From assembly GCA_024137785.1 (NCBI GenBank), contig JAHRHZ010000139.1, positions 36,479,069 through 36,543,068 of the forward strand: DNA of 64,000 nucleotides, in the 5' to 3' direction. Source of the stretch: Ginglymostoma cirratum (Eukaryota). The notes beneath the pieces were generated by a model that saw only the letters and a program-made list of their open reading frames with translations, was not told the origin of the DNA and searched no databases. Positions 1-64,000 of the stretch are shown here, in pieces. Within the stretch, counting starts at the first letter, position 1; each line of letters opens with the position of its first letter. The translations under genes were made by a program, and so were the position numbers.

Positions 1-109
1 CAGCAAGCAGCGTTCTACATCCTTTGTATGCAGTCATCGGCACAAAATCTGAGATATCTTGGCATCGCAATCTTATCGATCACTCCCAACCCAACATCTG
101 TTGGAAGCA

Positions 110-729
110 ACAAGGTGTTGAGCGAGATGAACACAGCAGGCCAAGCAGCATCAGAGGAGCAGGAAAGCTGACGTTTCGGGTCTAGACCCTTCTTCAGAAG
201 AANNNNNNNNNNNNNNNNNNNNNNNNNNNNNNNNNNNNNNNNNNNNNNNNNNNNNNNNNNNNNNNNNNNNNNNNNNNNNNNNNNNNNNNNNNNNNNNNNN
301 NNNNNNNNNNNNNNNNNNNNNNNNNNNNNNNNNNNNNNNNNNNNNNNNNNNNNNNNNNNNNNNNNNNNNNNNNNNNNNNNNNNNNNNNNNNNNNNNNNNN
401 NNNNNNNNNNNNNNNNNNNNNNNNNNNNNNNNNNNNNNNNNNNNNNNNNNNNNNNNNNNNNNNNNNNNNNNNNNNNNNNNNNNNNNNNNNNNNNNNNNNN
501 NNNNNNNNNNNNNNNNNNNNNNNNNNNNNNNNNNNNNNNNNNNNNNNNNNNNNNNNNNNNNNNNNNNNNNNNNNNNNNNNNNNNNNNNNNNNNNNNNNNN
601 NNTTCTGAAGAAGGGTCTAGACCCGAAACGTCAGCTTTCCTGCTCCTCTGATGCTGCTTGGCCTGCTGTGTTCAGCCAGCTCTGCACCTTGTTATCTCAG
701 GTTCTCCAGCATCGGCAGTTTCTTCTATC
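110..729. mobile_element. Palindromic Penelope-type insertion with perfect 72-bp inverted arms (128-199 / 603-674), centre unsequenced
   Basis: Arms are exact reverse complements; each has a hammerhead-like core CTGAAGA-A-GGGTCTAGACCC-GAAA-CGTC; 13-bp TSD-like repeat TCTGTTGGA(A/G)GCA at 97-109 and 730-742. Confidence 0.75.
203..602. other. Assembly gap (400 N)
   Basis: Run of N. Confidence 1.
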
Positions 730-1249
730 TCTGTTGGAGGCAGCTGTTTTCTCCATTCGGTTCCTGGTAGGTCCTTGCAGACCGCAGCATTACACACTTC
801 CTTGTTACCGGAAAATTAACCTTAATTTTTGTAATATTGTTGGCCCTGTTTAAAAAGCTCTCCCATCCTTCCAAATACGATTTTCATGGGGCTGCCTTTA
901 AATAGCTGAGTTTGTAATAGATTACCACGGGTTATGAATCATCGGAATTCAGGTACAAATACAGTGGTTAGATTAAATTTTTAAAAATCGATCAGTTACA
1001 AATACTGTGCCAATACCACAATTCTAAACAAACAGTCTAAGAATATACGTTTGAATGAATTAGGTTTCACCGTCTCCTGCGGAAGTTCCATACAATTTAA
1101 CTTATTCAAGCGTCAGAAGAGTTCCACTTTGTTTTGAGTTGTCAGTATCTTGACCCCTGTTTATCCACGATTACAGGAGGGTTACAGCTGAACAAACTGA
1201 CCTGCGTATTTTCATGCTGAAATATCCATTTTATCTAACGTTAATTATA

Positions 1250-1900
1250 ATACAAAACATTAAATAACGAAACCCTTGCACGGATTTTTCACTCATTGCG
1301 CTTGTGCAACTAACGTAACCTAAGGACTCGTTTTATAGCGTCAGATCGCACATGCGTGTTTACGTATTCTGGAAATTTCTATGGTTGGGTGTTGGTTGTA
1401 GGGGTAGATGAGGAGCAGTAATTGTATATTACTTCAGACTTTATATTAAAAAAACTTGGGTAGGTTTCATCTCATTTTACGCTAATTAAAATACGAATTG
1501 GTACATTATAAAGAGCCTTCTATATTGAACTTCGGAGGTTAAGCGCAGTCACAGATGATTTTAGTGTGAAAGGATCGAGGCCTGGTCTGTGGTGCCTGTT
1601 GACTGAACAAAATCGAAGTTAAAACATTTAACAGCGCGATTTTTCTATTTGCTGCAGTGACTTTCAACGGCTCCTTTAAGTCATGGTGAAGAAGAATACG
1701 GTTCCTGATGGGTAAGTATGATCAGACTGACTTTAGACGGATTTAGTTACAGGACTACATACTAGGTGAGTCCATGCCTAAAATGTCGACCAACGGGTAA
1801 GTAGAAAGATCGCCGCCATGTTAAGCGGCGCCAAAGCACAATTGGTAAGTAAACAATGCCTTCAAAATTGTAAGTATCACGCTTGCGAATTTCACGTTTT
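1250..1900 (+). promoter_or_regulatory. Promoter/first-exon region, CpG-enriched relative to the rest of the window, with a YY1-like motif CGCCGCCATGTT at 1811-1822
   Basis: Locally frequent CG dinucleotides around exon 1; match to the CCGCCATNTT YY1 consensus. Confidence 0.5.
1683..1711 (+). CDS. DUSP11: DUSP11-like coding exon 1 (MVKKNTVPDG)
   Basis: gtcATGG start, ends GG|GTAAGT (phase 2), matching exon 2 phase to give the PDGW motif (human PERW). Confidence 0.85.
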
Positions 1901-2805
1901 TGGAGGATGAATCGTACAAGGTGGTATATTTCGTGAGTGTATGCGTGCTTTTAGTATTGTGGAGAATAAGCAGTACATCTCTGATCCTTTTAAAAATTCG
2001 TTGTCCTTGCATCAGTGTAAGGATATTGCATTTATGTAGGAAGTCCTTTGATTCACGATAGACGAAATTCGGAAAGTAGCAAATCCTAGACTTTGATTTT
2101 TGTTCTTCTTGAAAAAGTAAGATTAATGCTAATATCTAAGTTAAAACGTCTGTAAACGGAGAAATCCGTAATTTGTGTAATTGTGTGGAATGATCGAAGA
2201 AAATAATGCTACCTATAAGGGATAGCCATTAAAATGCGTCCAATGGTTGGTTGGTTAATCTCGTTTGAAATGCTTGGCTTAAACGAAGTTCTGTGGTTTT
2301 GTTATTGATAGTTATCTTTTTTTAAAGATTAATCTAGTTAAAATAGAATCACACTAATAGATCAAGGAGTTAATATTTCAGTTCTTAAGAATTAAGTTAG
2401 AAAATAAATAGCTGCCAGTTTTTGGAAGACCTTTTATTACAGTTAAATGCACCAGATATTGAAAGTGATAGTAATGGAAGTCTATTTTTGCTATTGATTG
2501 GTACGAATGGGTTTCTGTGACTGAGTTATGCCCAGGTGTGCTATTAATGCAATAGCCCAGGGTCTTTAGTCAATGGCAGTTTTACAAAGGTGTGAAAAAT
2601 TTTGTAAAATTTGCTCCAAGTGTCTTGAGTATTGTAACCCATGGCAAGTCTTTAGGGAATTGTTTGAAAAAACCTGTGATCGGAGAAATCTAAAACAATT
2701 TGCTATGATAATGTAGTGGTAACAGTAATTAATGTTTACACGCAAAGTCAGTGCTCAGATGCTAACATAAAATTTTCTTAAAATTTGCTTTTATTTCTTC
2801 TTGTA

Positions 2806-3690
2806 GTTTGTTTGCAGATGACACCAAAATTGGTGGTGTAGTGAACAGTGAAGAAGGTTTTTTTCAGAGTACAACAGGATCTTGATCAGATGGGCTGAGA
2901 AGTGGCAGATTTAGTTTAGATAAATGCGAGATGTAAGGCAAATCGGGGCGGGATGCATATGTTTAATGGTAGGATCCTGGGGAGTGTATGTCGGACAAAG
3001 ACACCTTGGGGTGCAGGTTCATTGTTCCTTAAGTGGAGATGCAGGTAGTCAGCGTAGTGAAGAAGGTGTTTGGTATGCTGGCCTTTATTGATCAGTGCAT
3101 TTAATATAGGAGTTGGGATATCATGTTGTGGCTGGACGGGATGTTAGTTAGGCCAGTTTTGGAATACGGTGTTCATTTCTGGCCACCCTGCTATAGGAAA
3201 GATGTTGTTAAACTTGAAAGGGTTCAGAAAAGATTTACAATGACATTGGAGGGTTTGACCTGAAAGGAAAGGCTGACTAGGCTGGGGCTATTTTCCCTGG
3301 ACCATCGGAGGTTGAGGTGTCACCCTTTAGAGGTTTATAAAATGAGGGGCATGGATAAGGTGAATAGCCCAGGTCTTTTTCCCAAGTTTGAAGAGCTCAA
3401 AACTAGACAGCATAGGTTTAAGGTGAGAGGGGAAGGATTTAAAAGGGTCCGAGCGGGGCAGTGTTTTCATGCAGAGGATGGTGCTCATCTGGAATGAGCT
3501 GCCAGAGGAAGTGGTGGAGGCTGGTCCAATTGCAACACTTTCAAGCGTCTGGATGGGTACATGAATAGGAAGGGTTTGGAAGGATATTGGCCAAATGCTG
3601 GCAAATGGGCCTAGATTAATTTAGGAAATCTGGTTGACGTGGACGAATTGGACCGGAGGATCTGTTTCCGTGTTGGACAACTCGCTGACC
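2806..3690 (+). mobile_element. CR1-type LINE 3' fragment (degenerate RT C-terminus and tail)
   Basis: Begins FADDTKIGGVV; contains RPVLEYGVHFWPP and KLERVQKRFT; frameshifts and stops. Confidence 0.9.
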
Positions 3691-4989
3691 CTGAGATTAC
3701 TTCACACTACTGCCATCAAGTTTACCATGTATGGCTTAATAATGCCTTCCAGCCAATGTGTTATGGACAAATGTGCAAGTTCATAATGTTAACGTCAAAA
3801 CTGGGCAGTAACTACCAGACCAGTGTATGCAGGCTAACTGAAAAGTTTTATGTGCTACAAGAAAAACATGCAATTAAGCAGAATTAATACCAAATAGAAC
3901 TCTTCAGTTGAAAATCACTGAAAAAGCTTTTAAGTAGTGAATTGGATTTGATTGTTTCAGTAGCTCTTTAAGATTCTTTGCATGGAACTGCTTTCTGTAA
4001 CGTAACTCTTGCAAAGTTCAAAATAAATGAACTAATTTGAATTGCTAATGAAAAATTACAGCTACTTTCGTATTTTCTATCAACACCATTTATTTTCTTT
4101 AGAATGTCATCAAACCGATGGCAATTAACTTAGGGAGCTAGCTGTAAAAGTCAAGGAAAAGTAGCCTTAAAGTTCACGTGTCATAAATGTGGAAGTCTTG
4201 AAACTTAAGACTTCCCTCTTGTGGAGTATCAATCTGATCTGCACTGAAAAGTTGCCTCATTTGTAGCATTTGGGAACTTGAAGCAGTACCTCAACATGAT
4301 GTAACTAGAAATTCAATCTGAAGTCTTTCTAGTTCGTAATCTTAATCTTAGAAAATGGCGTTCTTATGGACAGATGAAAAGAATTCTGCAATTTATTCTT
4401 GGCTTTTTCCAGTATCTCTGCTTTCACAAACTTTAAGCTTGGTGAAAAATATCTTGATATTTAAGACAGTGCTTCTTTATAAAAAGAAACACTTTGCATG
4501 AGGGCAAAGTACATCTTCGCCTTCCTGAACAGATGTTATAGTCTGTCTAGTGGAAAACCAGATCAGTTGCCACTGAGGAAATTGATTCAGGGTGTCCTGT
4601 CCATGGATAGCTTTGCAAGTTATAGCTCAAACTGAATGTTATCAGCTCTGGTGGACAACTATTGTAATACAAAGTCTAAAGGAAGTTATGGAATTGAACT
4701 GTTGCAGAGGAGTTTTAGCTTCTAGATAATTTGTTTTTAAAGCTGCCTTAAAATGTACATTTAATGCAAGTTTCTCAAATGTATAATGCAATGAAATAAC
4801 CAAATTCTGGTGAAACTACCATTAATTACATTGATCTAAATGAATCTTCAATGTTACCTGTGCCCCTTGTAAAGCAGTGGCACTTAGGTTTTCTCGAGGT
4901 CGCCTGGCCTCCTGAATAAGATACCAGACCTTGCCTTTAAACCTGTTCAATCCTGGCAATTATGGGATTGTCAAATGAGGAATGATTGA

Positions 4990-5410
4990 AGGTTCCGAGG
5001 CTGTATTTGAAGAGGTTTAGAAGGGTTGAGGGGGAGTGGGATCTGACAGACTTTTCAGCATTCTGAGACTTTCAGGATAGTGCGCACATGGAAACGTTTC
5101 CACTGTGTTTAAAAAGGACTAGGACCTGAGGTCATAGCCTCCAAGTGAAGGAATGACCCTTTAGAACTGAGCTGAGGAGGAATTTCTTCTGCTGGGGGTG
5201 ATGAATTTGTGGGATTCGTTGCTACAGAACATCGTGGAGGCCAAGTCATTGAGTGTGTGTAAGACAGGTAGATTATTGATTAGTAAAGGAATCCAAGGTT
5301 ACAGGGAGAAGGCAAAAGAGTAGGGTTCAGAAACATACCAGCTAGGATTGAATGGTGGAACAGACTCTGGGCCGAATGGCCTAATTCTGCTCCTGCGTCT
5401 TGTGGTTTGA
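4990..5410 (+). mobile_element. CR1-type LINE 3' end fragment
   Basis: Typical tail GGGCCGAATGGCCTAATTCTGCTCCT. Confidence 0.75.
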
Positions 5411-6899
5411 GATTTTATTGGTGTGCTGTTGCTCACGCTTTAAATTTGTATGTTCAAGTGCTGTTAGAATAGGCTGCTCAGAGACAGATTCACTCAACAC
5501 AAGGCAACAGCACAACCCTTTGAGGTAAAATCTTTGGCCTTTTCAAAAACGAAAAGACCGGCTTATTAGGAACCAATACAACTCTACATTTAAAGAGTGC
5601 AACGCAATTATAAATTGTAGGCTTACTAGTAAGCAAGGCGGTGTTCTGTTTCATATGGTACACTGTTAGTTCTTCCTTGTAAGACAATGTAGCCACTGAT
5701 GTACATTAACATCTTTGAAGATTTTATTGGCATATAATCGTAAAACATGTCCGTGCCAACCAGGCTGCTTAAACTGAAATAGCCTCACTTGCCTGTGCTT
5801 GGCCCATATCCCTCTAAACTTTTCCTATCCATATACTTGTATGATGTAATTTATGATTTCTGCAAGTTTTATTTATTCTGAAATTTAACTATTCACCTGG
5901 TTGCGTTAGTTGACTGTCTCCAATTTTGCATTTTTTTTTAAATGCAAGTTGTGCATCAGATGACTACAGTGTATTACAGGGTGATACCTGACACTGAACC
6001 AGAAGCCACTTAATGGCCCACATTGTGCCTGGCCCAGGTGTACAATTCTGCCTGCTACCCTAAGTGAGTAAGAAATTCAACCCCTACAATGAAAGCATAA
6101 ATGAATGCCGCATTGTTAATTGTTAGGTGTCTGACATTGGTTGACTTCTAACCTCAGGAAAGTGCTGAAATTGTCCCTTGTATCCACAGGGAAACCGTTG
6201 CCTTTGCACACAGATGAATATTAGTTGTTGAATAATGCATTAGTTGTTCCATGATGCTCTAGTTCTGCCCATTAAAAAACAGTAATGTTTTGACATTAGA
6301 GGATGTATTTAATGTTTTCATATGGCATAAGCTTTTTGGCAGTGTAAATGATTTGAATCAGTAAAGCTAGTAACACCTGTAATTTTCTGTACGATTATAC
6401 TTAATGCAATGGATCAGCTTGAATCAGATTAGATCCAGTACATGTCTATAATTGGTATTGTAGAGAGCCAGGTAATAAGTCTCAAGTTTGAGATTATAGT
6501 AATTGCATGGAAATTCATCTGAGAAGATGGCAAGATGCATTTGCAAGATTAATTGAGGCGAGTGACAACTTTCCCAGGATTTCTGCCTCTTTGGCCAGTT
6601 ACGGATATTTATCAAGCGCTTCCCTTATGTGGGGAATATTAGATTTGTGTTTAATAGTTGCTGTCTCAACTGTCATTCATTTGATTTTCCCCACCAGATT
6701 TTCCTTTTTAAAGGCTTCTGTTTTCTCTATAATTGCAAATCCAGATTTTTTTTTTGGAACAGGAAGTATAGCGCATCTCTAAAACTTGTCCACACAAGCC
6801 CTTGGATTTCATACTGTAGTGTCTGTCTATCCGTACGGCTTTTTACTGGTTCATTTCTTTGGATTCCTGAGGAAAAATCAACCTGCCTGGTTTAACATT

Positions 6900-7085
6900 T
6901 AAGAGGGGCCTGGCAATTGTCAGTCATCAGCTAACTGGTGCATCCTCCATGACCATGTCTCTACCAATCAGCACTCTCCTGTCATGCATTGTAAATCTGG
7001 ACTTTGCTATAAATTGGTATTGTCCTGAGGAGCACAAGGCAAAAAGCTTCAACAAAATGTCTTTTCGGCAATATTCAATTCTGTG
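6900..7085 (+). mobile_element. Decayed Penelope-type terminal repeat with degenerate hammerhead-like motif (7021-7056)
   Basis: CCAAT and TATAAA followed by TGTC-CTGAGGA-...-AAAAAGCTTC-AACA. Confidence 0.4.
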
Positions 7086-9410
7086 TGATCTGGCAACTAT
7101 TCTGTTAATCCAGTAGTAATCAGTTGCCCGTTGTTTCGCTGCACCTGAGTCTGTCAGCCAGTACGTGTAACAATCTGAAAAATAAACTTCACTGCATTGG
7201 TAATTTTTGCAGTGCCTGTCGTTGCAATCTACACCATTGTGCTATTGCGTTACGTCAACTGTTGATGGACATACCTGAGATTGCTGGAAATAGGTTCAAA
7301 CAAATTTTCGCCCTCTGCAGTTAGAACCAAATTATATCGGAAGTGTCACATAGCATTACGTTATAAGGATGCTTCAGTCATCTGGACATAATTGTCGTCA
7401 TAGTGGAGTTGGTGAGTATGAGGTAAAATCTCAACACAATTTAATTTGTAGCTCTGGAGCATTAATCTGGCAAAGTGTGGCTACACTCTTAAGATTTATA
7501 TGACAAACGTGAGTGTAGCTAGAGCTGTTTATACTTACCATGTGAAGCAACCTTAGATTAGTCTTGAATTTGTGGTTAATAACATTCGTTATGTCAAGAT
7601 TGATTTCTATCCACAAGATTGAATTCGGTTTTGGTGGTCGATAATTTTGTTTTTATGTAAACCATTTGTATTAGCTGTAAAAGTCATATAATAAAACATA
7701 TTTGTATATGCCTTGTGCACGACTGAGTGTAATTCTGTTGTCTTAAGTTTGATTTTCTACACTTCAGATTAAGAATATGTTGTAATCACAGCTTGGCCTG
7801 GAGGGAAATATGGTCTAAAGGTAGCATACTTACTCTTAGATTAACTTCTTTGACGTAAAATTTCTGTCTCTCATCCTGAGTTAACTCCTCCCTTTTGCAA
7901 ATTGTCTTTTAATTACTGAGAAATTTGATGCCTCCCAGGTAACAAACTAAATTATTTGCGCTGCAGCATAATAATAGATCAGTGGATTTGAGTTAGCATG
8001 ATCTTGCATATTTTATTTTTGAAATATTGGGTTTGTTAAAAGGTGGCCCCTCGGTGGTTGTTTGGGGTAAAGCGTGCTGTGTTCTTCTGGAACGATGTTT
8101 TTTAAGTCTTCATTTTTTCAGTACATGGGATGACCAAAGAGCTTTACCAATCATCTGTTAGCATTTTTCAAAACACTTTGAATAATCATTCACATTTCAC
8201 ATATGGCCTTGATGTTTTTTCTTAATACAATCCATGCCTTTTACAAATCCTAGAAAGTTCTTGGCATGTTGTGTTTTTGATGTCTTGTTATAGACTGAAT
8301 TCTTGACTCATCACAAATAATTCCAGCTGCTTAATACCTTCTCCAATCTCAAGTCCTTGGAGGAAGTCACTTGGGGGAATGATGAGGAAGACTTTTTTTT
8401 TTTTTTACTTCATAGGTTTACTGTCTTATAGGGATGCAGGGCACATAATAAAATCAAGGCCTCTCGTGATCTTTGAGGCCCACTTTTTGGTTTTCGGGGG
8501 CCCCTTACACTTGGCATCATCTGGTAAATTAGTACATTGGATCCACCACCACCATGGCAAAATATTTTAAGTGTTATGGAGAGAGTAGGGTGTGTGTGTA
8601 TATATATTCTAGACTTGTTTCTTTTGAGTTGAGGAAGCAACTGGTGTCTAGGATGCTACTTCAACCCAATACAGACTCTAAGGACTGAGAGGTAAGCGGC
8701 AGCATTTTCTGGAGGGCGCTAATAATGGAAAAATTATTGACAGAAAATGGATGGCCTTCAAAACATGCAGATCAATACAATAGCAACAAATAGTCAAAAA
8801 TGCCCTGAACAGAAAGGAAAATCAATTTTTAAAATATTGAATCTTTGAGTGGAATTGATTGAACAGAAATAGTTCAAAAAATTAGACATGCCAGTTGGAA
8901 AGGGACATTGTGCAACTAACATTGTACACTGTATACTAATAGAAGTTTGGGCAATGTAGTTGGAGAAGAAGTAACAAAACTTTAAACATGAACCTAAGCT
9001 GAAATTGACTATTAAAAATTCTAAATGGCTACACAGAAAACTTTCTAGGCAGAGAAGTTGGTCGGGGAGAGAACCTGATTGATGTGTACAACTTGAGGGA
9101 CATGGATTAAGTAGATAAGAAACTCCCCTTGTATCTTCTAGTAGTGGCGTCAATAACCAGGTGGCATAGATTTAAGATATGGGGTAGGATATTGAGAGGG
9201 GTTTTCACTGTATTTGCAACTATGCCTGAAATGGTAAAGTGAGAGCCATCACAGCTTTTAAGTATTTAGATAAGCACTTGAACTGCCACAATATACAAGG
9301 CTACAGGCCAAATGCAAGAAAAATCTATTTTCATAGATAGATATTTGGTAACCATGGTAGACATGACACGCTCAATTCTCTGCTGTAAAACAGTTAGACC
9401 TTTTGACTTG

Positions 9411-9538
9411 AGATATTTCAGAACCCTCTCCCCCTCCCCCATTTCTGATGAAGGGTTTAGGCCCGAAACGTCGAGTTTTCCTGCTCCTATGATGCTGCTT
9501 GACCTGCTGTGTTCATCCAGCCCCATGCTTGTTATCTC
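9411..9538 (+). mobile_element. 128-bp Penelope-type insertion with intact minimal hammerhead core and perfect 15-bp TSD
   Basis: AGACCTTTTGACTTG at 9396-9410 and 9539-9553; same family as the 603-729 arm. Confidence 0.8.
9441..9476 (+). ncRNA. Minimal type I hammerhead ribozyme-like motif
   Basis: AUUU-CUGAUGA-A-GGGU(UUAG)GCCC-GAAA-C-GUC-GAGU: all core nucleotides present, stem III reduced to a palindromic ACGU, stem I weak (U.G pairs). Confidence 0.5.
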
Positions 9539-10004
9539 AGACCTTTTGACTTGTTGAGTTGGATATAAAGTCAATGTGAAGCATGTATTGTCAATATAAC
9601 TGAAACTTTGCCTGAGGGGACGCAACAGCCATATATCTGAGGGATGAGTGAGGAATATTCTAGAGTATCTGGAGGGGTATTAAAAACAGTAGTAAGATAG
9701 GACTGGTGCTAGTGGATGGGTTAGTTAAACATTTTGAATTGTACAGAAAGAAAAGAGTTGTGCATTCTCTATTCAGTGTGTTGGGTTGCTTGTCTTTGTG
9801 AGAATTACTTTTCTTAAGAATGTAAGAAATAGGTCATACAGATTCCATCTGCCAGTCAGTAAGGTGACAGCTAAATTAATTGCATTTTCCTGCCCAAGTC
9901 TCAGAACCTTTTATTACTGTCCTCCAAATTTGCAAGATGTGATATTCCCATGTATTGTTTTTTCCAGGTGGTATTGGTCATGGACTTGAAAGTTGCTGCA
10001 GTCC

Positions 10005-10312
10005 ACCGGTGGCACAGTGGTTAGCACTGCTGCCACACAGTGCCAACAGCCTCTGTTCAATTCCTGTTTTTGCACTGTCTTTCATGAGTTTGCACATTTT
10101 CCCCATCTCTATATCGTTTTTCTGTGGGTGCTGCGGTTTCCTTCCCACGGTCTGAAAATGTGCAGATGAGGTAGATTGGCCACGTGAAATTGCCCCATAG
10201 TGTTCACAGATGTGCATGTTAGGTGGATTAGCCATCGTAAATGGGTCTGGGTGAGGATTGGTGCATACCTGATGGGCTGAATGGCCTCTTTCTAGACTCC
10301 AAAGATTCTATG
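10005..10312 (+). mobile_element. HE1/V-SINE-type tRNA-derived SINE
   Basis: A box TGGCACAGTGG (10010), B box GTTCAATTCC (10055), V-core GAGTTTGCACATT...GGTTTCCTTCCCAC, CR1-like tail GGGCTGAATGGCCTCTT. Confidence 0.85.
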
Positions 10313-11246
10313 CATCTTGTAGGTGCTGCGTTTGTTGCCATTGGCGTTTAAAGTGACAAATTTAAGTTGGTCAGTGATTGATCACAGTAGCTTTCCAGGC
10401 TTTTCTATATCAGGCTTCTTGGTCTATTTGGTGTAAGTTGATGATGATCTAGGCTTTCTCACAGATGTATTATTCAAACTAATTGTTGAAGCAGTTAAAT
10501 TGCTGCATGTTGGAAAGGATGTTAGCACTGAGGTTAAAACATAAAACTTTCTGACAATTTCTCAATGTACTTAGAATTTAAAGAATTGCCAACAAGGACT
10601 TAATCTTGCCATTCATGATTCTAAGCGTTCATCTTAAAACTCTGCTTTGACCGTTACAAAGTATTTAATACTAGGAAGCACTCTTCCACGAGCTATTAGA
10701 TTTTTTTGTAACGATAATGGAAGGGAGGGCAATGAGGATGAAGAAACTGTCTACTACTTGCAGAGGCTTCAAATCATTGACACTTCTGTGGAAACCTCAG
10801 TGGGATACCACATAAATATAGAATTCAGTTTAAGGTAAAATCTTCCAGGCAAGCTAGCTTTGCATCGTGGTTATTGCCTTAGTTTTCAGACCAACAGATT
10901 GATTTTTCCACCTTAAGTTCTTATATGTATTGGGCTCTTAGTCATTTAGGTGGAAATGTTTTCAATTGACCTTGCATCATTTTAACTGTTTTTGGACCTA
11001 TTATTTTCTAATCTGTTGATAAACCTACATCTAAACATTCTTTAAAACTGGAGGGAAAACTAGAGGAGGCAATTACCTGTCATGGCATTTCTGTTCAAGA
11101 AATTGCACAACAGGAATGCTCCTGTAACTATTGGAGGAATCTTCAGATTTTGTAACATCAGCACTTGAGGCTCCAATGTGCAGGTTTTGAAAATGGCCAA
11201 CTTCTTGATACACTCAAATCTTCTATCTCTTCATTAAGTATTATAT

Positions 11247-11931
11247 TGAGGTGCCACTGTTGGACTTGAGTGGACAAAGTCAGAAGGCACACAACATCAG
11301 GCCATAGTCCAACAAGTTGATTTTAAAATGACGAGCTTTCGGAGTGTTGCACCTTCATCAGGTGAGGTGAGAGAAGCGCACAGATGCAAAATTTGTAAGC
11401 AAAGAGATCAAAAGATAATACAAACGGTGTAAGTGGAGTGTCAGTAAGTCTAGGTGATCAAAAGTGTCAGATGGTGTGAGTAATGTGTCAACAGATGAAT
11501 AACAAGCAAAGAATAATCAATAGTTTAAGTGAAGCAGAAAGATAAGTACAAAAACGTAAAATAAGGTGGTGCTGGCGATTAACCAAATGACTGGAATAAC
11601 CTGATTGGTATAAGAGTCACATGCGGAGGATCTCACCAAAGTAATACAAAACTGAAAACTACTTAAGGCCTCATTGGATCAAATTATAGGTCATTCCTTG
11701 GTTTGTTAGTCAGCTGTTGACGCTTCACTCTTACCATCTGACACTTGTGATCACCTGCAGAGACTTCAACATGCCACTCTCACTATGTATCTGATCTTTT
11801 GATCTCTCTGCCTATAAATTCTGTCTGTGTGCTTGTCTCCCACTTCACCTGATGAAGCGGCTATGTTTGAAGCTTGTGATTTCAAATAAACCTGTTGGAT
11901 TATAACTTGGTATCATGTGACTTCTAACTTT
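11247..11931. mobile_element. Second family of palindromic Penelope-type element (~200-bp imperfect inverted arms ~11277-11481 / ~11727-11931)
   Basis: Arms visibly complementary; each contains TCAC-CTGATGA...GAA(A)GCT(C/T)-GT(C/G)A. Confidence 0.7.
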
Positions 11932-13899
11932 AAGTAGTCAGTTTATTTTTGCTGAACTGTTCTAACGTCACTACCTGATGTTCTAGCTTCTCTCCCAAGT
12001 AGGTGCCCAAGGATTTGTATTTGTCCCTTGATCATTTTGTGGGAGTTCTTGAAGGCATCGAGTGTGAAATTGCAGCAAAAAGTGCCACAAGCCATTTGAT
12101 GTGACGTGGTAATTTAAGCTTTCAAGGGTGGTGAAGGATTGCTTCCAGTTTTTGAGCACTCTGCCTATACTACATTATTTTGGACTGATTTTTGTACAGA
12201 AAGAATCCAAAAGACCACCGTTATTTAATTATCCAGTAATGTCCATCACCTGAAAAGATCCTACGATGTCAGATCTATCATATGGTTCAAACCTGTAATA
12301 AACTGTTAGAAAGCTGTGGCTTAAATTGTCAGAGTATTCTCTGATTTCTAAGTTCAAAGGAACCGAAACTCACTGGATCACAGCATTTGTATCATGTAGG
12401 TTGTCTCCCAAAAAAAAACATGGGAAGCATTCATCATGTGCTGAACTGTTGAGTTATACAAAAGTAGATTTGCATATTGTGAATGAGATTTGGGCGTTCA
12501 TCCCTTTTTTAAAAAAGGTGACAAGTTTGAGTTGAAGTCAACAACAAGGTACAAGGTTGAGGAAAGTTTCACACTAAGGGAAAAATTCAGGACTGCATAA
12601 TAAAACCTTAGTTGCAAATATTTGGAATAAACTTCTAGTCAGAATAGTAAATGTAAAACGCTGAAATTTAAGGAGAGTTTGATAACAAAGAAGTTGAGGT
12701 GGTAGGTGGATGAATTTTGTAGGTGGATGAATTGGTTTGGTTGAATAACTGACCTTGTCTAAAAATACCTTACGTTTGCGGAGAAAAAGTGGATGATCTA
12801 GTTTTTCAATCAACTTTCCTCAATACAGAACTATGTTGATGTACTGGCGTGCTCAAGTTTCTTGGAATTTTACCAACACTGGAATGGAACTTTGGAAAAT
12901 GAATCACCCTAAAAAATGAATATTTTTAAAGTGTTGATAAGTGTTTAATACAGGATTAATTTTGATTTCAGGAGATTGGGAATAGAAAGAGAAACAATTC
13001 ATGGTGTGCAATGCAGCTCGTTAAACAAAAGTGGTGAGTTAGTAGTGATGAGCAGTCATATCAACTATGTGTGGGCACAGTAATAATGATTTACCTATTT
13101 TAAATAATAATGGAATAAGAGCACGGAATCTTGGCGTTTTAGGTTTGCACCTTTCCGGGCTAACGATAACATGAGTTTGACTTCTCTTGAAGTTGCCTGA
13201 GTAACTAAGAGGGAGGGAATGGTTTAGAAACGGTAACTGCAAGATAGATTCCCTGCAAAGGTGTGGTGTGGGGCCTGGCCTAAATTAATTGAATAGAAAA
13301 TTTAGCAAAGGCAAAAACAACAGCTGATGTTAATCTGAAATAAAAACATGCTGGATACCTGCTAACAGCATCTATGGATGGAGAAACGGTCAACTTTTCT
13401 GGAAAGAGGTTTTTGTTTCTGTACGATGTTGTCAAACTTAGTGGGGGGGATAAAAAATCACCTACGTTTGATCAAATCCTCTCTCGTTGGGAACATAATG
13501 TACTCCAGCTGATTCATGATCGATAGATTATTGCATTTTAAATGGACGTAAACTGACTTGATGAAATTGTTCTGAATTTTTCAAGAAATATTAATGATAA
13601 CTGGAGGTGAGGGTTGAAAAATTGTATTAAAAATAGTGCTTTAGTTTTAGTGTAGTGGAAAGAGAAATGGTTAGAATTAGCTGAAGATATGGCCGACTTT
13701 TTTTGTGTGGTAAAAATGAGAATGTAAGGTTACTTGCAGCTCAATGTTCGAGCTCACCTCTTCAGAAGAGATTTGAGACTTGTCATTGTAATCTAGGATA
13801 GCACTGTAGTGTTGACCTCTGTAAATTTGGACTCGGGCATTGGCTCTTCGTCTGTAGGAAACAGAAGCTTTATAACTAAATTTGCTGAATTATGTGGCA

Positions 13900-14950
13900 A
13901 AAATTAGTAACTTACGTGGGTGCATAATATTGCAAAAGGACGTGGATAGACTGAACAGAATTGATCAATGGAGCTCAATGAGAAAGTGAGGTTATCAGCA
14001 ATGGAATAAAATAAAAAATTCCTAAATAGGCAAAGAATTCTAGAAAAGCAGTGTGGTATCTGGATTTATGTACAGAAATCACTATAAGCTGGTGAATGGT
14101 CGCTAAAACTATTTTATAAGCCTCGTTGGGTATTGGTCTTCATTTCAAATGTTAGAGTACAAGAACAGCAATTAATTTTATAGTACTGCATTTGGTTTTG
14201 GGGACCACATCTTGGGGAAAGATGGAATGGCTTGAACACATGCAGTGCCAAATCAGCATTGTGGTAACAGTAAAAAGAATGATCAAGGATAGGTTGCATG
14301 CAATAGGTATGCATTCCCTTGAGTTAATTTGAATGTTCTAATTGATTTGAAACGTTTTTATTGGGTTGATAGAAACTATTTCACTTGGTGTTCAGAACAA
14401 GAAAGCAGCCTTCAAAGGAAATTTTCAAGGTTCTTGAGTCATCTTCGCGACAGGTACTGAACAATTTTGAACATGTTTCTTCCCCTTAAAAAGTTGCAGA
14501 GGGTAGATCAACTGGGACTTTTTTACCTGACACAGATCTTTGTACAAGAGTATTACTAAAAAATAATTACAGTTTGGAATGAAGCCCATTCGGTTTATGG
14601 CCATGCTTGCTGTCTGGAAGAAAAACTTGCATGGTTCCACTTGCCCTACACTTTCCCCATGGCCCTACAAATTTCTTTGCTTCAGATAACTTTGCATTCA
14701 ATGTTCTCAATTCAATCTGCTGCCACCACTCTAGGCAGAACATTTTCAGATCAAAAACATTTGTTTCACCAATTCTAAAACTGATGGTGTCTGGTTTATC
14801 GATCATTCTGGCAATGGAACTGATTGTGATTTTTGGCAACCTCTTTCAAATTTCCTTTTAATATTCGCACCAAGGAGCACATCTCCAGCTTGTCCAAACC
14901 ATCTACTCCAGTGCCTCCCCATCCCTCCTAAAGAGTCGTGCCCAGATTTT
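13900..14950. mobile_element. Highly degenerate CR1-type fragments (+ then -)
   Basis: Residual CR1 RT and tail phrases. Confidence 0.45.
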
Positions 14951-17900
14951 GGCAATACTTTAGTTCCAGCTGAACTTGAAATTTTATACAGGGTCATGCT
15001 GCTTTTTTAATCCTACTTTTTTTTTTAAAATAAGCCTAGGATCCATAACACTTGATTGGTCATTTCACCCTGCCCTGTCACTTAATGTGATTTGTGTACA
15101 TATACATGGACTCTACCAACATGAATAATTTCACATTTCTCTGCATTAAATTTGATTTGCCCCACTTGTCCCATCATTCCACCGACTTCTCATACATATG
15201 GTCTTAGGGGATGTGGAATATACTTGGCTATTTGGACCAAATGTACATTCCTTTCACGATCTGATGCAATGGCAGAGCAAATGCGAAGGACTGAATGATC
15301 TTCAGCTGTTCGTCTGTTAGATGTGCTGTCTCTTGGAGGAGATGTTGAACCAATGGCCTGGCTGAAATAAGATGCCATAACACTTCAGAAAAGCATAGAG
15401 TCACAAAAGAAAGTCAGGCGATTTTCTTTTTTAAAACCTCCTCAAGCAAATTTTGCCAAAGATTTCAGAATACTAACCCACCCCTCTTGTGTTTAAGAAG
15501 CAAGCAAAAGACAATCCAGTAACTATAGTCTGAAAATTCAGGATGAAATTAGCAAGTGCTTGGCATGTGGTTGAGTTTAACTTTTGAAATATTCAGTGGA
15601 ATTTTTAAAGTCATTTGGATAGTTAGTGGGAACAAGCTGTGGCTTATGGACTTTGAGAAGACCAAGGTATCTGATACAAAGCTTGTTACAAAAAGGAAAA
15701 GCAAGGGGAACATGTCTGCCAATCAACTCTTCTAGCTAATTAACAATGGTTATGGAAAAATTGCAATTCCTTGAGTTTAACTGGGATTGGAAGTGATGTC
15801 TCAAGGGCTTGTGAATTAATGTTTGTTTGTGCATATAAATTTGGACACAAACATTTGTGGATTGAAAAAACATCTAACGGGACAGGGAAAAAAAACTTGG
15901 AGAATAGAAGGTAACAAAAAGGCATAAACAGATTCCGGATACATTTGGGAGCTCTAGTTGAAAGGAAAACACATTTTGTGTAAACTGAATTGAAGGGTGT
16001 ACAAAATGCTACTCTTGAAGTGCGGATAGTTGACCAGTTACGTTTTATCTGTAGTAACAATATACTATTGCAAAGACAAAATAATGGGTTTGTGAAGTAT
16101 CTATTTTAAAGAAATTTTCTCCACTCAAGTGTAGAAGAATGTAAAACGTGTTAGCATGTGATTAGTTGAAGCAAACAAAATAGATGCATTTAAGGGGAAA
16201 CTAGACGCAAGATAGGTGGCCATGGTGGAAGTTTTAGGTGAGCACGCATGGGAGGAAGCAAGGGTGGAATATAAACACTGGTGCAGACTTATTGAGTTGT
16301 ATGACCTGTTTCTGTGCTATATTTTCTGTTAAGAATGCTAGATTTTCAGTCAAATTTTGAAGGATGTGACCTACAAAACTGGAAACAAGCCATTGCGATC
16401 TGATGACAGGGAGCAGGTCAAAATGTCTTTCAAATAAGAATACCTGGATGCAAAGAGACATCGGACCTTGTTGTTGCCCAGGCTTAACACTTGACAGTCA
16501 GGCTAAAAGTTTTACGGAAGAAATTACTACTGTACCATACCATTTTTAGCTGAATTGCCACACAGGGATGAGAAGACTGGACCTAGGTTTATAGGAAACT
16601 ACCATTGTGAAGAATTAAACTGCAGAATCGCTACTAGTTAACTTGAAACAAAATCTATTTGATTGTGCTCAACGGGTTAAGTGAACAACTTTGTTTAAAG
16701 TCGGCGGAAGATTCATCCTTATGATGTAGAGCAAAGAAATCCTGTAAGCGGGGAAGAGCTTTGAACGTTATCTGCAGAGATGTAGTCCTGCAACTAGAAC
16801 AGTATTATGTATAAACGTGACATGGGGTTTTTTGGTTTTGAAAAGGTTTTAGGAATTTTTGTGGTTTATTTTGTTTAAACATTAACAGTAAATATAACCA
16901 ATATTTTACAGTTTAAAAAGTCATAAAATGTGAAGCTTTGTATAATCCTTTTGAGTTAGTCACTGAAATTCAAACTGACATATTAGCACCTACAGGAATT
17001 GGAACAAATTCATAACTAAATTTGACTTCAACTCACAGACAAAATAACTTGCAGCTAGGATTAAATCTTACTGTACATGGCTTCAGTATTCTATCAAAAG
17101 TGGATTGACCCTTAGTTATCGAACATTGAGGAAAACTTCTAAATGTGCCACTTGTGACACCAAAGGCAAAACACTACAGTTAAATGAAAAAACAATGCTG
17201 GAAGTATTCAGCAGGTTACGCAATATCTGTAATGAAAGTTGTCTTTGACTGTGCTCTTCCATCAACATTACTGGGTGTTACTTTAAATTGGTGGTCTGTG
17301 GCTATAAAACCTTGTCTTCATTCTGAATCAAAACATTAGTTCTTAGAAACTGAATATCAAATTTCCATAGTGGTCGTTATGGAAATACTCAGCAGGTCTG
17401 GTAGCATCTTTGGAATGAGAAACCAAACTACTGTATCTGGTTGTGTTCTTCCATCAGTGTTTGAGTTCACAACTCCACATTGATTCTGATTTTCTGCCTA
17501 CAGAGGCTAATCATTGAGTATTTCTAGCATTCTCTGGTCTTAAATTCCTGGTATTGGTAGACTGTTGCTTCTGCTATCCTGCTGCTTTAGAGAAAAAAAA
17601 ATTCTGACTTTGCACTCCCACTTCTATTTGAAGTTTGGCATAGTTAAACGTGGCCTTGCAATGCATCCTTATTTGCAATGAAAATGTTGTGCATCGTTGG
17701 GTATGCACAAGTATTCTACCAGTAACTAATATTAAGAATACTATTGCTAAGTTCTTTAATTCATTGGCCCTGGTAATCCATTTTTCTTCACTATATTGCA
17801 ATGCAGGTCTAACATATTTAGTGCCAGGTCACTGAAATTGTGTTTCTGAGAACTTTCTTTCATTAAGGAAAAGGCTTTAAACATTTCATGTTAAAAGCAT

Positions 17901-20900
17901 TTCTCGTAACATTTCCATCCACGTCTAAGCATTGGGGTAATGGTAAATAACTACAGTGATCGTGTCTGTGTTTTAGCCTGATTAGCACAATGGAGATTCT
18001 GGTGTTCTACAATATTCTTTAAATACAGACTTTTAGACAGTTTTCCGTTTCGTCAGTATCTTTTTTTGGATTCAGGTTTTCTTTTTATTTGCTAATTATT
18101 CCTCTTAAATTCTTGCTATCTGATGTGATTGATTTAATTGATTTTTTTTGCTTCTGATTTGGTCACTGTTTTGCAAAATACCACTCTCCTGTAAAAGTTG
18201 TGAAGTAACTCAAAGCATGATTTTGGGATGCCTGCTTTGAATTTAATAGAGTGGAAGCCAATTTTATAGCTTTGTGTTTGTAATCAAAAGCTTTCTCCAG
18301 CAGTAATTTAGGTCAAGTTCATGTAAGAAACTAAACTTTTGTCTCCATTGTCCTTGTTTAAAAATCTAATTGTTGTCCTTTTGTTTAAATACAGTTTTGA
18401 CTCATCGTTAATTACAGAACTTGTGTGCCTAAGTCATTTTTACTAATGAAAAATGATGCTTATTCCAGTTGTACCTGCATTGTCTTGGCTTATCTTTGTT
18501 CCTTTGTAAACAATCAGCATTAGAATGGGATATAGAAATGCTAAACTGATATTTGGCAAATAAAGAATTGTAATATTCTGGGTATATTTCAAATTAAAAT
18601 CACAACTGTGGCTATTATAAAGTTAAAAGAACATTAAAACAGTTTAAATATAGTTAATTCAATTTGTATTGTGTTAGTATTTTTTTAAAAAAAGCTTTCT
18701 TTCTGAAATCCTGCCTCAAGCATCATTGGTAACATCAAAAAGTACTGATGATAGTTTTTCCAATTTGAGTATATCTTGCCCTTCTGATCCGTTTAAGGCT
18801 ATCAATGAGTGTGTCATTTGTATCAGTTGACTTTTTGTTTACATTTTGAGTTCATAATAAGTCAAGCTACAGTTTGTCTGTTTAGCCATGAAACATTCTG
18901 TGCATTCATATAAACATATGATAAGTTAATCTTTAAATTTTGAGGCTTTCTACTTACTGTGTAGCTATATCAATTTTGCTTTCTGCTTTCTTGCATTTCT
19001 TTTCCTCCCATTGATCTGAACTGCTAGGAGTTTGAATACTGTTTTAATTTATCAGAATTGGTATTTTCAAAGTCAGGATTGTTTTCCTTACCTGACTGCT
19101 CAGTTTTAAGGAGATTGAAGTTGCATATTCTGTTAACAGAACCGTGCAGCTGACTGAGGAAGATTAAAAACTGTTAAATGTTTGAAAGGTTGTAGTTGAA
19201 GTGTTTTAAAAGAGAAAACTGTTGCATAACGGAAGAACTGACAATTTAATAAAAATGGCAATGAAGAAGCTGAAGAGGGAATTGGTGCATTGAAACCTGT
19301 TACTGTAGCGGAAGTTGCATTGACTACTGTGAAACCACGAGCAAAATTTTAAAGGCAAATAAATCTCCTTTTTTATTGGGTTAATGAACATAAATCAAAT
19401 GTACTTGTGTATCATGCAATCTTTTGGGATGAACTCTTGTAAATATAAGTCACACTAAAATCTATTTTTACGTCTTGTGTTTTAAATTTGCGTTGAACAG
19501 ATGACGAGTGCCAATTTGAAAAAAAATAAAGATTTACCACACCTATGAAGTCTTTGTTGCTATATGTAAATGACTATATACCGTGGGATGTTGAAATTAT
19601 TTTTATTTAATATGGTCATTGCTTCTCATGCTTGGTACTGGGAAAACTGAACAAGATCTTTAAATGGGTCATTGGAACTGAACCTGAAGGAATCAACATG
19701 CAAGTATGTAATAAAGCATAGGTTTTAAAGCTTGAATGCTTTTGCCTGAAGACCTGCAAAAAATATAAATATTTTCTGTATATAGTTAGTATAATACTAT
19801 TTTTGTCACTTTCCAGTGATAACCAGCAAGTGTATAGTATCTGGTTCACTCTGAATAGATGCTTTCAGAAGTTAAGATGGGACATTCCAGGGATGTCGGT
19901 TTGTTTTTGAGGGAATCTAACGTTTTGAGCAGAAACTCTAGAATCTAGTTTCCACCCTGGCTTGGGGAGTGAGATCAGCTAGCCTCACAGGTGAGGGATT
20001 AAACTTTGGAATTTTCCATTTGCTGCATCTCTAATGTACAATATCACTTTTAACAAAGGAATATGAATTATTTGCTTAAAAGAAGAATAAAAATACTCAT
20101 GTATAAAACCAAACTGTATGCAGTGTGTTGTTGGAACTATAACTCACATCCTTAGCTTCTCCTTGTTGAAGGCATTAATGCTTCACAGAAGACCTGGCCT
20201 GTTTCACTATTTCATTCACTTAGTGTAGCTTGAATAAAAAAGAGCATTAAGGATAGTGTTAGAGTAGGTAAAAGACTGCTAGTCATTTCATACACTTTTT
20301 TGAAGGACCAATTAAGCTAACATAAAGGAATTAACATTTCTTGTATTCTAACCTGTTATCAGAAGAACATTAAGAAAGGACGCAAGTGACTTATATTTCA
20401 CAATCTTGGAGTGTGATGATTAGCAGTACTAATTAGCCAATAATTCCCCAAAATTCCTTAGCATATTAAGTTTTAACAATGGGTTAGATAGAATATTAAA
20501 TATATTTGCCAAAAAAACAAGTTTGTGATCAACTCGCTGTATACCTACGATACTAAAGCTTGTGAAATAAATGCTAGTGAAACCAAAAAATCTATTTCCA
20601 AAGCCACCTTGCATTTAATCAGGCTATTCCAGAAAATCGCATGCGTTGAGGAAAACTCATTGAATATGATAGAATTCATGGGAAAGATAATTAGTAAATC
20701 AGTGCTAGGTTTGAGAAGTTAAAAATATGGGCACATTGATGGTGGAATATGTAACAGATGAATGGGAAGTTAAAAATTGGAATAAATAGATAGTTTTTGG
20801 GTTGTATGTGTCATCATTGGTATTGATCTTTATTCTCCATTTGAATAAGTTATTTGAATATAGGTAGAGGGATTATAATTGCTGGATTCCAAATTAAGGA

Positions 20901-21759
20901 TAATGGCAAACGAGTGCAGAAAGGCCACCCTGCTTAAGGAAATATGCAAATATGTGACAAGTGTACTCAATATAGATAAATGTGAAAGTTATCTATTAAC
21001 TACTCTTTCCTCCTCAAATGCATTCTAATTTTTGTTTTCTTAAACTGACGAAAGCGATCTACTAATGCAAACACTGATTCAAAATCATTTCTACCCAATT
21101 TAGACAAAGTCTTAACCATCCCTGTGCTTACTGGCAACACCCAGAATTGGAAAGTTTTGGCTGTGTTGTGAGCTCTTTCGGGTGATTTCCCTTCCCTCCT
21201 CCAGCCTTAGTGCCTTTTTGAGAGCTTGGTGCTCCTCCAATTCTGGCCTTTAGTGCGTCAGTATTTTTCTTCCTCAACTATTGTTACTTTTACCTTGTGA
21301 TGCATAAGCGTCTAAACTATGGAAGATTCTGCAGAAGTTTCTTTCATCCTTTTTGCTCCTATCGTAGCTCTTTGACGTAGTGAAATTCTGTCATGCAACA
21401 GGCTTTAAGGTCCTTTTTTAAATGCAAGTTGTTAGTACACATTTTAAAAGGATTTGTAGATAGAAATGGAATTGAGTGTTTAAACATAGGAAAGTTTATC
21501 CTTTTAAAAACAAGGGAATAAATTTGCAGAGGATTTGTCATTTATTTAATGTGGTTTGGGTAATTAACTGGGATAATGTATTCATAATAATGAAGGGATG
21601 AGTAAGTACAGTAGTTCTGGATGAATGGGGCTGTAATTGAAAGATTTTCACTGGAGAATCAGTAATGAAGGCACACATTTTGGAATACAATACTGAAATG
21701 TTAACAACAATATTTTAATAGCCCTTTGGCTTCCTGTGATTGTTTTACCTCATGGTACC

Positions 21760-22120
21760 AGTTATGCCAGAAAGCAGCCATAGGTCTGAGATCTGTGGGT
21801 TCAAGTCGTGCTACCCTGTCAGAGCTGACATCTTTTTTAATGAGGCCTTAAATCTAAGCCACTTCTGCTCCCTTTGGATGCAAAGGATCCCATGCTACCA
21901 TTTAGAAGATTTAAGTGCGTTCTCTCCAATCCTCAGATCAAAAATCCCTCCCATCAATGTCACAACAGATGAATTGATCGTTATGACATTGCTTTTTGTA
22001 GCAGTGTGTCGTATGCAAGTTAGCTGTCACAATTAATTGTAATGCAAGAAATGTATTGCAATAACACTGAACACCAAATGTCTCAACCCTTTACAAAGGT
22101 GCCATATAAATGCAATCATT
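21760..22120 (+). mobile_element. DeuSINE (SacSINE1/AmnSINE-like) remnant
   Basis: GGGTTCAAGTC B box followed by Deu-domain-like GATCCCATG...ATTGCTTTTTGT...TGCAAGTTAGCTG and L2-like tail TATAAATGCAA. Confidence 0.55.
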
Positions 22121-25100
22121 TCTACCTCTTGTTCTTTAGCCATGGAGATGTTGGTGCAATAAATCTCCATGCAAGTGTACTTTCAGCAGTTAGCTGGAAA
22201 ATCTGGCTCAGTGTTTTTCCCACTACTTAACTGGTTCTAAGGTTAACTGAGATTCATCTGCCCGATCTGCAGTAAGTCAATAACATCAGACAATGAATCC
22301 AGGATCTTTCCGAATTAAGTGGCTCAACTAATGAGAAATGTGCTGTCCCCTTTTTTGTGTTAAATGTCATTTTCGTCAACTATTAGGCATCTTTCATGAG
22401 AACCATTGGTCACATTTTAAAACCATAATACATTTAGAATGTCATTTCAAATAACATTTTATTTCCAACTGTTAGTAGCATTTCATCAATGAGCATCCTT
22501 AGTAATGGTGACCTAATTTAATATTTTTTTTCCATCCGCGGATATTTCAGAAATTAATAGCAGAAAACATAATGATTCAAATCAAGCTCACTTGGTTCCA
22601 TGTAGTGTACACAAAATTTACATCCAGTTACAGAATGGAATTCAATATTGTGTGCACAAATCCTCTTGAAAGCAAACCATTTAGCAAAATCATGCAAACA
22701 AGTAATAATAGTTGTTTCTTGAAATGTAATGATAATCCCAATCAAATGCAAATATTCTGGAGTGTTCTGAATCTCGTGTTGTTCATTCAAAGCAGTCGCT
22801 TCTGGTTTCATAATTTGTGTGCATTTTGTTTCTATTCATTTTGGCAACGTAAAATGTATTTACGCTGTTGAATACATTGCTGTCAATGGTAACTAATAGA
22901 AAACAGACTTTAGATACTTTTAGACCCCTAGATGGGTGGAACTACAATCCTAATTCTCAATTCTGTGCTTCTGCAAAACAGGTCTAACAAACTAATTTCA
23001 TAACTATTGATCAGAAAAAGTGAGATTTCATTAAACACACCAACCTAATTTGTGGCATTTACTGAATAGCATTTTGAGGTCCTTCAGAAAGTGAGGCAAC
23101 AGTATCTTTTGAGTTGTTAGGTTACAGTATATGCAATCAGGGCCCCTTTAGAGATACTATTGATAAGTTTTTGTCCCCCCAAAGCATGTTAATTTGGCAT
23201 ATTCAACCATAAGTATTTACACTTGCAAAAATACACAGTTTTGAGGTTATAACATTGCTGGATTACTGGTCTAGTCTGTGAGTCTAATGCTTTAACAAAG
23301 CCATTAGACAAAATTGAGATATTTTTATCTTGTAATCTAAAATGTTAATCTTAAACGTATGAATGTAGAACGGTAAAATGACATGCTGACATTGCTGTGA
23401 ACAGAAGCAGTGGTGGTGGTTCCAAAGTGGTAATGCAACTAAGGACTATGTAATAAATCTGAACCATGTAACCAAATTGAGAAGTGGATGTGCAGGATAG
23501 TACCAGTAATTATGATTTTAATAGACTATTTAAAAGTTCTTTCCTGAAAAGCAGCTTAATTTCATGACCTGTTCACTAATTGTTACTTTACCTAGCTCAG
23601 TTACAACTTCTTTGTAGTCGCTTTTTATCTGCACCTTTTGTCTGATCATGATAGGATGTGCAGCAGATTAAATTAAATTATTTGGATATTAGCAAATTGT
23701 GTTGCTGCACAAGATAGCTGGAAATATGTAGTTGTTTGCCTTTTTGAGCCAAGAGTTTTCAAAATGGATGAATACAAAAGGATAAAAATGATTTTTTTCA
23801 GTTGAAACAAATATTGATGAAATATTGTTCGTAATTGCAGATTTGTTGGGGCACCAAGATGAGGCATTAGCATAAGTATGCTACCCAGAAAATAAATCTA
23901 AACTGTATTGATTTCTCTCTTTTTTTTTTTGGAATAATGTAAGCTGGTTTCTTGTGTAAAGCTGACGGTGATTCTTTGAAGAATTAACACGAGCTTAAGA
24001 TGCTCTTAAAACCAGGAATGTGAAGTGTGTCATTCTTGATATGCATCCAAGTCCAATTTAATATCATCTCTCTTGTCCTAAGAAATATTAATACAAAACA
24101 TCGAACTGTCCATTGATTTGGTCAGAGTTCCTATATCTTCACTTCAGAAATTCTTTTTCAATTTGGAAGCCAGGAAAAGTGTGAAAATGTTAGCACCCTG
24201 AGGAGAACAGCACTTTGCTAGAAAAGAGGGTGGAATTTTGAGCCATTATTATTGACACCCCATTAATGTAGTTACTGACCCACCTTACATGGGAATAACA
24301 TCGCTTTGTTGATCATGCTCAGACCTTTCTCTCCTTGTTGGTGCATAATGGGATGGCCTTGTCACTTGAGTTAAGGAAGCTTGAAATATTGTGGAAATTT
24401 GTGCTTCTGATCAAAGAAGATCTATTTAACATGTTTTCCCAAAAAAAAATCAATGATTGTGGATTTTTTGGCTGAAGGGCAGGGAGTAGAATTTTCAGCA
24501 TTTCGATTGTTCAGTCTGCAGGATATTGTGGTTTGCACTAGGTCTGACTTGCTGTTTTTCCACAAAGATAAATACTTCCAAATTAGGGCAAGAGCTGTTG
24601 TCGTATTCAAAAATTGCGGCACGTGTTATTTCTTTGTTTTAAAAAGTATTGGAGAAAAGCTTTTAAGAAGCAAGTTTCATTGAAATATTAGAGCTTTTCT
24701 ATTTACCACTTGCTTAGATTGCTAAACAAATGGATCAAAAGAGGCTATCCTGTAAGCTTTAATTTTGCTGAAATAATTTATGATCAATTTTTTAAAAAAA
24801 TTCTCAACTGCAGCATTTTTGGGACTTGCTTATGAAGTGAACTTTATTGAAATGCATATGACATTCTACCTCATATGAGCAAAGCTCCTCACAATCTGAT
24901 ATGACTAAAAGAGCATTCTCTTTAGATCTTTTGGACTGTTTCTGCTATTTCCTTTGTTATGGCACATGGAAAATGTTATCACCCCTCTCTGGAAGAATGA
25001 CTGTGAAACCACATTCTGAAATTTGGAAACCTGGAGTTCAGTAACCTAACAGAATTGTTACAGGGGCTAGGGATTCTCTATGAATAGAACTGGGTCAAAT

Positions 25101-27379
25101 CAGGGATACAATGAAAGAAGTGAGATTCCATTTATCTTTGCTCTTTATCCTCTTGATATAGTAGTTTTTAAGAAACTAGAAACAGGACTACAATTTCTGA
25201 TAGGTTTTGTACTGAGTACTTAAGTATTTAGTGAAAGGCTCCCTGCCTGGTACTAAAGCATGAAAACGCAAAACTCTAACAAAGTTCCTTGAACATGAAC
25301 CTTATTTTTGAACATATTTATAAATTGTATCCTGAATGTGTAGTTCTTGTTTACTTTCGTACCCGTCCAGTGTCATACCTGTGCTGGTTTTCTGAAAATG
25401 TGTGCACTCAATTTAATCCATTGTTCTTTCTCTATATCCTTTTTAAATAGTCCAGTTGTTTAAAATATTTATTTTTTTTAAAAGAACAATCTCCTTTTGA
25501 TTTCTGTCTGATCTCAGATTTCATGTTCTAACAACAAACAAATTACTACTTCTTTTTAATAGTCATTGAGCATAAATCCAAGATAAATTCACTGAACAAT
25601 GCAAGTAGGACTTCTCCACCCCACACCCATCTAGCTTAACAATCTTTATTCCATTACTGTAAACATTTATATTAAATTGGCTCTTAACCCTGTTTATTAC
25701 ATAAGCAGTTTTATTATTCTGTAAGTGCTGTTAACATGTGCTTGCAAAACTATGCGTTGTTAGAATTATACTATAATAAATCATAACTTGAGCTATACTG
25801 ATTATTTGATGAAACAGTATTCCTGCACCAATTTACAGAAGAAGAAATACAATTCATGCTCATGCTTGATGCTTAAAAATTGCGAGCTTTGTATTTCTTG
25901 TTTCATCTCATGGGACCAAGTATGTTGCAGCTCAGATCATTTCTAGCACAGTTCTTGGTCTTTTTAACATGCAATTTTTGTAAGTTTCATCCAAAGATTT
26001 TGTATGACCTAAAAACTATACATCATAACAGATCCCTGATGTAATTAATCTTTATATATTGGCCTCCCACAGAAAATTGACAGATGTGATCAATTTCAAA
26101 TATACTTTTTTATAATGATCCTTACACTTGCATTAAATAATTGAACTTGTCATAGTATCTCAGACTTTCTGCAATTCAATATGGTCTTCATCTGGCTTCT
26201 AGTAACTTTATTATAGTTTGCAAGGTGAGATTGCTTCATATGTTCGATGTTTCTAACTTTTTTTTTAGAAAAAAGAGGTTATTTGTTTCAGTATTGGAGG
26301 CGTAAACTTGCTCTATATGGTTTTTAATCAACTGAGAAGCCATGTTGGAATAAAATAAAATAAATATTTGGGTTAAAATTGGCCCAACTGCATGGAACGA
26401 TATATAGTTGGTGCACTTTGTTGCTTTTGTTTCAATTGACACCTATGCCCACTAAGAATCTGTACTAGATTTGGTTTTTATGAGCAGTTAGACTTCAGTA
26501 AAAAGTGCACAAATAATGTTAAAGACTTGAAAGAAATATGAGAAATAAATTGAAATTCCATTCTTTGAGGATAAGCTGATATAATAGTGAGAGCCCATCT
26601 TTCCTGTAATTACAGTATCACCTTCAGTTAAATTTTAGTTCACAATCTGACTCCTGTTGTTTACTAAGTTCCAAGTCCTAAAATGTTTTATCCATTTGGT
26701 GTTCTGTCCCTCTGTGTATTTTGCTCCTTATTTCATTTTTTAATACAAAATGTATTCCATTTCACGTAACCACATTAAAGTCTATTTCATAATTTGTTTT
26801 GCATGATATTCTTTCTTAGCTTTAAGGTGTTTATAAATCATTCAAATGTTTCTATTATGAATATTTAGAACACCATGAACTTTTTTCACCAAAGCCAATA
26901 TTATGCTGTTGCTATAATTATTACATGAGCTCAAAATTCGTGATGTTTTAGCATGAAGATTACTCTGTGGTTTGAGTAAACTGTTAAAAAAAAAAATTGT
27001 CACAATTGTAACAGTAAATATTTTGAAACCACTCCATGGCCTTGACAATCCTATCTCTACAACCTTTTATTTTGCTCCCTTGTGCAGTGTCCTAGTTCTG
27101 ATTTTTTTTTTTTTTTTTTCTCCCCTCTCTGTTCACCCCTTGCTCTCGTGTCCTACTGCTTTCGCTCAGCCCATGGTGAAAGTACCTCAGTCCATATTTC
27201 TCCAATTCCACTTATGCCTTTGTGGCCCTTCTTAAGACTGATCTTGTAGCCAGACTTTCCAATTATTATCAAATATAATGTGCAAAGAGAAGTTTCTATT
27301 AAAGCTATATGTAGAGATCAACAATGGGGTACAAAATATAGTTTTGCTTCAAACAGCCTTCAGAAAGGTGAATATCTAA

Positions 27380-27600
27380 AAACCAAAATACTGAAGATCC
27401 TGAAAATTTAACATAAAAACAGGTTGCTGGAAATAATCAGCAAGTTTGCAAGATCTGTGGAAGGAACTATTTAACCTGTCAGTTTAATGGATCCTTCATC
27501 AGAACCAGTGAATAATCCTTCAACCAAAAGGTAGTCTTTTGTTTTGCATTGATGCTACCTGACCTGCTGAGTATTTCCAGCATTTTCTGCTTTTATTTGA
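27380..27600. mobile_element. Old palindromic Penelope-type element remnant
   Basis: GCTGGAAATAATCAGCAAGT ... ACCTGCTGAGTATTTCCAGC inverted pair; CCTTCATCAG (reverse CTGATGAAGG). Similar remnants at ~13310-13400, 17190-17540, 30920-31020, 38281-38370, 51250-51350. Confidence 0.6.
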
Positions 27601-28049
27601 AGTGAAAGTACCTTTTTTAAATATTGGGGTTTGTTTGTAATTTACTCACCGCAAAATGTAATCTTCTGGCCTGACCCTACAAGATAAAAATAAACTCCTT
27701 TTTGGTCCATAATTTGTCTTCAGTTTATCTATTGTAATTTTCCTATGGGAGAACTAAATTAAAATGTTTACGTGAGAGATATGACTGATTTTACATATTT
27801 TTGCGCTGGATTTGTGTATCACCCTGATCTCTCAGTTCAAATTTACTGTATTGTACAGTACAAAGGCTGTGTTATTTATATCACAGTCTAATTTCACATT
27901 TGTTATTGCACTCAGTTGAACTTAAACTTTATTTCAGTTGGCTAAACAACCTTAAACATTTGCTAAATGTAGTTTCTGTCAGTTGTACTCATATGCCAAT
28001 CAAGATATCATTACAGTTGACAGTTTGTTTCCCCATCTGTTTAAATTAG

Positions 28050-28125
28050 GTGGCGAGGCATTATACCAGTTGGGAAACGTATACCAAGAACTAGATTTGT
28101 TGCTTTCAAAGTTCCTTTGAAAGGG
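28050..28125 (+). CDS. DUSP11: DUSP11-like coding exon 2 (WRGIIPVGKRIPRTRFVAFKVPLKG)
   Basis: ttaaattag| acceptor, |gtaaga donor; matches the DUSP11 PVGQRMPGTRFIAFKVPL motif. Confidence 0.95.
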
Positions 28126-28479
28126 GTAAGAATATTACTCTTTTTGTGTATTTTAAGCATTTAATAATGGCTTCAAAGTAAAATAATGAGTTTTTTTTTC
28201 TTTCTCATCCCCTCCAAATAAAATTCATTTTATCTAATTGGTCCCAGAATATTATTGTGATGAAATGGTGTATCAATGAGAAGTTGATCTCCAGATCAAC
28301 TTCTTGAAATTTCCACCCCAGTTTGCTCTTAACCATCAGCGAAATGGTGGGAGGTGTCATCAATAGTACTATCAAGTTACTCAATTACACTTAACAATAA
28401 CCTACACTCCATTACTCAATTTGGTTTTTGCTAGGCACACTCAGTTCCCAATCTCATTACAGCCTTAATCCAATCAATG

Positions 28480-29780
28480 ACTAAGAGCTTAACTTTTTTG
28501 AGGGTCATCAGCAACAAGGCAGCATTTGACGGAGTGTGACATCAAAGAGTCCTTGCAAATCTGCATTTGTTGGGATTGGGTAAAAGCTCTCCCTGTTGGA
28601 AGTGATACCTAGCGCAAAGGAATATTGTTGTGATTGTTAAAAGCTCTTGCAACCGAACTTCACTACAGGAGTTCCTCAGGTCAAGTTTTAGCAGCTTCAT
28701 CAATGACTGTCCCTTCATCATAATACCAGAGGTAGAGCTGGTCACTGATCTGGTCACATGTTCAGTACCATTTGCAGCACCTCAGATGCTGAAGTAGCCC
28801 ATCTCGAATGCAGGTTTGGCCTGCAACATGGTAGGTAACAGTTGTGCTAAACAAGTACTGGCGAATGGCCATCTTCAACTAGCGAGAATCCAGTCTCCTC
28901 TTGACATTCAGTGACATTACTGACACTGAATCTGTCACTATCAACATCCTTGAGATTCTCATTGACGCAAAACTGAACTGACCCAGCCTCCACTATATAA
29001 ATACTGTGGCTACAATCGCAGTTCAGCGTTTGCGATTCTGCAACAAATAATTTGCCTCATGATTCCTCAAAACCTGTCCATAATCTACAAGGCACAAATC
29101 AGGAGTGTCATGGAGCAGAGTTTCAGGAGTGAGTTTCTTTGCAAAGGTTTTTTTTTAAACTGATACAGCAATGCTTATATCATCTGTAGCATCAGAAACT
29201 AGGTGTGGATATTGTGACATTGAAGAATCCAACCTTGTGAGCATGTGCCTTGAAGATATCATGATAGTGAGACACCATAATCTAACAAATTCCACTTGTT
29301 TACATTATTATGGTTCCAACAGCACCTAAAAAAAAAAAACCTTGACGTCATCCAGGACAAAGCAGCCTATGTGGTTGACACTCCATTTAATAACTCCGGA
29401 TTTTAATCCCTCATCCACCAACACATCGCAGCAGCATTGTGTATTGCCTTGAAGATGTGCTGCAAAACTCACTAAGCTCCTGAGACAGCACCTTCCCAGC
29501 CTGCGACCTCTAACTCTTGGAAAGACAAGGGTAGTATACAAGTGGGAATGCCATTGCTTGCAAGTTCCCTTCCAAGCCAAATAGCGTCCTGGCTTGAAAC
29601 TGATTTTTTCCATCTGTCACTGGTCAAAATCCTGGAATTTCCTCTTGAACAGCACTGTCAGTATACCTACACCACATGGACTTCAGTGGTTCAAGAAGGC
29701 AGCTCACCATCACCTTCTCAAGGATGGTTGGGAATTAGCAGTAAATGCTGGTTTAGTCAGTGGCATCCACATCGCATGAA
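28480..29780 (+). mobile_element. Degenerate CR1/L2-group LINE 3' portion (interrupted ~29110-29330)
   Basis: RT remnants AAFD.V.HQ, GVPQ, IYKAQIRSVME; tail shared with the SINE at 57715-58078. Confidence 0.75.
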
Positions 29781-30367
29781 GGATTTTTTTTTTCAAAAAC
29801 GTTGGTACATGTCATTAAAATCTGGTTCACTGATGCCGTTTTAGAAGAAATCTGCTCCCCTTACCTGGTCTAGCCTACGTGCGGCTCCAGACCCACAGCA
29901 ACATGGTTGATCTCAGAAATACCTAGTCCTCTGAAATGACTTGGTTCTTTCAAACCACTACAAAGTATATGTTTTCTGTGTTTCAGTTGATTTTTTTTTA
30001 TTTTGTGCTAATAACACCTGATTTTTTTTTTGTCATATTTTAATAAAAAATCTCTCACACAAGGACCGTTTTTTATTTGTCTGTTTGTCTATTAGTAATA
30101 ACATTTTCTTATCCATTCCTCTGGAGTTAATATCTTACAGTTGAAATTTTTTGTTGTGTTCTTGTTTCCCTTTTCTTTTTAAATACATGGAACATACTTA
30201 TGGTTCTGGTTTGCTAATCAGTCTTCTACTTTGTTTACCTCCCTGGCCCACTTCACTTCCCAGACTTGAACCCTCCTTCCTTGTGGAAGAAAATACATCT
30301 GATTCTCAACACCAGCCAAAACTTAATTGTGGGCATTTGTTTATATTTTATATTTTCTTTTTTGCAG

Positions 30368-30499
30368 GCTATAAGCCAAAGACTAACAGCTAATCAAAAG
30401 TTTTCTCCAAAAGACCTAATAGCCAAGATCAAAGAACAGAATGAGGAACTTGGATTAATTATTGACTTGACGTATACGACTCGCTATTACACTGAGAAG
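30368..30499 (+). CDS. DUSP11: DUSP11-like coding exon 3 (AISQRLTANQKFSPKDL...LGLIIDLTYTTRYYTEK)
   Basis: tttgcag| acceptor, |gtataa donor; 132 nt, phase 0-0; family motif EELGLIIDLTYT.RYY. Confidence 0.96.
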
Positions 30500-30597
30500 G
30501 TATAAAATAAATATAATTAAGCATGAAACTTAATTATGGCCTTCAGTGAAATTGAATGGTCAGTTTACACGTTTGTAAATATTCTTCTCTGGTATAG

Positions 30598-30721
30598 GAT
30601 TTGCCCAAAAGTGTACAATATCAAAAACTCTACACTGTTGGACATGAAGTGCCAGACGATGCTACCATTCTGCAGTTTAAACGGAGAGTCAGGAAGTTCT
30701 TGTGGGAAAATGCAGATAATG
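30598..30721 (+). CDS. DUSP11: DUSP11-like coding exon 4 (DLPKSVQYQKLYTVGHEVPDDATILQFKRRVRKFLWENADN)
   Basis: ggtatag| acceptor, G|gtaagt donor; motif TVGHEVPDD.TI..FK. Confidence 0.96.
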
Positions 30722-31081
30722 GTAAGTATTCACAGTTATTATCATCAATTTGAATGCCATTTAAATGGTATGGTTCTTTAATGTCTGGGGGAAAATACTG
30801 AACTGATGCATTAGAAGAATTGGGAATACTTTTAACTTGGAGGAACAGTTGAGGGAGGTTATGTTGGGCACAAATGTGAGTACATTAAGCAGCCTACTCT
30901 AACCCTCTAGAAAATAGGAGGCAGTCAGAACTGCAGATGCTGGAAGCTAGAGTCACTAAATGTGGAGCTGGAAAAGTACAGCAGATCACGCAGCATCTGA
31001 GGAGCAGGAAAGTCAATGATTAAGTGTAGTATGGTTTTCAGCAACTTGAGAGTCAGTAATCTAGGTGGGTTGCTTGTTAAC

Positions 31082-31291
31082 GTAAAAACCAGAAAAAAAA
31101 AATGTGGATGCTGTAAGTGAGGAACAAAAACAAATTGCTGGAAAAGCTCAGCAGGTCTGGCAGCATCTGTGAAGAGAAATCAGAGTTAACACTTTGGGTC
31201 CGGTGACCTTTCCTCAGAAACATTTAACGCTGGTTTCTCTTCATGGATGCTGCTAGACCTGCTGAGCTTTTCCAGCAACTTCTGTTTTTGC
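31082..31291. mobile_element. Palindromic Penelope-type element with degenerate hammerhead on the - strand
   Basis: GCTGGAAAAGCTCAGCAGGTCTGGCAGCATC / GATGCTGCTAGACCTGCTGAGCTTTTCCAGC inverted pair; imperfect TSD TGCTTGTT(T)AAC at 31071 and 31292. Confidence 0.7.
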
Positions 31292-32704
31292 TGCTTGTTT
31301 AACATGGTTATCATTCAGTTGGAGGGATACTGCAAGCATTCTGTCATGTTGAACCAATGGATTTTTGGGATGATGGAAGTCTCCATTGAAAGCAAAGTAA
31401 TAAAACAACAGTCAATGCAGGAGCTAATAGTAATTCCTGGAAATACAGCAATAACTCCGTACTAAAATTTGCTTTCTATGCTACTGTTAGGGGGAGGATC
31501 TGTTCACAGTATTTATGCTGAGTGCTTTTTTTCACACTTCACTGGTTTTGTGAACCACAGCAGAATGAGTGGCACTTTTGCTACTTCTAGATTAAATCTC
31601 TGGAGGAACAACGGGTTGAACAAGTGACAGCATGAGTAGCTGCAGCTTGCTATTTAACAAGCTGCAGTTAGACAGCAGTAGCAGAATAAAGGTGGAAGCT
31701 AAGCTTTCTTGAAATGTCACAAGGCTGTTGTATCGTTCAACATGAATTGTTATGTCAGATGTTGGTAGACATCTGCAACTGTCGTGTACTGTACTAGATT
31801 TGGAACCAGTCAAAATGACTACTGGCTTCAAATTTGTTATGCCTTCAGAATTTTCCAGGAATGGACCACAAGTGCGTAAGATGTATCAAGATCAGCAATT
31901 ATGTGACCTTTTCCTGCAGTGTTACCAATTGGAATGTTTGGGTCCCCCAACTTGTACCTCTGACTGGTTTCCCTTTGGGTACAGCGCATCGTTGTGCGTA
32001 CTTGGCAATTTGTGTATCCACTATAATCAATAAGGAGTACTGATCTCCCAAAAGTTTAGGATAACGGGGAAATAATCTAAAAATTAGTGCCAGATCTTAC
32101 AGGAATGAAATTAGAAAGCGCATCTACACAATGTTTGGTTCCACAAATTGATAGATCAGATTATAAATCTTTGATATTTATGCATTTTTGTTATCCAAAG
32201 GAAGGGTTATGAGAAGATGGGTGCAGGGAATGACATTTGCAGATCAGCTATGATCCTACTGAATGACTGATCAAGCTTAACAGGCCGAATAGTCTATTCG
32301 TATTGTGTTCGGTCCATCAATGTGCAGCTATTATGCATTCCCAAAAGGATACATCTGCAACATGTGTACGGTTGCAATTATATCTTTTGTCCTATGGTAG
32401 CCCAAATTCCCTACCCGCCAGAGCTCAAGTGGAAGCTGCTAGAATGTAAGTGTGATAGGACCTCCAGCAAGTCGCAATGGTGAAGTAAAGCAGTTGGAAC
32501 AGCTGAACGGACTCTTTTCCCTGAGCAAAGAAAATGTCTTTGCAGGAAGAGAGGGGCGATGGAAAGAGGAGAAGTTAACACAAATAGTCATTTCATGCAA
32601 ATTGAGTATAAAGTTTGTTTATCCTTAATTTCCCATTTGTATTTGTAATAACCTGATGCTGTAGAGTACAGTATTCTTTCTTCACAATCCTCGAGCCATC
32701 GGTG

Positions 32705-33025
32705 TAGAACATAGAACATTACAGCGCAGTACAGGCCCTTCGGCCCTCGATGGTTTCACAGGTTGACGCAACAATCTGAAGCCCATCTAGCCTACACTAT
32801 TCCATTATCATCCGTATGTTTATCCAATGACCATTTAAATGCCCTTAAAGTTGGCAAGTCTACTACTGCGGGTAGGGCATTCCACACCTTTACTACTCTG
32901 AGTAAAGAACCTACCTCTGACATCTGTCCTATATCTATCACCCCTCAATTTAAAGCTATGGCCCCTCGTGCTAGCCATCACAATCCGAGGAAAAAGGCTC
33001 TCGCTGTCTGCCCTATCTAATCCTC
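32705..33025 (-). mobile_element. Young CR1-type LINE 3' end
   Basis: (AGAACAT)n tail plus ACAGGCCCTTCGGCCC hairpin. Confidence 0.8.
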
Positions 33026-34249
33026 TGTGTAGTCAAATCTCGTTATATTTCTGGCATTGTTGCCAAGGTTCCATTGCAAATGTATCAAATGGTGGACGAG
33101 GTTGAAAGGCACTAGGCCAAGGTTGAACAGATGTACAGGAGTTGAAACTGCCAAGGTCTATAAGAGAGGCTGAGGCTGCTGTAGGATCATTGGTGAATTG
33201 GGTGTTGTAAGTGGGAATTCAATGTTAGGCCAAATCCAGGCAGAGGCTCGGCTCACTGTATGTGTTCCCTTGACACTACAGTTGAAGGAAGCAATACTCC
33301 AGGTCGCACACATTTTTTTGGCCAGTCAGTAGAAAGCAGGGGAAGACCAGACATGCCCAGTTGACTTGCCAATTGTAAGATGGCAGAAGTGGGTTGCTCC
33401 TAACAGATCTCCTCTGCTCCAACTGCTCTTTTTTTTTTTTCCCTCCTTTTTTCCTGTTTTTGGTCTCCTTTTTCTTCTCTCTTGTTTTTTATTATCTTCC
33501 CTCTGCATTGGAGCTGGCAGCAAATCCCCAGAGTAGTGAGTCCTACAGCTGTGTGTGGGCTGTGAGCCCTACAGCAGCACGTGGAGAAGCAGCCCCGGAG
33601 CATCGCTCAGGCACTGAGTTGGGGGGGCGAGAGTGGGAGCAGGCAGCCAGAGTGTGATGGAGGGGCTGAGGTACAAATCGCAGTACAGCATGACTTACCC
33701 GGTTGCTGAGGAGTGGACTAAAGGCTAGAGCGAAATGAGACAGTTGCTGGACTTGAGCCTGGTGCCACATGCTGAGCTGCTGTTATCAGACTGTATGACC
33801 TTTCACTATGTGGTAACTATATCTGTAAGTAAAGCTTGTGCTTTTCTTTAATCCTGTTTGTATAAGAACAGTTTTTTATTTTACTGTAAGATTTGTACCT
33901 AGGTACTTGTACCTAAGATACCTAAAAGGCAGCCATTGTAAAAACTTTTCACTGAACTCCTATACCTCTGTAGTCCAAGTGACAATAAAATATATTCTTT
34001 TTTTCTAATTGACCAGCTGTTTATTGCAACTGGGGTCTCAACGTGAGTGAGCAGGCAGTGTTTGTGATGGAACATCTGTGCAGGAAACCTCATCAGGAAA
34101 TACTGCGAAGAGGTACTGACTGAAGAGAAGAATCTGGTTTCTGTTTTTGGGGCTGGAGAGTTTGTTCAATAGTATCGTCCTGGATCCCTCCTTCCAATCT
34201 ACCAGAGACAGGATACTGAAGGACTGCCTCGCAAAAGTAGTGAGATTTA

Positions 34250-36150
34250 AATGTCAGAGTCGAGGTTTGATAGTGACAAAACTACATTGTCTAAGTTTTT
34301 GACATGTGGGGTCACATCATCCAAATCATGGGGAAAGATTGAACTCTCAGGACCAGGAAAGGGACGACCGTCAAGATGTGACTGTTGGCATCATTGTAAA
34401 TCTTCTGCCAAAGAGGCAGGCAGAAAAGATCCCGAAACAGTATGTGCAGATCTAGTCCTTGCTAAAAGTGTTGGAATTGAGGTGGGGCTTGGCATTTTAA
34501 ACAAGACTGCCCTCAACAATATGGCCACCAGTGCTGTCAGGGAAAATAGCCAACTTGGCTACTTTCAAACATCTGCCAAGTTGAGAGCAATAGGGACCCA
34601 GTGGGCTGCTGAACACAAGTTTTAATTTTAGACAGTTGGTCAGCTCAGGTGGCTGGATGTCTGGTTTGCAAGGCAGAATGATTCCAACCACATCGGTTCA
34701 ATACCAGCTGAGGTTAGCATGAAAGGACCCTCCATCTCAACTTCTTCCCCTGAGACATGTTAACGGTCAGGATAAACCATTACCAGTCATCTCTCTGTTT
34801 AATGAAAAACCAGCCCTATAGTCAAGTAGGAGTATGGTGACTTCACCTTTACTAGCAGATCAGGGAAAAGTAATATAAATACTGATGCCCTTAGTTAGAT
34901 GACTGACCATAGGAGAAAACTTAGCCCTGCCTAGTAGAAGGGATTCTGTCTGCTGCTGTGCCTCTGCCTCAAGTCGAAAGCTGCAATCAACCACAATTCC
35001 CTGTGACAATTGGATTAAGACTCAGCAGTGCATCACCAATGCGCTTATGAGTGAGATCCAAATGCAGTCCAGATGGGTAGAGCCTAGAGTGGCCAACCTT
35101 TTGCTAGTTAGCTGAAAAGAGAACTTCTGACAGCTTCAGCTGACCTGGTGTGCGCATCCACAGATTGCACCATTATGGAAGGCCTAATATCCGCCAATCC
35201 AGAGTCCAAACCGGCACAGAAACTGAGGTGCTGTAATGAGATCGGTGAGGAGGGTGGCGACCTCTAGTTAACGACAGAAGTTAAGCGACTCTTCCTTCAC
35301 AACAGCCTCAAGTATCAAGTGTTGGTGGCAGTTCATGATCAAACAAGACACCAAGCAACAGAAAAGACAACTGCCCTGACCAGGTTAGCTTTAGATATTA
35401 CCTTCACAATTGAGATGTGTAATCTTTATCAAAGCAGGAAAGCAATCTCACCCCAGCATGTGATTCCTGGTTTCCAAGAGACCTCTAGAGGTATTTGCAA
35501 CAGGTTTATGGTCCTTGACCCTAGTAGGAATGGGACAGAGCATGTTCTTGTACTCTCAGATGTCTTCAAAGGCCGTTCCCATTTAAGATCAAAGGGTCTC
35601 AACTGTAGCCAAAGTGCAGGTGCTCGATTGGTTTGTTCATTTCGGTGTTCTATGTCAGATTCACAGTAATCAGGGGTGCGACTTCAAGAGCAAGATCTGG
35701 CAGGAGCTTTGCAAGGTCTGTGGCATTGCCAACAGCCCCACCACCCCCATCATCCACATGATAATGAACATTGTGAATGATTCAACCTAATATATGCATG
35801 ACAATTTGAGCACCTTGCCTCTGAGAGTAAAGAGAAGTGGCCTGAGTAGTATCTTTTATTTTGTAGCTGGTTTATACTGAATTGTACCCAGCACTCTTCC
35901 ACAGGCTGTTCTCTGCAACATTTCCTATTTGGATGAGACCCAGTCTGATATGTGGACCATCGCCTTGGGCTGACAGCATTTGATGGGGATGGTTAGGTCA
36001 ATGAGTGGATAGTTAACACTCTTTAGGCTGAGCCAGGTATTTGAGATGGCATCCAAGAAGACTGAAGCACTGAAAAGAAAAACGCCAATCAATCATAAGT
36101 CTGACCTCCAGTTCTATGTGAAGGTGTTCCTCTAAAATGTGAATATTTGG
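34250..36150 (+). mobile_element. Decayed Ty3/Gypsy LTR-retrotransposon pol remnant (RNase H end and integrase)
   Basis: Fragments ENSQLGYFQTSAKLRAIGTQWAAE (34500-34620), RSGKSNINTDALS (~34857-34895), VHDQTRHQATEKTTALTR (~35330, HH of the HHCC finger), FMVLDPSRNGTEHVLVLSDVF and DQRVSTVAKV...WFVHFGVLCQIHSNQGCDFKS (35500-35695). Confidence 0.8.
34632..34850 (+). mobile_element. tRNA-derived SINE nested in the Gypsy pol remnant
   Basis: A-box-like CAGCTCAGGTGG, B-box-like GGTTCAATACC; Gypsy peptide resumes directly after it. Confidence 0.6.
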
Positions 36151-37259
36151 GATCAGAATAAGAAAGATGATGTTTGGGTCTCTGAATCCCCCAGAGTCAT
36201 CAAGTGACAACCTCTGGGAGCAGGAGTCTGTTGGATGATGTAGAGGGAAGCAGCTTGCTTGTGTTGCATATTGTGAAGTGTTGGTGCTTTGGTAACTTAA
36301 ATAAATGGAGTTGAATAGTGATATGGAATCCTGGTGTGACCTACATTGATGTGAATCTAGGGGTGCATCCAGTGCAGAGAGGCATGTGTAAGCTTACTTG
36401 GTGTGATCAACTGCATGCCGCTCCATCTGTGCAAGAAGGCTTCAGATTAATGACATTATCCTGCAAGAGTGAGGCTGACTGCTGTATTCTGTACAGTTGG
36501 TAATGTGCTTAAAGGCTTGTCAAAACTGTGTTCTCTGCTGCTTGGAAATATCCTTTTTTGTCAAAGGTTCTAGAGTACAGCATCCACCTTGCCAAGCTTG
36601 ATTTGGACAAACCTGTGCCCTGAGGTGCTGGCTTTCTATAGTGCGCACTCAAGTTTCCTTGTGAAGCGAGTCATCAGGTAAAAACCCAATAATCTGTCCA
36701 ACAAGTCTGAGTAAGTCTGGTGCGTGGTAAACATGAGTTCAGTGCAGTGTACCTTCAGAGCAACTCATGTCCTCTGCGGATTTGTTATCCGCAAGGTCAG
36801 TGAACTCCTGCATACTTGAAGGCCATGCTTGTGATAAAAGTGCTGAATTGTATTGAATTAGTACTGCCAAGGTAAAAATGTTGCAACTTCTCACATTTCT
36901 CTCCCTACAGGGATCAAAACGTAGCTGAGTGTTGTGTGATCTACACGTTCTAATTGATTTTGTCATTAGCCAAAAGAAACCACTGATCTCTGTAGCTTCC
37001 TCTCCTCCTGCAGTTGGTACTGTGGATGTTCACCTTGACAATTTTTCCTTGTGTTTTGTGTTCTTTTCCCTGCACATACGGAATGAGCCGATCTAATGTT
37101 TGACCACAATGGTATGTGTTCACCCAGTGAATGAAATGCGATTGAGGATGAATAGCAACAAAAAGCAGGTGAATGGTAGCATTGAATGGTCAAATAGGGA
37201 TATGAGAAGAACACAAATTGCAAATGTTCTGAGTGTGAATTGTGATCTGACAGAATAAT

Positions 37260-37575
37260 GAGACAGTGGTGTAGGAGTGGTCTAGTAGCCCTGAGACCAG
37301 GCCAAATCACTGGGGATATGGCTTCAAATTATACTTTAAAATCTGACGAAGTCTGGAATTGAAAACCAGTCTCGATTTGGCTGTGAAACAGTCATTAACT
37401 TGTCATAAAAATCCACCTGGTTCACGAGTGGCCTTTACGGAAGATAATCTGCTATCCTGTTTGGTTTGGCCTAAATGTAACTCTAGACTTGGTAGTGTGC
37501 TTAACTCTTAACTGCCTTATGAACTATCCTAGCACGTCACTCAGTTGAAGGACAATTAGGGATGACCAATAACTG
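37260..37575 (+). mobile_element. tRNA-derived SINE, same family as 57715-58078 (degenerate)
   Basis: Shared core CTGGTTCAC...TTTACGGAAG...TGGCCTAAATGTAACTCTAGAC and tail. Further copies at 29815-29965 and ~44660-44870. Confidence 0.7.
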
Positions 37576-37809
37576 AAAGTGTGGACTGCAGGAAAATTTC
37601 AGTGATAATTTCAGGAATGGTCGGGTGGGGAGAGAAGTAGTGGTAGGAATTCAATTTGTAGGACTGAGGTAATGCCTCTGAGGAAGGTAAGAGGCGGTGG
37701 TGGTGGCGGCGGCGGCTACACAGGATAGGATTTTGCTACAATGGATCATTTTTGACTGAAACATTAAAAGGCAGTTTGTTTCCTTTTGGAACAGACAAGT
37801 TAAGAGGAA

Positions 37810-39130
37810 ATTGCACTGAGTTGTGCAAAACTGAGAGTCTAGATAAAGTGGATAGGAAGGACCTACTTCGATGACTAAAGAGGTCAATAACCAGGGAGCA
37901 TAGGTTTGAAATAATTGGTAGAAGGGTTAATGTGGAGTTGAGGAATAAATTCCTCACAGTAGGTGATCAGGGTCTGGAATTTGCTACCCAAAGAATGGAA
38001 GAGATAAAAAACTTATCTTAAAAATGAAATGAATGAGAGAGTGCACTTGAGTTGCTGTAATCTACAAGGTTATTTTATTTTATTTCTCAGTTCTTTTCCT
38101 ACCAGCATGGACATGATAGACCAAATTGCCTCCCTTTGTGCCTTAAATATTTCTTAAATACTAAGGTTAATAAGGTGTCATCTGGGGCCTCTTCAGGCCT
38201 GGTGTCAAGCAATTGACGCCCAACCAGGAAATAAAATGCTAATAAGGTGATTGCATTCTTAAGAGACACACTAGCTGTAATTCTGAAGAAGGGTTACTGG
38301 ATTTTTGTCCACAGACACTGTCAGATCTGCTGAGTTTTTCCAGCAATTTCTGTTATTGTTTCAGATTTTTGCACTGTATCATTTTCAACCCAGTGGTTGT
38401 AACTGCAAGTTGTGGCCATCTTCTTGCTTCTCATAGAGGACGAGAAAGAATAGTTCTCCCTTTAGGTACAAGTTTTTAAGGATGTAAAATTCAACTCGAA
38501 CATGTTAAATAATGTGAACTTCCACTGGTTAGTTCAGTCTCGGGCTATATTTGAAAATCCTAGGCACTTCAGTTCAATTGGTCAGTTATAGGTTTTTTTT
38601 TAAAATAAAAAAAATGCCAAAAATATGCAAATACAAATAGCTAATTGGAAACTGCAATAAATTTCTTTGTTTCCTGAGTTGTCAGATTAAAATGTGGTGT
38701 AACAGAGGCTGTGTTTGATTCACAGCTATTCTGACTGCCTAAATTTATGTTGGAAGGGCAGGAGGAGTAATACTGTTGCTGTCAGTACTGCTGAGATTTT
38801 AATGGGAAAATTGAATGCACCCAATCATCAAAGTTTTTATGTAAGAATTTTTAATATTGGCTGAGACCAACATTGAGGATGTTGCCAGGGTTTTGAGCTA
38901 TAGGGAAAAGTTGAGTAGGTGGGATAATTTTCTCTGGAGTGTCAGAGGCTGAGGGGTGACCTTATTAGAGGTTTATAAAATCATGAGGGGCATGGATAGG
39001 ATAAATAAACATGTCTTTTTTTCCCTGAAATAGGAGCGTCCAAAACTAGAGGACATCGGTTTGAGGTGAACGGGGAAAGATTTAAAAGGAACCTAAAGGG
39101 GCAACATTTTCACGCAGAGGGTGGTGCTTC
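37810..39130 (+). mobile_element. CR1-type 3' fragments (37810-38140, 38880-39130)
   Basis: RLRGDL.EVYKIMRGMDR-type motif; ACTAGAGGACATCGGTTT. Confidence 0.7.
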
Positions 39131-39276
39131 GTGCATAAACATGTGGGCTGGATATTGAGCAATACATGTGAACGTATATTGCAATCAAAGTCACTGTTTG
39201 CAAGTAAAGGAAATTGACAAAATCAGGTCTAATGAGATCTTTCTCCAACTTTTATATTTGCAGTAGAAAGGTGCAG

Positions 39277-39355
39277 TGCACTGCACTGTTTTGGTGATGT
39301 ATTTTAGGTCGTGACTTGAGTGCTTAAATAACTGCAATGGCAACTTAAAGTTAAT
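39277..39355 (+). repeat. 79-bp perfect direct repeat, copy 1
   Basis: Identical to 42733-42811. Confidence 0.95.
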
Positions 39356-39542
39356 ATCTTTTAAGTGCTTGAACATTGTCCAGTTTATGCAATAAAAATG
39401 TTTTGAGAATAAACCTGTGCTGAGAACCTTGCATGCATGTAGAATTTCATGCTGACATTGCTGTGTATTACTTTTTAAGTCATTGTATCCTTAATCTTGG
39501 AGCTGTCCCAATCTTAACCTAATCTTTCAAATTTATCTTTAG

Positions 39543-39603
39543 ATAAAATCATTGGAGTTCACTGTACTGGCGGAATTAATAGAACGGGATATCTTATCTG
39601 TAG
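39543..39603 (+). CDS. DUSP11: DUSP11-like coding exon 5, catalytic P-loop (DKIIGVHCTGGINRTGYLICR)
   Basis: tctttag| acceptor, AG|gtaaat donor; CX5R motif intact. Confidence 0.96.
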
Positions 39604-39869
39604 GTAAATATTGGTTAAATCTACTTAACTTTCTTTCATAGCCTTCCAGCATTCTGAGAGATTCTCCATGTTGGGTCCTATACAAATGTAAGATGATTAT
39701 GCTTGCAAATGCTCATATATATTTATCAATTCATCTCCAATCTCTGTTTAATACAGCAGTTATGGATAATCTGTAAGTGAAATATACTTATTGCAACAAA
39801 TATACACACTAGTGAGATAGCTTTATTACCTTTGGCACAACTGTCCATGCTGCTATTAATAATCCACCT

Positions 39870-42070
39870 GAGCCTTCTCAAAAAAAAAATCTATCGTGTG
39901 TAATTTTGACTACCCTTCCACTTCATACATTTGTCGAGTGCTGCTTCAAATGCAGGTATACTAATCACTTTATCATCCCCTGTAGCAGCAAGTTTCACAT
40001 TCTCAATACTGGGTAATGAAGAGTTCTTTTTTTAAACATTGCTCTTGAATTCCTTGATGGTTATATTTTGTTGATGGCCTCTGATTATGCTGTTCCCCAT
40101 GAGAGGGAACATTCACTTTACGTCAACTCTGTCAAAACCTTTCATAATTTTGATATCTCTCTTGGATCACCCTGAGTCTTCCTCTTTTGTTGTAAAGAAA
40201 TCAATTCTGTCAATTCTTTGTGATATGTAAAACCATGTATTTCTAGTATCATCCTTAAAAATTTTTCAGTGTACTCTCTCTTCAGTACCTATTTTTTTAA
40301 AATGGCGACCATATGACCTTTATAAGTTAAGACAAGAGTAGGCCACTTAGCCCATTGAGCCTGCTTTGCTACTTAAGTTCTTGGCTGATTTAATTATTCT
40401 ACAATCCTGCCTATCCTCAATAACCTTTCACTCCCTTCCTTACCAAGGATCTTTCTATATCTCCCTTTAAAAATATTCAAAGATTCTGCCTCCACTACCT
40501 TTTGAGGAAGAGAGTTCCAAAGACTCATGCTGCTCCTAGGAAAAATTTCTCCTCCTCTCTGTCTTGAAGAGTGATCCCTTATTTTTAAGCAATAGCCCCT
40601 AGTTCCAATTTCTCTCACTGTATTGGTCATGTTTCTTACCAAGTGTTTTAAAAAAAAAAGTTAGGTCCAGCACTGCCTTGTAGCATCCTCTGTTTATATC
40701 TTAAGAACATAGAACAGTACAGCACAGTACAGGCCCTTTGGCCCATGATGCCAGGAGGAAGTGGCCACTTTGGTCTACTGTTCTGTCAGCTCATCAGCCT
40801 TCTGTCCATGCCAATATATTGTCCTTATGCCATGAGCTTTTGGTGTGGCTCCTTATCAAATACTTCTGGGAATCCAAGTAGAGTACAAGTAACTTGCTTC
40901 CCTCTGTCCACAGCAAATGCTACTAATTCAGAGAAGTCCAATAAATTGGTTAAACAGGATTTCTGTCTGTCAATGATATTGATTGTGTGATTACTTGAAT
41001 TTTTCCAAGTGCCTTGCTACAAATGGCCCGAAATGTATGTAATGCTCTGACCAAGGTTTTAGTCTTTTTTTATATCCATCTCTTACCTTGTGTTGTTCAT
41101 TCTGTGCTCTCTTTCCCTATTTTGTTAGTACTTGGGCTGTTTTGTTTCTTGTAGATCCTTTCCCAGTCTTACTAGATTAAAACCTTTTGCTGCATCCCTC
41201 GTTTACTTTCCTACTAGGATGTAAGTCCCAACATAATTCAAGTGGAACCCATCTTATTGGTACAGCTCTCTGATTTAGAATTGTTTCTTGTTACGTGAAA
41301 ATAAACCCCTCTTCTCCCACTACAGCTATTTCCTCCCCTTGTTTATTCTCTTGATCTGTACACTCCTACACCAATTTGCCTCTGGTTTGGGCAGTAATTT
41401 AGAGATGATTATCCTTCAGATTCCTGGTTTTTTAACTAAGATGCTCACTCTTGATACTCTTTCAGAAAACCTCCTCACTTTTCCTATTTATTTGTTTTCA
41501 TTTTGCATCATGACACTGGACCTATCCTGCAGCTGCAGAGAATATCCCTTAACGTGGCAGTGGATAGAAGTGATGTATCCTTAGCATTCGCTGTAGCCAA
41601 AAAGGAGAATCCTATTTTTCTCTATTTAGAGGTCTCTGCTGCTACCATATTTCTATTCTGCTCTTCATTCCCCAAGACCCCAGGTAGGTGCCTGTGCCAC
41701 AGTGCCATTTTCCACATTGTGGCCACCCTCCCTGCAGTCTTTCTCCTGATCTTCACAGGTAGCAAGTACATTGTACCTATTAAATACAGGACCTCCTTAA
41801 ACACTCCTAAATCCCCACTACCCTACCTCAGTCAAATCCTCCCTTTCCTGAACCTGTTTTCCTCCTACTTGGATGACATCTGGATAAAATTCCCACATAT
41901 TGCTCTCCCTTGTATCAGTCTCTCCAAGTTGCAGTTTAGTAATTTTAAACCATAGAAAGTCAAGAATGAGATTGTCCCAAGCAGACATCTGCAGGGAATG
42001 TCTCGTAATCCAAAAACTTCCACATTCTGCAGTCCAGGCACAGTATCTGCTCTGCCATGTCTTAGGCTAG
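39870..42070 (-). mobile_element. Cluster of CR1-type LINE fragments
   Basis: Reverse-strand peptide LWNSLPQKVVEAESLNIFK, (AGAACAT)n tail at 40703, residual ORF1/RT phrases. Confidence 0.65.
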
Positions 42071-42732
42071 CTTTATTTAATTCATTCATTAAAGCCTTTC
42101 ATCAGTGTCTATTTGTAGTTCTGTTAAGTAGTGTAATTAGTTATTTACAAATTTGTGGTCCTAGTTTAGATATTGTTTAATCAAATGTTGTTATACTCCT
42201 CTGGAACTGGTGGGTTTTGAACCCAGGCCTTCTGGCTCAGATAGGGTCACAATAACTCTGCTACATGACCTCTCTTTGATCCTAGTTTAGACTACTCTAG
42301 GTTAAATAATCACTTATCTGCTGCATTAATAGTTCCAGGTTTCAGTGCTCAAATCATGTCATCCTCTCTCTGACTTTGTAAAACAGCAATACTGAGCATC
42401 CTCTGACTCCAGACCAAATTCCCTCTCTCGTTTCCCAAATTGATTCTTCAGTTGCCTAATTACTCTTACGTAAATTTATTGATTTTTACATCACAAGTCC
42501 TACCACTTCTTTTTTTCTCTAACTGGAAGCGTCATACAATTTTATTTGATAACAATTCTGTGTAAAGATAGTCTAGTCATATAGCATGGAAACAGAGGCA
42601 TTGGTCCATTTGCCTGAGCCAAGCCTTTGAAAGAGCTATTCAGTTGAACCTATGTTCATGCACTATCCCTGCAATTCTCTTGCTATTTATTTGTTTCCCT
42701 CGTGAAAATTATTTTGAATTCGCTTCCAACAT

Positions 42733-42811
42733 TGCACTGCACTGTTTTGGTGATGTATTTTAGGTCGTGACTTGAGTGCTTAAATAACTGCAATGGCAAC
42801 TTAAAGTTAAT
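42733..42811 (+). repeat. 79-bp perfect direct repeat, copy 2
   Basis: Identical to 39277-39355. Confidence 0.95.
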
Positions 42812-42814
42812 GGA

Positions 42815-43600
42815 ATAAAACATCTCGAAGGTACTTCCATTGGAGCATTTGGAAGCAAATTTGACACACAACCATATAAAGATACCAGAACAAATGGCAA
42901 AAAATTGGCCAAATGTAGGCTTAAAGGTAAAGAGATGGTGAGGTTAGAGCCTTGACGCCTGATGGTGGAGTAATTAAAATTGGGGATTCTTGAGACCAAC
43001 ATTAGAGGAGGGGGGGCAGATAATTTAGAGTATTATGGACTGGAGGAAATGGAGATAGGGAGGGCCGATGTCATTAGAGGGATTTGAAAACTGCGGTGAT
43101 GACTTAAAAATTAAGGTTTTGGTTAACCAGGGTTGACCGTATAGGTCAATGAGTACAGTGGTGATGTTTCAATGGGACTTGGTGTGTGTAAGGACCGGGA
43201 TAATAGGTTTTGGATGAACTTAAGTTGGCAGAGGGTATGATAGCAGAGGCCTGCCAGAGGTGCATTGGAATAGTCATTATTAGAGGTAATCAGGGCATGA
43301 ATGAGAGTTTCAGTAGCAGGTGAACAGTGTGGGATAGACGTGAGAGAGGTCACCAAAATAGAAATCTGCACTTTGGTGATGTCACACGTGACATCATGAT
43401 TACAAGCATTCAAGTTCAGCCATGGATAATTGCCAGGAAGAACGATGAAGTTTGTCATGGACACCAAAGACGGTGATTTCAGTATTCCCAAAGTTTATTC
43501 GAGGGAGTTTCTATTCATCCAGTATTGGATGTTGGACACGCAGCCTCATAATTGAAGACATGGGAGTGTCCAAGGAGGTAATGTTAACCAGAGGTGGGGG
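42815..43600 (-). mobile_element. L2-type LINE 3' fragment
   Basis: Peptide ATETLIHALITSNNDYSNAPLAGL...LKFIQN typical of L2 RT C-terminus. Confidence 0.8.
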
Positions 43601-43889
43601 TTTGTGAATGTGTCCCCAGTTCATCCCTCAATCTTTTGCGAAATACTTTAAAATCTGTCTTCTGTTTGTTTATCTACCCTCCTGCCATTGAGAAGATTTT
43701 CTGTTTTCAGGAATACCTCTGAATCTATTAACCTTCCCTCCTCTCAGGAGAACAATTCTAGCTTCACTACACTTCCTCAATAAAGTCCCATAACCCTGGT
43801 ACCATTATTGTAAATTGCTTTTGTACCCAGCCTGAGACCTTGGAATCCTTTTCAAAGATGGGTGCCCAAATTTCGATGCAATACTCCAT

Positions 43890-44500
43890 CAACTAGGAGT
43901 AGAAGAGCAGAGCTGTACTGTTGAGGCTGTATGAGTCTCTGGTCAGGCTGCATTTGGAATATTGTGGCAGTTTAAGGCCCTGTATCTAAAGAAAGATGTG
44001 TTGGCATTGGAGGGGATCCGGGGAAAGTTTACAGAAATGATCACTGGGACGAAGGGCTTCTCATATGAGGAGAGGTTTGAAGACTCTGGAACTGTACTTT
44101 TTGGAGTTTAGTAGGATGATGGGATATTTGATCGAAACTTGGAGTACTGAGAGGCATGGATTCAGTTGACGGGAGAAGATGCCTCCACTAGTAGGAGAGG
44201 CTGGGACCCAAGGGCACAGCCTTAGAGTGAAGGGTTGAACCTTTAGAACTGAGATGAGGAATTTCTTAAGCCAGAGGATGCTGAATTTGTGGAACTCATT
44301 GCCCAGAGTCTGGATGCCAAGTCATTCAATGTCTTTAAACTGAGAGATTGATATGTTTTTGATTAAATAAGGGTTTCAAGGTTTACCGGGAGAACTCGGG
44401 AGAGTGGGTTTGAAAAACACATCAGCCATGATCAGATGTTGAAGTAGACTCAATGGGCTGAATGGCCTAATTCTGTTCTTGTATCATATGCTTGTATGAT
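43890..44500 (+). mobile_element. CR1-type LINE 3' fragment, apparently inserted in an older - strand CR1
   Basis: LYESLVRLHLEYC motif; tail GGGCTGAATGGCCTAATTCTG. Confidence 0.75.
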
Positions 44501-45048
44501 CTCGGCTTTGACCCTTTTTAAGGGTTTGGCAAAATGTCCTCTGCTTTGTCACCCATTCTGGTTAGAAAACCAAGGATCCCACACGCATTATTTAACAGCT
44601 AAATAAATCCAAAATTAACTATTAGTCTCCGTAACGGTCTTCTTTGACCATTTAAAGACTTATCTGGTTCATTTGCGTCCTTTAGGAATGAAAACTGCCA
44701 TTCTTGCTCAATCTGGTTTGCATATATTTCCAGAATGTGTTTCAATCTTAACTGCCTTCTGAAATGGCCTCGCAAGTCACTCAATTATTCTCAGGAAGAT
44801 GACCCATCACTCCACGCTCAAAGACAACTAGAGATAAGATGTAAATACTGGCCTTGCCAGTAACCACCTCTGCTTAGGTATATGTTATTTCCTAATATTG
44901 GTTATAACTGATTCAGACAGTGATGTGTAAAATAGTTGACTGAATCTATTATAGCATTTACTCATGGTGTTACCCTAAAAACACGAAAATATTTGTGACA
45001 TCGTTTATATTGAAGTACTGTATTTTTGTTTTTATAAACTGATTAAAG

Positions 45049-45095
45049 GTACCTTATTGATGTAGAAGAAGTGGACCCTGAGACATCAATTGAAC
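45049..45095 (+). CDS. DUSP11: DUSP11-like coding exon 6 (YLIDVEEVDPETSIE)
   Basis: ttaaag| acceptor, C|gtacgt donor; RYLIDVE motif. Confidence 0.93.
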
Positions 45096-45180
45096 GTACG
45101 TATCTTAATTAAGCGAAATCCTTTCATTCAATCATAAAAAATGGATCCTGAGTGACATTTGCTTGTTTTTAAATTTAAAG

Positions 45181-45256
45181 TTTTCAATACTGCACGTGGC
45201 CACAAAATGGATGGAAGCATATATTTGACTGACCTTCGAAGTGGACCAATGAGAAG
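45181..45256 (+). CDS. DUSP11: DUSP11-like coding exon 7 (LFNTARGHKMDGSIYLTDLRSGPMRS)
   Basis: tttaaag| acceptor, AG|gtgatt donor; FN..RGH......Y..DL..GP.R motif. Confidence 0.93.
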
Positions 45257-45789
45257 GTGATTATATGGCTTCTGAAAAAAATTATTTGGTCTTATTCTCG
45301 AACCTTATAATTATTTAACATACAATTTTGTTGTGTTTTAATCTTAGGGTGCTTGGTCAGTCTATCCTGTAAGTAGCTGAGCTATCCATACCAAGAACAT
45401 TTCAGGTTCAATTTGTAGTTAGCTTCTCAATTAGCATAGTGAAGACTCACATTTGGATGCAGTGTCCTCTTGTAAGGAGAGAAAAGTCAGTCTGGTTTCC
45501 CATTCCAAATCACTGTACAGTAACTTCTACTGGAAGTGTAGAAATTTAATTTGGAGACTGGAGTCTGACTCTTTACTGTGCTCCTCCAGTCAATAGTTTT
45601 TGTCAGATATTCATTCTGTGAAATTTCTTGTGTTAATATTGATCACTTGGTAAGTTACCAAAGGCACTTGCTACCCATGGGACTTATCCCAGTAACTGTT
45701 CAATTGGGAAAGGGTGACATTTTTTTAAAAATGCATTTTTTACCCATAATTGTGGGCAGATGATCTTGAATTCATGTAACATCGTTTAA

Positions 45790-46800
45790 ATTTTTTTTAA
45801 AAAGTATTGAGGCACTTTGCAGATCAGCTTAAAGGAAACAGATGCAGAACCAAGAAGGAAAGCATTAGGTCAAACAATTGAAAGATTTGAAGTTGAAGTG
45901 ATGTTGAAACGTGAAGTGGAGAAGTGGATTTGGGTTTATAATGGAGTTATAGAGTGTAACGCCCAGGCGATTGAAAGCTACCAATGATGCAAGCAAGATT
46001 TTATACACAATCAGCAAAAAAGCATATTCACGATCATTTACAGGACTGCAGAAGATTGTGCATTTTGAGGGAGTAGTAGCGTAGGGAAATTTAAGGTAAA
46101 TAATTTTGAGTACATTTGGAAATAGCAAACAATATATATATTAGCAGAGCCCTGGATTAGCAGGGCACAGTGTTGGAATAATACAGTAGGGTTTTGCTCA
46201 AATCATAGTTCACAGAGAGAGGGCAGTGAGAGGCCAACAAATAGAACCTGAATTAGTCAAGTCAGGAGGTAACAGTACACCAATTGCAGCCACAAAAGGT
46301 TAGATGATGAGAGAAGCATGGTGTTGCAGAGCCAGAAGTAGAGGTCTTTGTGCACTTCAGTAAAAGTAGACAATGAGCCACAGGAGTTAAAAAGGCAGTG
46401 ATGCCTTCCATGCTGGTGAATATCATTGGAGGCACAGAGATCACTTAGTGAGATTCAAACTTGTACTGGTAGCAGTAAGGATTGTTGAGTGGCAGTGAAG
46501 AGCAGGTGTAGGATCAAGAGGACCTTGATGCTAAAGATTGAAGAAATGAAGAGTAATTTATTAAGGGGAACAGAAGCTAGTCGTGCCAAGAAGGGGCTAA
46601 AAAAGAAGCGATGTACTTGGAGTCAAGCCAAGATGCACGTGTGACTGAATATGGAGGGAATCCTGGATTAGTAAAGATTATATCTTTACATTAAGACGAT
46701 GTCATCAATGATTAAGTCTTTTCATCAAAGAAAGCAAACAAAGAATATGAACAGACCTAAAGATGAGAGCTGTGGGACAACCATGGAATGACGTTCACTT
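45790..46800 (-). mobile_element. Degenerate L2-type LINE fragment
   Basis: Reverse-strand RT-like phrases (GAGCTGTGGGACAACC, CCTGGATTAGCAGGG). Confidence 0.5.
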
Positions 46801-46879
46801 GTGGGTAAGGTGACAGGAAGCTGAAATCGGTCTTGGGATCACATTTATATACACTAGTGTATATTTAATGTCATTGAGG

Positions 46880-47890
46880 AAAATGAATATTATCACCAAG
46901 TTTTCAGATGTCATAAAAATAGGGGGAAGACAAGTGGTGAGGATGACCACAGATTCTGCAGAGGGATATATGTACATAGGTTTAGCAAGTGGGCAAAAAC
47001 TAGGCAGATGGAAAATTATTGTGGGGAAATGTGAGGCTATGTGATTTGGCAAGAAGAATGGAGCAGCTTAATAAATGGAGAAGGATCTCTGGAATAGAGA
47101 AATTTGAGTGTCGTCATCTTTGAGTCATAAAAAGCTAGTATCAGAGTTCAATAGGATAATAGGGAAGGCAAATTGAATGTTTGAATTAGGGAACTTTCCT
47201 AAAACTATACAAGGCACTAGCCAGACTACTGCTGAAATACTGCGAACAGTTTTGGCCCCTCTTCTAAGGAAAGATGTACTGGCATTGAAAGCAATCCATA
47301 GAAGGTGAACTAGGCTGATAACTTCAAGTATGGAAGGACTCACTCATGAGGAGTGATTGAGTAGTTTTGGCCTGTAGTCATTGGAATATAGAGGAATGAG
47401 AGGCAGTTTCATTTGAAACAGACAGGATTCTTAGAGGTCTTAACTGGGTAGATATAGAGAGGTTGTTTCCACTTAGCGGCGAGTCAGAAAACCATTATGA
47501 GAGCAGAGGTCTGGAAAATGGCATGAGGAGAGAGGCCTCAGCGACTGAGAAAAGGGCCTGACTAGAATGGGCCAAGAGAATTTAAATAGTGAGGGGGAGA
47601 GGCCCATAAGCTAGAAAACAGTCCCAGACCAGAGACAACCAAGAGCATAAAAACAGTGCTTGACAGGAGAGGCCTAAAAGCTGGAATAGAACACCAGACT
47701 GGAGGTGGTTGAGAACCAGAAAACAGCACTGGACCAGAGAGGCATAAGGGCCCTAAGACAATAAACCGGTGGAGGATGAATAGGAAAGCTTTAGAGAGAT
47801 ATGGGACTAGTTCAATATGAGGAACCCTGATCAGCATGGACGAGCTGAACGGAAATGTCTGTTTCTGTGCTTTATGACTCTAAGCTCTAT
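46880..47890 (+). mobile_element. CR1-type LINE fragment interrupted by a degenerate tandem-like insert (~47500-47775)
   Basis: KFSDVIKIGG (FADDTK-like), LYKALARLLL, CR1 tail at 47830-47885. Confidence 0.7.
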
Positions 47891-49384
47891 AGGCTGTCTG
47901 GTTCAGAGTTACTACAGAGGAGGTAATATCAAGGACCACTGAAATTACAGAACATCAGCCAAAGCATTACTGAAAGTTGAACTAAAATGCCCATTGGACT
48001 CGAAGTCAAAGGAGGAATGGAAAATTGACCAAAAATCCAGTGGAATTCATGAAAGAAAGTTCAGAGTATCTTTAGATACCAGCAGAAAAGACTCAAGAAT
48101 TTGAGACTAATGGAGATGGTAGGTGGATATAATGAAGTGCAGAAATGGGAGTGAAAATCAGAATGTGATTGAAAGAATTGGAAAGAATAATTAGAACAGA
48201 AAAAAGGAATGATGTTGGTAAAACCTTTTTTTAAACTAGAGGCCTACATATTGCTCAAGATGAAAATATTTCTGATGTATAACTAAAGCAGCGCAGGGGA
48301 TTAAACTGGAAATGGAAACAGGAACTGAAATAGTAAGGGCAGCATCATGCTTTTTTAAATGTCGGTAAAGCTGGTGGATATGTGTGTTTGGTCATGTTGT
48401 AATACAGAAGACAACATTTATGAATAATGAGTAGCATTACCTCCAATGAAGGAAGTACAGGTAACACTCATAACACTAGTCAAAGAACTTATGAACTACT
48501 GACTAAAGAAAGCCGTAACAATCTTTGAATTTGATGGCAAATTATAAAAATGAATTCAATATCTCTGGTCACTTATTGCCAGAACCAGATAAATAATAAT
48601 CGAGGTGGCTGGATTGTTGTAAAAATCCCACTAATCACTAGTAAACTGTAGGGGGATAGCATATTCTGGGATTATTTACCTTTGCATATATACTAGATAT
48701 TTTTCTTCGGGGTGTGTGGGAATACACCTTGATTTCCTCCCCTTTAAGAAAAGACTGACTCTCATAAATACAGAAAAAAATACAAACAAGTCTACACTCA
48801 GTGCAACAGGTCTGATAGAGGATTTTAATTAAGGATGGCATGATGTTTGAGGTGTGAATCCTTCAGATTCAATGAAGAACCTGTACTAAACTGGTGTTGT
48901 GTACACAGCTTCTGTGCTGCAATATGTTTTTGTTTCTTGTTTCCCTCTGCAGTTGCCTACTAATTATAAACAATTGTTGCAGAACATGATCATGAGAATG
49001 ACATTACTTGCAATGATCCAAGTGACAGATGAAGACCAGACTTGCCACAAATGTCTGGGAACTGGTGTCCAAGTTAGGATAGCTGACCCTCGAACAGTCA
49101 AGCAACAACTTGGTATAGTTGTAACTCCTCATGAATATGCCAGCTTCCAAATATCCCAATCAGTGGATGTTTGCTGTCCCATGAATGGGATGTATGACAT
49201 GGCCTTGAAAGGTCTCAACTTTGACCCCAAAAGCCCTTAAGTGTTCCATGACTTCAGGTCAGCCGAAGCTATGGAAACCTGATTTCTAGCTAGTACTCTT
49301 TTCCTCAATTGTGTTTCTTATTTTGAACAGACTTGACGTGTGTGTATATATATATTTGCTATTGTTGAATCTCTCTATTTACAG

Positions 49385-49513
49385 TAATTTAGGAATTGAC
49401 GTGTTTGATGCAGAGCCAGAGCCAGAACCAGAACCAGAAATACTGGAGCCTTTCCCATCGTATTCTTATAAAGGACCACATGGCCCGAGACCACTGCTTG
49501 ATGATTTTCCAGA
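49385..49513 (+). CDS. DUSP11: DUSP11-like coding exon 8 (NLGIDVFDAEPEPEPEPEILEPFPSYSYKGPHGPRPLLDDFPE)
   Basis: ctctctatttacag| acceptor, GA|gtaagg donor; 129 nt, phase 2-2, open frame. Confidence 0.85.
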
Positions 49514-50184
49514 GTAAGGAACTAAATTTACTTTTCTGTAGATGATGTGGAACTGCTATGTATAAAATATTTCAGCACAGTTGTAAATTTTTGTTTCTAA
49601 TTCAGACTTTTAAATTAAAGGAATTTTTGTGTCTTGGAAACAACTATGTTTGTAAGACCTTTGGAATACATAAGTATCTTCATATGGAAAGTGTGTATTA
49701 AATATCTGCTCCGTAACTATTTGTGAAAGATATTTTGTAGGAGTTAGAGTTAGGTAGTACTTAACTGTTCCCATTAAAACCTCCCATTTTTTGGAGGTTT
49801 GGCACATTTGGCAATTTCCTATGTTTTGACTGGGAGTCTTGTTCTGGGGTATAAACCTGGATCAGATTTATTAGCAGGGACCAAACCAATATGGGATTAT
49901 GATATGAATCAGTCAAGCTACTCTGAGCCACGACAATGTTTTACAATGAAATACTTCCCCTCTGTGGTCCTTTGAATCATTTCCTTTTACAGTCTGAACA
50001 AGTTACACATGCAACTTCATCCCAATGTTTATATAGGTTTTACTTCTGGTATATATTTGTAGCAGTTAGTTTTAGAAAATTACGCATAACAGATATCATT
50101 TCACTTGTTAGTCACCTAGTATCTGTGTGATGTACTAAAAAACCAAATAATACTGCTTTTCTCTCTCTTTCACTGTGAAATAAG

Positions 50185-50274
50185 ACCAGATTCACGACGT
50201 GGACCATCATATGGAGCTCTGCCTCTTTCAGCTAGAGATTTTGATGCTCCCCCTTATAATAGGTGGCATGACAG
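50185..50274 (+). CDS. DUSP11: DUSP11-like coding exon 9 (PDSRRGPSYGALPLSARDFDAPPYNRWHDR)
   Basis: Pyrimidine tract then taag| acceptor, AG|gtaaca donor; 90 nt, phase 2-2, open; composition like neighbouring exons. Confidence 0.7.
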
Positions 50275-50546
50275 GTAACAGCTTTCAGTACTTGCATGTG
50301 TTTGCTTTGTTAAGCTAAGTGGGATCATAAGAACAGAAGTTGGCTGTTTACCCTCTGAAGCCTGTTCAACTATTCCGAGCTCTCAAATGATCTGTGACCT
50401 AATTTCATAGGTATCTTTGCTCCATAACCTTTTGTTTAGCGAAATCTCAGTTGCAGTAAGGATATTTTTTTCCCACAATATGTTAACTTTTAGATTGCCG
50501 GCTGCTCTATGGAATTCACATTCTCTCTGGTCCGTATATTTTTGTA

Positions 50547-50619
50547 AAACAGCAGGCCAGGCAGCATCAGAGGAGCAGGAAAGCTGACGTTTTGGGTCAG
50601 GACCCTTCTTCAGAAATGG
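50547..50619 (-). mobile_element. Arm of the young Penelope-type element running into the gap; hammerhead GAAA mutated to AAAA
   Basis: CAGCAGGCCAGGCAGCATCAGAGGAGCAGGAAAGCTGACG..., same family as 128-199. Confidence 0.75.
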
Positions 50620-51019
50620 NNNNNNNNNNNNNNNNNNNNNNNNNNNNNNNNNNNNNNNNNNNNNNNNNNNNNNNNNNNNNNNNNNNNNNNNNNNNNNNNN
50701 NNNNNNNNNNNNNNNNNNNNNNNNNNNNNNNNNNNNNNNNNNNNNNNNNNNNNNNNNNNNNNNNNNNNNNNNNNNNNNNNNNNNNNNNNNNNNNNNNNNN
50801 NNNNNNNNNNNNNNNNNNNNNNNNNNNNNNNNNNNNNNNNNNNNNNNNNNNNNNNNNNNNNNNNNNNNNNNNNNNNNNNNNNNNNNNNNNNNNNNNNNNN
50901 NNNNNNNNNNNNNNNNNNNNNNNNNNNNNNNNNNNNNNNNNNNNNNNNNNNNNNNNNNNNNNNNNNNNNNNNNNNNNNNNNNNNNNNNNNNNNNNNNNNN
51001 NNNNNNNNNNNNNNNNNNN
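50620..51019. other. Assembly gap (400 N)
   Basis: Run of N. Confidence 1.
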
Positions 51020-51862
51020 GGAACCCTCAAAGTATCCACTTAAATTGGAAAATTTGCAGGGTTCCAAATAAATTAAGTAACCTATTTACTCAGGAAAAGT
51101 TTCATTATTAAATATAGACTAATTTACGATTAACTACTTAACTGATCCCATACCTACCTCACAACCCCTAATTACACTTTCCCCATTCCCCTCGCACATT
51201 TCAAGACCTGACATTGATACTAAACAAAATAACATAAAATATAAAATAAAACAAGGAACTGCAAATGCTGGAGATCTGAAACAAAAAGCAGCATCTGTGC
51301 GCAGAAAGCTGCGTTAATGTTTCAGTTTTGGTGACTCTTCATCAGAACTCCCTCTACTCCAGCCCCAAACCCCTTTCACTGCCAGGTCAGAACCCAAGCT
51401 GACCCAAAACCCTCACCTCAACCCCCACCACTGCTAGACATGCCCCCGCTGATCCTTGCACTCTGCACACACTCACCATTCTCCTCCCCTCTCCACCTGC
51501 TGGTGCTGATTCCCACCCCGTCAGACTGATGTGAACCTCCTTGGTAGACAAGGTCTCCATCACACCAGGCACATGCGGTCCCTTGCCATCACTGCTGGAC
51601 CCAGTCTGAAACCCTGCTTCAGACTAGAACACCCCTGCAGGCCTGACATCCAAACCCCTCGCGGGATCTAACTTCTCCAATGCATCTACAGTGCAAGGTG
51701 TAGAATGCCAGATGAGTAGGGGTAGGGACCTATGGTAGTACAGTGAGGCCACTTCAAGAAGCACTTCATTGGCTGTAAAGAATTTTGACAGGTCTTTAGT
51801 TGTGTGGGGCCTCATAACTACAACTCTAGGAGAAGAGCTCCAAAGACTAGTTAGTCGGATGT

Positions 51863-52063
51863 AGATAACAGTGTGGAACTGAAGGAAAGCAGCAGGCCAG
51901 ACAGCATCAGAGGAGCCGGAAAGTTGACCTTTCAGGTCTGAAGATGGGTCCCGGACCCAAAACGTCAGCTTTCCTGCTCCTCTGATGCTGCCTGGCCTGC
52001 TGTGTTCCTCCAGCTCCACACTGTGTTATCTCTGACTCCAGCATCAGCAGTTCTCACTATCTC
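51863..52063. mobile_element. Fully sequenced short palindromic Penelope-type element
   Basis: Inverted arms around a central CTGAAGA-TGGGTCCCGGACCCA-AAACGTC (GAAA mutated), plus a 3' extension on the right arm. Confidence 0.75.
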
Positions 52064-52356
52064 CATATGTTTGAAATTTTTTAACACTCTAGTACAAAAA
52101 AAGTCACTACAGAAACAAACCTTCACAGATCAGTTGCTTTTATTTATCAATAAAGAATTAATTGCATGTTTTTACTGAAGTTTTATGATCTGCTTATTTC
52201 TGTTATATCTTTTGTCTGTACCTTGTTTTTGCTTTAAAGTTTCATAAAGGAAACATTAAGCATTGAAAATTCTGATATTTTAAATTTCAGAAGAATAACT
52301 GTTAAATGCTTTACTTGTTGACAGCTTCTTTTTGGCTTCTGGCATGTAAATTATTG

Positions 52357-52394
52357 TGGTCTGGTCTGGTCTGATGTGATGGGTCTGGTCTGGT
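52357..52394 (+). repeat. Imperfect (GGTCT)n microsatellite
   Basis: TGGTCTGGTCTGGTCTGATGTGATGGGTCTGGTCTGGT. Confidence 0.7.
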
Positions 52395-52396
52395 AA

Positions 52397-53745
52397 TAGA
52401 GTCCTACAGCACAGAGACAGGCACTTTGGCTCAAACTGGTCTGTGCTGACCAAAATGTCCATCCTCGCTAGCCCCATTTCCCTGCATTTGGCCCATATGC
52501 TTCTAAACCTTGCCTGTCCATGTATTAATCCAAATGCCTTTTTAAATGTTGTTAATGTATCCGCCTCAACCACTTCCACTGGCGGCAGCACATTCCATTT
52601 GCGTACCACCCTCTGTGTTTAAAAAAAAATAAATGTTGGTCTTCAGATTCCCATGTATTCTTTCCCCTCGTATCTTAAACTTTAGACCCTTTAGTCCTTG
52701 ATTCCCCAACCCTGGGAAAAAGACTGTGTGTATTCACTCTGTCCATGCCTCATGATCTTGTACACTTCAACAAGATCCCCCCTCAGTCTCCATAATCAAT
52801 GCCTTGACTGATGAAGGCCAGCATGCCAAAAGCTGCCTTCACTGCCCTTTCTACCCGTGACTCCACTTTCAGTGAACCATGCACCTGAACTCCAAGGTCC
52901 CTCTGTTCCACTATGCTCCTTAAGGCCCTGCCATTCACCATGAAACTTCTTGATTTGACTTTCCGAAATGCAACCCCTAACACTTACCTATATTAAAATG
53001 CATTTGCCATTTCTCGGCCTCCTTCCCCAGCTAATCAGTATCCTGCTGCGATTTCTGATAACTATCCTCTTTATCCACAATACCACCTATTTTAGTGTCA
53101 TCCTCAAACTTACTAATCATGTCTTGTACGTTCTTATCTAAATCATTGATATAGGTAACAAACAGCAATGGGCCCAGCACCAACCCCTGAAGCACACCAC
53201 TAGTCACAGGCCTCCGGTTCAACAAGCATCCTTCTACTATTACTCCCTGCTTCCTACCATCAAGCCAATTGTGTATCCAATTTTCCAGCTCTCCATGGAT
53301 TCCATGCAATCTAATCTTCCAGAGCCAGCCTACCATCTGGCCTTACTGAGATCCATGTAGACTACATCTACCACCCTGCCCTTGCCAGCCTTCCTGGTCA
53401 CTTCATCAAAGAACTCTTAACAAATTTGGGAGGCATGATCATCCATGCTGACTACTCCTAATCAAACCCTGTCTTTCCAAACGCATGTATATCTTGTCCC
53501 TCAGAATCTTCTCAAGTATTTTACCTGCCACAGATGTTAAGCTTACTGGTCTAAGTTCCCAGGTTTTTCTTTGCAGCCCCCCTTGAATGATGGCGCAACA
53601 TTGGCTACCCTCTAGTCTTCCGGGACATCACCTGTGGTTAACGATGATGCAAATATATCCGCCAGGGCCCCTTGCAATTTCTGCTCCAGCCTTTTGTAGA
53701 GTTCTTGGATGTATCTTGTCAGGGCCAGGAGATTTATCCACCTTC
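52397..53745 (-). mobile_element. CR1-type LINE, 1.35-kb 3' part with RT domain
   Basis: ORF-track peptides WIHNWLDGRKQGVIVEG, GVLQGLVLGPLLFVTYINDLD, FEDDTKIGG, EQRDLGVQVHGSLKV. Confidence 0.92.
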
Positions 53746-54179
53746 ATACATACTTATACTTCCAGTAGTCTGGTCTGAGATGTCATATTTTTAGTGTTCT
53801 TACTGTTAAGTGTGTCTTGTTACAAGTCACTGTCCAATATTAAGACAAAAAAAAGTTTATGTCGCACAAATTATCTTTCCACTTGAACATAAATTCCTTG
53901 ACTGCGAATATCCTTTGTCTGTTCATGCTGGCAAAATTCTATTTTTATTTGAGTTTGAATTACTTTAGCAATGAGGAAAAACAAATACAGGATAGGTATT
54001 GTACCTCCTTTTATACAATGTGCACATCACCAAATAGATGCTCATATTTAACTTTCAAATAGTTCTTGTCTAAAGTATATTTATGACAGTGTTTTAGAGC
54101 AGAAAATGTGACCTTACTATGATACTATATTGCATTCAAACGTAATGCAGAATTCTAAATTCTGAAACTAGGGTCTCAA

Positions 54180-56190
54180 ATCAGAAAGGAAGAAATCATA
54201 AAGGTATGAAGGGCAAGTTGGCTAAAGTAGATTGGGAAAATATGCTAAAAGATTTGATGCAGATGGCTAGTATTTAAATACTACATGGAAACAATATACA
54301 TTACTTATAGGCACAAGCACTCAAAGGAAAAGAAAATAAAGTATAGTTAATGAAACAAGTTGCAAGATTGCAATAGATCAAATTAAGTGATTATAAGGAT
54401 TCCAGCAATGTAAGCCTGAGGATTACGGGCAAGTTAGGATCCAGCAAAATAGGATCAAAAAATTGAGTAAAAAAGGAAGTATGAATGCAAATTATCAAGA
54501 ACCACAAGGTAAACTCCCAAAAGCTTCTCTCGATCTATGAAAAGAAGAAGACTTGCTACGACAAATGTGGGCCCAATACAGGTGCAGACAGACTATTTTG
54601 TCTTAGCGAACAGGGAGCTGGCGAAGAAACCAAGCAGTTACTTTGCACCTGCCTTAGCAGAAGATAAAATGCCCATGAGCATGTGGTGACCAAAGGGCTT
54701 GTTAAACTGAGGAACTAAAAGAATTAACATTAAATAGTTGTTGCTTGAAAAGTCAACTGGGTTGAAGGTTGACACATCTCCCAGCCCAGACATGTTTTAC
54801 CCCATAGTGCCGAAGGACGTGGCCTGAGACACGGTAGATACTTTGGTGTTAATCTTTCAAACTTCAGTTCGTTCTAGAAAAGTTCCTGTGGACTGAAATG
54901 TAGCAAATGTAGCCCCATTAACTAAGAAAGTTGACACTAGGTATGATGTTGGAATCTATTATAAAGGGTATGCTGACTAGACATTTGCAAAGGAATAGTA
55001 AAATTGGACAAAGTTGATGTGGATTTATGAAAGGAATCATGTCTGACGAATCTTGGAGTTTTTGTTTGGAGGTTATCACTTGTCTAAATAAAAGAACCAG
55101 TAGGTGTGTTGTATTTGGATTTTTAGGGGGCCTTTGGTACAATCTCTCGGGAGGTTAGTAAATAAAACTATTTGCATGGGACTGGAGATAATATACTGAT
55201 GAATTGAGAATTAGTAAACAGTAGGATCAAATTGATAATTCTCTCAATGTCAGGCTGTTACCAATGTGATGCCACAAGAATCTGTTGCAGATCCACAGTT
55301 CTTCGTAATCTATGTAACTGATTTGGATGTGGGAGCCATGTAATATGGCCAAATTTTCTAATGATCCGAAATTGGTGGGAACCCAAGTCGTGAGGAGGAT
55401 GCAGGGAGGCTTTGAAAACTTGGGCAGGCTAAGTGAATGGGCTGGAACATGGTTGGTAACTTCACATATATTTTTTCTGCAAAGATAAATAATACAATAG
55501 AGTACTACTTAAATGGTGACAGGTTAGGAAATTGGGTGTCCAAAGGGACCAGGGTGTCTTTGTTCAGGAGTCACAAAGTTAGCGGCAAGCAACTAACAAG
55601 ACAAATTGTATGTTAGCCTTCATTGCAAAGGAACTTAAATACAGCTGTAAAAATGTCTTGAGGTTATATAGACCTTTGAGACCTCACCTGGAGTATTTTG
55701 TACAGTTTTGCTTCCCTTATCTATAGAAAAATATACTTTGCTTCTGTGGGTAAGTAACAGAGGTTTGCCAGATTAATCCTGGGATGGTGTGGTTTTCTTA
55801 ATAGGAGAGTTTGAGGAGACTGTCTACATTCTCTATTGTTCAGAAGTTTGTGACCTTGTTGAAACTTACCAAGTTCTTACAGGCATAATAGGGTGGATGT
55901 AAAGAAGATGCTTCTGCTGGCTGATGAATCTAAAACAAAGGGAAATGTTCTCAGGATGAGGGGTAGACCATAAAAGATTCAGATGAGAAACTTCTTCACT
56001 CTGAGGATGGTGAATCTTTGGAATTCTGTTCCCATTGGGCTGCAAAGTTCACTCTTTGAGGGATAGAAGTTTCTGGAGACTAATGGCATCAAGGATTATG
56101 AAGATGTGCAGAAAAGCAGAGTTCAGGTTTATGATCTGTCATAATCTAATTGAATGTTGGGCAGGTTTGATGGGCTTAATGGCCTACTTT
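54180..56190 (+). mobile_element. Degenerate CR1-type LINE (~2 kb)
   Basis: RT remnants (SPSPD..YP.V.K, GFMKG.SCLTNL, VVFGFLGAF, RPHLEYFVQF) and CR1 tail. Confidence 0.8.
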
Positions 56191-56649
56191 ACTAAACCGT
56201 TTAATTTTTGTCTCCCTTGTCTTATTCAGTTGACCCACAATTTGAGATTCTGCAGCAACTCAACTTGAGCTTCAATGATATGCTCTCAACACCACCTTTT
56301 AAAATGTGGAATATTAAAATTTTTATCCTTATACCCTTTGCAACTTAGACTATGTATTTCAATTTGTATTCAGTTTCTGTGGTGTAAATGCTATTTGTCC
56401 ATATGATCCACTCAAGTCTCCAGCCACTTTACATCTAACACCATTGACATATCCTTCTAGGCTATTCTCCCTTGTGTTTATGAAACTTCCTGTAAAATGC
56501 ATCGCTGCTAGTTGTATCACTACTGCTTGTGTTATCCTTTGAAAGAAATTGAGTGATAATTTGTGAACAGTATTTTCGTAAAGTTATGATTCAGTAAAAG
56601 TTACCTTTTTTGAATGAATAGCAAAAACATTTTTTGCTAGCTTCAAGCT

Positions 56650-57510
56650 TATAAATGTTCATGGGATATGTGCATTATTGGAAAATGCTCGCTTATTAGC
56701 CATCACTAATTGCCCGTAAAGATCTTGGTGAACTGTTGCTTTGAAATGCTACAGTACTTGCAGTGAAGGTACTACCACAATGTTGTTGGCAGTCATCTCC
56801 AGGATTTTTGACTCGGCAACAATGAAAGAAATGATACATATCCAAATCCGGATAGTGTGTGGCTCGGAGCTGGTGGTTTTCCTATATAACCACTGCCCAT
56901 GTTTTAGCTTTAGCTAGTAGAAGTTAAGTTTGAAAGTGCAATTTAAAATGTCTTGGTAAATTTCTGCAGTGCATTTTGTACATGGTATGTACTGCTGCCA
57001 TATTGCTCTATTGCTAGAGGGTGTTAATATGCAAGGTCACAACTGGGGTGCCAAGAAAGCAAGCTGGATGATGTTGAGTTTTTTTCATGTTTTTTAGAAC
57101 TGTCGTCATCATCTGGCATCGCCATTTCTGATCTTGTGGAGGAAAGATCTGTGATAAAACGACTAAAGTTAGTGGAGGCCGACAACATTTCCTGGAGTAT
57201 TTTTCCAGTAATATCTAGGGTTGAATGATTAGCCTGTCATGATGCATCTTTCTTTGCATTTGTCAATTGGAAGTTATCCCTAATTCCCATTGCATTCCAT
57301 TTTACTGAGGCTTCTTGGCGCCACATTTGGTCGCATGTTCTTTATCAAAGGCAGTTACTGCAGCATTCCAACACTGAGTGCTGTTTGAAAGTGCTTCAAT
57401 AGTATCTGTGGTCATGAAAAGCACTTTCAATGTAAGTCTTTCTTTCATCCCCAGACGGACTGTGCATCTCACTACTGATACTGTTATGGATAGATGCATC
57501 TGGAGGAGGA
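56650..57510 (-). mobile_element. Degenerate LINE of the same family as 28480-29780
   Basis: Reverse complement of the same tail and RT phrases. Confidence 0.55.
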
Positions 57511-57714
57511 ATTTAGAGGTTAAGTAGACTTCACCCCTGCCAAGTTGAGTTATTTGGTTGCAGTCCCAATGTGACCATTATGTTCAAGCCTCAATCAATT
57601 GTGCTACCAAGCTTTTACTTGTATGAGTAGCACCCTGGCTACCCACAACCACCCCCAACATAACCTGCCTCAATCCAGAGTACGTTCTGTGCCTTTCCTA
57701 TCCTCAGTTCTTGT

Positions 57715-58078
57715 GGGGGAGGTGATGGCCTGGTGCTATTATCGCTGGACTGTTAATCCCGAGACCCAGATAACATTCTGGGGACCCGGGCTCGAATTCC
57801 ACCATGGCAGATGGTGGAATTTGAATTCAATAAAGTATCTGAAATTAAGAATCTAACGATGACTATGAATCCATTGTTGATTGTCAGAAAATCCTGTCTG
57901 GTTCACTAATGTCCTTGAGGGAAGGAAACTGCCATCCTTACCTGGTCTGGCCTACAAGTAACTCCAGACCCACAGCAATGTGGTTGACTCTGAACTGCCC
58001 TCTGGGCATTTAGAGATGGGCAATAAATGCTGCCTAGCCAGTGATGTCCACATCCTGTGAATGAATAATAAAAAAAAA
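57715..58078 (+). mobile_element. Near full-length tRNA-derived SINE with A-rich tail
   Basis: A box TGGCCTGGTG, B box GGGCTCGAATTCC, central core, LINE-derived 3' end, ATGAATAATAAAAAAAA. Confidence 0.85.
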
Positions 58079-59879
58079 CTACTTCCAAATAGTATTCAAA
58101 ATTAAGTATTGACTCAACAACTAAGAAAGGGCACCAGGTGGTAATTAGCATGAAATATTCTTGCCCTTGTTTGACCTGATGCTGTGAGACTTCATGCAGT
58201 CTGGAAATACTCTGTGGGTCACAGTAGACCAGTGCTGAAACAACTACTTCTGTCTTCTCAGAGAAGAGCACACACACAGGTGTGAGTTCCATCATTGTTG
58301 TCTTCTGCTTACATTGATGTTGCACTTTGTGTGTTTTTATTACTTGTTTGTCATTTCTTGCCTTATTTTTGCCTTCATTCTCCCTTTAAATGTAGGCACG
58401 TGACAGGACAGTCCAATTTTTTTGATAGACTTTTACACAGACCTTTTAATGCAGTATTATAGGTATCTTTTAGTTTTAAATATGGTATTGATGAATTACA
58501 ACTAAAAATGTTTTTTAAATATGTAAAAACTTTTTTCTTTTACTATGTAAAGAACCATCCAGAGTGTCACAGCTACGAACACCACCTGTTCACCCACCTT
58601 GCCTCTCAGTTTTGTGAAAAAGTTGACAAAGTCCTGAGGCTAATTTCAGGAAAAATTTGAAATTTTCCCCTCTGGTCCCCTAAATCAATCAACTAAGCTA
58701 CACTCATGAATTTCACTTGATCCAGTCCACAATGTTTTTTTCTAAAACTTGCAATGTCCTTTACTACCAGAACCTGATTTGGAAATTTGATTCGGGGGAC
58801 CTTTAAAGGAAAATAAGCCAACATATTTAGCCGAGTCTAATGACTGAATGAATAGTTTTTAGTCATCTTACGTTAAACCTTCTCCAGAGACACACTATCT
58901 CCTCCCAGGTGAGCAAACCAGAACCATCCCCTGTCTTAATAGTGCAATATAAAATTCTGTTTTCCTTTTGCTCTTATTTCATTGCTTCGACAATTTATGA
59001 AGCATTTCTCTAGGTCTCCCTATTCTATTCTGTGAAATTTATTGTGGGTAATGCTGCATATCATCCATATACCTGGAATTTTCCACACCCAGTTACATGC
59101 CCTGTACTTATCCATGTTGAATGATATCTATTACACATGGGCTAATTTCTAGAATTTGTCTAAGCTTATCTTTAGCCTGTTGTTTGATCTAAATTCCTGA
59201 CTCTTATGTAGTTATATATCACCTACAAACCTTGTAAATGCCTCATTTGAATCATTTAGGAAGATGACGGAACCGCTGTAGTCACAATTCCATTCTTTTA
59301 TGGGGCTTCTCGAGTTTTAAGTGGATCTACTACCTTGAAACCTTGCCTGCAAGGCTGCTATATATCTTTTAGGACAAAAGATCTAACTGCCAAACATGTG
59401 ATATAAATTCTCTTGATAATGATCTGAGGGCCATCTTCTTGAAAGTTCTCTGGAAATTGAAGTATACAATCTCTACAAAGCTTCCATAATCCACGAATTT
59501 TTGTGATGTACTCAAGGCTTCAATCAGAAATGTCAATATGGTCTATATTTCCTAAAGCCAACTGCTTGGATTCTCTAATGACATCAAGTTTTAATTTATT
59601 ATTTAGACATAACTATTTAAGGGGCAAGTCATATCTTGAGTGCAAGTTATTAAACATTTTCAGGATTATTTTCTAGAATTCCAAGATTTTAACAAACAAA
59701 CATGGATTAATTATTACAAAGAATGTAGTTGTGCCTGTTTTGATGGCATAAAATGAATTTAACACTTAGTTATTTTGACACTTTTACATAAATCTTCATA
59801 AAAGAATAGGTTGTTTAACATCTATAAACACGGTTATTAAAAGCCTTTCTTTAATTTAAAAAAAATTGATTTTGTTTAG

Positions 59880-59996
59880 GCCTCGACCTCTTCCTCCTCC
59901 TCTTCCTCCACCTCCACCTTCACTTCTCTATGGTGAACACAGACCACTTTCCCGGTTCGATGACTTTGCTCCAGAGGATTACGATGGACGTTCCAG
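59880..59996 (+). CDS. DUSP11: DUSP11-like coding exon 10 (PRPLPPPLPPPPPSLLYGEHRPLSRFDDFAPEDYDGRSR)
   Basis: tttgtttag| acceptor, AG|gtagtt donor; 117 nt, phase 2-2; CpG-containing open frame with polyproline. Confidence 0.8.
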
Positions 59997-60222
59997 GTAG
60001 TTGATTAAACTTTGACGTGTAAATGAATCTAGCCAAATATTGTTTAAAATGGTTGAAAGTGAGGTCAGGATTTCAATCATCTTGTCAGAGTGTTGTCATT
60101 AAGTCAGAAAGAAAGTCAAAGACATCCCTCTTCTGAGCTGCCCACGACTAACTTGTATTGACATCAGAGGCCTGCGTCTGGGTCATCCTTCCTCCCAGTC
60201 TACTGCCATCAATTAATTCGTC

Positions 60223-60401
60223 AAAAGTCATACAACACCAGGTTATAGTCTGACAGGTTTATTAAAAGTGATATGCTTTTGGAGGAGCAGCACTCTGACC
60301 ACTTGTGATTTTAAATGAACCTGTTGGACTATAACTTAGTGTTGTGTGACTTTTGACTTTGTCCACCCCAGTCCAACACTGGCATCTCCACATCATGGCT
60401 A
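60223..60401. mobile_element. Internally deleted palindromic element of the 11247-11931 family
   Basis: AAGTCATACAACACCAGGTTATAGTC / GACTATAACTTAGTGTTGTGTGACTT inverted pair; TSD-like CAATTAATT(C/T)G(T/A)C at 60210 and 60402. Confidence 0.7.
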
Positions 60402-60583
60402 CAATTAATTTGACTTGGAATTGGGAAATAGTGGGGCATGTATTTTGCTAAAAGTTAGAAAGTATTCCTATTTATGGGTAGAGCCTAATGTTAGAACCCC
60501 ATTAATCAAAATGGATATGAGATGCAGGAAAAGCCCCAACGATCTTGTTTGCTTTTCACTGATAATTTTGTCTTTTAATCCAG

Positions 60584-60890
60584 GTTCAACCATTTCAGTG
60601 AACATCGAGCAATACGTAGTTCGGAAGAAAATTCCCGCCTGCATAGTAGATATGCACCCTATTCTACAAGACTACCAGCACCTCAAGATCGCTTCAGGGA
60701 TGAGTTTGAAAGGAAACCTTATTCCTTTTCAAGCAGAAGAGAATTAGAACCACAGAGCTCTGCCCCATATACTATTTTTACCCGTGATTACAATCATGGC
60801 CAGCCACCAGAGCGCGGTCCCAGTCTGAGTAAACTCGGGGGTGGTTGTTATGATAATTTTGATGGTTTTCGTGAATATGATTGGAACTAA
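60584..60890 (+). CDS. DUSP11: DUSP11-like terminal coding exon 11 (FNHFSEHRAIRSSEENSRLHSRYAPY...GFREYDWN*)
   Basis: tcttttaatccag| acceptor; 102 codons open to TAA at 60888-60890; followed by a U-rich 3'UTR. Confidence 0.8.
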
Positions 60891-61193
60891 ATTACTAACT
60901 CTAATGTGTATTTTTTTTTTTATTTTGGGGATGATAAGCGCTTGTATTTTTCATAGAAGTTTCCTTTTCCAAAATTGAATATTGAAGGACCACAACCCTT
61001 CCCTCACTTCTTGCCTTTTAATATTTCTGTTGACTTAGAATGGTGCAGTTGTAAAGAAAACTGTTAGTTATTACGCCATAAACATTTGTTTAATTTTTTT
61101 ATATAAATCACTATGAATATATGCTTTTTGTCTTGGTTCCTGGTTTTTTGAAAGTGAATTTCTGAGCACAACAGATTGTAGATAACTTTTTTA

Positions 61194-61199
61194 AATAAA
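61194..61199 (+). terminator. Candidate polyadenylation signal AATAAA (alternative at 61464-61469)
   Basis: AATAAA about 300 nt after the stop codon within a U-rich 3'UTR-like region. Confidence 0.45.
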
Positions 61200-61844
61200 A
61201 TTAGAGACCTTTAAGTGTAACGAAAATTGTGAATTGCACACATCGCCTCATATTGAATTTATCACCACAATGGTTTGATTTTTATTTATGGTCTCCATAT
61301 GTTCAGAAAGGGAAAATACGTTATGGAAGTACAAACGTATTTCTTTATACAAAAAAGCTAAGTTCCACAATGCACCATACCAACTAAAACATGCAATTCA
61401 ATGAGATAGTCCTGTTTGTACCTGCTGAGCTCATAGCAGCATATTGAGTCACGTAGTACTAAAAATAAATGTTCCTTTACTTTAAACTCATGTTGAGGTG
61501 GTTCCTTTCCAATGGGTATTACTACTCCTTGTTTAAAAAGGATATTTTTTAAATATTTCAGTTTGTAGTTGTTTTGCAGTTTATCATATGGAATTATATG
61601 TGGCAGATAACCTGACATGGAGTTCTGATGAAGGGTATCTTCCTAGTAATCTGGAGAGTTCTTGATCCTTTTCACACATATAGTTAGTTCATATGTTTGT
61701 GTAATTTTAGTGTTGGTGTTTAAGAAACAAATTGAGGGAAAGAGTCAAGACAAAACAAAGATATCAAAAAGACTAACATCAGTGAGACAAAAAGTAAGCA
61801 TGTTGAGAAAACTTTATTCATATGCCTTTGGCCATCAATCGGCA

Positions 61845-62070
61845 ATCTGAACAGCATCCCACCCAGACACAGACCCCTACCCCTGCAATTACCAAGGCTA
61901 ATCCACCTAGGCTGCACATCCTTGGACTGTGGGAGGAAACCAGAACAGCCAGTGGAAACCCACAGAGATACAGAGAATGTGCAGAGTCCACTGTCACCCA
62001 AAGCTGGAATCAAACCCAAATCCTTGGCACTGTATGATAGCAGTGCTTAACTGTGAGCTATCTTGCTGCC
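61845..62070 (-). mobile_element. HE1/V-SINE-type SINE
   Basis: Reverse-strand B box (GGAATCAAACCC on +) and V-core GACTGTGGGAGGAAACC. Confidence 0.8.
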
Positions 62071-62219
62071 CTTCTAAGCTTACCTATATCATGCACATCT
62101 GGCTAGCCTCTCAAACCTCAGCAAACTTAGAGCAGGGATTGAGGCAGCAAGTTTTGATTACTTTAAGTTCCAGTCATTTATCACCATTATGCTTACTGAT
62201 GTACATTAGTACCCAATAA

Positions 62220-62580
62220 AACAGTGCCTCATTTTTAAAAATTCTCATGCCTATTTACAAATTCTCAATGACCATGATCCCCTCAATAATTTTATCCACC
62301 CCTACAACTGGAGATTTCTGCATTCCTCTAATTCTGACCTCCTGAGGTTCCCTGATTTGAAATGCTCCAATTCTGTTGACCATGACTGCTGCTTGGTGGG
62401 GCCCTAATTCCTGGAATTTGTTCCTTAAATCTCATCAGCTCTCTACATCTCTTAACTTCTTTCAGTTTTTGACTTAAATTATTTTGTGTGGCTTTGTGAA
62501 ATTTTGTTTTACAACACTCCTGTGAAGTGCTTTGGGACTTTTCATTAATTGCAGGGCTTATGTAAATACAAATTGTTATT
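62220..62580 (+). mobile_element. L2-type LINE 3' end remnant
   Basis: CTGGAATT..TTCCTTAAATCTC and CTCCTGTGAAGTGCTTTGGGAC...TAAATACAA tail. Confidence 0.6.
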
Positions 62581-64000
62581 CCAAAATGTGACACCAAATA
62601 TGGATTTCCAAAGCTGGCAAACAGGGATGTTATGCTTTCCCAAAGATTAGATCATTTTGAAATGTGTAGTGAAGCTAATTGATGCATTTTGTCTTTGATG
62701 AAAGTATTTCATTCTGGACAGAAAAGATTCAGGACAGAAGAGCTCTGCTTTGTTTTTAAAAAATCATACAATGTTACAGAATGGCCATATAGCAGAGCAT
62801 GGTTCTAATGCAAGTAAATTGAGAAATGGTAGCTACAGTAATTTGGATGGAAGTAATATTTATAGTAATCCCTGTTCATGTATTGTTTGAACTTATTTAC
62901 TTTTGGTGTAATAAAGTTTTGCCAAAAATATCTGAATAAACTTGGTACTTGATACGCCAGATAAATTTGGAAATTTAAAAATCTGGCTCTTTTGCAAGAA
63001 AGCAGTTAATTACTCATTTGGGGAGGTATGTCAGACTGGGTGATGTGCTGAATGATATACCCCAGGTTTCCCTTTTGTTGAAATTTACATAAATTACATG
63101 AATTTAGAAACTATAGATGGACTTGGGAAAAATTTTAGTTTTGAAATTTGAACAACTGAAATGGTTTGAACCTGTTTAGAAAATGGAAACAACTAAAATA
63201 TGTTGCATGCCATGCATTGTGGTATTTGGAACAGGAATCTGAGGACAATGTTGATTGACTTGATAGAGAAGAGTGTTCAGACGGTTGAAGTGCCAGGCAA
63301 GTGCAGAACTGACAAATGAAATAAATGTACTCTGTCCATCATCACTGCCAGTGGTCAATAACCTAAGCAGTGTATTCAACACAGTGAGAAGCCGTGATTT
63401 TGAAGAAGTCGGGCAATTGTGCCATAAGCCTATTTCTGACTTGCACTTCCCCTTCAATATTTTTTCATAGGGTTAACTCTTACGCCCCCAAAGATCTGAG
63501 GCCTTTCTGAAACTGAACCAGGCTACACTTTTAAAACTATAATTGTGTTTTGGTTACTAAGTCCTAGCAATAATGCAGACAATACTAAATTTAATAATCA
63601 GAAAATTTAAGTTCAGACGAAAAATTGAATTCAGTCTTCAGTCTTGGAAACCGGTGAATGAGTAGGAACTGAATATATGGAATATAAAATGTTGATCAGA
63701 AGTGCTAGCATGATTGCTGGAAAAGGGAATATGTAATTCTTAAAGACTGACATCAGAAAGCAATTCTTCAGATGAACTTTTATATCTGCAATACTGTTCA
63801 GAAGTGCGGCAGTGTTGCACATCAGTTCAAGGGAAACAAGTTATGTATAGTCCCTTATCAGTATGTACTTTAGTGATAAGGCAGATGGAGTAATTTCAAA
63901 TTGAAGTGCCGTTGTCTATTGGATCAACCTTCCTCATATTTTCATGTATGAGAGTAGCAGAGGAGTGTTATTGAGTTAGTGATCCAGTGACACTCATTCC

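Follow-up and report, generated by a model that had tools for sequence, protein, structure and literature searches.

A shark member of a second DUSP11 lineage of jawed vertebrates keeps the catalytic cysteine and arginine and replaces the P-loop histidine

Introduction

RNA triphosphatases carry the P-loop consensus HCTHGXNRT, according to the accessible text of PMC5785229. DUSP11 (PIR1) is counted among the PTPs that have no WPD acid, as stated in the available part of PMC9038691. It controls how much 5'-triphosphate RNA, self and viral, is visible to RIG-I, and bird poxviruses have captured the gene (available portions of PMC7706711 and PMC12058148). Arg192 is suggested to have a part in beta-phosphatase activity, and the capping enzymes do not have it (accessible text of PMC12058148). 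The triphosphatase domain of RNGTT/Mce1 removes the gamma phosphate only, as given in the available sections of PMC5027499.

Here we describe a DUSP11 paralogue in a 64,000-nucleotide stretch of Ginglymostoma cirratum DNA (contig JAHRHZ010000139.1, positions 36,479,069 to 36,543,068, forward strand), which we call the window. The paralogue shares with human DUSP11/PIR1 (4jmj, 4mbb, and 4nyh) the fold, about 59% core identity, the catalytic Cys and Arg, the P-loop Asn, and the absence of a WPD acid. However, human His154 is replaced by Gly (Asn, Thr, or Ser in other members), Arg192 by Gly, Asn194 by Ile or Val, and Tyr38 by an aliphatic residue. The paralogue also falls in a separate clade, has a different tail, and coexists with the canonical gene in the same species. 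RNGTT/Mce1 is likewise a cysteine phosphatase without Arg192 (PMC12058148, accessible text). However, RNGTT has retained the P-loop His and carries a fused guanylyltransferase, whereas the paralogue has the DSPc domain only. Baculovirus BVP (1yn9) and avipoxvirus vDUSP11 have the same family and fold as the paralogue, but BVP keeps the His and an ERQNY motif, and vDUSP11 keeps Arg192 (PMC12058148, in the part available).

Xenopus dusp11.2, chicken DUSP11RC1I, and RefSeq models called "RNA/RNP complex-1-interacting phosphatase-like" are orthologues of the window gene; the tetrapod proteins have longer, repeat-rich tails than the shark protein. The gene therefore already has database names. A literature search that was short on subscription journals found no paper on the function or active site of dusp11.2 or DUSP11RC1I. 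DUSP11 was unmentioned in the literature on sharks, ohnologues, and gene loss among the matches listed.

Results

We located the exons by motif scans and by tblastn with a ray protein, and the boundaries were then corrected. The gene has 11 exons on the plus strand, spanning positions 1683 to 60890 of the window, with GT-AG introns throughout. The ORF encodes 395 amino acids and has one stop codon, at its end. Among RefSeq proteins, that of the whale shark (P0227) matches the encoded protein at 100% identity and that of the zebra shark (P0223) at 99.7%. The coding part of exon 1 (1683 to 1711) gives the MVKKNTVPDG start, which is also matched by a retrocopy described below. Exon 2 (28050 to 28125) encodes Trp11, Lys30, and an FKVPL motif, and exon 3 (30368 to 30499) encodes a DLTYTTRYY loop. 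Exon 4 (30598 to 30721) holds the loop at the general-acid position, where there is no clade-specific gain of Asp or Glu. The P-loop is in exon 5 (39543 to 39603), and exon 6 (45049 to 45095) follows. Exon 7 (45181 to 45256) encodes RGHKMDGSIY, which aligns with the canonical RGxxxERxNY. A low-confidence, likely disordered Pro/acidic tail begins in exon 8 (49385 to 49513), followed by exon 9 (50185 to 50274), exon 10 with a polyproline stretch (59880 to 59996), and exon 11 through the stop codon (60584 to 60890). All of these features are on the plus strand. The first intron measures 26 kb. Two runs of N, 400 bases each, lie at 203 to 602 and 50620 to 51019, neither of them in coding exons. 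A near-identical stretch of about 80 bases flanks exon 5, at about 39275 to 39355 and 42730 to 42812.

Positions 39560 to 39589 of the plus strand read HCTGGINRTG, and the codon at 39569 to 39571 is GGC. In the numbering of the spliced ORF, the motif contains His127, Cys128, Gly130, Asn133, and Arg134; alignments place Gly130 at the position of human His154. The window and the spliced ORF thus confirm the original prediction of a Gly130 codon in an intact frame that keeps Cys128, Asn133, and Arg134. Gly is found at the same site in the orthologues of sawfish, manta, skates, stingray, bamboo sharks, and sevengill shark. The matching codon of the retrocopy is GGT, also Gly. Therefore, Gly130 is old and real, and the earlier view that a single-base error was unlikely is borne out. 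The codons for His, Asn, Ser, and Gly can be connected by single base steps, so Gly130 requires no double jump.

Run X21, as raw polyA reads, supplies the evidence for expression; among the holders of the stretch that were listed, none is recorded as RNA. Exon joints 2-3, 3-4, 4-5, 5-6, and 6-7 were found in 9, 5, 7, 12, and 16 of these reads, respectively. Contigs from X1 and X2, which are only guessed to be RNA, show the same joints. Run X22 gave no exon joints of the window gene. Among the read rows listed, no letter deviated at 39569 to 39571. Lack of expression had been named as a finding that would speak against the prediction, but exons 2 to 7 are joined in the reads of X21.

The retrocopy is an intronless processed pseudogene elsewhere in this assembly (G000:C128, about 3878200-3879500). 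It is 79% identical to the window gene over the CDS, contains frameshifts and stops, and includes part of the 3' UTR. With 29 gapped codons set aside, gene and retrocopy have 113 non-synonymous differences; the retrocopy accounts for 105 of these and the gene for 3, and another 5 could be assigned to neither. Across species, the paralogue had a higher core identity than canonical DUSP11 in eight of nine pairs, the exception being caecilian-turtle. The whale shark-skate pair, for example, had 92.7% identity for the paralogue versus 77.5% for canonical DUSP11. The window gene is under strong constraint. Relaxed selection, which would also have told against the prediction, was not seen; the 105 changes on the retrocopy versus 3 on the gene point to purifying selection.

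We built a tree from 45 chosen core rows and rooted it at the midpoint. The paralogue clade had support of 100/99, the canonical DUSP11 clade 90/75, and the two together 99/96. The paralogue clade, which includes Xenopus, duck, and other members, is sister to vertebrate canonical DUSP11, and its branching broadly follows the species tree. The window gene groups with vertebrate DUSP11, apart from the distant homologues, as expected for descent from DUSP11/PIR1. Because both clades contain sharks and bony vertebrates, the duplication is older than the split between them. Paralogue and canonical DUSP11 coexist in 19 of 19 species pairs, which were chosen for having both proteins. The window gene is therefore a second DUSP11 lineage that split off before the jawed vertebrates diverged, and the proposal of a second vertebrate paralogue stands.

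We searched proteins with the sawfish core and took the best 120 of 716. The top block of these 120 held cartilaginous fishes, coelacanth, frogs, turtles, crocodilians, squamates, birds, carnivores, bats, pangolin, and armadillo. The cartilaginous members of the clade include chimaera, and further searches added caecilian and axolotl. Among the matches listed in these length-limited, clustered searches, the paralogue was not seen in ray-finned fish, primates, rodents, ungulates, marsupials, or monotremes. The bird proteins that start with MVKKNT had been expected to lack the His as well; they do, with Asn at that site. A further, more diverged copy with the P-loop HCTSGVNRT is present in sawshark (P0007 and P0008) and sevengill shark (P0243), and it was not found in the present assembly (G000). 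In sevengill shark, its contig is equal in length to the one that carries the main copy.

The search for a separate canonical HCTHG copy in the same genome, as the original prediction had envisaged, found none. An exact degenerate P-loop pattern run over the assembly matched RNGTT only. A looser pattern matched the window gene and two non-coding places in addition to RNGTT. Four protein queries, one of them with a stricter first look, returned the window gene, its retrocopy, and RNGTT, and otherwise nothing but weak or repeat-tail matches. However, canonical DUSP11 proteins with His and ER are recorded for whale shark, zebra shark, rays, skate, and chimaera, and proteins so named exist for catshark, sawshark, and sevengill. 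We therefore reject a loss of canonical DUSP11 in cartilaginous fishes. The whale shark, whose paralogue protein is identical to that of the window, has a canonical DUSP11 on record (P0536). Most simply, the absence from this assembly would reflect an assembly gap or a masked stretch. A USP8_dimer search of the assembly gave two loci only and no clear STAMBP. Because neither canonical DUSP11 nor a clear STAMBP was found, the assembly may lack or mask a small chromosome.

We found no trace of DUSP11 in the 200 kb around TPRKB (G000:C91:1.77-1.97 Mb, 7.7% N), where TPRKB is flanked by ORFs that we take to be ALG10-like and KCNA-like. The sheep gene model P0589 fuses DUSP11 and TPRKB domains, unlike this locus. 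We also considered X-linkage of the missing gene and found no support for it. The shark X has been tied to chicken chromosome 33 (PMC11406177, in the portion available), which does not settle X-linkage of DUSP11. A pattern that required RGH gave two hits, as many as the control; it does not test for the canonical gene, since the canonical DUSP11 of the whale shark has RGC at that place.

We then compared 96 distinct paralogue cores with 128 distinct canonical cores, de-duplicated from 177 and 153 full-core sequences, respectively. The site of human His154 is His in 128/128 canonical cores and in none of the paralogues, which have Asn (68), Thr (12), Gly (9), or Ser (7). The site of Arg192 is Arg in 128/128 canonical cores, versus Gly in 95 and Ala in 1 of the paralogues. 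In the window gene, this second fixed change is the GGA codon at 45213 to 45215 on the plus strand, which encodes Gly168. Asn194 is conserved in 127/128 canonical cores and is hydrophobic (Val or Ile) in the paralogues, and the site of Tyr38 is aliphatic. The predicted alteration of the P-loop therefore holds as far as the absent His is concerned. However, Gly is only one of four small residues used across the clade, and the coupled losses at Arg192 and Asn194 had been missed.

Many other residues are unchanged. His127, Cys128, Thr129, Gly131, Asn133, Arg134, Thr135, and Arg162 are present in 96/96 paralogue cores, and Lys30 and Lys89 are also kept. Asn133 and 43 core positions show almost no variation in either clade. 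The paralogue clade has also fixed new basic residues, namely, Arg12, Lys50, and Lys79. Both motifs were readable in 371 distinct cores; of these, 286 had His with Arg, 83 had a non-His residue with Gly or Ala, 2 had a non-His residue with Arg, and none had His with Gly. Because the 83 belong to one clade by common descent, the coupled changes count as one event, not as many independent ones. Most of the distant representatives (106 of those with both motifs readable) have His with ER, which is therefore the ancestral state. The signature Asn at Cys+5 is kept in 81 of the 83 clade cores and is Ser in 2. The caecilian (P0414/P0530, HCTNGVSRT) and axolotl (P0420/P0531, HCTTGLSRT) copies have Ser at the equivalent of human Asn157, and their P-loops resemble the loop of ordinary DSPs.

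The window protein has the HCx5R(S/T) P-loop, with Cys and Arg, of the cysteine-based DSP/PTP phosphatase superfamily. Of the HCTHGxNRT consensus of RNA 5'-triphosphatases, it has the Asn at Cys+5 (Asn133) but not the His at Cys+2 (Gly130), and it has Gly168 in place of the Arg192 of the PIR1-type ERxNY motif. The RNGTT of this genome also has no ER motif at the Arg192 position. Judged by its sequence, then, the gene is a DUSP11 by descent that lacks two residues expected of a PIR1-type polyphosphatase. Loss of the catalytic Cys or Arg, which we take to mark a pseudophosphatase, was not observed; both are invariant. In the loop about 30 residues before the Cys, where protein-directed DSPs have a general-acid Asp or Glu, the clade has no acid specific to it; at position 96, Glu prevails in both clades, and the primate sequence has Gln.

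PF00782 (DSPc) scores 44.4 bits in P0223, versus a cut-off of 33.5. In the AlphaFold model of P0223, the core is predicted with confidence, whereas confidence is low in the tail, from about residue 194. The best Foldseek match of the model is PIR1 (4jmj), with a TM of 0.91 by target length. The ESM Atlas, queried with the duck protein, returned DSPc clusters only, and a viral fold search found nothing further for the paralogue. The window protein has RYAPY, a PY-NLS-like motif, at 60648 to 60662 on the plus strand. The pattern R[FY]xPY, presumably a PY-NLS, occurs in 94/160 paralogue tails versus 5/255 other tails, counts that are inflated by isoforms; RxxPY is missing in several mammals. As a sequence motif, it suggests nuclear import. 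Amniote paralogue tails (P0129 and P0144) have long degenerate repeats rich in Arg, Asp, Gln, and Phe. Shark canonical DUSP11 tails (P0441, P0536, and P0539) have Trp-Gly/Ser-Gly-Gln tandem repeats.

Discussion

We suggest, with about even confidence, that the paralogue, with Cys128 and Arg134 retained and the equivalents of His154, Arg192, and Asn194 replaced, is an active cysteine phosphatase that removes a single terminal phosphate. In such a reaction, Cys128 would attack a phosphate that the P-loop backbone holds together with Asn133 and Arg134, by way of a cysteinyl-phosphate intermediate. With the basic side chains for a second phosphate gone, 5'-ppp or 5'-pp RNA would not be converted to 5'-p RNA. 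A good leaving group would be favored, because basic side chains were lost and a general acid was not gained. The favored case may be a 5'-triphosphate, which would lose its gamma phosphate, or a non-RNA pyrophosphate, and turnover would be slower than that of DUSP11. The Pro/Arg/Asp-rich tail with its RxxPY motif would likely place the paralogue in nuclear RNP particles, and canonical DUSP11 would have retained the ppp-to-p job after the duplication. However, the change of Asn157 to Ser in caecilian and axolotl argues against a clade-wide anhydride-specific role. A narrower version, in which a stand-alone predicted enzyme trims 5'-triphosphate RNA only to diphosphate or caps the ends by binding, seems doubtful to us.

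Conservation of the paralogue may equally reflect a binding surface. A pseudo-enzyme with hardly any turnover, whose role would be to bind a phosphoprotein or phosphorylated RNA ends or to serve as a scaffold in RNPs, is less probable than an active phosphatase, at somewhat better than one chance in four. His154 in PIR1 and its equivalent in BVP are reportedly needed for activity, as judged by mutagenesis, and the clade may therefore be nearly dead. Two basic pocket residues were lost together, the His site drifts among Asn, Thr, Ser, and Gly, and Asn157 was lost in two amphibians. However, 96/96 cores keep both the nucleophile Cys and the P-loop Arg, and the pseudophosphatases known to us usually lose one or the other. 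Loss of basic residues should also weaken the binding of ppp ends. In favor of a pseudo-enzyme, the dead PIR-1(C150S) of C. elegans still binds ppp-RNA, and the baculovirus PTP C119S retains its in vivo role (available part of bioRxiv 10.1101/2020.08.03.235143). The accessible portions of PMC5066614, PMC2904801, PMC5027499, and PMC11406177 do not address the role of the His154 equivalent.

We regard it as rather unlikely that the paralogue is a full RNA 5'-polyphosphatase (ppp to p) that divides the DUSP11 job by tissue or compartment. The nearest folds and sequences are those of PIR1, BVP, and RNGTT, Asn133 and the 43 core positions barely vary within either clade, and the canonical gene was not found in this assembly. 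Other residues would have to compensate, and the fixed Arg12, Lys50, and Lys79 might do so. However, the His and Arg are kept in all canonical cores and in BVP, and canonical DUSP11 stands beside the paralogue in every species pair, whale shark included. A sequencing error or a decaying gene copy is hardly conceivable, given the Gly in the retrocopy and the orthologues, the spliced reads, the intact ORF, and the strong constraint.

A copy with a rebuilt pocket, conserved since before the split of sharks and bony vertebrates, suggests that birds, bats, carnivores, reptiles, and sharks have a further substrate or regulator. If the doubtful narrower version is right, most jawed vertebrates would have an overlooked stand-alone enzyme, apparently kept in birds, bats, and carnivores. 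Among the primate and rodent proteins returned, the paralogue was not seen, which would account for its having been overlooked. If it trims to the diphosphate or binds the ends, it would oppose DUSP11 and leave RNA ends that are XRN-resistant and visible to RIG-I or ready for capping. The paralogue is also a natural test of which residues confer the diphosphatase step of PIR1. Because many databases use one name for both genes, work in chicken, Xenopus, dog, or bat can pick the wrong one.

BTAF1 (DUF3535 and SNF2 exons) adjoins the window gene downstream. A STAMBP-family exon, which we take to be STAMBPL1-like, lies 4 Mb away on the same contig. BTAF1 and STAMBPL1 presumably mark a human 10q block that is paralogous to 2p13. 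Human DUSP11 is at 2p13.1 (PMC12058148, accessible text). Since the neighbors mark a block paralogous to that of DUSP11, the duplicate likely arose in a vertebrate genome duplication. We infer this timing rather than read it from the tree, because support for the canonical clade is 90/75 and the protein searches identified no lamprey or hagfish member. Upstream of the window, a set of minus-strand exons (L066-L070) without Pfam, PDB, or Atlas support presumably resembles a CC2D2A/CC2D2B gene.
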